Source: a virus (Duplodnaviria > Caudoviricetes). Taken from it: 32,901 nucleotides of DNA. Location of the stretch: IMG/VR virus record IMGVR_UViG_3300020043_005902, positions 1 to 32,901 of that record. One strand, written 5' to 3'. Positions 1-32,901 of this stretch are shown piece by piece. Position numbers and translations under genes: made by a program. Positions within the stretch are counted from its first letter, which is position 1; each line of letters opens with the position of its first letter. The notes under the pieces are model-generated. The model made no database searches. It saw nothing but the letters and a program-made list of their open reading frames with translations, and was not told the origin of the DNA.

Positions 1-55
1 CTGCGATGAGCGGGGTGTCGAGAGAGAGGCGGTGGAGAAGACGGTCAGGGCGCAT
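1..55 (-). CDS. N-terminal fragment (runs off the window) of the gene after portal 1; possibly an S49-type head maturation protease
   Basis: ATG at 55 overlaps the end of the portal gene and reads MRPDRLLHRLSLDTPLIA. The product is guessed from position (lambda W-B-C order); only 18 codons are visible. Confidence 0.35.
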   Translation of the reverse strand, partial: MRPDRLLHRLSLDTPLIA

Positions 56-1601
56 TTTGGTCAGTTGGTGGAACGATGGGGACTTGACTTCCCGAGGGCA
101 GGAAGCGGGCAAGAAGGGCGGTGAACTTGGTCACGTCGCCGGCGGCGATTTTTTCGCACCGCTGGATAATGGACTCGGCTTCCTTGAAGCATTGGTTCAT
201 CTCCCTTTCGGAGTTGAGGGACCGCTTGCCGAACTGCTCCCGGAGACTCATTTGTCCGGCCTTCACGGCCTCGCGGTCGCTGGCCTGCTGGCTCATGTCG
301 ATGGACAGCTCGGGCGGGCCTTGTGTGCTGATTTTCTCCCAGCCGATCTGGGGCGGTAGTTGGCCGTTCTTGATGGCCCAAGCGATGCAGCGGGTGCGGA
401 CCCAAGTGACGGCGCGGGTGATGGACTTCTGACGGCTGGCAAACTTCTTCCGCACCTTGTCGTTCACGGCGCGCTGATTGGGGCCGGTCAGCTTGGCGTC
501 CAGAAGGAAGGCCGGGGGGATGTCGAGAGCGTAGCAGAAATACCCGACAAGGCAGTCTTGAAACTCCAGCCAATCGGCACCGGCGCGGCTTCCAAGGTCA
601 GGGGCCTGCAACTCTTCGTCCTCGCCAAGGACGGGAATGTCGCCACCAAGGAACTCGGCAAGGCTCCGCTTTTTCACGGCCTCGCTGTCAGTTGATGCGG
701 GGGCGTTTTCTGTGTCATCGCCCCACACGTTCTCCTCGACGGTGCCGGAGCCGTTCTTGATGGCCATGATGATGGCGGACCTGGTCTTGACGGACCGCTT
801 TTCAAAGGCCTTGATTTCGTGAGCGTCCCGCAGGTCGTTGGAACCAAGGGACATCGGAGGCAAACCGCGATACTCCCCGGTGTTGTTCGGTTCGTAGAGA
901 AGGAAGAACTGGGGCTCGGGGACAGGGTCGGCAAACGGCGTGAGCCAGTAGGCGACGACGCGGCCGAACTCATCTTGTTGGACGCCGCCCCAGGCCATCT
1001 TTTGCCCGGCGGGTTCCTTAAGGATACGGGTGTCAATGGTCTGCACCTGGGGGAACCCGGCAAGGTCGGTCACCGTGATTCCTGTGTCGCCGTCGGTGTC
1101 AATGGCTTGGCTCCAAAGCTCTTGGATCGTGTCAAAGTGGAAGCGCCCGGTGAAGTCAATCCGAGTGCAGAGGTCACGCCACCAAAGATCCGCCTGCGTG
1201 TTCCAAGCCTCAGAAGGCGAGGCGCTGGTCACGTTGATGGGAACGGAATAATGCTTGATGAGGCCGACGGCGTAGCGGGCCAGTGGGTAGTTGTCCGCAA
1301 TGTGCCGGGACAGGGCGACAAGCTGCTCGCGTTGGAGGCCGGAAAGCAGAGAGGAAACGCCAGGGGTGAGGAACGCGGTGAGCGGCAGCGGAGCGCGGTC
1401 GCCGTTGTTGTTCAGGGCCTCGTAATGCGAGTAGCGGACTGGGGAGGTGGATTGATTCGTTACCGAACTACCACGCGAGGCAGCGGGCCGGGGGCGCGGG
1501 GACGATTGAGCAACGGAAACAGCGACGGGCGCGGGCTGAACCACAGCCAACGCCGGGTAGGTCGGCGCGGTGGCCTTGGGGGAAAAGAAGGGCAGGCGCA
1601 T
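45..1601 (-). CDS. Phage portal protein, lambda family (portal 1), 518 aa
   Basis: Likely start is MRLPFF at 1601, just after the upstream stop, rather than 1958. Lambda-portal-like motifs: SRHIADNYPLA, IDFTGRFHF, DTDGD, GGVQQDEFGRVVAYWL, GEYRGLPP, PPELSID. Confidence 0.85.
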   Translation of the reverse strand: MRLPFFSPKATAPTYPALAVVQPAPVAVSVAQSSPRPRPAASRGSSVTNQSTSPVRYSHYEALNNNGDRAPLPLTAFLTPGVSSLLSGLQREQLVALSRHIADNYPLARYAVGLIKHYSVPINVTSASPSEAWNTQADLWWRDLCTRIDFTGRFHFDTIQELWSQAIDTDGDTGITVTDLAGFPQVQTIDTRILKEPAGQKMAWGGVQQDEFGRVVAYWLTPFADPVPEPQFFLLYEPNNTGEYRGLPPMSLGSNDLRDAHEIKAFEKRSVKTRSAIIMAIKNGSGTVEENVWGDDTENAPASTDSEAVKKRSLAEFLGGDIPVLGEDEELQAPDLGSRAGADWLEFQDCLVGYFCYALDIPPAFLLDAKLTGPNQRAVNDKVRKKFASRQKSITRAVTWVRTRCIAWAIKNGQLPPQIGWEKISTQGPPELSIDMSQQASDREAVKAGQMSLREQFGKRSLNSEREMNQCFKEAESIIQRCEKIAAGDVTKFTALLARFLPSGSQVPIVPPTDQNAP

Positions 1602-1605
1602 GGGG

Positions 1606-1938
1606 TCAGTGGGTAGCTTTTGAGAAGTCAGCCCGCAGGCGGCGGATGCGGCGGACGGGGATGGCGTCGCCGTCGAGGGCGTCTTCCATGGCCCACGCAT
1701 CTTCCGCCAAGGCCATGATCTCGGGTGCGGACAGGCCGGAGACGACCGCCCAAGTGACTGAGCGCCCGCCTTGGTTGGTGGCGATGAGCTGTTTGCCGGA
1801 CGACAGCACGGTGGACCACTGGCCGCGCATGAGCGTTTCGAGCATCGCCTTGGAGGTGGTGACCGGAACGGACGCGGCCGCCTCCAGACGTGCGACGCGA
1901 AGGAGGGCACGCGTGAGGATGAGTTTGTCGGCGGCCAT
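1606..1938 (-). CDS. Small head-completion / head-tail joining (gpW-like) protein
   Basis: 110 aa directly upstream of a lambda-type portal; contains GGRSVTW and ends RLRADFSKATH. Assigned mostly by synteny. Confidence 0.5.
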   Translation of the reverse strand: MAADKLILTRALLRVARLEAAASVPVTTSKAMLETLMRGQWSTVLSSGKQLIATNQGGRSVTWAVVSGLSAPEIMALAEDAWAMEDALDGDAIPVRRIRRLRADFSKATH

Positions 1939-1958
1939 TTATTTTTGGCCGCTGTCAA
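1939..1958 (-). promoter_or_regulatory. TTGACA element 14 nt upstream of the gpW-like start codon
   Basis: Minus strand reads TTGACA-gcggccaaaaataa-ATG. There is no room for a standard -10 before the ATG, so the role is uncertain. Confidence 0.3.
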
Positions 1959-1999
1959 CCGGGTTGGAAAAATGCCCCTCAGAAAAAAAGTTTAAGTTC

Positions 2000-2041
2000 C
2001 TTTTGAATCGGTGTTGACTTGTTCAAAAGAGCGGGCAGGTT
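2000..2041 (+). promoter_or_regulatory. Early promoter with an overlapping palindromic operator (copy 1)
   Basis: TTGACT (2014-2019), 16 nt, CAGGTT. Flanked by the inverted repeat CTTTTGAA/TTCAAAAG (2000-2029). 2000-2026 matches the reverse complement of 17462-17488 at 25/27 nt. Confidence 0.65.
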
Positions 2042-2065
2042 CCTTTCTCGTAACCACGCCAACAA

Positions 2066-2299
2066 ATGCAACTCATCGCCAAAAACCTCGCCTCAATCGG
2101 GCGACTCTTAATCAAAGACATGATTAAAAACAAACCTGCCAAAATGACGCCAGACCAAGCGTTTCATCACGGAGTCGAATCTGCTGTCGAAAAAGACGGA
2201 TTTTCGCGAAATGCTTTCTTCGGTCAAAAAGAGAACTTCAAAGCCTACCGGGCGGGATACGCCTCCATTGACCCAAACCTCTCGACTTCATATCGCTAA
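2066..2299 (+). CDS. Hypothetical early protein, 77 aa
   Basis: ORF directly downstream of the promoter, with an A/C-rich leader, followed by a hairpin. Confidence 0.6.
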   Translation: MQLIAKNLASIGRLLIKDMIKNKPAKMTPDQAFHHGVESAVEKDGFSRNAFFGQKENFKAYRAGYASIDPNLSTSYR

Positions 2300-2313
2300 C
2301 CGCCCACCGCTCC

Positions 2314-2345
2314 CGCCCCGCCCGTAAAAACGGCGGGGTTTTTGG
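2314..2345 (+). terminator. GC-rich hairpin plus U-tract (copy 1 of a duplicated element)
   Basis: CCCCGCC-cgtaaaaac-GGCGGGG-TTTTT just after the stop at 2299. Confidence 0.6.
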
Positions 2346-2361
2346 GTGCCAACTCAACACC

Positions 2362-2484
2362 ATGAACCCAAGAGAAAAACAACCATCAAGCCTTTCAGGC
2401 GCTGGACTTCCAACGCGATTCCAGCGGCTCCTAGACAGCCAATTCCGCAAAAGAGCCAACCGCAAAGCCAAGGCCCGCAAATGA
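2362..2484 (+). CDS. Small basic hypothetical protein, 40 aa
   Basis: MNPREKQPSS...RKAKARK; its TGA overlaps the next ATG (ATGA at 2481-2484). Confidence 0.4.
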   Translation: MNPREKQPSSLSGAGLPTRFQRLLDSQFRKRANRKAKARK

Positions 2485-2993
2485 ACGACCGAGACCAAAA
2501 CATTGCCCTGGCGGAGTTCCACGGATGGGAAGGCGTCCCCGTGAAGAACGTAACAAAGGAACGGGACGGGGTGATTTATTGGAGGTCCCAGACGCCGGAC
2601 GGGCTTGAGAAATACAGCAGCAGCTTTGAAAGTTCCTGCGCAATTCGATGGCTCAAAAAGCCAGACGGAAGCCCGTTCTTAATCAGGTCAGGACCGATAA
2701 CACTAAATAACGTTGATACATATTCAAACGTAATCGCATTGGAGTATTCAAAAGCCAACGGATACGGCAAAGCTCCCCCCGACGTGAAGCCAAGTCTGGC
2801 TTATTTCTTAGAATACCTTCCTAATTATGGGGCCGATCTGAACGTGATGCACGATGTCGAGAAGCTGATCCCATTAAAAGATTTGATCAACTACTTAGAT
2901 ATTTTATCAGATTTAACTAAATACAATTCATCATTCGCCACGGCATTGGAGCGAAGGGAGGCTTTACTTAGGACAATTAGGAAATGGAAATAA
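2481..2993 (+). CDS. Phage ABA-sandwich-like domain protein (paralogue 1)
   Basis: Start MNDRDQNIALAEFHGW; LPNYGADLNVMHDVE and EALLRTIRKWK are shared in pattern with 4017-4355. Confidence 0.6.
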   Translation: MNDRDQNIALAEFHGWEGVPVKNVTKERDGVIYWRSQTPDGLEKYSSSFESSCAIRWLKKPDGSPFLIRSGPITLNNVDTYSNVIALEYSKANGYGKAPPDVKPSLAYFLEYLPNYGADLNVMHDVEKLIPLKDLINYLDILSDLTKYNSSFATALERREALLRTIRKWK

Positions 2994-3003
2994 ACCCCAC
3001 CCT

Positions 3004-3036
3004 CGCCCCGCCCATCAACACGGCGGGGCTTTTCGG
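3004..3036 (+). terminator. GC-rich hairpin plus U-tract (copy 2)
   Basis: CCCCGCC-catcaacac-GGCGGGG-CTTTT just after the stop at 2993; same stem and loop length as 2314-2345. Confidence 0.55.
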
Positions 3037-3052
3037 TGAACACTTAAAGCTT

Positions 3053-3796
3053 ATGAATCCGATTACACTGAAGTCCAAGTGCTTAGAATTGCAAAAGACT
3101 TCGCCAGAATTAACTACGCAAAAGATTATAGCATCAAGTCCAATTCTTTATGTAAAACAATTGGAAGAAGAGTCTGGCGAGAAATTTAAGCCAATTTATG
3201 ATTTATGCACTCCACCTCAATTTAATTGTTTTCTATTTGATTTCCCGTTTCTTGAAAGAAGGGGGCAGGGCTTTTCTGTCTTTGAAGATGGATGTTTTGC
3301 ATTTGTTTTTACGATGGGTGAAAACATTTACAAATTGACTGTGTTTGCAGATGAAACATACATAGTCCATTATTTTCTTTTTAATAAATGGCATGTAGCA
3401 AACGAAGACCCTACTTTCAAAAACAGCGGTCATATTTTACTGGGTGTCATATTTAAGTCTCTTTCTCTTTTTAGGAGTCCTTTATTTGTTAACGTAAAAT
3501 CTTCACCCTCTAAGCTAAATAGCAAATCCGTGGAATGGGTCAAGGTCCGCGAGTATTACACCGTAGTTCACCGCAAGCATGAGGCAAACGCCAAGGGAGC
3601 CGCCGAACTTGGCACCTACGGGGACAACACCCACAAACGTATTGCGCACGCCCGCAAGGCTCACTTCCGCATCCTACGTTCGGAAAAGTGGGGAAAGAAC
3701 CAAGGACGCAAGGTTTTTGTTTCAGCCACTTGGGTCGGACCCCGCGAGTGGATCGATGCCGACTCAAAGCAAATTTATTCAGTCCAAGGACGATAA
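3053..3796 (+). CDS. Hypothetical phage protein, 247 aa, with a C-terminal HxRxxHxR...WVG motif
   Basis: Likely start is MNPITL, after the hairpin. The 5' part is visibly AT-rich. The C-terminus HARKAHFRILR...FVSATWVG resembles a widespread uncharacterised phage family. Confidence 0.6.
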   Translation: MNPITLKSKCLELQKTSPELTTQKIIASSPILYVKQLEEESGEKFKPIYDLCTPPQFNCFLFDFPFLERRGQGFSVFEDGCFAFVFTMGENIYKLTVFADETYIVHYFLFNKWHVANEDPTFKNSGHILLGVIFKSLSLFRSPLFVNVKSSPSKLNSKSVEWVKVREYYTVVHRKHEANAKGAAELGTYGDNTHKRIAHARKAHFRILRSEKWGKNQGRKVFVSATWVGPREWIDADSKQIYSVQGR

Positions 3797-3808
3797 CAAA
3801 CTTTCATC

Positions 3809-4006
3809 ATGACCACACCACGCAAACCAAACCCGCGCAAACCGGGCCGCAAACCGGGCCGAAAGATGTCCGCCGCCATCACGTTCGGAGCCACGCCGGA
3901 TGCCGCCCAATTGTGGCGGAAAACGCTTCGGCGATATGGCATAAAAGCCGCGCCGTTTTATCGGGAGGCGATTGACGGAGCGATTGGAAGACTTTTAATT
4001 AAGTGA
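3809..4006 (+). CDS. Putative ribbon-helix-helix DNA-binding protein with a basic PGRK-repeat N-terminus
   Basis: PRKPNPRKPGRKPGRK followed by a short beta strand (AITFG) and two helices. Confidence 0.5.
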   Translation: MTTPRKPNPRKPGRKPGRKMSAAITFGATPDAAQLWRKTLRRYGIKAAPFYREAIDGAIGRLLIK

Positions 4007-4016
4007 ATTTACTATT

Positions 4017-4355
4017 ATGAAACCTGACGAAATTAACATTGCGATTGCTGAGTTCTGCGGATTTACTAACATCACAATTGAAAATATTGCGAATTATAGC
4101 GAGATGCATGGGACGCTCAATGAATGCGATATCGTTCCAATCCCCAACTACTACGGCGACTTGAACGCATGTAGAGATGCTTTGCTTAAACTACCGGATG
4201 ACCTGCACCACGAATACCACCGCCAACTCTACATTCTGACCAAGCCGATGCCGTTTGATATGTGGGCGCACAACTGGCATTTTCTTACTGCTGGCCCTGA
4301 CATCGTGAGCGCCGCAATCGTTCGGACAATCGGCAAATGGAGGGGCGGGCAATGA
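4017..4355 (+). CDS. Phage ABA-sandwich-like domain protein (paralogue 2)
   Basis: MKPDEINIAIAEFCGF...IPNYYGDLNAC...AIVRTIGKW, paralleling 2481-2993. Confidence 0.6.
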   Translation: MKPDEINIAIAEFCGFTNITIENIANYSEMHGTLNECDIVPIPNYYGDLNACRDALLKLPDDLHHEYHRQLYILTKPMPFDMWAHNWHFLTAGPDIVSAAIVRTIGKWRGGQ

Positions 4356-4642
4356 GTGAGTCTTCCCCCGCTGATACAAGAGCCGGGTTGCCTCCAGCGA
4401 CTTATTCGGCGTTTGAATTGCCGACAAAGTGCGGGTTCTATTGGTGGCGCGAAGATGCAACCAAGGACTGGCGACTCGTGGAACTTATGGACTTTGGTTC
4501 TGGCAGAATCATGACCTACGACCTTGATGAATGTGAATGGTCAGGGCGCTCTTTGGAGATTTGGCGCGAAGATTTCCCGATTGGAGAGTGGCGTTATATC
4601 GTGCCGCCGAGCACCAAGGTGAGCCACGCGGCTGGCGAATAA
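4352..4642 (+). CDS. Cassette A gene, hypothetical Trp-rich protein
   Basis: ATGA overlap with the previous gene; LPTKCGFYWWRE motif; stops inside the attC at 4606-4729. Confidence 0.65.
   Translation: MSESSPADTRAGLPPATYSAFELPTKCGFYWWREDATKDWRLVELMDFGSGRIMTYDLDECEWSGRSLEIWREDFPIGEWRYIVPPSTKVSHAAGE
4381..4410 (-). mobile_element. Degenerate half attC site (R''-L'' arm only)
   Basis: Minus strand: GCCGAAT-AAGTC-GCTGGAGG-CAACCCGGCT, colinear with the R''/L'' arms of the two complete sites. No complementary arm was found. Confidence 0.6.
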
Positions 4643-4729
4643 CTTTAGAAACTATTATCATGTCACAATCAAAGAAACCTTCCCCCGACACAGCAGAGAG
4701 CCGCGTTGCGCTCCACCGTTTTGTTCGGC
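4606..4729 (-). mobile_element. Integron attC site, 124 bp (R' GTT mutated to GCT)
   Basis: Minus strand: R'' GCCGAAC, 5 nt, L'' GGTGGAGC (extra base), stem ACGCGGCT...AGCCGCGT, L' GCTCACC, 5 nt, R' GCTCGGC. Confidence 0.75.
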
Positions 4730-4836
4730 CTGCCTTGGTGTCTTGCCCTGCGTGCCGGGGCTACGATTTAGAGCGCCAATGGTGCGACAAATGCAAAACA
4801 ACGGGCGTAGTTGAATTAAGAGGAGGTTCCAAGTGA
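4660..4836 (+). CDS. Cassette B gene 1, small CxxC...CxxC zinc-finger protein, 58 aa
   Basis: ATG lies in the attC loop; CPACRG...CDKCKTTG (DnaJ-like Zn-finger pattern). Confidence 0.55.
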   Translation: MSQSKKPSPDTAESRVALHRFVRPALVSCPACRGYDLERQWCDKCKTTGVVELRGGSK

Positions 4837-5084
4837 AAGGCAGTCTGTCGGTGCTGATGATGACTGCTGCGCTCATGGAATCTCAGGGGCTGCGATTCCA
4901 CAATTTTGAAGCAGCATCAAGAAAACCAAAGCCCGGCGAAAAGACCGCCGCCGACTTCGCCGCTATTGCGCGAGCCAAAGAACGCCGGAAACGCAAAGCC
5001 GAGCGTAAAGAACGGGAACGCCAACGCCAGCCGAACCGTCTGGCTGAGCAACGCGGCTCCAACGATGGAGGGACAACGCCATGA
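4833..5084 (+). CDS. Cassette B gene 2, basic hypothetical protein
   Basis: GTGA overlap with the previous gene; AIARAKERRKRKAERK; stops inside the attC at 5030-5120. Confidence 0.6.
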   Translation: MKGSLSVLMMTAALMESQGLRFHNFEAASRKPKPGEKTAADFAAIARAKERRKRKAERKERERQRQPNRLAEQRGSNDGGTTP

Positions 5085-5120
5085 GCCAAAAGCCGCGTTC
5101 GCTCCAGCCACTCGTTCGGC
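5030..5120 (-). mobile_element. Integron attC site, 91 bp, intact
   Basis: Minus strand: R'' GCCGAAC, 5 nt GAGTG, L'' GCTGGAGC (8 nt with extra G), G, AACGCGGCT...AGCCGCGTT, L' GCTCAGC (7 nt), 6 nt CAGACG, R' GTTCGGC. This is canonical attC geometry. Confidence 0.85.
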
Positions 5121-5416
5121 CTGCCTTGGTGGAGTCTCGGTGGGATTGGCTCGTTGCCTCGACAAGCAAGGCCCTGCCATGCGGCAGAGTCACCGTGTCT
5201 TTACGACTGCTGGATGAAGTGTGCCAAAATGCTGCCGTCCTGCACGCATGGAACGGCCAGAAACGGGCGGAAGCCCTGGCTCTGGCCATAGGTGCGTGTT
5301 TTGAAATTCACCATGACAGCGTGATTCTCTGGCCGCCGCCCGCTGGGGAATCCGCGCAACCCACAAAGGTAACTTCAAAAAGGATTTCGGGGTCGACATT
5401 GAGTGTTACGTTTTGA
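5081..5416 (+). CDS. Cassette C gene, hypothetical; the tail after about 5338 is read-through into the P63C remnant
   Basis: ATG lies in the attC loop and overlaps the previous TGA. The sequence switches to P63C-like DNA after WPP. Confidence 0.55.
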   Translation: MSQKPRSLQPLVRPALVESRWDWLVASTSKALPCGRVTVSLRLLDEVCQNAAVLHAWNGQKRAEALALAIGACFEIHHDSVILWPPPAGESAQPTKVTSKRISGSTLSVTF

Positions 5417-5820
5417 GTGATGCCAAAAAGACGGCCGTCATTAGCCAAAGCGGATTGGCAAGAGCCGTTGGCTTTCGAACCGGAGCGACCCAAATAACTC
5501 GTTTTCTAGCTTCCAAATCAATGAAGGGATACGTCGGGGTTGAACTTCTTGAAAAACTATCGCAACCCATTAAGTTTCAATGGACTCCCCTTGAGGTTGG
5601 ACAGCCTCCAACAGCGGGATACGGCTTTGACGTAACGCTCCTTATAGACATTTGTAGGGCCATAGACGACGCCCACAGGGCTGGGCGGCTTAGTAGCCGC
5701 CACACCGAGGCGCAAGAGCCCTAAGAATGCAGCTTGGGCGTGTGCTTGAAATGTCGGAATCTTCCGCCTCAAGGATCGAGTATGAGAAAAAGATTATTGA
5801 GCGCTTTGGCGGTCAACCCG
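5330..5820 (+). pseudogene. Remnant of a P63C-domain (Mx8 p63-like) protein gene; 5'-truncated, internally deleted and frameshifted
   Basis: One frame reads AAARWGIRATHKGNFKKDFGVDIECYVLSDAKKTAVISQ...LIDICRAI...GRL. From 5709 another frame reads GARALRMQLGRVLEMSESS...YEKKIIERFGGQ. These resemble the two ends of P63C proteins. Confidence 0.7.
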
Positions 5821-7320
5821 CGAATAAAGCGCGCCGTTCTTGGAAATAAGCCCGGCCCGCTGCAATTCGTTCAGGCGTTTGTCCGCTGTGGTTCGTGCGC
5901 AGTTGGCCGCCCGCATGATCCGCTCGTGGAGCATCGAATAAGGCATGGCCCCGCCGTCCCAGTCATCAAAGGCATCTCGGCAAAGTGTGGCCAGCCTGTC
6001 AGCGGCTGAGACCTGGGCGAGTGATTGGACGGCGGTGAAGCCGTCGCCGGTCGACACTGAAATGTGCATCTTCGCTTGGTCGCACCAGCGGAAAACGGGA
6101 GGCTGTTTGATACCTCCATGCCTCGCGTCTTTGGTGGCCAGTGTGATGTGGTCAACGCCTTGCACTTGGTCTTTTTTGAGGAGCAGAATCGTTTCGCTCT
6201 TCTGTTCAAGCATCGTCCCCAGGTGACCTCTCCCTTTGTCGCTTTCCTTGCCTTTCTGTGAGCCGGGGTTGACGTGGAGCGTTGAGACGATTGCGCATCC
6301 GGTTTCCTCACAGATTTCCATAAGGTCGTTGATAAGCCCAGTGGCCTCCCGAACGTCGTTGAAGTCTTGGAGGAGGTCCACCAACCCGTCAACCATCAGC
6401 AAGGCCAGCCCTCCTTCCTTGTGAGCCTTGCGAGCGGCGGAAAGCATGATCTTTCGGCGGTCAGTTGAAGAGAACCGGCGGACGTGAAGGGAGGAGAACC
6501 AAGCCGGGAAGTCCGTCCAGGCGGCACGGCGCAAGGTGCGGACCATCATGGCATAATGGTCCCGCGCGCTTTGTTCGGTGTCGAAATGAATCACCCGCTG
6601 GCCTTCCGGGACGCGGCCTTGAAAGCTGAGAAAATCAGAACCGGCCAAGCCAAACAGGGATGCAATGATTGCGGATTGCGTGGTGGATTTGCCTGACTTC
6701 TGGGGAGCAATGATTGACATGATATTGCCCGGGTGAAGTATTTCGGTGTCCACCAACTTGAGAAGCCAGGGAGCCTCCACCGGCGGCTTGGCCAAGTCAA
6801 AGCGGAGAGCCTCGGCCTTGGCCAGAAGCTTGGCGGCGGACCTCGGCTCGCGCTTCTCCCCCGGCTCAACTGCCGCCCCCAAGTCTGCCAGCGCCTCGGC
6901 TTTGACGGCGATTTCAGCCAGCGTTTGACCGGCCTTGACGGCCTCGACGATGGCAGCAGCAGACTGAGACAGGCGGCGGGCGGTGTAGGCATCCCGAACG
7001 GCTTCCATGTAGGTTCGGGCAAGGGCGGTTGACTCCACCCGGTTGCCGACCCGGTTGACCTCGGCAGGTCCGCCGACAAACTCAAGTTGGCCTTCCTTGT
7101 GGAGTTGCTGGCACAAAAGGATGTCGTCAACGGGTCCGGCAAGTCGAGTGAGCGCGCCAAAGATGGCCGAACATTGCGAGCTGGCGAAGGAAGCCGGGGA
7201 GATGCCGAGTTCAACGGCGCGGGCAACAACGTCGCCGGATTCGTCCAGAATACAGCAAGCAATCAGGGCTTCCTCGGCGTCAACGTTGGCCGGGGAGCCG
7301 CGTGAGGTGGGCAGGGTCAT
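5794..7320 (-). CDS. Replicative helicase: DnaB N-terminal domain fused to an AAA_25/RepA-like ATPase, 508 aa
   Basis: PANVDAEEALIACCILD (DnaB-N); Walker A APQKSGKS; HFDTEQS, MVDGLVDL, LHVNPG, RGHLGT. Start placed at MTLPTS. Confidence 0.8.
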   Translation of the reverse strand: MTLPTSRGSPANVDAEEALIACCILDESGDVVARAVELGISPASFASSQCSAIFGALTRLAGPVDDILLCQQLHKEGQLEFVGGPAEVNRVGNRVESTALARTYMEAVRDAYTARRLSQSAAAIVEAVKAGQTLAEIAVKAEALADLGAAVEPGEKREPRSAAKLLAKAEALRFDLAKPPVEAPWLLKLVDTEILHPGNIMSIIAPQKSGKSTTQSAIIASLFGLAGSDFLSFQGRVPEGQRVIHFDTEQSARDHYAMMVRTLRRAAWTDFPAWFSSLHVRRFSSTDRRKIMLSAARKAHKEGGLALLMVDGLVDLLQDFNDVREATGLINDLMEICEETGCAIVSTLHVNPGSQKGKESDKGRGHLGTMLEQKSETILLLKKDQVQGVDHITLATKDARHGGIKQPPVFRWCDQAKMHISVSTGDGFTAVQSLAQVSAADRLATLCRDAFDDWDGGAMPYSMLHERIMRAANCARTTADKRLNELQRAGLISKNGALYSRVDRQSAQ

Positions 7321-7321
7321 G

Positions 7322-7519
7322 TCAGGTGTCTTGAACGATTTGACGCGGCGTCCCGTCGTTTGAGAAGTGCCAGGCTTCTTCCTCGCCCGCAGAAAATGGA
7401 TAACGGCACAAGTCAGCCATTTCCCTGTCTTCGGCCAACTTGAGAGCATCTTCTAGCGTGTCTGCTTCGACGGTGGTCCAACATGAAACTGTAACCTGCG
7501 CAGATAACTTAAATTTCAT
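7322..7519 (-). CDS. Hypothetical protein, 65 aa
   Basis: Tightly packed ORF; VEADTLEDALKLA motif common in small phage proteins. Confidence 0.6.
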   Translation of the reverse strand: MKFKLSAQVTVSCWTTVEADTLEDALKLAEDREMADLCRYPFSAGEEEAWHFSNDGTPRQIVQDT

Positions 7520-7686
7520 TGCGCCCTCCCCCCCGGTGCGCGGTGTGCGGTGTGCTTTGCAGACCCGCGTGAGTAGCCATTAAGCGGCTTGATGTTTTTG
7601 CGGAATCCCCCGGCTGCTTTGGCCATGTCGCGGGTGACTTCGCCGCGCAGAAGTTGCTCGGTTGAAAAGAGTGGTTTCATCTTCAT
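7516..7686 (-). CDS. Hypothetical small basic protein
   Basis: Fills the gap with stop/start overlaps on both sides; exact start uncertain. Confidence 0.45.
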   Translation of the reverse strand: MKMKPLFSTEQLLRGEVTRDMAKAAGGFRKNIKPLNGYSRGSAKHTAHRAPGGRAQ

Positions 7687-8333
7687 TTCCGGCCTCCAAT
7701 CGCAAGCCAAACGCGGTCCCGGTTATGCGGCAGCATCTTGGATTGTTGGCCCGTGAGAAACTTGGTCAGGTTCGTAATGTGAATCCCAGTAGCGCGTGCA
7801 ATCTGGCCGTTGGTCAACCCGCTGGCCTTCACCGCATCTCGCAATCGTTGGTTGTCGGGGTCGTCAACGGACAGCGAACCGGGCTTGTCGAGGAACCAGC
7901 GGACGAACGGCGTCCCGGCCCGGTCATGGCTTTTGAACCGCTCGCCCTTCGCCACGGCATCATAGACCAGCCCCTTGCCGGCTATACACTGATTCATCAC
8001 CGTGCTATAGCACGGATGAAGCCCGGCCATGATGAGCGCGCGGCCCAGTTCCATGCGCGGTTCTGTGACCAGTTTGACGGCCTTGCGGGCGGCTTTGACC
8101 TTGCCTTCCCATGTCGTCGGAGCCGGGTCGGAACCGGGCAGGGTTGGGCGTGGCTTGTCGGCAGGCTGGCCGCGTGCGATGCGGACCTGCCGGTCTGAGA
8201 AGGACTTCATGGGGGCGATGCGGGGTATGTTGCGGGCGGCATGGCGGATGTATTCCGGCGTGCAACCAATGCGGGCGAGCGTGTGCTCTGCCTGCCAAGC
8301 GGAGAGCTTGGCTTCGGGTGTTGTTAGGTTCAT
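7683..8333 (-). CDS. Protein with a C-terminal XRE/Cro-type HTH domain
   Basis: LRDAVKASGLTNGQIARATGIHITNLTKFLTG. Confidence 0.65.
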   Translation of the reverse strand: MNLTTPEAKLSAWQAEHTLARIGCTPEYIRHAARNIPRIAPMKSFSDRQVRIARGQPADKPRPTLPGSDPAPTTWEGKVKAARKAVKLVTEPRMELGRALIMAGLHPCYSTVMNQCIAGKGLVYDAVAKGERFKSHDRAGTPFVRWFLDKPGSLSVDDPDNQRLRDAVKASGLTNGQIARATGIHITNLTKFLTGQQSKMLPHNRDRVWLAIGGRK

Positions 8334-8339
8334 TGTGAT

Positions 8340-9311
8340 TCAGTCCATTGAAAAGGTTTCGACATCGCCAAAAAGAGACTCTTGAACTGGAATGCCTTTG
8401 ACGGCATCCTCGCAGTTTAGCACGGCTTGATTGAAGTAGGTTTCCTTTAGCTCAATCCCTATGGCACGGCGGCCCTGCCTCAATGCGCAATAAGCTTCTG
8501 ATCCAACTCCAAGAAAGGGAGTCAAAACTATTTCGCCAGGGTTGGAACGAAGGACGATAACCCGGTCAATGACATCCTGTTGAAGCGGGTGGACATGCTT
8601 TTCATCCTCTGGGTCTTTACAATCCTTGAACGGAAGAACGCGGCCAATGCGAACGTCGTCCCAAAATGCGGAAGCGTATTGACGCCAAATCCAATGAGAA
8701 AAGCGGTTTGCAATTTGCGGACCTTGCCAGTTTTTGTAGGCCATGATCTCATCAGGCATTTGCCGTTCCCCGGCATACTCCTTTAGTCCTTCCGGGTGGG
8801 TAATTGGAACTTTGTTTTCACCAATCTTACGAAACAACAAAAGGTAGTCAGCGGATGCCACGTCGCAAAGGCTAGAATCCTCAACTATTGTTTTATGAGT
8901 CAACCCCTTGGCCATAGTCCGAAGACGAACGCCAAGGGGCTCCTTCCAAACGCAGTGACGGGCGATGTATTCAAATCCAAGCTTTTTATGAAGCCGGATG
9001 ATGTCGCCGGGGAAGTCCGTCAGGTGGTTTCCGGCGTTGCAGCTTGATGGTATGTCCATACAGTGGACGGCTGTGATTCGTCCCGGCTTTGTCAGTCTGG
9101 CGATTTCGGCAACGCAAAACTCATAGTGGACGAAAAACTCGTCGTAGGACGAGCAGTTTGACATGTCCCTTTCGTCGCTTGAATAATTGTATAGTCCGCA
9201 GAACGGGGGCGAATAAACAGACAGGTCAATTGACTGGTCTGGGAGTTGCTTCATTACCTCGACGCAATCGCCGTTGTATAGTGCAAAGTTGGGAGTTTGT
9301 TTTTGTTTCAT
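8340..9311 (-). CDS. DNA methyltransferase, N4-cytosine/N6-adenine family (beta order)
   Basis: LYNGDCVEVM, catalytic YSPPF, HVHPLQ, SNPGEIVLTPFLGVGSE, IGIELKETYF. Confidence 0.9.
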   Translation of the reverse strand: MKQKQTPNFALYNGDCVEVMKQLPDQSIDLSVYSPPFCGLYNYSSDERDMSNCSSYDEFFVHYEFCVAEIARLTKPGRITAVHCMDIPSSCNAGNHLTDFPGDIIRLHKKLGFEYIARHCVWKEPLGVRLRTMAKGLTHKTIVEDSSLCDVASADYLLLFRKIGENKVPITHPEGLKEYAGERQMPDEIMAYKNWQGPQIANRFSHWIWRQYASAFWDDVRIGRVLPFKDCKDPEDEKHVHPLQQDVIDRVIVLRSNPGEIVLTPFLGVGSEAYCALRQGRRAIGIELKETYFNQAVLNCEDAVKGIPVQESLFGDVETFSMD

Positions 9312-9314
9312 GAT

Positions 9315-10679
9315 TTAGATCCAAGAAGGAAGTGATGGGGTTTCTTTTGATTGTGGTTTTTTGCTGACAATTAACTCATTGTTCATGAGTGAAATTAACT
9401 GAGTGAACATTCTTTCGGAGGCGGCTGTTTTACGGTTGAGATTTGACAAAACGCCCCGTTCTCCCTCGCTGGCGATAACATCAACGTGAACGGGTCTTTT
9501 TTGTCCAAAGCGCCAAGACCGGCGAACCGCTTGGTAGTATTGCTCGAAGCTATGAGATGGAAAAAAAGTCTGATGGGCGCAGTGTTGGAAATTAAGACCA
9601 AACCCGGCGATTGATGGCTTGCTCACCAATACACGCGCTTGACCTGCGAGAAACGCCTCAAATGCCTCTTCCTTGGCTTCGTCGGGGTCATTCCCAGAAA
9701 CCTCGATGGAGTCCGGCGTGAGTTTTTTAAGAAGGGAAGACTCGGTGTTAAGGTGACACCATTGGATAGCAGGCTTTCCGGTTATGGCGACCAACTCGGC
9801 GGCAAGTTCGCAGCGTTCCGTTATGGTTCTGGAACGCTCCGAGCGTTGCTCTTGAAGTCCAACCGCTTCCATAGAAAAAAGCATGCCTTCCGCTGGCTTG
9901 TCTGACTTGATGATATGTTCCTCAGTAATGAGAGGAGGAAGGGTCAATTGGCCGTCGTCAAAACCAAGGTCGGAAGGTTTGCGAATTGCTCTCGCCCATC
10001 CGCAAACCCAACGCCAAAAGTCCCGCTCTGCATGGCCACGAAAGCGGTAAACGCCCGACCTGTTTTCATCTTTCCGGCTTGTAGTTTGTTGGTTCTTTTT
10101 GAAAAACTTGCCTAACATATCCATGTATCCCAGGTGGCCTAAAGCCTCGCTTGACGTGCCGAGTTCTATGAAGTCGTTTGGGGCGGCAGTAGCTGTGCAA
10201 AGCAGTCGGTATTTCTGCTTTAACATGAAGTTGGTGACAGCCTCTTTTGTCACTCCGTCAAAGTTCTTCAAAATGCTGGATTCGTCGCAAATCGTCCCCG
10301 CGAAATCGTTCGGGTTGAAAAGATGTAACCGTTGATAGTTTGCGACTACAACCCGCGCCCCACTGTGTTTTCCGTCAAGGGACCGCTCGGCATCAATCCC
10401 GAACTTTTCGGCCTCCTTTACGGTTTGGGCGCCAACGGCAAGCGGGGTCAGTATCAGCACGGGCTTGTTTTCGCGCTCGACTACGTTATGAGCAAAGGCC
10501 AGTTGCATAAGTGATTTACCCATGCCGCAATCGGCAAAGATAGCGGCACGGCCCTTACGGACAGCCCACTCGATAAGGGACCGCTGAAAGTCAAAAGCAG
10601 CGGTAGGCATGAAGGTCGGCTCAAAACCGAAGTTGCCGGAGACCGATGTTTTGCGGTCAATGAATTGGTGATAGTCCAT
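9315..10679 (-). CDS. SNF2-like helicase, 454 aa
   Basis: ADCGMGKS, CDESSILK, TATAAPND, GFGLNFQ, QAVRRSWRFGQ. Start placed at MDYHQF. Confidence 0.85.
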   Translation of the reverse strand: MDYHQFIDRKTSVSGNFGFEPTFMPTAAFDFQRSLIEWAVRKGRAAIFADCGMGKSLMQLAFAHNVVERENKPVLILTPLAVGAQTVKEAEKFGIDAERSLDGKHSGARVVVANYQRLHLFNPNDFAGTICDESSILKNFDGVTKEAVTNFMLKQKYRLLCTATAAPNDFIELGTSSEALGHLGYMDMLGKFFKKNQQTTSRKDENRSGVYRFRGHAERDFWRWVCGWARAIRKPSDLGFDDGQLTLPPLITEEHIIKSDKPAEGMLFSMEAVGLQEQRSERSRTITERCELAAELVAITGKPAIQWCHLNTESSLLKKLTPDSIEVSGNDPDEAKEEAFEAFLAGQARVLVSKPSIAGFGLNFQHCAHQTFFPSHSFEQYYQAVRRSWRFGQKRPVHVDVIASEGERGVLSNLNRKTAASERMFTQLISLMNNELIVSKKPQSKETPSLPSWI

Positions 10680-10698
10680 AGAAAAAGTGTTAAGTGTT

Positions 10699-11055
10699 TT
10701 AAAAGTTCGGAAATTCTCGCCGGCAGTCGGCCAAGCTGGCCAGAAAAACAGCCCGCCCGCCTGCCCGGTTGACATCGTGAGCCCATTTGATTTGAGCCTC
10801 AGAACGACGCCCGCCCTTGTCGCGTTTCCACTCGACTGAGAGGAACCGGGCGAACTGGCAACCAACCATGTCAGGAGTGATTTCAATCGTCTCCCATCCA
10901 ATGTGGTCGCCACCGCCTCCCCAGTGTGGAATGCCGACAGGAACGGTGTTGCCGCTGGGAAACATGGCGCGCCCGGTATGGTTGCGAAAGACTGCCAGGG
11001 TCGGCAGGTGATTGAGGTATTTGAGCCCCTCGTCTGTTACGGCTGATTCTTTCAT
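10699..11055 (-). CDS. VRR-NUC / PD-(D/E)XK nuclease
   Basis: FRNHTG...GGGDHIG...FLSVEWK...SEAQIKW...AGGRA. Confidence 0.8.
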   Translation of the reverse strand: MKESAVTDEGLKYLNHLPTLAVFRNHTGRAMFPSGNTVPVGIPHWGGGGDHIGWETIEITPDMVGCQFARFLSVEWKRDKGGRRSEAQIKWAHDVNRAGGRAVFLASLADCRREFPNF

Positions 11056-11249
11056 AGCGTTGCCTTAAATTTGTTAATTATGCTGTGAATCACAGAGTCA
11101 ATCGGTTGATCTTGGCATAGGGTCAAAAGTTCGATGGCTGTTTCAAGTTTTGCCTCAAGTTGTCGGGCAAACTCGCTTTCGACAACGGCGGCAAGATTCT
11201 GACCGTCAAAGGCTTCAAATTCTGCTTTGTCTGTTCTTGGTGTTTTCAT
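11052..11249 (-). CDS. Hypothetical protein
   Basis: MKTPRTD...FARQLE, a recurrent small phage protein pattern; ATGA overlap with the nuclease gene. Confidence 0.6.
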   Translation of the reverse strand: MKTPRTDKAEFEAFDGQNLAAVVESEFARQLEAKLETAIELLTLCQDQPIDSVIHSIINKFKATL

Positions 11250-11253
11250 GGTG

Positions 11254-12624
11254 TTAAAATTTGCGGCGGGATTTCCACTGAATGAGAGCCCACCTTGGGT
11301 GGTATCCGCGCCGTTTCCCAAGGGATTGCAGTTCAGCCAGCGTCCGGCAGGCTTTGCGCTCGGATGTCAGTCTGTTTTTCTCCGCCATTTGCGCGGCGAT
11401 TTCGTCGGCAGTCAGCTTCTTGAGCTGTCCGGCTTGCTCCCTCGTGGCCCGCTGTTTTACGGGCATTTCGTAACCGCAACGGGGACAGCAAGTCGACGGC
11501 GGAAACCAGCCGTAGCAGCCCTGGCACTGGCGGATTGCGGTCAAGACCTCCTCGGCCCGCTTGCGTTTCGTCTGTCCGCCAAGGGACCATGCGTGAGGGG
11601 TTTCTGCCAATCCATGGCGGGCAAGGTTTCCAGCGAAGTCAAACCAGCGGGCGATCTTGCCGGGGTAGGGTCGGAGGATGCGGCCAATGCCTTGAACCTG
11701 ACGGGCGAGAGACTGCGTAGGGCGGGCGTCAAGGCCGGTTTCAACAATCGGCAAATCAGTCCCACGTCCGAAGAGGTCCACTTGAAACAGCCCCATGATT
11801 CCGCCAGATGCGAGCGCTGAAACCATCTCGGCCCGGTTCGTTGAACCAGCGTGAACAGCGGCACAGGGAATGCCAGCGCGGTTGAAATCTTCAGCCAATC
11901 CGACGGCGTGGCGGACTGAGACACAGAAGCCGAGAAACTTCGTTCCAGAAGCAAATTTCAGATAGGTTTCCAGCACGTTCCCGGTCAAGACGCTGCCGAG
12001 TTCGTCAAGGGCGGCGCGTGAATAATCACCGCCTTGTTTCGCGCATTTTGACAGGTCCGGCGCGTGGGGGATGCCGTAATACTCAGGGCGGACAAGAAAC
12101 CCGTTTTGCATAAGCCATTCAACGGACGGCCCCTCAATCAGTTCCTCGAATGAGTTGCCAAGCCCCTTGCCGTCAAGGCGTTCCGGCGTGCCAGTAAATC
12201 CAAGGCGGGCTGCGTTCGGATAGTGGTTCAAAACCGATTGCCAGCTTGCGGATTCGCATAGGTCGCACTCGTCAATTATGATGGTGTCAGGTGAGTCAAA
12301 CGGGGCTGTATTTCGGTTGAGGCGAGAAAAAAGAGTGTCAATCGAAACGACCTGAACGCGCTTTGAGTCATAGTCTTGCCCCGGTGCAATCCGTCCGTGT
12401 GGCACGTCCCAAGCGGTCAAGGTGCGGGAGGTTTGCGCGGCGATTTCAACGCGGTGAACTAGAATCCAAACACGGCCAGTCAGAACGCTGGCGAGGTGGC
12501 AAAACACATTCGTCTTGCCGCTTCCGGTTGGTGAGACGATGCAGAGACGGCGGACACCAGCGTCAAGGCGCGCAAGGGACTTGGTTTCGAGTTCCGACTG
12601 ATAGGGGCGAAGACTGAGGGTCAT
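11254..12624 (-). CDS. SF2 DExD helicase (RadD/ResIII-like) with a C-terminal Zn finger
   Basis: LRPYQ, SPTGSGKT, IIDEC, GFTGTPERLDG, QGIGRILR, CQGC...CPRCG. Confidence 0.9.
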   Translation of the reverse strand: MTLSLRPYQSELETKSLARLDAGVRRLCIVSPTGSGKTNVFCHLASVLTGRVWILVHRVEIAAQTSRTLTAWDVPHGRIAPGQDYDSKRVQVVSIDTLFSRLNRNTAPFDSPDTIIIDECDLCESASWQSVLNHYPNAARLGFTGTPERLDGKGLGNSFEELIEGPSVEWLMQNGFLVRPEYYGIPHAPDLSKCAKQGGDYSRAALDELGSVLTGNVLETYLKFASGTKFLGFCVSVRHAVGLAEDFNRAGIPCAAVHAGSTNRAEMVSALASGGIMGLFQVDLFGRGTDLPIVETGLDARPTQSLARQVQGIGRILRPYPGKIARWFDFAGNLARHGLAETPHAWSLGGQTKRKRAEEVLTAIRQCQGCYGWFPPSTCCPRCGYEMPVKQRATREQAGQLKKLTADEIAAQMAEKNRLTSERKACRTLAELQSLGKRRGYHPRWALIQWKSRRKF

Positions 12625-12845
12625 TTCAGAGCCTTCCTGAGTTGGTCAATGGCTTCATCCATCGCGGACTCGTCGGTGCCCTTGCTGGCCCCTACAACAG
12701 CCTTCGCGGCCTTGCGTAATTTGCGCTCGTTTCCGGCGATTTCACCGACCGCAAAGAGGGCTTCGGTGGTGTCAAGCGGCGTGTAACCCATCAGGCTTTG
12801 AAGTGTGCGAGTGATGGCCTTGTCGAGTCGGCGTAAGTTTTTCAT
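12621..12845 (-). CDS. Hypothetical protein
   Basis: MKNLRRLD...; ATGA overlap with the helicase gene. Confidence 0.55.
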   Translation of the reverse strand: MKNLRRLDKAITRTLQSLMGYTPLDTTEALFAVGEIAGNERKLRKAAKAVVGASKGTDESAMDEAIDQLRKALK

Positions 12846-12974
12846 GTTCAAAGTGATGCCAACCGGGGCCGCTCCCATTTTCCAAACCTCACGGCCCAAA
12901 CGTAGGGCGGTGAGTAAATCCCGACAACCGTTGCTAAGGATTTAGGAAGCGGAAGACACCCGGTCGGCAAAGTG

Positions 12975-13277
12975 TTAGGTGGTGGCCTTGTCGGTTTCGA
13001 GTTGGAGCGCGTCAAGCGCATTGGCCAACGCCTTAGCATTGGACTCTTCGGCAGTGTTCAAAACCGCCATTGCAGCGCGGTAAATAGCAGGACCGGCGGC
13101 GATGAAGCGTGCGTGCGCTTCGTCTTCCTTGGCGAGCCCGGCGGGGTATTCGTTGAGTGGCGTGTGATGGGGCCCTGTGTGGGCGATGTGGCGTCCGTTG
13201 GTGCCGACGCGGATGTCTGTTCCGTCAGCGGTCCAATCTTGGGCGATGAAGCGGCGGGCGTAGTCTAATGAGGGCAT
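12975..13277 (-). CDS. Hypothetical phage protein
   Basis: Start MPSLDY after a structured leader; EAHARFIAAGP resembles the common phage ANARLIAAAP motif. Confidence 0.6.
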   Translation of the reverse strand: MPSLDYARRFIAQDWTADGTDIRVGTNGRHIAHTGPHHTPLNEYPAGLAKEDEAHARFIAAGPAIYRAAMAVLNTAEESNAKALANALDALQLETDKATT

Positions 13278-13289
13278 GGGAAAGGTGGT

Positions 13290-13323
13290 AAAGGGGCGGC
13301 GGGCGTGATAACCGCGCCGCCCC
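13290..13323 (-). terminator. GC-rich hairpin with a short U-tract
   Basis: Minus strand GGGGCGGCG...CGCCGCCCC-TTT. Confidence 0.45.
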
Positions 13324-13360
13324 AGGTTGTGGGTTAGATGTTGGTTGTTGGGAGATTGAT

Positions 13361-13446
13361 GCGAACCAGGCCAGCCCGCCGGAACCCTTTCGGGATGGCA
13401 GCCTTGACGGCCCGCCATGCGTCTCCGCACGGGCTCGCCTGGTCGC
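13361..13446 (-). ncRNA. Candidate structured RNA (three-way junction), 86 nt
   Basis: Long closing helix (GCGA, CCAGG, AGCCCG, CGGA, each with a partner), AUGGCG/UGCCAU plus GCC/GGC arm, and CCC-GAAA-GGG hairpin; intergenic. Confidence 0.5.
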
Positions 13447-13455
13447 AAAGGTGGG

Positions 13456-13803
13456 TTAGGTTGACGGTGGGATTTGGCGGGCGCGGATCATGGCGTCGGC
13501 GCGGATGTAACGTAAAACGGCGCGGACCTCGGCCTCCCAGGTCATGTGGGCAAGTGGATTTTCGGCAAACTTTGGCGATCTTTTGCCGACGATCTGTTCC
13601 ATCGCGGAAATTTGAAGGTCGCAATCTGACAGGGATTCCTGACCGGCTAACCAGTCGCGCAGCGTCATGCCTGCGAAAACCTCGATGTCATATTCGTTCG
13701 GAGGAACTACGCGGCCCTTGAAAGGATTGAAGCTTCCGGCCTTGACTTCAATTTGCCACGGGAAAGCTGGCCCGCCGTCGTTGATTTTCGGTGTTGTGCT
13801 CAT
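13456..13803 (-). CDS. Hypothetical phage protein (DGGPAFP...GMTLRDW family)
   Basis: INDGGPAFP, GMTLRDWLAGQ, ADAMIRAR. Confidence 0.7.
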   Translation of the reverse strand: MSTTPKINDGGPAFPWQIEVKAGSFNPFKGRVVPPNEYDIEVFAGMTLRDWLAGQESLSDCDLQISAMEQIVGKRSPKFAENPLAHMTWEAEVRAVLRYIRADAMIRARQIPPST

Positions 13804-13806
13804 GGC

Positions 13807-14307
13807 TCAAAAAGGAACGGAGTCGTCGTCCGCAAAGTCATTGCGGGGAGGTGGAGTTGGCGCGGGTTGGCGGGGCGCGGAAGAACGCGGCGGACGGGGC
13901 GCGGAAGGAGCGGCGGCAGGCAAGGCGGCAAAGTCTGCGGCTAGTTGCTGCATTAGGTTTGGCGCAGCCTTGGCAAGCGGCTTGGGAGCGTCCCGGTAAA
14001 CGCCTTTCACCCCGTAATAACTTTCGTTCGTTTGGTCGTTGTAAAGCATCTCTGTTTTGATGCGGCACGGCTTTCCTTTCAGCGACTCAATAGGAGCTGG
14101 GAAGCGATAGCCAAAAGCCTCGTCAAGTCCCCTCAAACTCCACTCCTTTGCACCTGCGTAGAGGCGGTAAAGGTAGGTGATCTTATCCCCCGAAGAATCG
14201 GAGAATGTCAGGCGCAAAGCGGGCTTGGTTCCGTTTTCGGAAACGTCGCCAATTTCAGCGTCAATGACGGTTACGGGATAGGTTCCCGGCGTGTTTGTAA
14301 TACTCAT
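13807..14307 (-). CDS. Putative single-stranded DNA-binding protein (DUF669-like)
   Basis: PGTYPVTVIDAE N-terminus, Pro/Ala linker and acidic tip DDDSVPF; follows the AAA_24 gene. Confidence 0.65.
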   Translation of the reverse strand: MSITNTPGTYPVTVIDAEIGDVSENGTKPALRLTFSDSSGDKITYLYRLYAGAKEWSLRGLDEAFGYRFPAPIESLKGKPCRIKTEMLYNDQTNESYYGVKGVYRDAPKPLAKAAPNLMQQLAADFAALPAAAPSAPRPPRSSAPRQPAPTPPPRNDFADDDSVPF

Positions 14308-14321
14308 TTGATGTGTGTGGA

Positions 14322-15155
14322 TTAAGATTTAAGAACAGAAGGAGGGACCGGAGTTGGCTCTGTGTCGTCGCCAATAAGTCCCGGTATTTCGTCCGGCTTG
14401 CGGACTGTTGGCGTTGGCTGGTTGGTAAAAACGGCAGCGATTTCAGCAGGGAGAACACCCTTTTCAAAAGGCAATAAGTCCGGCAATTCATACCTGTTTT
14501 TAGCGTCAAAGGCGGCGGTTCCTACGCAGTGAATCACGCGGCCGACTCCGCCCGTAGCCTTCGCCTTTCCGTCGCCTCCCTTAACGATTCTGGTATCGTC
14601 ATTGATGAAAAGAATCATGTCCGCCCACTCTTTCAAGTGTCGCAAATTTGACTGCTTGTCGGAGTTGTGAAGGGTGATTTCATACTTCGTATAACCCTCC
14701 GTTTGGTCAGGCGGCGAAACCTTGACGGTGCGAGAGTGAGCAAGAAAAACCACGTTAAAGCCGGTGGCAATAAGGCGCTCGGCATACTTTATGACCTTGG
14801 CAAACTCTTCGCATAAATGGACATAGCCTTTCCCGTATCCAAAGTCTTCCACACTGTCCTTTTTGGCAATCTGGCATATGTGAGTTGACGCTAGACGTTC
14901 AAGCCAATCGGCAGTGTCGAAAACAACGGTCTTGAAGTCGGCCTTGTGATTCTTTCCTATCTCTACGATACAATCCAAAACTTCCTGCCATGTCGAAGGC
15001 TCAAAGCGGGCAACGTCCAAGTGATAAGTTCCACCTTCAACGTCAATGAAAACGGGCGATGGGAGAAGTGAGGCGAGCGAAGACTTGCCCCGCCCTTCTG
15101 GCGAGTAAATTACAGCCCTGACCGGGCTTTTTTTGATTCCTCTAGAGAGTTTCAT
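14322..15155 (-). CDS. AAA_24 family ATPase (Sak4-like recombination protein)
   Basis: IYSPEGRGKSS, FIDVEGGT, VVFDTADWLE, FGYGKGY, FLAHS, KEWAD, AKNRY. Confidence 0.85.
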   Translation of the reverse strand: MKLSRGIKKSPVRAVIYSPEGRGKSSLASLLPSPVFIDVEGGTYHLDVARFEPSTWQEVLDCIVEIGKNHKADFKTVVFDTADWLERLASTHICQIAKKDSVEDFGYGKGYVHLCEEFAKVIKYAERLIATGFNVVFLAHSRTVKVSPPDQTEGYTKYEITLHNSDKQSNLRHLKEWADMILFINDDTRIVKGGDGKAKATGGVGRVIHCVGTAAFDAKNRYELPDLLPFEKGVLPAEIAAVFTNQPTPTVRKPDEIPGLIGDDTEPTPVPPSVLKS

Positions 15156-15340
15156 GGTGTTTGCGTAATTGGATTAATTGGTTGTTTTTCGGGCGCGGGG
15201 ATAACCACGTCGCCCGGTTCGGCAAAGTATCCGGCGATGATTTCAGATGCAAAGTGCCGCGCCTGTGAGAGCGGCCCCCATTCGCGCTCGCCGTTGTCGA
15301 AGAGGTCAACGCGGGCGGGGTGCTGAATTACGTATGGCAT
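15152..15340 (-). CDS. Hypothetical protein
   Basis: MPYVIQHP...; overlapping stop/start junctions on both sides. Confidence 0.5.
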   Translation of the reverse strand: MPYVIQHPARVDLFDNGEREWGPLSQARHFASEIIAGYFAEPGDVVIPAPEKQPINPITQTP

Positions 15341-15537
15341 TAGAGTAGCTCCTCCGGCCAAGCCGCGATGATGCCGTATGACAGATGCCACCATTTATTG
15401 TGCTGAATCAACTTAATCGCGGCAATCGTGGCCCGCCATCCAGCCTCGTCAGGTCCGGCGCAGTTGGCGATTTCAGAGACTGCCAGCAACTCGCGGCACC
15501 TGGCCACGATCCGGTTGAGATGTTCTTTTTGGGTCAT
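15340..15537 (-). CDS. Hypothetical protein
   Basis: MTQKEHLNR...IIAAWPEELL; ATGA overlap. Confidence 0.55.
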   Translation of the reverse strand: MTQKEHLNRIVARCRELLAVSEIANCAGPDEAGWRATIAAIKLIQHNKWWHLSYGIIAAWPEELL

Positions 15538-15728
15538 TGCGAGTCCTCCCCAAGTAACCCCGCGCATTCCAGCAGGTGCCAAGTCAACAGCGTTCCAGCA
15601 ACGGCGGCGACGAGGCAAAACAGCCACAAGCCCGGCGTTTTGGCAGCGAGGAGATATGCAACGTCAACGGCGGTCAGGGTGGACGTCAAGCCGGCCCCGA
15701 TTGCCGGGAGTTTTTTGGTGCGGCTCAT
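15534..15728 (-). CDS. Small putative membrane protein
   Basis: Two hydrophobic segments; coupled overlaps. Confidence 0.5.
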   Translation of the reverse strand: MSRTKKLPAIGAGLTSTLTAVDVAYLLAAKTPGLWLFCLVAAVAGTLLTWHLLECAGLLGEDSQ

Positions 15729-16036
15729 TGTCCGGCCTCCAGCTTGGCGAGCTCGGCGCGCTTGATGGCAATCAGTTCGGCGCGTGTTGGCGGAACTGGT
15801 ATCTCGGCAAGGCGTTCGGCAAGGCGTGCGATTGCGCGCTCAACGGTGTGCTCATAAGACGAGACACATTCCTTGTCGTCATTGTAAAATATGGTCGCCG
15901 TGTGCCGAAGTGTTCCGTCTCCGTCGAACGCGACAGAGTAGCGGCAATCGCTCTTTTTCACGTCCGGCCTTGTCGCGGCAAGGGCTTGGACTTGAGTAAG
16001 GCAGGGCGCGAGCAGTTCGCGGAATTGGTCAGACAT
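15725..16036 (-). CDS. Hypothetical protein
   Basis: 103-aa ORF in the coupled series. Confidence 0.55.
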   Translation of the reverse strand: MSDQFRELLAPCLTQVQALAATRPDVKKSDCRYSVAFDGDGTLRHTATIFYNDDKECVSSYEHTVERAIARLAERLAEIPVPPTRAELIAIKRAELAKLEAGQ

Positions 16037-16280
16037 GGCCAGGAACGCGTTTAGTTCCTGGACGGAGGGCGAGAGATGAAGTTTTCATAGTGTCGTTTGG
16101 TTTGGGGTGAAGGTGTCGGTTTGAGGCGGGCTTTTGCAGCAGCTTGGCGAGGTCGTCGCGCCCGTCTCTCGCCAGTTGGTTGGCAAGGGCTTTGCGGGCG
16201 TATCCTGAGCGGTTGCCTGCCATGATCTTGATCTCTCGGAAGACTTTGGCGGGAAGCTGGTTGATGGTGATGGCTGGCAT
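16029..16280 (-). CDS. Putative ribbon-helix-helix protein
   Basis: MPAITINQLPAKVFREIK...NRSGYARKAL (Arc/FitA-like pattern). Confidence 0.5.
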   Translation of the reverse strand: MPAITINQLPAKVFREIKIMAGNRSGYARKALANQLARDGRDDLAKLLQKPASNRHLHPKPNDTMKTSSLALRPGTKRVPGHV

Positions 16281-16351
16281 GGTTGGTTTGGTTTGCCTCG
16301 AAACCCCGCTGCGGTCAGGCGAGCAGGGCGGGTTGGGGGAGTGGAGTGATC

Positions 16352-16507
16352 TCAGCGGCTGTTTTTGCGGCAAATCTTCTCGATAGCGTCAGAGCAGGCC
16401 ATCACAGCGGCGCGGCATGCCTTGGCGTCAGCAACCCTCTTAGGGTCTGCGTGAAATGCGGCGATGGCCGCGTTGCGTTCGTTCTTCTGTTGTTTCGTGA
16501 GTTTCAT
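16352..16507 (-). CDS. Small hypothetical protein, 51 aa (below the ORF-track cutoff)
   Basis: MKLTKQQKNERNAAIAAFHADPK...KNSR; first ORF after the promoter at 16532-16580. Confidence 0.55.
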   Translation of the reverse strand: MKLTKQQKNERNAAIAAFHADPKRVADAKACRAAVMACSDAIEKICRKNSR

Positions 16508-16531
16508 TTGTGTTTCTTTGTGACTCCCTCA

Positions 16532-16580
16532 ACCATGCATAGCCGCGCCCCGTTGTCAAAAATAAAATAAAATTATTTTA
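16532..16580 (-). promoter_or_regulatory. Sigma70-like promoter with an AT-rich UP element
   Basis: Minus strand: AT tract, TTGACA (16559-16554), 16 nt, CATGGT. Confidence 0.6.
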
Positions 16581-16806
16581 TCGGCGCGCAAGTCGCTGTG
16601 GTTCCAATGGCTTGCGCGCCGTTGAGTGTTTTTTTTATCCAAGCCGAGCGAGAGATTTTTTGAGATTTTGCGGCGGCGGTGTAGCTCGCCATCTCTGCCT
16701 TGGTGCATTTGATGCTGAGTCGAGCGTCGGCAGGTCCGTTTGGTCCTGGCTTACGGCCTTGACCTCGCTGTGAGCGTGGAAGCGGGTTGGATTTGCGGGC
16801 GGTCAT
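16573..16806 (-). CDS. Ribbon-helix-helix DNA-binding protein
   Basis: GQGRKP...ARLSIKCTKAEMASYTAAAKSQKISRSAWIKKTL. Confidence 0.65.
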   Translation of the reverse strand: MTARKSNPLPRSQRGQGRKPGPNGPADARLSIKCTKAEMASYTAAAKSQKISRSAWIKKTLNGAQAIGTTATCAPIK

Positions 16807-17150
16807 TTGGTGTCTGTGTTTATGATGGGTGAATTTGTAACTATCCACTTCTGTCTTCTCTCGCAAAATGTCGCTCCAATCGAAGACAGCCAGAGCCTCC
16901 ATCGCTCAGACTCTTGCCATGCTGCGACCTTAGCTTTTGCGTCCTTGTCGAGATTGATACGGCTCCATCCTTCTTCGCCGTTCATGCGTCCGACTATGCT
17001 TTTGGCCATGCGCTCAGCGTTCTCGCGGATCATACAGGCGATTAGGTGCCGGCGATGGTCGTCGCCAACAGAAGGAAGAGCTAGGGATTTGCAAGCCCGT
17101 AGATAGGTGGACTCGATTTCTTGTCCGGTTAGGAATTGAATTGGGTGCAT
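16803..17150 (-). CDS. Hypothetical protein
   Basis: Start MHPIQF after a hairpin; ATGA overlap with the next gene. Confidence 0.55.
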   Translation of the reverse strand: MHPIQFLTGQEIESTYLRACKSLALPSVGDDHRRHLIACMIRENAERMAKSIVGRMNGEEGWSRINLDKDAKAKVAAWQESERWRLWLSSIGATFCERRQKWIVTNSPIINTDTK

Positions 17151-17213
17151 AGGTCTTTTGCTGGCGAAACCCCGGTCCTTTTGAGACCGAGGTTGTTTTG
17201 ACCCCCAGACCAC

Positions 17214-17393
17214 TCAGCCCAACCACTGCATCTTGGTTCTTTCTTTTCTGATGAAGGATTCGCTTCCGATAAGTCCAGCCTTGGCGGCCTTGTCTGCTTG
17301 GTATCCAAGGAGGTCGATTTGTTGAGCCTTGGTGTAGTTGCCGGACTGAGTGATGAAGGCGCAGGCGGCGTCGATTGATTTGAAGGTTGGCAT
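17214..17393 (-). CDS. Hypothetical early protein, 59 aa
   Basis: MPTFKSIDAACAF...; first ORF after promoter copy 2. Confidence 0.55.
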   Translation of the reverse strand: MPTFKSIDAACAFITQSGNYTKAQQIDLLGYQADKAAKAGLIGSESFIRKERTKMQWLG

Positions 17394-17446
17394 TGGCAGG
17401 TTTTTTTGAGGAGTTTTTGAGGCGAAGCGTCGTGCTTCTGAAATAC

Positions 17447-17488
17447 ATCCTGCATGATCCCTTGAATAAGTCAACACCAATTCAAAAG
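17447..17488 (-). promoter_or_regulatory. Early promoter with an overlapping palindromic operator (copy 2)
   Basis: Minus strand CTTTTGAATTGGTGTTGACTTATTCAA; TTGACT, 16 nt, CAGGAT; TTGAA-N14-TTCAA palindrome. Confidence 0.65.
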
Positions 17489-17534
17489 AAAGTTGGTTTA
17501 TTTTTTATCCGCTCACAGTCATCAACTTAGACGC

Positions 17535-17565
17535 AAAAAAGGCCAGCCCCTTTCGAGACTGGCCT
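17535..17565 (-). terminator. Rho-independent terminator closing the tRNA-like RNA
   Basis: AGGCCAGTCTC-GAAA-GGGGCTGGCCT-TTTTT. Confidence 0.8.
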
Positions 17566-17568
17566 AAG

Positions 17569-17639
17569 TTTCGGCGTGTTGCCATAATCACTTCACCGGC
17601 ATGGAGCCAGTGGCCGGTAACGATCCGGCTTCTCCGAAA
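17569..17639 (-). ncRNA. Circularly permuted tRNA-like RNA (open at the anticodon loop, acceptor stem closed by UCCAU)
   Basis: Minus strand: TTTCGG AGAA GCCGG-ATCGTTA-CCGGC CACTGGC T CCA T GCCGGTG AA GTGA-TTATGGCA-ACAC G CCGAAA. All four stems pair. Confidence 0.75.
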
Positions 17640-17793
17640 AAGAACAGAAATTCAAGGCCCAGATTTGCAAGAAGGTGGCCTAATCCTTTGTCGCTTTTCC
17701 GGCCTGCGCAAGCCGTTGGAGCCAATCTTTGCGCCGCTTTTTCTCTGTCGGTTTCCGGAACGCAACAGATACTCATTCGGCGAATCTGCGCAT

Positions 17794-17826
17794 AAAAAAG
17801 ACCTGACCCGTTGCCGAGTCAAGCCT
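17794..17826 (-). terminator. Rho-independent terminator downstream of the late/lysis operon
   Basis: AGGCTTGACTCG-GCAA-CGGGTCAGGTCT-TTTTT. Confidence 0.7.
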
Positions 17827-17974
17827 TTAGCTTTCCCCACCCTATTTGCCGCGCATGAACAGGGCCGGGGAGTTTGGCCGTTTGCGCGGCGGGAAAGTGT
17901 TACGTGGTGCAAATCCAGTCGAATTCAAACTGCAAGTCTTTGGTTATCAACGGCGTTTCCTTGGTGCAAATGAG

Positions 17975-18313
17975 TTATTTCAGCGAAGCCGCCGCTTCTG
18001 CCAGCTTGCCAACAGCAGCGGCTCTGTTGGCTGATTCAGCGGAACCAGCGGCAAGGGCTTCGGGGCTGGCAACCGCTTTGTAGCGAAACAGGAAGTTCGT
18101 CTTTGGGTTGCCGAGAAAAAAGACATCCGTGTCCTTCGGGGAAATGATTTCAAAGCCGTTTTCCGTCTTCCTGATTTCGGTAGTAATGACCTTGGGCGTG
18201 ATGAGCGTGCAACCTGACAGCGACAGAAGAAACGCCAGCGCAAGGCCGGCGACGAGGATCGAGCCGAGAAGCTCGACGGCGACACGTTTTGAAGAGGTCG
18301 GTGGGTATGTCAT
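17975..18313 (-). CDS. Lipoprotein, possibly spanin-like
   Basis: Signal peptide with lipobox LSG-C (AFLLSLSGCTL); last gene of the late operon. Confidence 0.6.
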   Translation of the reverse strand: MTYPPTSSKRVAVELLGSILVAGLALAFLLSLSGCTLITPKVITTEIRKTENGFEIISPKDTDVFFLGNPKTNFLFRYKAVASPEALAAGSAESANRAAAVGKLAEAAASLK

Positions 18314-18317
18314 GGTT

Positions 18318-18464
18318 TCAAGCTCTTGAATATCCGCACTTTGGGCACTTGGTGCAAGCGACAACAAAGGCCGGGCCGGTCTTGGAAAGTGTGACACTTC
18401 CGGAAACTTCGCGGTCAAGGGCGGTTGATTGGATCATGGGAACGTTGCAGCGCGGGCAGTTCAT
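18318..18464 (-). CDS. Small Zn-ribbon protein, 48 aa
   Basis: MNCPRC...KCPKCGYS; ATGA overlap. Confidence 0.6.
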   Translation of the reverse strand: MNCPRCNVPMIQSTALDREVSGSVTLSKTGPAFVVACTKCPKCGYSRA

Positions 18465-18922
18465 GGATGGTTCGTTGTCGAATCGGTTTGAGTTGTCAAA
18501 GCCCGGTAAAACTTGGCTCCCGGCGTGTGCCCGCTTCTGTGTGCCTTCCAAGCCCTATGCGCGGCAGGCATGGTGGCGACAAAAAACCAGCGTCCAAACG
18601 CCCTCACGCGGCTCAGTCCTTCGGCTCGGCATAGTTCATAAAACTTCAAATCCGCAATCCACTTGCTGTGTCTTCCGCTGGCATAGTCGTCGTCATGAGC
18701 GACGGCGGGTTTGTCTGTTTTTCCTCTTAGCTCAAAGTCTCCAAAACGGCAACTGGCAAGGTCCGTCGGCAGTCCGCGCGGAATGTGGTGAACCTGCCCT
18801 GTGATGCGGGAGAAGTAGCGCAACGGGTCGCGCAAGGTCACAAAACGCGGCCCGTGTTGCGGTGCCGGGTCGGTGTAGAGTTGGGACAGGAAGCCCGGCT
18901 TGATGTGCGGCAAGCGGCTCAT
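18461..18922 (-). CDS. DUF1353-like protein
   Basis: IPRGLPTDLAS...PAVAHDDDY...ADLKFYE. Confidence 0.75.
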   Translation of the reverse strand: MSRLPHIKPGFLSQLYTDPAPQHGPRFVTLRDPLRYFSRITGQVHHIPRGLPTDLASCRFGDFELRGKTDKPAVAHDDDYASGRHSKWIADLKFYELCRAEGLSRVRAFGRWFFVATMPAAHRAWKAHRSGHTPGAKFYRALTTQTDSTTNHP

Positions 18923-19167
18923 TTGCTTGTGTCAGTTGCCTCAACCTTCGGCAGCTTACCCCTGCGAAAGTCGCGGATGTCATGAAGCGCCTGAATGACG
19001 AACTTCCTCAGCCAGAACAGCATAACTACGAAAGCGGTGGCAGCGGCGCAAGCTTGCGTGAAGTTTGACAGCGGGCCGGAAACCACCTCGGCAATCAGAG
19101 CGGAACCAGCGGAGGCAGTCACGGCGGCAACAGGGTGTTCAATCAGGCGGTGCGGCATGTCGGACAT
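18919..19167 (-). CDS. Putative holin
   Basis: 82 aa, two hydrophobic segments and a basic C-terminus; follows the tail fibre genes. Confidence 0.5.
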   Translation of the reverse strand: MSDMPHRLIEHPVAAVTASAGSALIAEVVSGPLSNFTQACAAATAFVVMLFWLRKFVIQALHDIRDFRRGKLPKVEATDTSK

Positions 19168-19461
19168 GATGTTTGATTGTGCGGCGTGTTTTGGTCAAGG
19201 CTCAATCGAGAAACTGGCCAGGCGAAGGGCGCATCCGGTGCCCCCGCTTGGATGGTCAACGATCAGAGTGGGACAGGTGTGGCCGGACGTTCCCGAACCG
19301 CTTGGCAAGCCGGTGGTGAGAATGAGGGCGGCGATAAGGGGCGGCATGGGTGATGGTTTGGAGGATTGTTTTGCGCCCGTTTCAAGGCGGAACGGAACCG
19401 GAAAGCCTCGTGCGTGCATGGGTTCGTTTTGATAGTTCACGGCGGGAAATTGGCAAGCGTT

Positions 19462-20235
19462 TTAGATGGACCATTTCGCCGCAAGGTAAGCGTGAACCCG
19501 TGCGCGTTCGGTCTCCGTAAGTGCCGGAAATACAAGGATTTCCCCGATGTCAGCGAGCAGGAATGCGGCAGCGGACCCGGTAAGCTCAAACGCGCCAATC
19601 AATCCGGTGCCGGTGGTAAACGTGCTTGGGTTGGAGCCGTAAGCGGTCCCGCTCACTTCGGTCCCGTTCAGCCGGATGCGAGTGTCGCCGTTTGTTTTGT
19701 GCGTTGACCAGTTGCTCCAATGCCAGCCGAGTATGTTTGCGTTGGCAGCGGTGCCGGTTGAATTGTAGCGCATCCCGCCCGGTGCGAAAACGTCGGTGCA
19801 AGGTTCAAATCCTGAGCTGGGGAAAACCTGAGTTGAGCAACCAATGGAGGTGCCGGTGCCATTGCGGGAGCCGATGACAATGCCATACTCAGAGGCCGCG
19901 ATGGTGGCATTTTTCAAGACCGCAAAAACAGAGCGGCCCGACGTGTTGCCGAATACGGCGGTTGCGTAGGACATCACGTCATTGGTGCCGTCAAAGCGAA
20001 TGGCAGACCGCCCGTTTTGGATGCTAGTCTTGAGAACTGGCCGCTGTCCAGAAGTGCCTTGCGTGGCGTGGTTTGCGTTGCCGCTCTTATCCTGCCAGCG
20101 TGCCACGGTTCCGTCAGGCGCGACTAGACTGCCTCCGGTGGTGGCATCGTAAAGCGTGTCGCGGTCTGAACCGTCCAGCCATAGGAGCGGCGACAGAGAC
20201 AGCGGGCTAAAATTCGTCCAAGGAAAAAAGCGCAT
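19462..20235 (-). CDS. Virion lectin-like (LamG/ConA) protein, probable receptor-binding component
   Basis: LWLDGSD...VARWQDKSGNANHATQ...IRFDGTND...DIGEILVF...YLAAKWSI. Confidence 0.7.
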   Translation of the reverse strand: MRFFPWTNFSPLSLSPLLWLDGSDRDTLYDATTGGSLVAPDGTVARWQDKSGNANHATQGTSGQRPVLKTSIQNGRSAIRFDGTNDVMSYATAVFGNTSGRSVFAVLKNATIAASEYGIVIGSRNGTGTSIGCSTQVFPSSGFEPCTDVFAPGGMRYNSTGTAANANILGWHWSNWSTHKTNGDTRIRLNGTEVSGTAYGSNPSTFTTGTGLIGAFELTGSAAAFLLADIGEILVFPALTETERARVHAYLAAKWSI

Positions 20236-20239
20236 GGAA

Positions 20240-21895
20240 TTAAACCTCCTGAGCAGTGGAAAGGCAGCCCCACTTTGAAGTTACTGAGTTCCAGATGAAG
20301 AGAACGTGCAGAATCTTAGAAAGGACCGTAGTGGTCGGAAGGGTTGACCCCATCGCCTCGAAGGATGCCCCCCAGGTTATAGCCCTCGCCGTGCCGTCGT
20401 CTTTAATTCGGAACAGAAGCATTTCTCCGTTGTTTGGCGTCCCCGAAAGGTTCGTCGTCATGCTAGTAATGGCAGCAGCCAAGGCGGTGATAGTCACCAT
20501 GTCGCAATTGTCCGTGTTCACGGTCGGGGTCGCGCTACTCGTAATCGTAGTAATGCGCGGGGGAATCCGCTTATTGGAAAGCGTTTCAGTCCCGGCCAAG
20601 GTGGCCAACGTGCCGGAAGTGGCGGGGGCGGTAATTGTCTTCCCGTTTAGGAAAATTGTGTTTGAGGTTGAGGAGATAAGCCCCGACGCAGTGTCCAGTG
20701 TGATGGTGTCATCTGTCCCATCATTCATAATCAAGCACGTGCCAGAAACGTAGGTCGAACTGGTCCCGCTAGTCCAAAGGGCATCACCAGGAAAGGTCCA
20801 TCCGGTTGAGTTTGCCGCGCCGAACGTTCCAGCCTCGGTTCCGTTCGCAGTGCGGAATGTTGCGCCGTCTGAGTTCCAAGCTTTGAATTGTGCGGAGATG
20901 GATTTGTAAGCGACTGACTCCAGGTCGTTTGCTGTAAATCCAACAAAGCGGAATCCACCCATAAGAATGGAGTCGAGGGCGTCAAAAACTCCGAAGACGT
21001 AAGAAGCATTCGGCCCGCTCGCAGATGGTCCGACGCGGGCTTCAATGTCAGTGTTTCCACCCTTGAACTGTCCGGCAGAATCGCGGGAGACGATAGTGGA
21101 AGCCGTGGCAGCGGAAGTGTAAGCAACCCCCGCGCCAAGAGTGTTGTCCGCTGTGACGACTGCAACCTTGCCAGCGTTGCCGAGTGTGATGGTGCCGGAG
21201 TTGAGAAGGTCGCCGCTTCCGGTCCCGGCTCCCAATGCCGTGCGGGTGTCGGCAGCGGAAAGGGCGGTGACCGTGTTGTCGGCATTGACCCGCAACCATG
21301 TCACGGCGGACGGGTTGGTGAGGCTGAATACGGCCTTTCCGACTGTGGTTGCGCCTAGGTTGGCCAGGGCTTGGGACTTCTGCGGCGAGGTCGGCGACTG
21401 AACCGAGTAGCTGACAAAAACAACAGGGGAAGCGGCGGAACCTTCGCCATTTCCCCTGATAAGGTTCAAAGTTGCATTCCAAATGCCGAGAACATCACCG
21501 CCGCTATTTCGCTCCTCAAAGTTTCCAGCGAGTGCCAGCGGTGTCTTCCCGGCCCAAAGCGTATCAACAACGGCGAAACTAGCAGAAGCGGCCTGATAAT
21601 ACTCAGTCTCCTCTGTTGATCCGTTCCGTTCAAAATCAATCGAGACCGCAAATTCAGCGTCTGACGGGTCTTTTTTGGCCGTGAAATGGAGCGTATTTCC
21701 GGTGGCAAGCGTAGCCCTTGAAACGATTCCCCCGGCAACCGTGCAAAGGACAACTGAGAGCGGCCCCGTTGCGCCGGAAACCCGCGTCCAAGATGCGACG
21801 GGAGCGGAGTCCGTCAGGCTGTTGATAAACGGCGAGCTGTCCCCCGTTTGAAGCGTGCCGGTGTTGAGGTAAAGAACTGGGGTCGAGAGTGCCAT
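20240..21895 (-). CDS. Tail fibre-like protein
   Basis: 551 aa, Thr/Ser/Gly/Ala-rich and modular: QALANLGA, TRTALGAG, TIVSRDSAG, GTLATLAGTETLSNK, RIKDDGTARAITW. Confidence 0.7.
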   Translation of the reverse strand: MALSTPVLYLNTGTLQTGDSSPFINSLTDSAPVASWTRVSGATGPLSVVLCTVAGGIVSRATLATGNTLHFTAKKDPSDAEFAVSIDFERNGSTEETEYYQAASASFAVVDTLWAGKTPLALAGNFEERNSGGDVLGIWNATLNLIRGNGEGSAASPVVFVSYSVQSPTSPQKSQALANLGATTVGKAVFSLTNPSAVTWLRVNADNTVTALSAADTRTALGAGTGSGDLLNSGTITLGNAGKVAVVTADNTLGAGVAYTSAATASTIVSRDSAGQFKGGNTDIEARVGPSASGPNASYVFGVFDALDSILMGGFRFVGFTANDLESVAYKSISAQFKAWNSDGATFRTANGTEAGTFGAANSTGWTFPGDALWTSGTSSTYVSGTCLIMNDGTDDTITLDTASGLISSTSNTIFLNGKTITAPATSGTLATLAGTETLSNKRIPPRITTITSSATPTVNTDNCDMVTITALAAAITSMTTNLSGTPNNGEMLLFRIKDDGTARAITWGASFEAMGSTLPTTTVLSKILHVLFIWNSVTSKWGCLSTAQEV

Positions 21896-21923
21896 TTGCG
21901 GGAAGGTTTAAGGGTTGAGCGGT

Positions 21924-21946
21924 TTATTGCAAGGCGTTTGCGTTAA
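21924..21946 (-). promoter_or_regulatory. Conserved late-region motif TTAACGCAAA-N4-TTGCAATAA (copy upstream of the tail fibre gene)
   Basis: Arms identical to 30497-30519; only the 4-nt centre differs. Confidence 0.55.
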
Positions 21947-23097
21947 CCGATTCGAATGATTGTCAGGGTCGCGCTTTCTACGGTCAAGGTTCGGCTTCCG
22001 GCCCCGTGCCTTCCGCCCTTGAGTGAGATGGTTGGAGGCAGGTCCGGCGTTCCGTTGTATTCGATGTAATAATCCCCCAACTCATCCCGCGTCACCTTGA
22101 CCAATGCGGAACCGGAAGTGGTCCCGAACATTACGCCGGTTGGTAGTTGGTCTGGTAGTTGTTCCGGGAATCCGACCGCATCAGGGTCAATCGGAAACGG
22201 GTCAGTTCCCTCCGGTTGGGTGACTGAGATTCTGCCTTCTCCGTCTAGGATTCCGGTTGATGTAATGGCCGTGACCGTCGTAATAGCGTCAATCGTGACA
22301 TCGGACAGCGCATCTGAGGCGGTTGTGGTTGATGCGATGTATGGCGGAACGTCGGGGTCAACAAACGTCTCTGCGTAGTAGTCGCCCCCGCCGTCGTAAA
22401 GATCAATCACCATCGTCCCTCCGTAAGCCAGAGTTGCCCCAGACAGCGCGTCAGACTCGGTTGTTAGCGTAAGCGTTGGCTGCGCCTCGCCGTCCAACAC
22501 CGTGGCAGTCTCGGCAACGGCTGAAACCAAAGTCAATGCAGACAGGTCGGTTTCGAGCGTAAGCGTCTCTCCCTCTGGCACTTTGAGAAAGTCTTTGAAA
22601 TTCTCTTTCTGTCTCGCGCTGAATCTAGCCTCTGTCCTCGTCGCGTCCGTTTCACCAATGCCGAGAAAAGTCTTGACCGTGTTGACTACGGTGGTCGTGG
22701 AAGTTGCTCCGCCAATGTCAACTGAAACGACCGCCGAATAGTGAAGCTCAAAGATGCCGGTTGTTTGGAAGGTGAATCCACCGGACTCAAGGACGCCCAT
22801 CACAAAATTTGCCTTGGTAGCGGGGATGTCGTATTCGATGGCGTCAAGAGAGACAGACCCGCCACCGGAGACAACCGTGGGACTCGACGAGGTGAGAACG
22901 TAACAACGGCCAGGACTTCGCTGCGGAGCGCCTTCTTTGACAAAAATGTCAAGCCCGTCCGGCGTCTGAGTCACCTCAACAGCTCCGGAAATGTTCGCAA
23001 TTCCCATCTTCCCCAAAAGCTTCGCCAACGAACCAATTGACTTTTTGAGTTGAGGGACAAGCGCCCCTTTTTTGATCTCAATTTGCGACGGCTTCAT
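21943..23097 (-). CDS. Tail tip / structural protein, acidic and Thr-rich, possibly with a C1q/BclA-like fold
   Basis: Start MKPSQI; FTFQTTGIFELHYS and terminal ATLTIIRIG; lies between the distal tail and fibre genes. Confidence 0.55.
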   Translation of the reverse strand: MKPSQIEIKKGALVPQLKKSIGSLAKLLGKMGIANISGAVEVTQTPDGLDIFVKEGAPQRSPGRCYVLTSSSPTVVSGGGSVSLDAIEYDIPATKANFVMGVLESGGFTFQTTGIFELHYSAVVSVDIGGATSTTTVVNTVKTFLGIGETDATRTEARFSARQKENFKDFLKVPEGETLTLETDLSALTLVSAVAETATVLDGEAQPTLTLTTESDALSGATLAYGGTMVIDLYDGGGDYYAETFVDPDVPPYIASTTTASDALSDVTIDAITTVTAITSTGILDGEGRISVTQPEGTDPFPIDPDAVGFPEQLPDQLPTGVMFGTTSGSALVKVTRDELGDYYIEYNGTPDLPPTISLKGGRHGAGSRTLTVESATLTIIRIG

Positions 23098-23099
23098 GG

Positions 23100-23816
23100 T
23101 CAGGCGGGCGGAGTGTAGAAGGTGGAGAATCCGCCAGGTTCGGACAGAAGCCAAATCTGGTTGCACTCGAAAACACCCCCGGCCTCCCGGTAGGTCATCG
23201 GACCAACCAACCATTCACGGTCATCGTCAAAAGTCGGTGGCGTGCCCGGTGGCGTGCCAACGTAGCCAACGCCATTCATGGCAACGGGTCGGCTCGACTG
23301 AATCCAACTCTTTGACCACGTGCCAGATGCGTTTAGGTAAGAAGTGATGCCAGCGAGCGGCTTTGAATCGTCTGAGGTGGCATCATACGGGAACCCAACA
23401 AAGCGGCCCAGTTCGTCAAGCGGCTCTTTTCCTTGGCCTTGAACGTAATCAATCACCTCCTCAAACCTTGGGTGCAGTTGAATTTGTCGGCTCTCAAGCG
23501 TGCCGTTCCAAGTGTAGACCGGCGCGACGGTTGAGATGTCCACGCCGGAAATTCCGCCCGTGTAGCCCTCATAAATCACCGTCATCAGGGTGATGTTGCA
23601 GTCGCTCTCGGCAGCCTCAACGGGTTGCGAAACATAAAGACCGGCGATGGTCGCGTGAGGCGTCTGCCAAGCGGGCGCGGCTTGTGCGACGTAATCGGTA
23701 TTGACCTGCCAGACTTCGGTAACACGGGACACGCCGGCTGTCGAAAAAGTCCAGTTGCGGGACTCCACTATGGGGGTCGCGCCGCTTGGTGTCGTTCCGT
23801 TTGAGTGAATGGCCAT
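23100..23816 (-). CDS. Tail protein immediately downstream of the tape measure (distal tail/hub-like)
   Basis: Synteny; IQLHPRF motif; beta-rich composition. Confidence 0.55.
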   Translation of the reverse strand: MAIHSNGTTPSGATPIVESRNWTFSTAGVSRVTEVWQVNTDYVAQAAPAWQTPHATIAGLYVSQPVEAAESDCNITLMTVIYEGYTGGISGVDISTVAPVYTWNGTLESRQIQLHPRFEEVIDYVQGQGKEPLDELGRFVGFPYDATSDDSKPLAGITSYLNASGTWSKSWIQSSRPVAMNGVGYVGTPPGTPPTFDDDREWLVGPMTYREAGGVFECNQIWLLSEPGGFSTFYTPPA

Positions 23817-23819
23817 GGG

Positions 23820-25196
23820 TTAGAGCAGTCCGTTTAGAAGTTTGTCCATCTTGGCCACAATCTGAGCCTCAAGTGCCTTTCGTTCGTCCATCTTCCGGTT
23901 CGTTTCCGAAATAAGTTGCTCGACTTTGTTCTGACTGATTTCGGCAACAGCACGTCCGCCAAAACCCATTTGCGTTGCAGAACTGGCAACGACTCCACCT
24001 GAGCTTTTCAGCTTTGAAAGGTCGGCAAGCTTTTGGGTGAGGTCTTCAATTGACGCCTCCTTTTTCTTCGTCTTTTCGCCACGAATCGCGTCAAGCTGAT
24101 CCTGGTATTCCTTGAGGGCTTTAATGTCTCCATTTATAGCATCTTCCGTCGCTTTGTTTTTTCTTTTTTCGGAGTCAGATGCCTCGCCAAGCAGTTTAAT
24201 TTGCTCCTTCAACGCCTCGTTGACCGCTTTGGGGCCGGCGGCGGGGTCGGCTTTTGGTGCCGCGCCAATGTCGTCAAAAGCATTTCCTATTGCTTTGGCG
24301 TGGGTCCTAGCGTCCTCAAGAATCGAAGCCAAGCTTTCCCTTACTCCGTTCTTTAGCGCATCAAAACCACGCTGGACCCTTTCATCGTCAAAAGCCAGTG
24401 TTCCCAAAAGGACTTCACTGAACGCAAAGATGGCATCGGTCCCGACCGCCATTAGGTTTGATAAAACTTGGAAAGGCGTGATGAGCGAAGCGTATATGAC
24501 CTGCCCGGCCAGCTTCATAACCTTGATGAAGTTCGTAAAAACAGGCAGAACCGTAGTCTTGGCGTCCGACGCCAGTTGGTCCAACTCATCGTCAAGGGCG
24601 GCGGCGTTCTTTGTCGCTGTCACCATCTCCTCCGAAACCGGGCGGACTCCATCAACGGCGATCTTTTCAAGCAGCGGGAGAAGCGACTCAAACTTGCCTC
24701 CGGTGTCACCTAGAAGGACGCCAAGGATGGCCAGCTTTTCGGCCTGTGTGTCAACGCTGCCAATAGCCTTGGCAAGCGTGGCAAAGAGTTCTTCGGGCTG
24801 CTGTTGGCGGAGTGTTTCAACGTCCGTGCCGAGAGCCTTCAAAACGCCCCCCATTTTCTCTCCGGCCTTGGGGTCGTTTAGTTCGATAATGAACTTTTTG
24901 ACGGCCTTGGCGGCGGACTCCAAAGACGCGCCGGTTTGTTGCGCATCGTCTTTGATGGAGAGCAGGAACTTGACGGAAACGCCAGCCTTGTCGGCAGCGT
25001 CGGAAACGTCCGCAAATTCCTTCACGATGCCAGACAGGGCGGAGGTTACGGCAGCGGTGCCGAGAACGCCCGCAAGCCCGCCTTTCAGCGTGTCCCCGAT
25101 GCCGTTGCCCCATGACTTCACGGCGGCGCGGCTCTTGGCGAGTCCGGCTTGCAAGGCTGTGATGTCAGCCCCGAACTTTACAACAGTGTCAGCCAT
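23820..25196 (-). CDS. Tail tape measure protein (short, 458 aa)
   Basis: MADTVVKFGADITALQAGL; Ala/Leu/Lys-rich helical sequence; follows the tube and chaperone genes. Confidence 0.8.
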   Translation of the reverse strand: MADTVVKFGADITALQAGLAKSRAAVKSWGNGIGDTLKGGLAGVLGTAAVTSALSGIVKEFADVSDAADKAGVSVKFLLSIKDDAQQTGASLESAAKAVKKFIIELNDPKAGEKMGGVLKALGTDVETLRQQQPEELFATLAKAIGSVDTQAEKLAILGVLLGDTGGKFESLLPLLEKIAVDGVRPVSEEMVTATKNAAALDDELDQLASDAKTTVLPVFTNFIKVMKLAGQVIYASLITPFQVLSNLMAVGTDAIFAFSEVLLGTLAFDDERVQRGFDALKNGVRESLASILEDARTHAKAIGNAFDDIGAAPKADPAAGPKAVNEALKEQIKLLGEASDSEKRKNKATEDAINGDIKALKEYQDQLDAIRGEKTKKKEASIEDLTQKLADLSKLKSSGGVVASSATQMGFGGRAVAEISQNKVEQLISETNRKMDERKALEAQIVAKMDKLLNGLL

Positions 25197-25788
25197 TGGC
25201 GGCGGTCTTTGGTTGGGTGTTTTTTGCGGCCAATTGGCGAAGAAGCGCGATCCGTGCGGACTCGGCAGCGGGGTCAACAATTTTGAGTCTTGCGCCTTCG
25301 TTTACCGCGTGCTGTGCGATGTTCCAGTCGAGCATCCCAAGGGACATTGACCATGCGCGAAACTCCGTCAGTCCGGACTTCTTCCCCATGTCAACGCGGC
25401 TGAAAAATCCGTCCCCTTGCGCCTCGCTCGTTTCCGTTCCGACCGGCAAGCGGATGGTCGGTGAACTGAGGTTGTCGGCAAGGTAGGTCTGGATCTGCTT
25501 CGTTACCGAAACAAGGTTCCCGCGAATGGCGAGCCATGCAAGGGCGGCGATTTCGCGCCAACCGTTGCACTCATCCGGCCAGCCTTTCGGACGGCTGGTC
25601 TTGGGGTCAATTGGCCGTGAGCAAATGCGGAGAAACGTCACCAAGTCGCGAGGGTCGAGGGCGTCGGTGAACACGTTGACGCCGGATGCCTCCAAAGCCG
25701 CCGCGTGTGCCGCCGATAGCGGTTCCAAGCGGTAGCCAAGGATGGAATGGGAGCGGAACCCAAAGGCGGCGGCGGCAACGGCGTTCAC
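25189..25788 (-). CDS. Probable tail assembly chaperone
   Basis: Between tail tube and tape measure; ILGYRLEPLS...AWSMSLG. Confidence 0.55.
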   Translation of the reverse strand: MNAVAAAAFGFRSHSILGYRLEPLSAAHAAALEASGVNVFTDALDPRDLVTFLRICSRPIDPKTSRPKGWPDECNGWREIAALAWLAIRGNLVSVTKQIQTYLADNLSSPTIRLPVGTETSEAQGDGFFSRVDMGKKSGLTEFRAWSMSLGMLDWNIAQHAVNEGARLKIVDPAAESARIALLRQLAAKNTQPKTAANG

Positions 25789-25796
25789 GCGGCAGT

Positions 25797-26213
25797 TTAG
25801 GCTTTGGCGGTGGCGGTGAAACCTTCACACCAGCGGAGTTCGGCGGTAAACTCGATGTCTTCGCCGCTGGCGTAGTTGTGCGCATCGTCCATGATCTCAA
25901 ACGTGCGGTTGTGGTCGCTGTTGACCATGGACGAAAGGACAATGATGCCACCGCGTTTAATGTAAACGGTAGTGCCGCTCGTCAGGTAAGAGCCGGTGAC
26001 GCTTCCGGCGATTTGCTCATCGTCCATGCGTGATCCGACCGTGATTCCGGCGGCTTGACTCATGATGTCCTTGCGCTTGGTGTGGGTGCCTTTGAGCGAG
26101 GTCGCGGAAATGATGCCGTTGATGACAGCAGCACTTCCGCCGCCGGGGGGAGTGTAAGTGAAGGTTCCGGCAATGCCGTTGATGACGCCGGTTCCGTTGG
26201 TATGTGAGGCCAT
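25797..26213 (-). CDS. Probable tail tube protein
   Basis: 138 aa, beta-rich; synteny. Confidence 0.55.
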   Translation of the reverse strand: MASHTNGTGVINGIAGTFTYTPPGGGSAAVINGIISATSLKGTHTKRKDIMSQAAGITVGSRMDDEQIAGSVTGSYLTSGTTVYIKRGGIIVLSSMVNSDHNRTFEIMDDAHNYASGEDIEFTAELRWCEGFTATAKA

Positions 26214-26247
26214 AAGTGTGAGTTGTTAAGGGTTGGTTGTGAAGAGT

Positions 26248-26694
26248 TTAGTCGTTTAGTATTCCAGCGACGGGCGTGGAGAAGTTGAAACGCAAAGTGT
26301 TTTCAACCGATGAGTTTGCCTGTGTTAATACCAGCAGGTAAATTGATCCGGTAGTCGCCACGTCTGCAATGTCGCACATCTTGCCCGGAGTGCTGGAAAG
26401 CCCGTAAAGCCTTCCAGGGACGGGACCGGTTCCGACTGGCAACTCCGTGTCGCGTTGGATGAGGTTGAAACGCTGCCCGGCAACTGCCCCGTTGGCGACG
26501 ATTCCAGCAACGGTTGACTTCTCCGCCGTGCTGTTGTCGGCGAGCCAGTATCGGCCATCACTAGCTTTTTTGTAAACGAACATTCCAGCTGTCAAGGTCT
26601 CTCCGGCGATGACAGGAAAGGAATTGAAAACGGCAGTAGTCGGGCTGGTTTCGTTTGGAAGAATTGAGGCGGCTGTCAGTGTGATGGTAGCCAT
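26248..26694 (-). CDS. Structural protein, capsid cement/decoration-like
   Basis: AGETLTAGMFVYKKASDGRYWLAD...GRLYGLSSTPGK. Confidence 0.55.
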   Translation of the reverse strand: MATITLTAASILPNETSPTTAVFNSFPVIAGETLTAGMFVYKKASDGRYWLADNSTAEKSTVAGIVANGAVAGQRFNLIQRDTELPVGTGPVPGRLYGLSSTPGKMCDIADVATTGSIYLLVLTQANSSVENTLRFNFSTPVAGILND

Positions 26695-26696
26695 GA

Positions 26697-27125
26697 TTAA
26701 GCTGGGTTGTTTTGGTTATCGTCCCGAACGCGGGCGGTGTAATTGAAAGTGGTAGTTCTCACCCGGTCCTCGGTGATGGTGCCGGATTCGCCAGGCGTCC
26801 ATGTGGTGAGTGTAAAAGCGGGGATGGTTGCAGCGGCTTCGGTCACTGTTTTTTTGTCTCCGAACGCGGCCTCAACTTCGGCGGCGATCTCGTCATGTTC
26901 GGCGGCGGGGTCGTCGTCTGCGTTGCTTTCGACTGTGACCGTAATTGTGGCCGTCCGCTCGCCGTTCTCATATTGAAAGCGGGTGTTCCATCCGGTGACA
27001 GCCTGAACGCCGATAAATGGCCGCTCTTTCACGTTCTCGCCAAACGTGGTGAAATACTTCGGCGCGGAAGTATCGCCAAGCGCGGCATCAATGAACTCCT
27101 CAACCTTGCGGGCCAGTGTTTTCAT
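26697..27125 (-). CDS. Probable tail terminator/completion protein
   Basis: 142 aa, acidic; position after the neck gene. Confidence 0.55.
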   Translation of the reverse strand: MKTLARKVEEFIDAALGDTSAPKYFTTFGENVKERPFIGVQAVTGWNTRFQYENGERTATITVTVESNADDDPAAEHDEIAAEVEAAFGDKKTVTEAAATIPAFTLTTWTPGESGTITEDRVRTTTFNYTARVRDDNQNNPA

Positions 27126-27973
27126 TTTCCAAGCCTCGCTTTCCTAGCCGCAAAACGGGCTTGGTTGACCAGCTGCTTTTCAAGGTTGCGGGTTTCAAGG
27201 GTTATGGCACGGTCCATTGCCCCGGTCCGCATAGCACGGAAGGCCGCTTGGTGTGTGTTTGACAGAACTGCAACGGGCTTGTCGGCTGAACCTTCCCAAC
27301 TGCCTTTGCCGGTCACAATCTTTTGCTTCCTTGTCTTTAGTTTCGGGAGGTAGTCAGTCGAACGTCCGGCGCGGAAGTGGCGAGATGCGACAACCCATCC
27401 ATTGGCGATGGAACCGCGTTTGCCTTGAATCTTTCGAGTCAATGTTGTCCGGCTTGGGTGAGCCTCTGGAATAATAATGCAATTCCAGAAGACAAGCGCC
27501 CTGCCCTGTTTGTTAACGTGGCCAGCTCCGGCAGATTCATTCTTAAAGGTCTTGAGTGTTGACTCATTTGCCGATCCTGCAATTCGAGCGCGAAAGCCAG
27601 CAAAGCAATTTAGGATTTTTACAGCCTCGGCAAGTTCTCCATTGATCCACTTATGAAGCATGATCTTGAGCATCCGGCTTGAATAATCATAATCACTCTC
27701 TTTGCTTCCAGATGGCTTACCTGAGCACATGAGACCGCTTTCCACAATGGCGTTATGGACCCGATAGGGTCTTGGGTAAGCACGACGCACTATAGAGTCG
27801 GCCCTTGCATCTGTGCCCTTGCTGTTGAACGGGAAAGTATCGCGGGCAAGCTGGACTCCGATGCGGGCGGCACTGTCACCAATGGCCTTGCGTAGTCCGC
27901 CCTTGACGCCCTTGGAAACGTCTAAAAGGCGGGCTTGCAAAAGGCGGGTGTCGGCTGTAATGATGAAGCTCAT
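27122..27973 (-). CDS. Neck / tail-completion protein (HK97 gp10-like position), basic
   Basis: Start MSFIITAD with ATGA overlap; synteny. Confidence 0.5.
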   Translation of the reverse strand: MSFIITADTRLLQARLLDVSKGVKGGLRKAIGDSAARIGVQLARDTFPFNSKGTDARADSIVRRAYPRPYRVHNAIVESGLMCSGKPSGSKESDYDYSSRMLKIMLHKWINGELAEAVKILNCFAGFRARIAGSANESTLKTFKNESAGAGHVNKQGRALVFWNCIIIPEAHPSRTTLTRKIQGKRGSIANGWVVASRHFRAGRSTDYLPKLKTRKQKIVTGKGSWEGSADKPVAVLSNTHQAAFRAMRTGAMDRAITLETRNLEKQLVNQARFAARKARLGK

Positions 27974-28293
27974 TTTGCCTGATCCTTTGCTGTGCAACGA
28001 AGGGTGAAGGAAAGCCCGTTGTCAAATACCTGGGCGATTCGGTAGGAGCGGCCCTCGAAGGTCAAAATCTGACCTTGCAAGCTGTCCACCGTGTGACCGG
28101 CCAAGTCAGATTTGCGCGCGGAAAATGGGGCCGATTCCTGATTCATAAAGCCGTCAACTTCAACGGCTTTCGTCCGGTCAATGGCTGAAACCACAACTGG
28201 GAAAGAACGTCCGTTTACCGTGGCCATGGTGTCTCTTGCCAGCGTGTCACTGACAGATTGCAAACCGCCGCCGATGAGGTCTCTCAGTCCCAT
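27970..28293 (-). CDS. Head-tail joining protein (lambda gpFII-like)
   Basis: 107 aa; GQILTFEGRSYRIAQV. Confidence 0.6.
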   Translation of the reverse strand: MGLRDLIGGGLQSVSDTLARDTMATVNGRSFPVVVSAIDRTKAVEVDGFMNQESAPFSARKSDLAGHTVDSLQGQILTFEGRSYRIAQVFDNGLSFTLRCTAKDQAK

Positions 28294-28302
28294 TTTTTGC
28301 CC

Positions 28303-28334
28303 AAAAAACCCGCGTCCGGTGAAGGATAGCGGGT
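28303..28334 (-). terminator. Terminator after the major capsid gene
   Basis: ACCCGC-TA-TCC...GGA-C-GCGGGT-TTTTT. Confidence 0.6.
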
Positions 28335-28359
28335 CGCTTGGTTGGTTCAGTGCCGAACT

Positions 28360-29490
28360 TTAGCCGAGGAGGATTGCGCCGTGGCGAGGATTCATCACGG
28401 AAACGCCCCAGTTCAGAGCGATTTCGTAGGTGATCATTCGCTGGCCAGGCCAGACAACCAACTCGAAGCTGATGCCGGAGACCGGGTCGGTGATGGTTTC
28501 GCGGAACAAGGCAAGGTCACCTTCTTCGGGTGTTTCGGGCAGGCGGGTGGCGAGTGTGGCGAAGTCGCGGGAGAATCCGATGTTGGCAGTGAAGTTATTG
28601 CCAACGGTGATTGCGGTGTTGTCAGCGACGGCAGCAATCAGACCGGGCTCGGCAATCGTCACTGTTCCGCCGGAAAGGGCGGAGGCGACAACGTATTTGT
28701 TGGTGTCGCCCGCAAAGGTGATGACATCGCCCGCAAGGATGGTGCCGGAGCCGGTGTCAACGGTGATGGCGGTGTCACCAATGGCGAATGCGGCGGTGGT
28801 CTGGTAGCTGGTGCCGGTGCCCTTGGTAACTACGGCAACCTTGGCGTCTTCACGGATCATAAACCCATTGGAATCAAGGAGAACGCCGTTGCGCACGGAA
28901 TCAGTTCCAAGGCTGGAATTGGCGTTCAGCGGGTTGTTGAGCAGCGTGCGAAGCTTGGCTCCGGCGGTGGTGCCGAGGATGAGGTGGCGGTCTCCTTCGG
29001 GCGCGCCGTTGTCCTTCAAAATCTTGGCGAGTTCGGAGGATGCCGACAGGTCGGAAGCGAAGGGAGTGGTCGCGGCAGTGCCGTAAGCGCGGGAAGCGCC
29101 AACGCGGAGGGCGGCGTAAACATCGGTGGAAACTTCGCCAACGGCGGCGCGGATGGCCTGGGCGATTTGCTGCTGCTTGATGTTCAAGATGTTCGGCCCA
29201 AGGGACTGAACCTCATAGGCGGCCCAAGAGAACGGAAACGCGCGGGACTTGGTGATGGTCAGAGACTTGTTGCCGATGGTCTGGTAAGCGGCGGGGGGGA
29301 TGGACATCGCCGGAGTGGCATCGCGTCCGGCAGTATTAACCGGGGCGATAGGCGAGCGGAGGGTCTGGCCTTGGGCGAGACGGTCGGCAGTGCTGTCTCG
29401 GTTGACGGCGGGAATAAATCCGACGACCTCGCGGCTGACAACGGCCAGCGCGGCGTAAGCATCGGTAACGAGGTTGGTGAATGTGTTCAT
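28360..29490 (-). CDS. Major capsid protein, P22 coat-like, with an inserted beta domain
   Basis: VVSREVVGFIPAV, ILKDNGAP, ITDPVSGISFE, EIALNWGV; follows the protease gene. Confidence 0.85.
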   Translation of the reverse strand: MNTFTNLVTDAYAALAVVSREVVGFIPAVNRDSTADRLAQGQTLRSPIAPVNTAGRDATPAMSIPPAAYQTIGNKSLTITKSRAFPFSWAAYEVQSLGPNILNIKQQQIAQAIRAAVGEVSTDVYAALRVGASRAYGTAATTPFASDLSASSELAKILKDNGAPEGDRHLILGTTAGAKLRTLLNNPLNANSSLGTDSVRNGVLLDSNGFMIREDAKVAVVTKGTGTSYQTTAAFAIGDTAITVDTGSGTILAGDVITFAGDTNKYVVASALSGGTVTIAEPGLIAAVADNTAITVGNNFTANIGFSRDFATLATRLPETPEEGDLALFRETITDPVSGISFELVVWPGQRMITYEIALNWGVSVMNPRHGAILLG

Positions 29491-29535
29491 TTTTTTCTAA
29501 GTTCTTGAGTTGGAGTTGTTTGGGTTGAGTGGTTT

Positions 29536-30489
29536 TCAGACAATCTTGCCGCCGGAAGCAGAAAAGGAGGTCTTTTCGGCGGGGGTCATGGCCTTAAATT
29601 CGGCATGAGTAACTTGACCGGAAGCGGCGGGGGATGCGTTGACCGTCTCGGCTTTAATCGGCTGCTTCACGCCAGCGGCCTTGACGATCTCGGCAACCTT
29701 CACGTTGACGGAGTTCTGAACGGCTTTGAGGGCGGCGGTGTGGGCTTCCTTGTCGGCTTCAATTTGTTTCGTCAGCGAAACAATGGATGCTTGAGCGGTC
29801 ACAAGGTCAGAGTCGGCTTGAACGCGGGCGGCGGTGAGTTTTTCAGACTCGGCGAGGCTGGCCCGCATGGTCTTGTTTTCATCCGCCATTTTGCGGACCA
29901 TCTTAACCGCATCTTCTGCGGCCATGGTCTCAACTTGCTCTTGGGTAATGAGGCCAAGGTCAATGAGGACGGAAAGGATTTCGGTTTTGTAGTAGTCCAT
30001 AGAGGTAAGGGAGGCGGCGATCTTGCCGATGTTTTGGAAAGCGGGAGTGTTGACCAATCCGCCAACGGTGCCGGGGAGGTTTAAGCCTGTCACCTTGCCG
30101 TCTTTTTGGAACCACTCGGGGGAGAAGTAGGAGAAGTCCTTGCCCTCGACTGCGGCCTTGCCTGATGCGGTCCATTCAAGGTCAAGCATCACGCCCTTTC
30201 CTTCTTCCCAACGGAACGCGGTGGGGAGGGCGGCTGCGGTCTTTCCTTCGTGGGCAAAGTCGACAAACGGGCGGGAGGCGGTGCCGGATTCAGCGGCGGA
30301 GATAGCAGCGGCAAGTTCGCTTTGGAGCAGGTCCGCCGTTTCCTTGCTCACAGTCACCTCGACTTGCGCGGGCTTGCCTCCCTTGGAGGCGGAGATGGAG
30401 GATTTGCCAGACGGGAAAAACAAGATGGAAGAAGGCGCGGCTCCGTCAAAGCCCTTGGCCTCAAAGTTGGCGCGGTATGTCTCCTTCAT
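29536..30489 (-). CDS. Mu gpI-like prohead protease with a C-terminal scaffold
   Basis: FVDFAHE, LEWTASGKAAVEGKDFSYFSPEW, GLVNTPAF, then coiled coil. Confidence 0.8.
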   Translation of the reverse strand: MKETYRANFEAKGFDGAAPSSILFFPSGKSSISASKGGKPAQVEVTVSKETADLLQSELAAAISAAESGTASRPFVDFAHEGKTAAALPTAFRWEEGKGVMLDLEWTASGKAAVEGKDFSYFSPEWFQKDGKVTGLNLPGTVGGLVNTPAFQNIGKIAASLTSMDYYKTEILSVLIDLGLITQEQVETMAAEDAVKMVRKMADENKTMRASLAESEKLTAARVQADSDLVTAQASIVSLTKQIEADKEAHTAALKAVQNSVNVKVAEIVKAAGVKQPIKAETVNASPAASGQVTHAEFKAMTPAEKTSFSASGGKIV

Positions 30490-30496
30490 GGTCTTC

Positions 30497-30519
30497 TTAT
30501 TGCAAAGTTTTTGCGTTAA
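30497..30519 (-). promoter_or_regulatory. Conserved late-region motif TTAACGCAAA-N4-TTGCAATAA (copy upstream of the protease gene)
   Basis: 7 nt upstream of the ATG at 30489; same arms as 21924-21946. Confidence 0.55.
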
Positions 30520-31351
30520 GGTCAAGCGGTTTGTTGCAAATCTTTTGCAGGAACCGCCGTCTGCGTGCCGTCAAGCATCGCAAGCGCCTCACTTCCAAGG
30601 TTTTGCAGAATCCAGAGGCGGCGGTATTGGTCATAAGTAATACCCAAACTGTCCGCCCCCTTCTGAAATTCTTCTTCAGGGGTCTGACCGTAAAGGGCAA
30701 AATACTCATCAATGGACATGTTCATCGTCCTGACCTCTTCCAAGATGGCCTTGGTATCCCTGCCAAGGTCAATTGAGAGGTCACGCGGGCGGCGGAAACC
30801 TACGTCCCACCAACCGTCAACGGCCTCGACTCGCTTGGCGTCAATCTCATAGGCCAGCCAATGCAGCATCAGGCGCTGAAGGACAGGCCACAGGATGGCG
30901 TCTTGAATCATTTCAATCCTGACCTTCGCCTTTTCGATAATCGTCCGCTGTTGGGTGCCTTGTGTGCTGCCAAGGAAAACAAAGTCGTATGGCCAGCGCA
31001 CGGCCGAACAAAACTCCCGAACAAAGTTTTCCTTGAACGGGATGAAGTATTGGCCTGGATATTCCGGGCGCATGTTCGTGATTTTGGAGCCAACCGGAAC
31101 ACGCTGCATGGTTACGCCGGTAATTTTTTCAAACCGTTGACCGCCTGGGATGTCGGCAGTCGGAGCGGTCTTGATTCCCAGCGTGGCGTCCTTGGCGCTT
31201 TGAGTAGGGCCGCCGTCCTCATACAGAACGGCGGTTGAGAGTTGCAGTTTGTAGCCAACTTTCGCCAGTGCGTTCAGTTCGGAGACATCAAACAGCGAGT
31301 TAATGGAGGATGTCCAAGACGGACCAACTCGCAACTGTCCAGCCCTGACCG
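30506..31351 (-). repeat. Left arm (846 bp) of a diverged inverted duplication
   Basis: Reverse complement matches 32056-32901 at both ends, has the same length and encodes a colinear protein. Confidence 0.9.
30522..31351 (-). pseudogene. C-terminal ~275 aa of portal 2, variant allele lacking its N-terminus
   Basis: From VRAGQLRV onward it matches 31440-32891 with 24 substitutions plus a different last few residues. The frame is intact, but the first ~25 aa of ORF 30522-31424 are unrelated. Confidence 0.8.
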
Positions 31352-31428
31352 ATGCGCAGTTTGAAGCGTTTGTATATGAAGAGGTTACGTCCGGCATCCG
31401 CCCCAACTTTGGTTCCGTCACCAACTGA
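31342..31428 (+). pseudogene. 3' end of a gpW-like gene upstream of portal 2, truncated by the inversion junction
   Basis: Reads ALTDAQFEAFVYEEVTSGIRPNFGSVTN*, ending 11 nt before the portal ATG. The ending IRPNF parallels LRADF of 1606-1938. Confidence 0.5.
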
Positions 31429-31439
31429 CCGCCGCCGCC

Positions 31440-32891
31440 ATGTTCCTCAAGATTTTTCCCACCCTTAAATCCTCCTTTCCCTACGTTTTTTGGGGCGGAT
31501 CAACGTCCTTCACCGAGGGCGCGCAGACGAACGAAAACCGCAACAAGTCCGGAGCCGTCGAGCCGCGTTCCGTGATGGAGGAAATTTCCTCCTATTCGCG
31601 ATGGGAGGCTGTGAAGTTCTGCCGCTTCATCGAAAACAACCAGTCCGCTACCGCTGGCATTATTTCCGACATGGTGGATTACTCCGTGCGCACCGGTTTG
31701 ATTCCCGTTTTTCGAGGCGGGGATAAGGCTTGGCGCGCCAAAGTCACCAAGAGTTTCAAAGAGTTTTGTAAATCACCAACCGCCGCCGGAACGAACGACC
31801 TGACAGCCGAGTTAAAGGTCATCGCCCGTGCTGTGTTCCGCGACGGCGAGGTTTTCCCCATGTTCACGGAGAAGCCAGACGGGACGCCATGCCTTCAAAC
31901 GCTTGAAACTCATGTCTTTAAGAATAAGTTCGGCGGAGTTCCTGCCGATGGTTTTATTGACGGCGTTCGTTACAATGAGGCCGGAGAACCGCTTGAATAC
32001 CAGACATTTACAGGCGAGAAGCGACCCGCCTCCGCCATCCTCCACATTTGCGAGCCGGTCAGGGCTGGACAGTTGCGAGTCCCTCCGCCTTGGACCTCCT
32101 CAATCAATAACCAGTTTGATGTCAACGAGTTGAACGCGCTGGCAAAGGTCGGTTATAAACTGCAACTCACCACTCCGGTTCTTTATGAAGACAGTGGACC
32201 GGCTCAAAGCGCCAAGAACAGCACGCTAGGAATCCAAACCGCCCCGACTGCCGACAGCCCCGGCGGTCAACGTTTTGAAAAAGTCACAGGCGTAACCATG
32301 CAGCGTGTTCCAGTTGGTTCCAAGATCACGAACATGCGACCGGAATACCCAGGCCAGTTCTTCATTCCGTTCAAGGAGTCATTCATTCGGGAGCTGTGCG
32401 CTTGCCTCCGCTGGCCCTACGACTTCACGTTCCTTGGCAGCACGCAAGGCACCCAACAGCGGACCATCATTGAAAAGGCTAAGGTCCGCATCGAAATGAT
32501 TCAAGACGCCATCCTCTGGCCTGTTCTTCAACGCCTGATGCTGCATTGGCTGGCCTATGAAATTGAAGCCAAGCGAGTCGAGGCCGTTGACGGATGGTGG
32601 GACGTAGGTTTCCGCCGCCCGCGCGACCTCTCAATTGACCTCGGACGCGACACCAAGGCCATCTTGGAAGAGGTTCGCACGATGAACATGTCCATTGATG
32701 AGTATTTTGCCCTTTACGGTCAGACCCCCGAAGAGGAATTTCAGAAAGGCGCGGACAGTTTGGGCATTACCTATGACCAATACCGCCGTCTTTGGATTCT
32801 GCAAAACCTTGGAAATGAGGCGCTTGCGATGCTTGACGGCACGCAGACGGCGGTTCCTGCAAAAGATTTGCAACAAGCCGATTTACCTTAA
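31440..32891 (+). CDS. Phage portal protein, lambda family (portal 2), 483 aa
   Basis: CRFIENN, FRDGEVF, DGVRYNEAGEPLEY, GQLRVPPPW, RPRDLSIDLGRD. Confidence 0.85.
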   Translation: MFLKIFPTLKSSFPYVFWGGSTSFTEGAQTNENRNKSGAVEPRSVMEEISSYSRWEAVKFCRFIENNQSATAGIISDMVDYSVRTGLIPVFRGGDKAWRAKVTKSFKEFCKSPTAAGTNDLTAELKVIARAVFRDGEVFPMFTEKPDGTPCLQTLETHVFKNKFGGVPADGFIDGVRYNEAGEPLEYQTFTGEKRPASAILHICEPVRAGQLRVPPPWTSSINNQFDVNELNALAKVGYKLQLTTPVLYEDSGPAQSAKNSTLGIQTAPTADSPGGQRFEKVTGVTMQRVPVGSKITNMRPEYPGQFFIPFKESFIRELCACLRWPYDFTFLGSTQGTQQRTIIEKAKVRIEMIQDAILWPVLQRLMLHWLAYEIEAKRVEAVDGWWDVGFRRPRDLSIDLGRDTKAILEEVRTMNMSIDEYFALYGQTPEEEFQKGADSLGITYDQYRRLWILQNLGNEALAMLDGTQTAVPAKDLQQADLP

Positions 32892-32901
32892 CGCAAAAAC
32901 T
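32056..32901 (+). repeat. Right arm (846 bp) of the diverged inverted duplication; ends at the window edge
   Basis: Starts with a 25-bp perfect match to the reverse complement of 31327-31351. Ends CCTTAACGCAAAAACT, the reverse complement of 30506-30521. Confidence 0.9.

Follow-up and report, generated by a model that had tools for sequence, protein, structure and literature searches.

A short, partly decayed array of mirrored attC cassettes in a phage contig, likely reshuffled by an integron integrase

Introduction

The locus described here raises the question of how a row of small phage genes, separated by sites that resemble those of integron cassettes and read on the strand opposite to these sites, is exchanged between related phages, and whether an integron integrase is responsible for the exchange. 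The locus lies in a linear virus record of 32,901 bases, which was analysed over its whole length and is referred to below as the window; CheckV rates its completeness at 42%. The original prediction for this DNA had described an attC cassette array without integrase, placed in an early operon, and had proposed that the phage shuffles accessory genes with a host integron integrase acting in trans.

In the part of their study considered here, Qi, Rajabal, Ghaly, Tetu and Gillings (2023; PMC9892861) reported 17 CALINs among 10,705 phage genomes, and 5 of 6 tested phage sites recombined with attI1 under IntI1, with the bottom strand being preferred (PMC9892861). The phage CALINs comprise at least two attC sites in a phage, with intI absent, and the window array is similar to them in having two sites by the attC grammar and no intI. 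Since both phage CALINs and their recombination by IntI1 have been published, the headline of the original prediction is known in kind. The considered part of the same study describes neither an antisense, translated layout nor natural swaps, of which its figures and annotation file may show cases (PMC9892861), and the considered part of another source (PMC8618304) mentions neither orientation nor antisense. In the literature searched, whose coverage was partial, we found no account of a reversed, translated layout, and phage attC sites appeared only in Qi et al. The reading that we favour, with a probability of about two in three, is that the window holds a short, partly decayed array of mirrored cassettes, which is likely reshuffled by an integron integrase, probably one borrowed from the host.

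attC sites in the window

The attC-type sites of the window are real, and their coordinates and anatomy hold (Table 1). Two complete minus-strand sites and one half site had been predicted; site C is canonical and the half site is present as a single arm, whereas site B is of full length but has its R' core changed to GCT. The anatomy predicted for site C was confirmed box by box: the R'' box GCCGAAC is followed by a 5-nt spacer, an L'' of 8 nt that includes an extra base, a further stem of 9 bp containing another extra base, a 7-nt L', a 6-nt spacer and the R' box GTTCGGC. R'' ends with AAC and R' begins with GTT, the two boxes are complementary at 7 of 7 pairs, and the predicted fold of the site has an energy of -47 kcal/mol. 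The loop contains a stop codon, a GGAGG motif resembling a ribosome-binding site, and a start codon. The non-canonical site B has an intact R'', perfect pairing of L'' with L', a 5-nt spacer and the R' box GCTCGGC, and its loop carries the stop codon of gene A and the start codon of the next gene. Both sites have an 8-nt L'' with an extra-helical base opposite a 7-nt L', together with a further stem that contains unpaired bases.

When the whole 32.9-kb window was scanned with the attC grammar, only these two full sites were found, with scores of 22 and 19; in 25 shuffles (822,435 bases) there was no match of 19 or more and one of at least 18.5. We also built a covariance model from 50 bacterial attC sites, which gave site C 50.9 bits on the minus strand (E 4e-11) versus 14.9 bits on the plus strand; this model is not fully independent, because its bacterial loci were obtained through the pattern derived from the window. 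Minus-strand matches of a covariance model had been expected for both sites, and this held well for site C; site B (4611-4729) reached only 17.5 bits (E 0.01), which is below the 20 bits used by Qi et al. with other models. The half site gave no match to the covariance model, and Rfam gave no match in the window. Judged by the CALIN criterion of at least two close co-oriented attC sites, the window contains two by grammar, the second of which has the 17.5 bits mentioned in our own model. Additional patterns made from single arms returned either no match or eight matches without any attC, which were treated as chance.

Table 1. Features of the cassette array and associated elements in the window.
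Feature	Position	Strand	Evidence or remarks
112-aa gene just upstream of the array	4017..4355	+	stop overlaps gene A start (ATGA); ends without attC left arm
Gene A, 96 aa, function unknown	4352..4642	+	homologues, ORF
Half attC, R''-L'' arm only, R'' = GCCGAAT	4381..4410	-	sequence; partner arm absent
attC site B (124 nt; GCT as mutated R' core)	4606..4729	-	anatomy, covariance model, relatives
Cassette B, two plus-strand genes	4612..5035		424 bp, R' crossover to R' crossover
58-aa CxxC-CxxC protein	4660..4836	+	phrog_11137 (unknown function), E 9e-12
18-nt repeat, copy 1: site B R'' box and 11 nt beyond	4723..4740	+	
83-aa basic protein	4833..5084	+	ORF, homologue P0004
attC site C, 91 nt, fully canonical	5030..5120	-	anatomy, grammar scan, covariance model
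Gene C, 111 aa, function unknown	5081..5416	+	homologue P0009
18-nt repeat, copy 2: site C R'' box and 11 nt	5114..5131	+	
Remnant GCCG of third R' box	5332..5335		relative continues here into intact attC left arm
Start-less gene fragment fused at third R' remnant	5332..5724	+	phrog_2384, E 4e-10; frame open from about 5320
Sak4-like ssDNA annealing protein	14322..15155	-	phrog_124, E 3e-45

Gene orientation and reading frames at the sites

The array appears to work like a CALIN but lacks the gene orientation of canonical cassettes, as all supported ORFs lie on the attC sites' bottom strand, i.e. antisense to them. Gene A starts before the half site and extends across the R' box of site B into the loop of this site, where it ends; the 58-aa gene begins in the same loop and reads out through the R'' arm. 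The 83-aa gene translates R' of site C as Pro-Asn, and its stop codon in the loop overlaps the next start (ATGA), which is that of gene C, a gene whose natural end has been replaced in the window strain. Each hairpin stands in front of its gene, the loops hold a stop and a start codon, and the upstream gene translates the AAC of R' as Asn, or as Ser at site B with its mutation, before it stops in the loop. With antisense genes that take both stop and start codons from the sites, the units differ from textbook cassettes. No function was obtained from the ESM Atlas for gene A or gene C, and the cassette genes had no match above a weak level in NCBIfam and Pfam. Gene A has three homologues with 83-90% identity, and its look-alike clusters are mostly viral hypothetical proteins. 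The family matched by the fused fragment, phrog_2384, is presumably P63C-like.

The sedentary chromosomal integrons of the Verrucomicrobiota/Planctomycetota type have the same R''-L''-L'-R' order, extra-helical L'' bases and very similar arm sequences, and their crossover likewise takes place at the AAC triplet of R', according to the part of PMC5027507 considered here. They differ in that their ORF is mostly on the top strand, whereas the window array is antisense and intI is absent. In order to compare the layout more widely, the two-arm pattern derived from the window was applied to viral sequences, yielding 71 loci, and the same pattern yielded at least 130 bacterial loci. Grammar sites were present in 46 of the 71 viral loci, with up to 12 in 6 kb, and in the other 25 none was found by grammar. 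Sites with less than 200 nt of flank were left out before the layout was counted. Of the viral cassettes, 56 of 70 had their longest ORF on the bottom strand, compared with 16 of 68 bacterial cassettes (Fisher p 3e-11), these numbers being inflated by related loci, because only identical duplicates were removed and several viral loci are near-duplicates. A top-strand ORF was found in 52 of the 68 bacterial cassettes. Similarly, an ATG in the loop opens a long ORF at 57 of 105 viral sites versus 18 of 133 bacterial sites.

The reading frame at R' was also biased. At 66 of 103 viral sites a long bottom-strand frame that ends inside the site has AAC as one of its codons, and the other two frames were found at 8 sites each; the three frames at R' of bacterial sites were found 24, 22 and 13 times among 124. 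At R'' the frame was spread (43, 35 and 20 of 112). A fixed frame at R' combined with a free frame at R'' would be expected if cutting takes place at R' and the stop codon comes from the following cassette. The genes of the phage CALIN TJE1 have the canonical orientation and likewise translate AAC as Asn, and the fixed frame may therefore have another cause.

The opposite orientation could also be understood if the sites were passively captured remains of a host integron, with the true genes on the minus strand and the plus-strand ORFs being chance antisense frames. The window does have only one canonical site, and another viral locus, L041, also has some gene-like top-strand ORFs as judged by eye. 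We consider this explanation very improbable, since the plus-strand ORFs overlap by stop-start tetramers and have PHROG matches, their proteins are conserved in relatives that carry different hairpins, and the plus-strand layout is that of the majority in viral, not in bacterial, arrays.

As regards TJE1, both sites that were found in this published CALIN lie on the same strand as its genes, whereas the window has antisense genes and a start signal inside the hairpin. The co-oriented genes of TJE1 (L227, sites at 244-293 and 1016-1075) run into the hairpin at both of these sites, translate AAC as Asn and end in the loop.

It should also be mentioned that L041 (1-6098) carries at least 12 attC sites in 6 kb, and that in several of its cassettes the top strand has ORFs that look like genes by eye and are overlapped by an antisense frame that is open. 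These top-strand cassettes are possibly host-type cassettes taken into a mirrored array. Two bottom-strand genes of L041 resemble what we take to be MT-A70-type methyltransferases.

Breakpoints in related sequences

Breakpoints were analysed in contigs from eight sequencing runs, which come from other phages in metagenomes and were matched to the window at 85% likeness (151-476 nt, depth 2-6), and in homologous proteins, where the breakpoints were read from amino acids and not from DNA. Changes in gene content at GCCGAA|C had been predicted for relatives, and the sequence was indeed found to change at AA|C of R' at three junctions; an inserted 272-bp cassette in a pair of other loci agreed with this as well. 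At the first junction, the gene A homologues P0001 and P0006 diverge directly after Pro-Pro-Asn; the homologue P0007 has the left arm of the window in common for four residues and diverges later. An X5 contig matches positions 4247-4610 and then continues with a different attC left arm. Base 4611, in R' of site B, is an intact A in the X2, X3 and X5 contigs. At the second junction, P0004, a homologue of the 83-aa protein, departs from the window sequence directly past the Pro-Asn of site C. At the third, an X5 contig matches 5149-5335 and continues into an intact attC left arm, and the gene C homologue P0009 has Pro-Asn followed by another tail; in the window this junction keeps 4 nt of R', unlike a clean crossover. 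The tails of the relatives differ and the window has a fused fragment in their place, so the array had at least three R' junctions and is decaying in the window strain.

The 272-bp cassette is present in L051 and absent from L020; its limits fall exactly at the crossover, the flanking DNA is 99-100% identical, and the target of the insertion has a degenerate core. Additionally, L020 and L061 have in common a block of 433 nt that extends from R' to R' with 97.9% identity. In a comparison of 40 pairs, R'' fitted the start of its own cassette better than the composite site in 24, with the opposite in 6 and a tie in 10 (p 0.0014), a test of core complementarity that cannot distinguish which box is cut. 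An enzyme of the IntI type is the likely agent of the exchange at R'.

Cassette A had been described as fixed owing to mutations in both of its core triplets. The fixation stands, but its cause is the missing left arm of the cassette itself: the R'' box of the half site is intact in relatives (4404 A>G in the X5 and X6 contigs), and a relative in which both triplets are intact lacks the arm too. The junction of the 112-aa gene with gene A is bridged without a left arm in the X2 and X5 contigs as well. Cassette B, predicted to form a circle of 424 nt with complementary boxes, does have this length and such boxes. Its excision is likely impaired in the window strain, because the AAC triplet is changed at the partner site B; this triplet supplies the micro-homology for strand transfer, according to the part of PMC5027507 considered. 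The predicted 424-bp excision was not seen in the eight runs, in which coverage was thin and the cassette body was uncovered from about 4741 to 5088, a gap that at such coverage does not speak for absence of the body; a different joint, with a skip of 391 bp on the R'' side, was found instead. Being the only canonical site here, site C could likely still accept a cassette.

Junctions on the R'' side

The only joint seen is in one contig of 240 nt from X4, with a depth of 2.3, in which the sequence jumps over 391 bp from one 18-nt repeat to the other on the R'' side. The contig is identical to the window on both sides of the skip and does not give the direction, i.e. a loss there or a gain here. 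The skip could result from recombination of the top strand, with cuts in R'', or from short-homology recombination. Top-strand recombination of attC sites as described by Nivina et al. (2016), in the part of PMC5027507 considered here, takes place in R'' and could account for the 391-bp joint. The same source, within that part, presents this reaction as disfavoured and as inverting the whole cassette together with its attC, (PMC5027507), whereas in the window the attC sites share one orientation and the reversal is confined to the genes.

Moreover, the junctions between start arms and gene bodies vary from 0 to 12 nt beyond R'' (P0009 and the loose ends of X3, X6 and X8). An arm of the A type precedes gene A (window, P0001 and P0007), a homologue of the 83-aa protein (P0004), gene C (P0009) and another body in X6, and in X3 and X8 arms similar to that of site C stand before other gene bodies. 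Such grafts differ from clean G|TT crossovers, which points to a second route near R''. Such variable junctions are not predicted by bottom-strand IntI recombination, and they count against a simple model with this reaction only.

The R''-side junctions also bear on an explanation in which no integrase is needed, the hairpins being only short homologous repeats and translation modules between which genes are swapped by phage annealing proteins such as the Sak4-like one. A comparable case is provided by the PeSL motifs of T4-like phages, which are stem-loop exchange points with expression signals between variable genes as well, and for which shuffling by homologous recombination has been published (PMC4122927, in the part considered). 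The 391-bp skip uses a perfect repeat of 18 nt, the start arms are followed by different gene bodies with variable points of joining, and a Sak4-like gene is present in the window, its predicted product being a candidate for the short-homology route. PeSLs, as presented in that part of PMC4122927, are promoter-terminator motifs, whereas the sites of the window have attC anatomy and no promoter signal of the sigma-70 type above chance. Annealing as the sole process appears unlikely to us, since the breakpoints fall repeatedly at AA|C with little common sequence beyond, the core of the L051 insertion target is degenerate, and homologous recombination alone would not maintain the extra-helical bases, the strand asymmetry and the cassette-specific core complementarity that are kept in the sites.

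Integrase genes in viral and bacterial genomes

The predicted lack of a tyrosine recombinase was upheld, as the 32.9-kb contig (42% complete) has no match to PF00589, and no intI adjoins the array in the window, which includes both flanks of the array with an integrase gene on neither. Among 42 viral records with such sites, a PF00589 gene was found in 7, and among the 11 near-complete records in 1. Five of these seven were tested with TIGR02249; none passed the cut-off, and only the protein of G031 came near to it. G031 is a tailed phage with terminase, portal and capsid genes, in which a mirrored site is followed by a plus-strand gene and then by an IntI-like gene (L073:120-1464, L045:2128-3807). 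The plus-strand gene ends at an R'-like box that is complementary to its own R''. The IntI-like gene obtained 256.8 bits with TIGR02249 (cut-off 265), and its best match among solved structures is IntI4 (E 2e-52). The geometry fits that of intI, attI and array, with the genes co-directional with intI. The circular join of G031 lies within a duplicated cassette and might be due to assembly, but a single stretch carries both the last site and the integrase gene. G031 ties the mirrored layout to IntI and shows that action in trans is not universal.

An integrase above the TIGR02249 cut-off was present in 4 of 5 tested bacterial genomes with this type of attC, and in 28 of the 101 genomes from the phylum to which the Opitutaceae isolate belongs. 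The cassettes and the chemistry would be the same if the integrase were the phage's own and were encoded in the unsequenced part of its genome. This is conceivable in a linear contig rated 42% complete, and the IntI-like gene of G031, placed directly after a mirrored site in an intI-attI-array geometry, is in its favour. We regard it as improbable, given that PF00589 genes occur in just 7 of the 42 records and in 1 of the 11 near-complete ones, that none of the five tested passes the TIGR02249 cut-off and G031 alone is near, and that both flanks of the array are in the window without an integrase. The integrase is probably borrowed from the host, a view that is drawn from an incomplete contig. 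With regard to the shuffling by a host enzyme that had been proposed originally, the attC-type sites and the R' breakpoints support the exchange itself, whereas the action in trans had been deduced from this incomplete contig and G031 carries its IntI-like gene in cis.

Proposed model and implications

For a mirrored array that is reshuffled by an integron integrase, we propose the following model. IntI would cut the folded bottom strand, which would here be the coding strand. A cassette would consist of a hairpin with the start signal and of a gene body, and the next cassette would give the stop codon. Translation through the left arm would open the hairpin in the mRNA and could couple expression along the row. 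A second route, probably short-homology or top-strand recombination, would join start arms to new bodies near R''.

A more far-reaching interpretation, which we offer tentatively and hold to be possible rather than probable, is that phages of integron-bearing environmental bacteria have a mirror-image integron, with the attC hairpin also serving as a portable translation-start module: the grafting of start arms onto unrelated gene bodies, a few bases past R'', would make cassettes, and IntI would shuffle the resulting units at R'. The A-type arm on four bodies, and the B arm in front of either the Cys-motif gene or gene C, would then be snapshots of cassette creation. To our knowledge, the mechanism by which cassettes are created is still open for integrons.

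What the window adds are breakpoints at R' at the level of strains, a recent loss of function, the grafts on the R'' side, and the lead to G031. If IntI reshuffles phage genes by means of reversed cassettes, integrons would be a two-way system that phages use too, and its frequency would be far above that in surveys of isolated phages, as one narrow pattern gave sites in 46 of 71 viral loci. The mirrored layout predicts both the crossover point and the reading frame, and the arm-to-body grafts in relatives would be a natural system for studying how gene cassettes first arise. The copy in the window is a modest example, with one canonical site.

Genomic context and putative host

Most genes of the window are on the minus strand and encode head, tail, portal, DnaB-like, helicase, methylase and Sak4-like proteins. 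The array is part of a block of small plus-strand genes (2066-5724) that is convergent on the replication module. Promoter-like matches of the sigma-70 type were at chance level (4 found versus 3.6 expected), and none was inside the attC sites. The predicted location in an early operon was not supported by this arrangement.

A member of Verrucomicrobiota is the likely host, a weak assignment that relies on the similarity of the arms and on Sak4 homologues. The closest matches of the arms are in loci labelled Opitutaceae or Verrucomicrobia and in one MAG labelled Paceibacterota. Homologues of Sak4 show up to 47-49% identity in the phylum that includes the Opitutaceae isolate (36 of 401 genomes) versus at most 37% in that of the Planctomycetaceae locus (15 of 401 genomes). 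The DnaB search in 301 genomes returned two distant matches, uninformative on the host. Direct relatives of the phage were sought with gene A, which gave one weak match of 12 residues in viral contigs and none among 192 candidate stretches of metagenome contigs, as well as with DnaB (0) and with the 112-aa gene (0 of 2); in a blastn search with positions 4000-5800, isolated phages gave three short, weak matches.

Several minor observations were made in the window. Three portal-like stretches and no recognised terminase are present in the contig. A portal gene is near-duplicated in inverted orientation (30506-31351 and 32056-32901, 87% identical over 847 nt), the minus-strand copy being partial; two strains may have been joined into a chimera where the contig ends. 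Another portal-like ORF, divergent in sequence, lies at 45-1958 on the minus strand (TIGR01539, E 0.0035). The plus-strand genes at 2481-2993 and 4017-4355 resemble paralogues by eye, with similar starts, middle motif and ends, and without a Pfam match. A gene of 270 aa (2984-3796), without a family match, lies where the window is richest in AT (GC about 0.41) and contains a GCCGAAC at about 3603 that has no partner arm. Finally, the DnaB-like gene contains an imperfect inverted repeat of 30 nt (7042-7227) and a small hairpin (6993-7019).

Follow-up and report, generated by a model that had tools for sequence, protein, structure and literature searches.

In the accepted picture of integron cassettes, recombination of the attC bottom strand places the gene under Pc. 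An array whose genes lie on that same bottom strand is present in the DNA analysed here (the window, 32,901 nt). An earlier reading made from the letters alone (the sequence-only reading) had proposed a reversed, phage-specific cassette format, in which genes start in the loop of their own attC site and take their stop codon from the next one.

The window is the entire 32.9-kb virus record, which is linear and was rated 42% complete by CheckV. Profile searches (Pfam and PHROG) found genes for portal, capsid, helicase and methylase, and the array sits in a block of small + strand genes extending from 2066 to 5724. The best match of the capsid protein was to an Opitutaceae MAG (58% identity), which is too weak for a host to be named; the attC motif of the window is of the type found in Planctomycetota and Verrucomicrobiota arrays. 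Comparison of positions 4300-5400 with 50,697 GenBank phage records gave no match. Since a scan for sigma-70 promoters returned matches at chance level (4 against 3.6 expected), no promoter is named for the array. Several other features of the record were observed. A 57-nt element occurs in two inverted copies (1983-2039 and 17449-17505, 75% alike) at the heads of two converging gene blocks and is possibly an early promoter. Two copies of a 51-nt hairpin element (2307-2357 and 2997-3047, 76% alike) lie upstream of the array, between genes or at gene ends, and the genes at 2346-2993 and 4017-4355 encode similar C-terminal peptides. At 30506-32901 and 45-1958, the portal gene is split in three and an 853-nt, 87% inverted repeat is present at the contig end; related phages may have been merged into a chimeric record.

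attC sites consist of inverted R''/R' and L''/L' boxes that fold into a hairpin that has a variable loop, leaves the central spacer unpaired and carries extra-helical bases on its R''-L'' arm, as outlined in PMC2727003. Two sites of the window show these boxes and the hairpin, and the same motif occurs beside IntI in bacterial arrays. On the + strand the arm with the extra base is the 3' arm, and by the asymmetry described in PMC2727003 the + strand is therefore the attC bottom strand. Site 2 (5030-5120, top strand on -) is intact: the AAC/GTT core is present at both R boxes, the crossover position is 5035|5036, and the loop contains GGAGG and an ATGA overlap at 5081-5084. Compared with shuffled sequences, it folded at z -5.0 as DNA (0/200 as good) and z -4.6 as RNA; the predicted RNA hairpin has an energy of -57 kcal/mol, with GGAGG and AUG partly paired. 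The pattern of this site was present in at least about 270 genome stretches, mostly of Planctomycetota. attC sites have characteristic spacer lengths, which were checked here against bacterial arrays; the spacers are 6/5 in site 2 and 5/5 in site 1. Site 1 (4606-4729, top strand on -) has TAA at 4640-4642 and ATG at 4660 in its loop. Its crossover position, 4611|4612, reads AG|C, and the contigs of two other runs (X3 and X4) have AAC there (4611 G>A). Its free folding is weak (z -1.7, 13/200 shuffles as good); nevertheless, its arms pair arm to arm. A half site without an assigned strand (4382-4410) consists of the far arm only (L'' and R''); the partner arm is absent from the fold (z +1.55 against shuffles), and the core triplet is ATT where the run X2 contig and relatives have GTT. 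The relatives of both degenerate sites thus have the core. An 18-nt stretch, R'' plus 11 nt, is repeated in identical letters on the + strand at 4723-4740 and 5114-5131, which confirms the repeat reported by the sequence-only reading.

A CALIN is a group of at least two close attC sites on one strand without a nearby intI. The window has two same-strand sites 424 nt apart, site 1 being degenerate, and no PF00589 match nearby. It is not a complete integron: the 42%-complete record has no intI, no attI was found, and the genes are not on the top strand under Pc. The right end of the array, where attI would lie, has been replaced at 5335/5336, and scanning the window's + strand for an attI-like motif gave none. 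The local array is thus damaged, with AGC in site 1, half of the first site, a replaced right end and no integrase in the incomplete record. Sites 1 and 2 are candidate IntI substrates, which would be recombined via the bottom strand.

The genes of the array follow a non-cassette phage gene (4017-4355, +) without a Pfam or PHROG match, the stop of which overlaps the start of gene A (ATGA, 4352-4355). A run X2 contig spans this junction, with changes mostly at third positions. Gene A (4352-4642, +; 96 aa) encodes a small phage domain of unassigned function, with an N-terminus formed by the attC far arm and its last 10 aa taken from site 1. Among its 82 relatives, PN occurs within the last 25 aa in 25 (4.2 expected from shuffles), and the N-termini include LVRR, CSA, GSA and VRP, as read from the proteins and not from DNA. 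An Atlas search with gene A returned viral clusters only. Gene B1 (4660-4836, +; 58 aa) is zinc-ribbon-like, with a CxxC-CxxC pattern, and matches phrog_11137 (E 8.6e-12). A Pfam match of B1 to L32p was discounted and taken as a match of the cysteine pattern. Gene B2 (4833-5084, +; 83 aa), the second gene of the same cassette, has a GTG start after GAGGAGG; family searches (Pfam, PHROG) gave nothing above cut-off, and one weak viral relative was found. Gene C (5081-5416, +; 111 aa) has a homolog, P0002, which is 84% identical over 79 aa, with a different attC N-terminus and a QPN tail. The last 26 aa of gene C are read from a foreign fragment of an unrelated phage gene (5336-5724, +; phrog_2384, E 1.3e-18, profile positions 46-161 of 338), presumably P63C-like, which occupies the place of further cassettes and attI. 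Cassette C is joined to this fragment two bases before the expected crossover, at a common GCCG (5330-5340); the join may be a microhomology join, an off-target recombination or a misassembly. Viral and metagenome contigs were searched for loci of gene A and of gene C, and none turned up; A and B2 gave only short matches that do not convince.

The sequence-only reading agreed with this map in its main lines. All of its coordinates for ORFs on + and canonical attC sites on - were correct, homologs and phage-family matches fall on the bottom strand, and the starts at ATG 4660 and ATGA 5081-5084 do lie in the attC loop. The attC-arm N-termini ALHRFVRP, SLQPLVRP and GLPPATYSA are encoded in + ORFs, but the arm of the last is only the half site. 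Both upstream genes cross the crossover in the same frame (gene A as CCG AGC at 4607, gene B2 as CCG AAC at 5031), AAC being read at site 1 in the two other contigs. Both also stop inside the loop; the stop-start overlap, however, is limited to site 2, because the stop in site 1 lies 17 nt before the start. Two ORFs, rather than the single gene assumed, lie between the two sites, and gene C is not an intact cassette, since its body stops at 5335 and continues into the unrelated fragment.

Given this layout in one damaged array, we compared viral with bacterial sites. Pattern scans found at least 154 viral and at least 141 genome loci. A geometric attC detector, which gave 0 matches in shuffled copies of every set, was applied, and we kept 55 unique viral sites on 24 contigs and 190 bacterial sites at 107 loci, each with a 300-nt flank; neither the sites on one contig nor near-identical contigs count as independent. 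Left of the crossover, the bottom-strand frame that stayed open longest read AAC as a codon at 48/55 viral sites, compared with 65/190 bacterial sites. This fixed frame was found at 21/24 loci when one site per locus was taken and at 25/28 of the sites unmatched by the search patterns. The frame at the crossover, which the sequence-only reading had offered as the point on which it could fail, is thus not random. The fixed frame stopped inside the site at all 55 viral sites (36 and 33 for the other two frames) versus 76/190 bacterial sites, and the tail past the crossover in viral sites measured 2-21 codons (median 12). An in-site ATG opening at least 40 codons past the far arm was present at 49/55 viral and 72/190 bacterial sites. 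In the viral sites, this ATG overlapped the stop (-8 to -1) in 30 cases, followed it by 0-10 nt in 13 and by 11-30 nt in 1, and lay elsewhere in 5. At the far arm, the frame of this ATG varies (19/21/9), in line with the variation that had been claimed there, although in the window itself B1 and C agree and only A differs. The further claim, that any cassette order keeps the genes coupled, describes a tendency (ATG -8 to +10 nt from the stop in 43/49) and not a rule: 6/55 sites lack an in-site ATG of this kind, 7/55 are outside the fixed frame, and one related array has a top-strand gene. By six-frame score with a looser detector, the left gene was on the bottom strand at 61/74 viral sites and on the top strand at 155/197 bacterial sites; for a gene caller, counting called sites only, the ratio of bottom to top was 11:2 in viruses and 2:69 in bacteria. 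The layout is therefore general in viral loci when set against the bacterial control, and the phage-specific format that had been proposed is supported. As a separate observation, an ordinary phage gene in another locus (L304:4495-4600) ends at the first site of the array; its TAA lies within the R box, which looks like insertion of the first cassette at the stop codon of a gene.

The record, 42% complete, yielded no tyrosine recombinase (PF00589), and no IntI above cut-off was found in any of five phage records related to it, one of them complete. A single-protein IntI query gave no match against the viral contigs. An IntI alignment used as query found 108 stretches; the best 80 of the 108 were used and gave 79 viral loci, chosen without any attC pattern, and 13/14 proteins tested passed the TIGR02249 cut-off. 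attC sites were present at 42/79 of these loci, and the geometry was canonical at 40/42, that is, the sites lie upstream of intI, their bottom strand is the intI strand, and the genes run towards attI and intI. The sites at these loci again showed the fixed frame (60/75), a stop in the site (73/75), an in-site ATG (48/75) and bottom-strand coding (62/75). An attI-like motif, drawn by eye from these same viral loci with duplicates kept, lay 32-86 nt before the intI ATG at 48/79 viral and 1/80 bacterial loci. The upstream gene entered this motif in the fixed frame in 45/48 cases and stopped before or over the ATG in 48/48, the count of stops having no other-frame control. Phage replication or integration genes were on the intI strand at 5/8 loci checked. 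The bacterial IntI control (best 80 of 512) supplied only 26 sites and is small and not clean by raw count (frame 15/26, stop in site 20/26); TAA was in the R box at 17/26 sites, the non-TAA sites split 4/3/2 between the frames, and the coding strand was the top strand at 19/26. Among bacteria with the same attC motif, IntI was above cut-off in 3/5 genomes tested. A FastTree phylogeny of 63 viral and 80 bacterial IntI proteins contained several virus-only groups, the largest of which (19 members, support 0.99) adjoins Opitutaceae IntIs under midpoint rooting. Because the IntI-chosen viral loci keep the normal geometry of an integron, with genes running towards attI and intI, we regard the layout as a phage variant of the integron, and the window is a damaged, integrase-less copy of this widespread variant.

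Relatives of the array were compared in contigs from eight runs, which are of low depth and none of which covers the whole stretch. Four variants of protein A are alike up to YIVPP, continue with N or S, and then have four different tails. Contigs of runs X2 and X6 track gene A to 4610 and then enter other attC arms, with different spacers and not inside a common arm; the run X2 contig tracks gene C to 5335, followed by AAC and an attC arm; and a run X4 contig retains the window's neighbour of gene A. The junction of A with site 1 is spanned by contigs of other runs. Neighbours thus switch at 4610 and 5335, as in composite sites with the crossover in R', and the outer R bases (23:5) agree. In 23/36 informative viral pairs, the previous site's far arm is the better pairing partner of the four bases that precede AAC (own arm 5, ties 8), the corresponding bacterial counts being 17, 6 and 2; such pairing is what composite sites predict. 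Since all-against-all blastn of the viral arrays found almost no cassettes common to different contigs, changes of order cannot be read from the arrays.

Not all exchanges in these relatives occur at the crossover. In a run X1 contig, 5114 follows directly on 4722 by way of the 18 common nt, which puts the loop of B on the body of C. In other samples, among them contigs of runs X9 and X3 (run X9 is guessed to be RNA), three or more different gene bodies follow the 18-nt stretch, and the body of gene C was seen with three 5' arms in two frames. A second route, away from the crossover and unexplained by IntI, seems to swap these 5' arms. The join over 18 nt and the one gene body with three arms are what would be expected if the sites were attC-derived repeats now shuffled mainly by homologous recombination via a phage annealing protein, with IntI out of play here. 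The degenerate cores, the lack of an integrase in the record and the presence of an AAA_24 protein (14322-15155), which we take to have a Sak4-like role, point the same way. We nevertheless judge this explanation unlikely, given that the X2 and X6 contigs leave gene A, and the X2 contig leaves gene C, at the crossover and into different spacers, that the R boxes are composite, and that many phages with the same layout retain IntI. The IntI and annealing-protein routes can coexist.

It is very improbable that the phage acquired ordinary host cassettes, with the real genes on - and the + ORFs being shadow frames. The viral survey offers some material for this idea, as 13/74 viral sites score top on the left. 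In addition, a 15-site phage array (G001) has a conserved top-strand gene (L305:8083-8526) over an open 148-codon bottom-strand shadow frame that runs from loop to loop; this top-strand ORF has 17 homologs (51-89% identity), so top-strand cassettes do occur in phage arrays, and several other cassettes of that array look similar. In the window, however, the homologs belong to the + ORFs (82 for A, 84% identity for C, a PHROG match for B1). Among hand-picked ORFs of three related arrays, PHROG matches were obtained for 7/36 on the bottom strand (four methyltransferases, one RNA ligase and two unnamed) and 0/15 on the top strand. For the window, the host-cassette explanation is largely refuted. 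Chance folds, terminators or an assembly artefact are more improbable still: the contig does look chimeric elsewhere (portal in three pieces, 853-nt inverted repeat), site 1 folds weakly and no compared contig spans the whole stretch, but the detector found nothing in shuffles, contigs of other runs span the upstream-gene/A and A/site 1 junctions, and the same layout recurs in 24 plus 42 other viral loci.

In integrons, IntI cuts the folded attC bottom strand at AA|C. We return, with high confidence, to the reading that the attC sites belong to a phage operon whose genes lie on the bottom strand and run from loop to loop, the sites being most likely exchanged by the integron integrase at AA|C. 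For the present array, IntI would have to come from the missing part of the genome, from the host or from another phage, and would cut at AA|C as it does elsewhere. The mobile unit would be loop first and gene second, beginning with the C of one crossover and ending with the AA of the following one, and such a cassette would thus bring the stop of the upstream gene, a ribosome site and a start. A cassette ending in the fixed frame would be terminated by any following cassette or by attI. The loop has a fixed-frame stop and then a start, and each gene enters it in that frame, so that a change of neighbour would alter only the tail of 2-21 codons. A phage promoter at the array's old end would drive transcription towards attI and through intI, opposite to that from Pc. 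On terminating in the loop, the ribosome would open the RNA hairpin and begin again within a few bases. Cassette A has probably lost its mobility.

A wider reading, to which we give about an even chance, is that phages run integrons of their own, with IntI, attI and a separate, back-to-front pool of cassettes in early operons that are transcribed into intI; the cassettes would be phage genes onto which attC ends were grafted repeatedly and in different frames, and their polarity would act as a firewall. The domain of gene A occurs both bare and with many attC-like ends, which suggests that ordinary phage genes have acquired attC by grafting more than once. Behind the firewall, one recombinase would serve both pools, but host cassettes, anti-phage ones included, would land antisense in a phage array, and phage cassettes would land antisense in a host integron. 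Chromosomal and mobile integrons are reported to contain anti-phage cassettes (10.1101/2024.07.02.601686, 10.1101/2024.07.02.601719). The firewall is put forward as a hypothesis, because a host-integron origin of the top-strand genes is unsupported: two bacterial homologs of the G001 top-strand gene were in cassettes in 0/2 cases, and a search for bacterial relatives of two further top-strand ORFs found none.

The array works like an integron array and fits the CALIN definition, and it breaks the textbook rule of a top-strand gene under Pc. It resembles the phage arrays of Qi et al. 2023 (PMC9892861), where phages carry attC clusters without an integrase, often with DNA methyltransferase cassettes, and where IntI1 recombined 5/6 phage attC sites. 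Those arrays are described as typical, or as pieces of host integrons in temperate phages, with divergent sites in one phage; the main text of that paper contains no account of bottom-strand genes, of starts and stops in the loop, of a fixed frame or of an intI co-oriented with the cassette genes. The sedentary chromosomal integrons of Planctomycetota and Verrucomicrobiota share the attC motif, the side of the crossover, a similar loop length (median 57 nt against 62 nt in viral sites) and an extra base that is mostly C (186/190 sites against 37/55), with IntI in the 3/5 genomes mentioned above. They differ in having genes on the top strand and outside the site and bottom-strand frames without preference (63/59/67). 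A functional parallel is offered by ORF-11 in attI1 and the short attC ORFs, which are reported to aid downstream translation by relieving the barrier of the attC hairpin, translation through the att site likewise ending beside the next start (PMC8876359). These class 1 helper ORFs, as described there, are short and on the top strand, whereas in the phage layout it is, as a rule, the cargo proteins whose two ends fall within sites, and they are encoded on the opposite strand. In inverted-integrase integrons (Treponema and others; PMC4889954), intI and the cassette genes are likewise co-directional, but there intI is flipped relative to attC and the cassettes are normal, whereas in the phage loci intI and attC are regular (40/42) and the genes are flipped. 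A literature search for a reversed, frame-locked layout found no account of one; it covered the available text of PMC2727003, PMC8618304, PMC4889954, PMC8876359, PMC13323075 and 10.1101/2022.02.06.479319, among other sources, with subscription journals mostly outside its coverage.

Orientation under Pc is overturned as a general rule for cassettes by a large phage pool that is built the opposite way, with a locked frame and with protein ends encoded in the site, and the reversed cassettes point to phage-borne clades of IntI. The layout also accounts for a class of unusual peptides at the N and C termini of small phage proteins. Since the gene A family is found both bare and with many different attC arms, the birth of cassettes can be tested by comparison, and, if the grafting reading is true, it would be visible here. 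For the phages themselves, the layout is a route by which methyltransferases and other accessory genes can be shuffled, likely without breaking the operon.

Follow-up and report, generated by a model that had tools for sequence, protein, structure and literature searches.

A permuted tRNA-like element without an anticodon loop in the tRNA-gene slot of a phage contig: a candidate minimal tRNA mimic

The phage contig IMGVR_UViG_3300020043_005902 is linear and 32,901 bases long; all of it was analysed here as one stretch (the window). CheckV puts its completeness at 42%, and the contig end looks chimeric. Assignment of its genes by PHROGs recovered portal, head, tail, Sak4, helicase and methylase functions. 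Capsid relatives, among the matches listed, are found on contigs of 33-41 kb; we infer that most of the phage genome is present on the contig. The best-matching named capsid relative, again among the matches listed, is a prophage of Verrucomicrobia bacterium IMCC26134, and the host of the phage is probably verrucomicrobial. The scan for capsid relatives covered 14 of 64 parts, and the counts of capsid-related records given below are those from the matches listed. On the minus strand, between the gene of a predicted lipoprotein (the last late gene, ending at 17975) and the early genes, there is a complete tRNA body of 71 nt (17639-17569), in which the T arm comes first, followed by the acceptor with its CCA and then by the D arm. 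Read in the direction of the minus strand, the locus contains the following features.

17794-17825, minus strand: upstream terminator-like hairpin with a T run, the upstream border of the slot, shared with the relative L551
17665-17670, minus strand: -35-like hexamer TTGCAA, 17 nt before the leader core, without a canonical -10
17638-17650, minus strand: 13-nt leader, which also stands immediately in front of tRNA-Met in L551 and is likely to be a promoter or start region
17569-17639, minus strand: permuted tRNA body of 71 nt without an anticodon loop, detected by the permuted-tRNA scanner, ARAGORN and the 16-RNA model
17634-17639, minus strand: anticodon-stem 3' strand (positions 38-43), beginning with Ts that belong to the T run of the leader as well
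17630-17633, minus strand: variable loop, 4 nt
17613-17629, minus strand: T arm of 5 bp, loop with A54, U55, C56, G57 and U58
17602-17612, minus strand: acceptor 3' strand (17612-17606), U73 and encoded CCA (17604-17602)
17601, minus strand: 1-nt linker (U) between CCA and G1; putative RNase P cut between 17601 and 17600
17594-17600, minus strand: acceptor 5' strand, giving G1-C72, C2-G71, C3-G70, G4.U69, G5-C68, U6-A67 and G7-C66
17575-17593, minus strand: A8, A9, D arm (17591-17576, with U14, U15, G18, G19 and A21) and G26
17569-17574, minus strand: anticodon-stem 5' strand (positions 27-32)
17535-17565, minus strand: intrinsic terminator of 11 bp with a T run, z -5.5, whose outer stem and tail recur in the L551 terminator

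All of the 21 pairs expected of such a body are found: six Watson-Crick pairs in the acceptor along with G4.U69, five of five in the T stem, six of six in the anticodon stem and three in the D stem, which also has an A13.A22 mismatch. The single nucleotide that links CCA and G1 is the shortest linker of 18 compared, the 17 other permuted RNAs of the CCA type having 2-8 nt. An earlier note on this DNA, made from the letters, had assigned each of these segments to the minus strand, and every one was found at its place; the permuted order without an anticodon loop was confirmed as well, by reading the segments and by the scanner and ARAGORN, as was the terminator belonging to the element. The D arm that it described is there, with a mismatch in the stem that the note did not flag. 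It was also right that no G3.U70 pair exists (3-70 is C3-G70 and the wobble is G4.U69) and that there is no tag frame, the terminator beginning at most 4 nt after the 5' piece and neither ARAGORN nor Rfam making a tmRNA call. The body at 17573-17650 was read from this one contig; contigs from four of ten sequencing runs do not span it, and since no contig of the compared runs covers 17573-17650, the sequence of the element depends on a single contig.

The observation of the element is real. When its halves were put back in the ordinary order with a dummy loop, a check that the earlier note had proposed, ARAGORN called a tRNA with a score of 111 (threshold 100). The same re-ordering at each CCA of the window found the element as the sole site, and on shuffled sequences it gave any ARAGORN hit in 4 of 776. 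The permuted-tRNA scanner scored the element at 39, against a maximum of 29 over 933 dinucleotide shuffles, and a model derived from 16 permuted RNAs of other loci, the window being excluded, gave it 29 bits (E 4.7e-7, filters off), the runner-up reaching 9.7 bits. In the native order, ARAGORN and Rfam at the gathering threshold detect nothing at the element; Rfam at gathering matched no family anywhere in the window, and at E <= 10 it returned weak, terminator-driven matches only. There is thus a blind spot in detection, as ARAGORN, Rfam and model searches with default filters all miss this element. Model R2, run with default filters, overlooks the element of the window itself, and for this reason its blanks in relatives were not taken as evidence; the unfiltered scanner and model R1, which detects the element, were used instead. 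That the element derives from tRNA is, in our judgement, practically certain.

The nearest kin of the element are two annotated phage tRNAs of ordinary build. The tRNA-His of Rhodobacter phage RcXuper (OP186293.1) matches it at 41 of 51 core positions, including 7/7 letters of the acceptor 5' strand, and the tRNA-Gly of Aeromonas phage vB_AdhaM_G2 (PQ066597.1) at 40 of 51. Both carry A8:U14, A54:U58 and U73, a T loop identical to that of the element, and have G1 and C2-G71 in common with it; if the anticodon stem and variable loop are set aside, the identity is about 80%. They differ from the element in their normal order and anticodon loop, and their anticodon stems match it at 2-3 of 10 positions. 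Both were the best matches among 50,697 records, and in each case a single half had led to the match. The remaining halves, to which the BLAST hits were not due, agree at 19/25 and 19/26 positions, while the corresponding controls with 414 other tRNAs gave 11.6 +/- 2.3 (maximum 17) and 10.7 +/- 2.3 (19 reached by 1/414). For comparison, the best of 26 permuted Y-like RNAs matches at 28.5/51 core positions, and A54 or A8 occurs in none of 16 permuted RNAs of the CCA type, which all have U54:A58 and U8. The swapped pairs that the earlier note had pointed out are therefore present, without being specific to a mimic: since ordinary phage tRNAs carry both, they can be taken as inherited from a phage-tRNA type. 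Judged by these sequences, the permutation would most simply be an event independent of YrlA. We also considered U73 as a trait of alphaproteobacterial tRNA-His and rejected it, a review giving A73 and U72.

The surroundings of the element are those of tRNA genes. Alignment of the lipoprotein led to two relatives in IMG/VR, L551 and L552, of which L551 has 71% identity in the upstream lipoprotein and 81% in the portal and is syntenic through the late genes. Its slot holds tRNA-Met and tRNA-Trp in ordinary order, in tandem and 2 bases apart, and the succession there is the shared upstream terminator, the 13-nt leader, the two tRNA genes and the homologous terminator. The terminator at 17789-17833 is common to both phages (87% over 45 nt), and so is, with 82%, a motif at 17832-17898. 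The window has one copy of the 9-nt leader core (0.17 expected) and L551 has two (0.05 expected), both of which lie 2-3 nt before tRNA genes (tRNA-Met and tRNA-Thr); a -35-like hexamer is present 18 nt upstream of the core at tRNA-Thr. On this sequence evidence the element is placed in the tRNA-gene slot of the family, and because it occupies that slot we consider it likely that it is transcribed. The weak promoter that had been suggested at TTGCAA was not confirmed, since a consensus scan gave 0 promoter-like sites and the hexamer is not followed by a canonical -10; a start near the 5' end of the element is nevertheless suggested by the leader that it shares with the tRNA genes of L551. If transcription began right after the leader core, the first nucleotide of the RNA would be near position 39 of the element.

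The content of this slot, to judge from the sequences compared, is changing quickly among near relatives. L552 has no tRNA in it. Contigs of the runs X1, X2 and X4 have the terminator in common with the window, and upstream of the terminator their sequences diverge; the contig of run X4 is 97% identical over 17401-17567 and then continues with 10 other letters. These ten letters read like the 3' end of an ordinary tRNA, which in one contig is suggestive only. An end in run X1 that resembles another D arm has no G19 and may be ordinary post-stop sequence, and it was not counted.

With such a turnover, a recent neutral relic would look just as intact as a functional element. According to this explanation, tandem identical tRNA genes lost their outer halves and left an inert remnant, maybe transcribed, with no function. 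The closely spaced tandem tRNAs in the slot of L551 and the varying content among near relatives are in agreement with it, and the element is a singleton in every search. Besides, one junction lies in the T run of the leader and the other in seven letters before the terminator that a contig of run X2 has in another context, so that microhomology alone could set the breakpoints, both junctions being in short pre-existing flank matches. On the other side, both cuts are at the anticodon loop and all four stems are kept, the start implied by the leader is the one at which the predicted fold works, and the same design is present at no fewer than 16 other loci. We regard an inert relic as the main rival to a functional mimic, possible at odds clearly short of even, and lean slightly towards an element that is under selection.

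The status of singleton comes from several searches. A54-type patterns gave 81 IMG/VR and 76 JGI loci, 0 of them permuted (weak scanner scores of 24-30 among these loci belonged to coding repeats and were rejected), and an exact search for the T arm in IMG/VR gave 0. No homologue was found in 48 capsid-related records among the matches listed, where model R1 passed its positive control, nor in 51 stretches of relatives and prophages, nor in the two closest relatives, L551 and L552. A search with the terminator gave 8 loci, none with the element upstream. The upstream motif gave 20 loci in the genomes, 0 of which continue like the motif, and the lipoprotein 0 of 461 candidates. The D-arm pattern gave three loci in the genomes; among them, a 25-nt match in L544 has no upstream T arm or CCA and is expected by chance. 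As no homologue was found, no covariation is available for the element. The family itself is thinly sampled, with two loci carrying the neighbouring gene, and for that reason the absence of homologues is weak evidence, also for the relic.

Permuted RNAs of the same design do exist elsewhere. Patterns allowing either base at 8, 14 and 54 and with a downstream T run found 7 permuted RNAs in 36 loci, and further pattern loci at least 9 in 163, which makes at least 16 CCA-bearing RNAs from a genome scan that covered 26 of 64 parts. The set of 16 used here consists of L252, L255, L258, L260, L263, L270, L274, L334, L341, L353, L354, L355, L359 and L364, all in phages, together with L390 and L447 in bacterial bins. 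L267 was excluded because it overlaps real tRNAs, and matches at the junctions of tandem tRNAs were excluded by their overlap with ARAGORN calls. Like the element, these RNAs have the permuted order, a paired 7-bp acceptor, an encoded CCA and no outer halves; unlike it, they have linkers of 2-6 nt, most have flanking sequences that form a longer stem with a U run at its end, and they are found mostly within tRNA arrays of large phages. A Ro60 gene lies at most 4 kb away from 5 of the 16 and elsewhere in the record for 3 (at 17 kb, at 38 kb and one unplaced), and the records of the other 8 gave no Ro60 match, three of these records being at least 90% complete. In the alignment A3, which excludes the window, the T and acceptor stems are 100% paired, and its covariation is largely circular since the rows were chosen for pairing. 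The recurrence of the design in at least 16 other loci was counted in favour of function.

In its working the element appears closest to the tRNA-like half of the YrlA RNA of M. smegmatis, yet by Ro60 linkage, motif and model score it is not a member of that class. YrlA RNAs (RF02553) have the same order of T arm, acceptor and D arm, lack an anticodon loop and keep the elbow bases, and the acceptor of M. smegmatis YrlA, as described by Chen et al. 2014 (PMC4201824) and Wang et al. (10.1101/312249), has 7 bp and can be opened by RNase P; the element also has 7 bp. In contrast, YrlA RNAs measure 110-150 nt and the element 71 nt, and the element differs from them in its fully encoded CCA, its 1-nt linker, and D and T sequences that are those of a phage tRNA with A8:U14 and A54:U58 instead of the YrlA consensus. 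The Rfam YrlA model did not match the element at E <= 10, and there was no tmRNA match either.

A Ro60/Rsr gene within 4 kb and on the same strand is the mark of YrlA in PMC4201824. The absence of such a gene, also claimed before, was upheld for the window: there was no TROVE match, a phage Ro60 query found none, and the best match of a seven-protein Ro60 profile over the six frames, with flanks of 15-17 kb on each side of the element, had an E of 1.7. Ro60 is likewise absent in the two closest relatives, and 27 capsid-related records, among the matches listed, gave no hit over the cut-off. If the element were nevertheless a Y RNA, the stretch 17685-17650 and the terminator region would form the Ro60-binding rod, and Ro60 would come from the host or from a missing part of the genome. 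It speaks for this that the phage contig is incomplete, that YrlA-like RNAs occur in a Prosthecobacter genome, that the rod fold lies 2.8 kcal/mol above the terminator fold, and that one strict GNCGAAN0-1G exists at 17781-17774. However, that motif, the nearest of its kind, is 135 nt away, with an estimated chance of about 10% of occurring in 200 nt. No GNCGAAN0-1G is found in the 60 nt upstream, and the strict motif is present in only 1 of the 16 comparison RNAs, which makes its absence a weak test. The rod duplex (-26.7 kcal/mol) is equalled by 7% of shuffles and by 109 of 1090 genome windows (10%), and the terminator hairpin beats it at 7 of 7 start points. Moreover, the first seven comparison RNAs all score 29-56 bits on Rfam YrlA, under the 69-bit cut-off, and the element has no score at E <= 10. 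We give little credence to a Y RNA at this locus.

In two-piece tmRNA, the loop at the acceptor is removed by processing. Its acceptor piece precedes the 5' piece (RF04321, RF01850), as in the element, which differs in having a full D arm, C3-G70 and U73 and in having no G3.U70, A73 or tag frame. The permuted tRNA genes of Cyanidioschyzon merolae, of green algae and of Thermofilum pendens also place the 3' half before the 5' half, and the element was found to have the 3' half upstream of the 5' half with fully complementary stems, the arrangement by which permuted tRNA genes are recognised. The genes of the algae and T. pendens keep an anticodon and are spliced at a bulge-helix-bulge to a decoding tRNA (PMC3978253); the element has neither, and its carrier is a virus of bacteria.

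A true permuted tRNA gene, whose ends would be ligated to give a decoding tRNA with a Leu(UAG)-type loop on a 6-bp stem, is hardly credible here. There are precedents in permuted genes broken at 37/38 and in a permuted tRNA of T. pendens with an encoded CCA and a 1-nt linker, both in PMC3978253, and the letters at 17568-17563 fit Y32 U33 UAG G37 with a 6-bp stem, for which the chance is about 1 in 16. With a standard 5-bp stem, however, neither flank gives a 7-nt loop of the form Y32 U33 N N N R37, and no bulge-helix-bulge was seen by eye at the ends of the element in the folds. The letters of the loop overlap the first arm of the terminator and occur in run X2 too, where their surroundings differ, and both U73 and the 4-nt variable loop contradict Leu identity.

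The position at the junction of late and early genes could also suggest an element that acts in cis, either an attP core with which the phage would integrate into a tRNA gene of the host or a processing mark at which RNase P would leave a CCA end on a read-through transcript, and one capsid-related record (G004) does contain a tRNA-Lys-like 3' part such as an attP carries. Against this, the T arm is in no tRNA of 401 Verrucomicrobiota genomes, and the ten pattern matches obtained were six tmRNA-like ends and four that are not tRNA-like. There is no integrase among the scanned proteins, an attP needs no downstream 5' half, and a terminator stands 155 nt upstream. Both forms of this explanation seem very unlikely to us.

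How the element could have arisen can be followed rather closely. For YrlA, an origin has been proposed (10.1101/312249) in which a dimeric tRNA transcript contributes the T arm of its leading copy and the D arm of the copy behind it. We infer that such a route fits the element as well: a head-to-tail tRNA pair would have left the 3' half of copy 1, a 1-nt spacer and the 5' half of copy 2, and as the complementarity extends over the whole of both halves, the pair would have consisted of one tRNA in duplicate. The plain junction between tRNA-Met and tRNA-Trp in L551 scores 26 bits on Rfam YrlA, and therefore a core of this kind can come from tRNA dimers in the slot. Even if inert, the element would document the tRNA-dimer route proposed for YrlA, since phage tRNA kin with both swaps and the ordinary-tRNA state of the slot (L551) are both at hand. 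Its origin is unusually traceable. On the sequence comparisons made above, we consider the element to be a real, minimal and apparently independently derived permuted tRNA mimic within a phage tRNA slot.

For its function, the reading that we prefer is a free-standing permuted tRNA mimic that is opened by RNase P and serves as a decoy of the acceptor end, and we give the whole chain a probability of roughly 0.4, the opening and the target of the decoy being its least certain steps. Transcription would start near 17639 and run to the terminator, so placed that the anticodon stem can close. The prediction of the fold is sensitive to this start: with a 5' end at 17639-17642, the anticodon stem has a probability of 0.40-0.44 of closing, which drops to at most 0.02 at 17650 or beyond. 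The predicted closure of the D stem is about 0.1, compared with 0.01-0.24 in two real phage tRNAs, and the two-piece cloverleaf lies 0.5 kcal/mol off the optimum. RNase P of the host would then cut at G1 and the single U would be trimmed, leaving a two-piece RNA with a free CCA. For M. smegmatis YrlA, with its 7-bp acceptor, PMC4201824 reports that RNase P cuts and that CCA is gained. In the 5-nt loop of the element, CCA doubles as the 5' leader, and this may make cutting by RNase P harder. The shortness of the linker may have the same effect, though a linker of 1 nt exists in the permuted tRNA of T. pendens with an encoded CCA (PMC3978253).

If the loop stayed closed, the RNA would show only a tRNA elbow to a protein of the host or the phage and could function uncut. 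The elbow bases G18, G19, U55 and C56 are all there, none of the 17 comparison RNAs has so short a linker, and according to 10.1101/312249 the acceptor loop probably stays closed in the majority of YrlA RNAs. Yet the element has kept an exact 7-bp acceptor, a discriminator and CCA, for which a loop that stays closed has no use, while several Y-like RNAs that are second copies in the same records have no CCA, and the near-invariant sequences of the D and T stems in the Y-like set are not kept. A functional mimic that is never cut therefore appears improbable.

An RNA opened as in the preferred decoy reading would not decode, would offer no anticodon loop to cleave and would probably be poorly charged. 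The identity elements of bacterial tRNA-Gly are U73, G1-C72, C2-G71, G3-C70, C35 and C36 in PMC9976931; the element has U73, G1-C72 and C2-G71, its 3-70 pair is C-G and it carries no anticodon, so that weak charging is to be expected. An uncharged acceptor arm of the Gly/Thr type could then persist and absorb toxins like toxSAS. FaRel2 selects G1-C72, C2-G71, G4-C69 and Pu5-Py68, ignores 3-70, tolerates C3-G70 and modifies a minihelix free of an anticodon, as given in 10.1101/2024.07.05.602228. Three of these four determinants are exact in the element and the fourth is G4.U69, the free CCA hinging on the predicted processing. Such a pattern of pairs is present in 60 of 426 fetched tRNAs, so it could be plain inheritance. 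The combination of U73 and G71, a signature of TacT in PMC9976931, is found in the element too.

A decoy for toxins that read the acceptor end is, on this analysis, the function that we would prefer for the candidate RNA. Phages are known to counter tRNA-targeting defences by supplying replacement tRNAs (10.1101/2024.07.05.602228). In the literature searched, which included few subscription journals, neither a non-decoding tRNA decoy nor a Ro60-free permuted tRNA appeared in phages. DUF7873 had no Pfam match among 46 proteins of the window, the presence of that model in the library being unconfirmed, and Rfam showed no GOLLD RNA around the element. A bolder version, in which the phage turned a tRNA gene inside out to obtain a protein-independent, two-piece toxSAS decoy of about 70 nt, invisible to anticodon nucleases and independent of YrlA, and which may be a snapshot of the birth of a Y RNA through a tRNA dimer, seems to us doubtful. 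If the RNA is made and opened, it would be about the smallest possible non-decoding tRNA mimic; it can be produced by in vitro transcription, and its acceptor stem nearly fits the published determinants of FaRel2.

Permuted RNAs, that is, tRNA-like RNAs in the order T arm, acceptor and D arm, were found in other phages, and their neighborhoods offered one candidate protein partner. In the complete 192-kb phage G053, a CCA-bearing permuted RNA is immediately followed by the gene of a 528-aa protein, which precedes an ARPP-1 gene:

L589:6964-8547, gene of the 528-aa protein

This protein gave no convincing match to Pfam and no match to the Ro60 profile, and it is a candidate for a partner of the permuted RNA that replaces Ro60. 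Another six permuted RNAs (L258, L334, L354, L355, L516 and L520) lie within phage tRNA arrays; in their long stem, a motif of the CAGCA or TAGCG type takes the place of the one typical of YrlA, the Ro60-linked Y RNA family. No Ro60 match was found within 4 kb of them in those records searched. A further permuted RNA (L496/L588) was observed in G057, a 49.6-kb provirus (99% complete), where it presents the strict YrlA motif together with CCA and a separate terminator, with a NusG-like gene on one side and an SH3-domain gene on the other. The search for Ro60 in the G057 record gave no match.

In a Prosthecobacter bin (G072, locus L505), YrlA-like RNAs are present in tandem and without CCA, showing that the YrlA-like class exists in Verrucomicrobiota. 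Short tmRNA-like RNAs were detected in 5 of 401 genomes of this phylum:

L577, L578 (two copies), L579, L580, L581 and L584, 81-nt tmRNA-like RNAs

Both ends of the tmRNA model are matched by these RNAs with 45-60 bits, while the entire tag region is absent, and their T loop also has A54:U58. They are possibly tag-less tmRNA heads.

Regarding the surroundings of the element, a conserved non-coding motif at 17832-17898 (minus strand) shares 82% identity with positions 6906-6967 of the syntenic phage relative L551, and is also present in contigs of sequencing run X2. It contains a perfect 7-bp inner helix plus an outer helix or a possible pseudoknot, and is directly followed by a terminator; neither the window copy nor the L551 copy matched Rfam. 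Just upstream of the leader, 17683-17654 (minus strand) resembles the downstream terminator in degenerate form and contains, as a direct repeat, 8 nt from the start of that terminator; the pairing between both was not significant.

The tRNAs that L551 itself carries (6712-6788 and 7334-7409) are odd: its tRNA-Thr has an anticodon stem with four G.U pairs, and in its tRNA-Trp the top of the acceptor contains two mismatches. The complete 33.6-kb capsid relative G004 carries a sequence like the 3' part of a tRNA-Lys, of the kind found in attP sites (L515, about 10731-10860).

Finally, the portal gene is represented in the window by three pieces:

30506-31351, portal-gene piece
32056-32901, portal-gene piece
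45-1958, portal-gene piece

At the end of the contig, the first two make up an 846-base inverted repeat with 87% identity, which suggests that sequences from related phages were joined there into a chimera. The distance from the element to this repeat is 13 kb.
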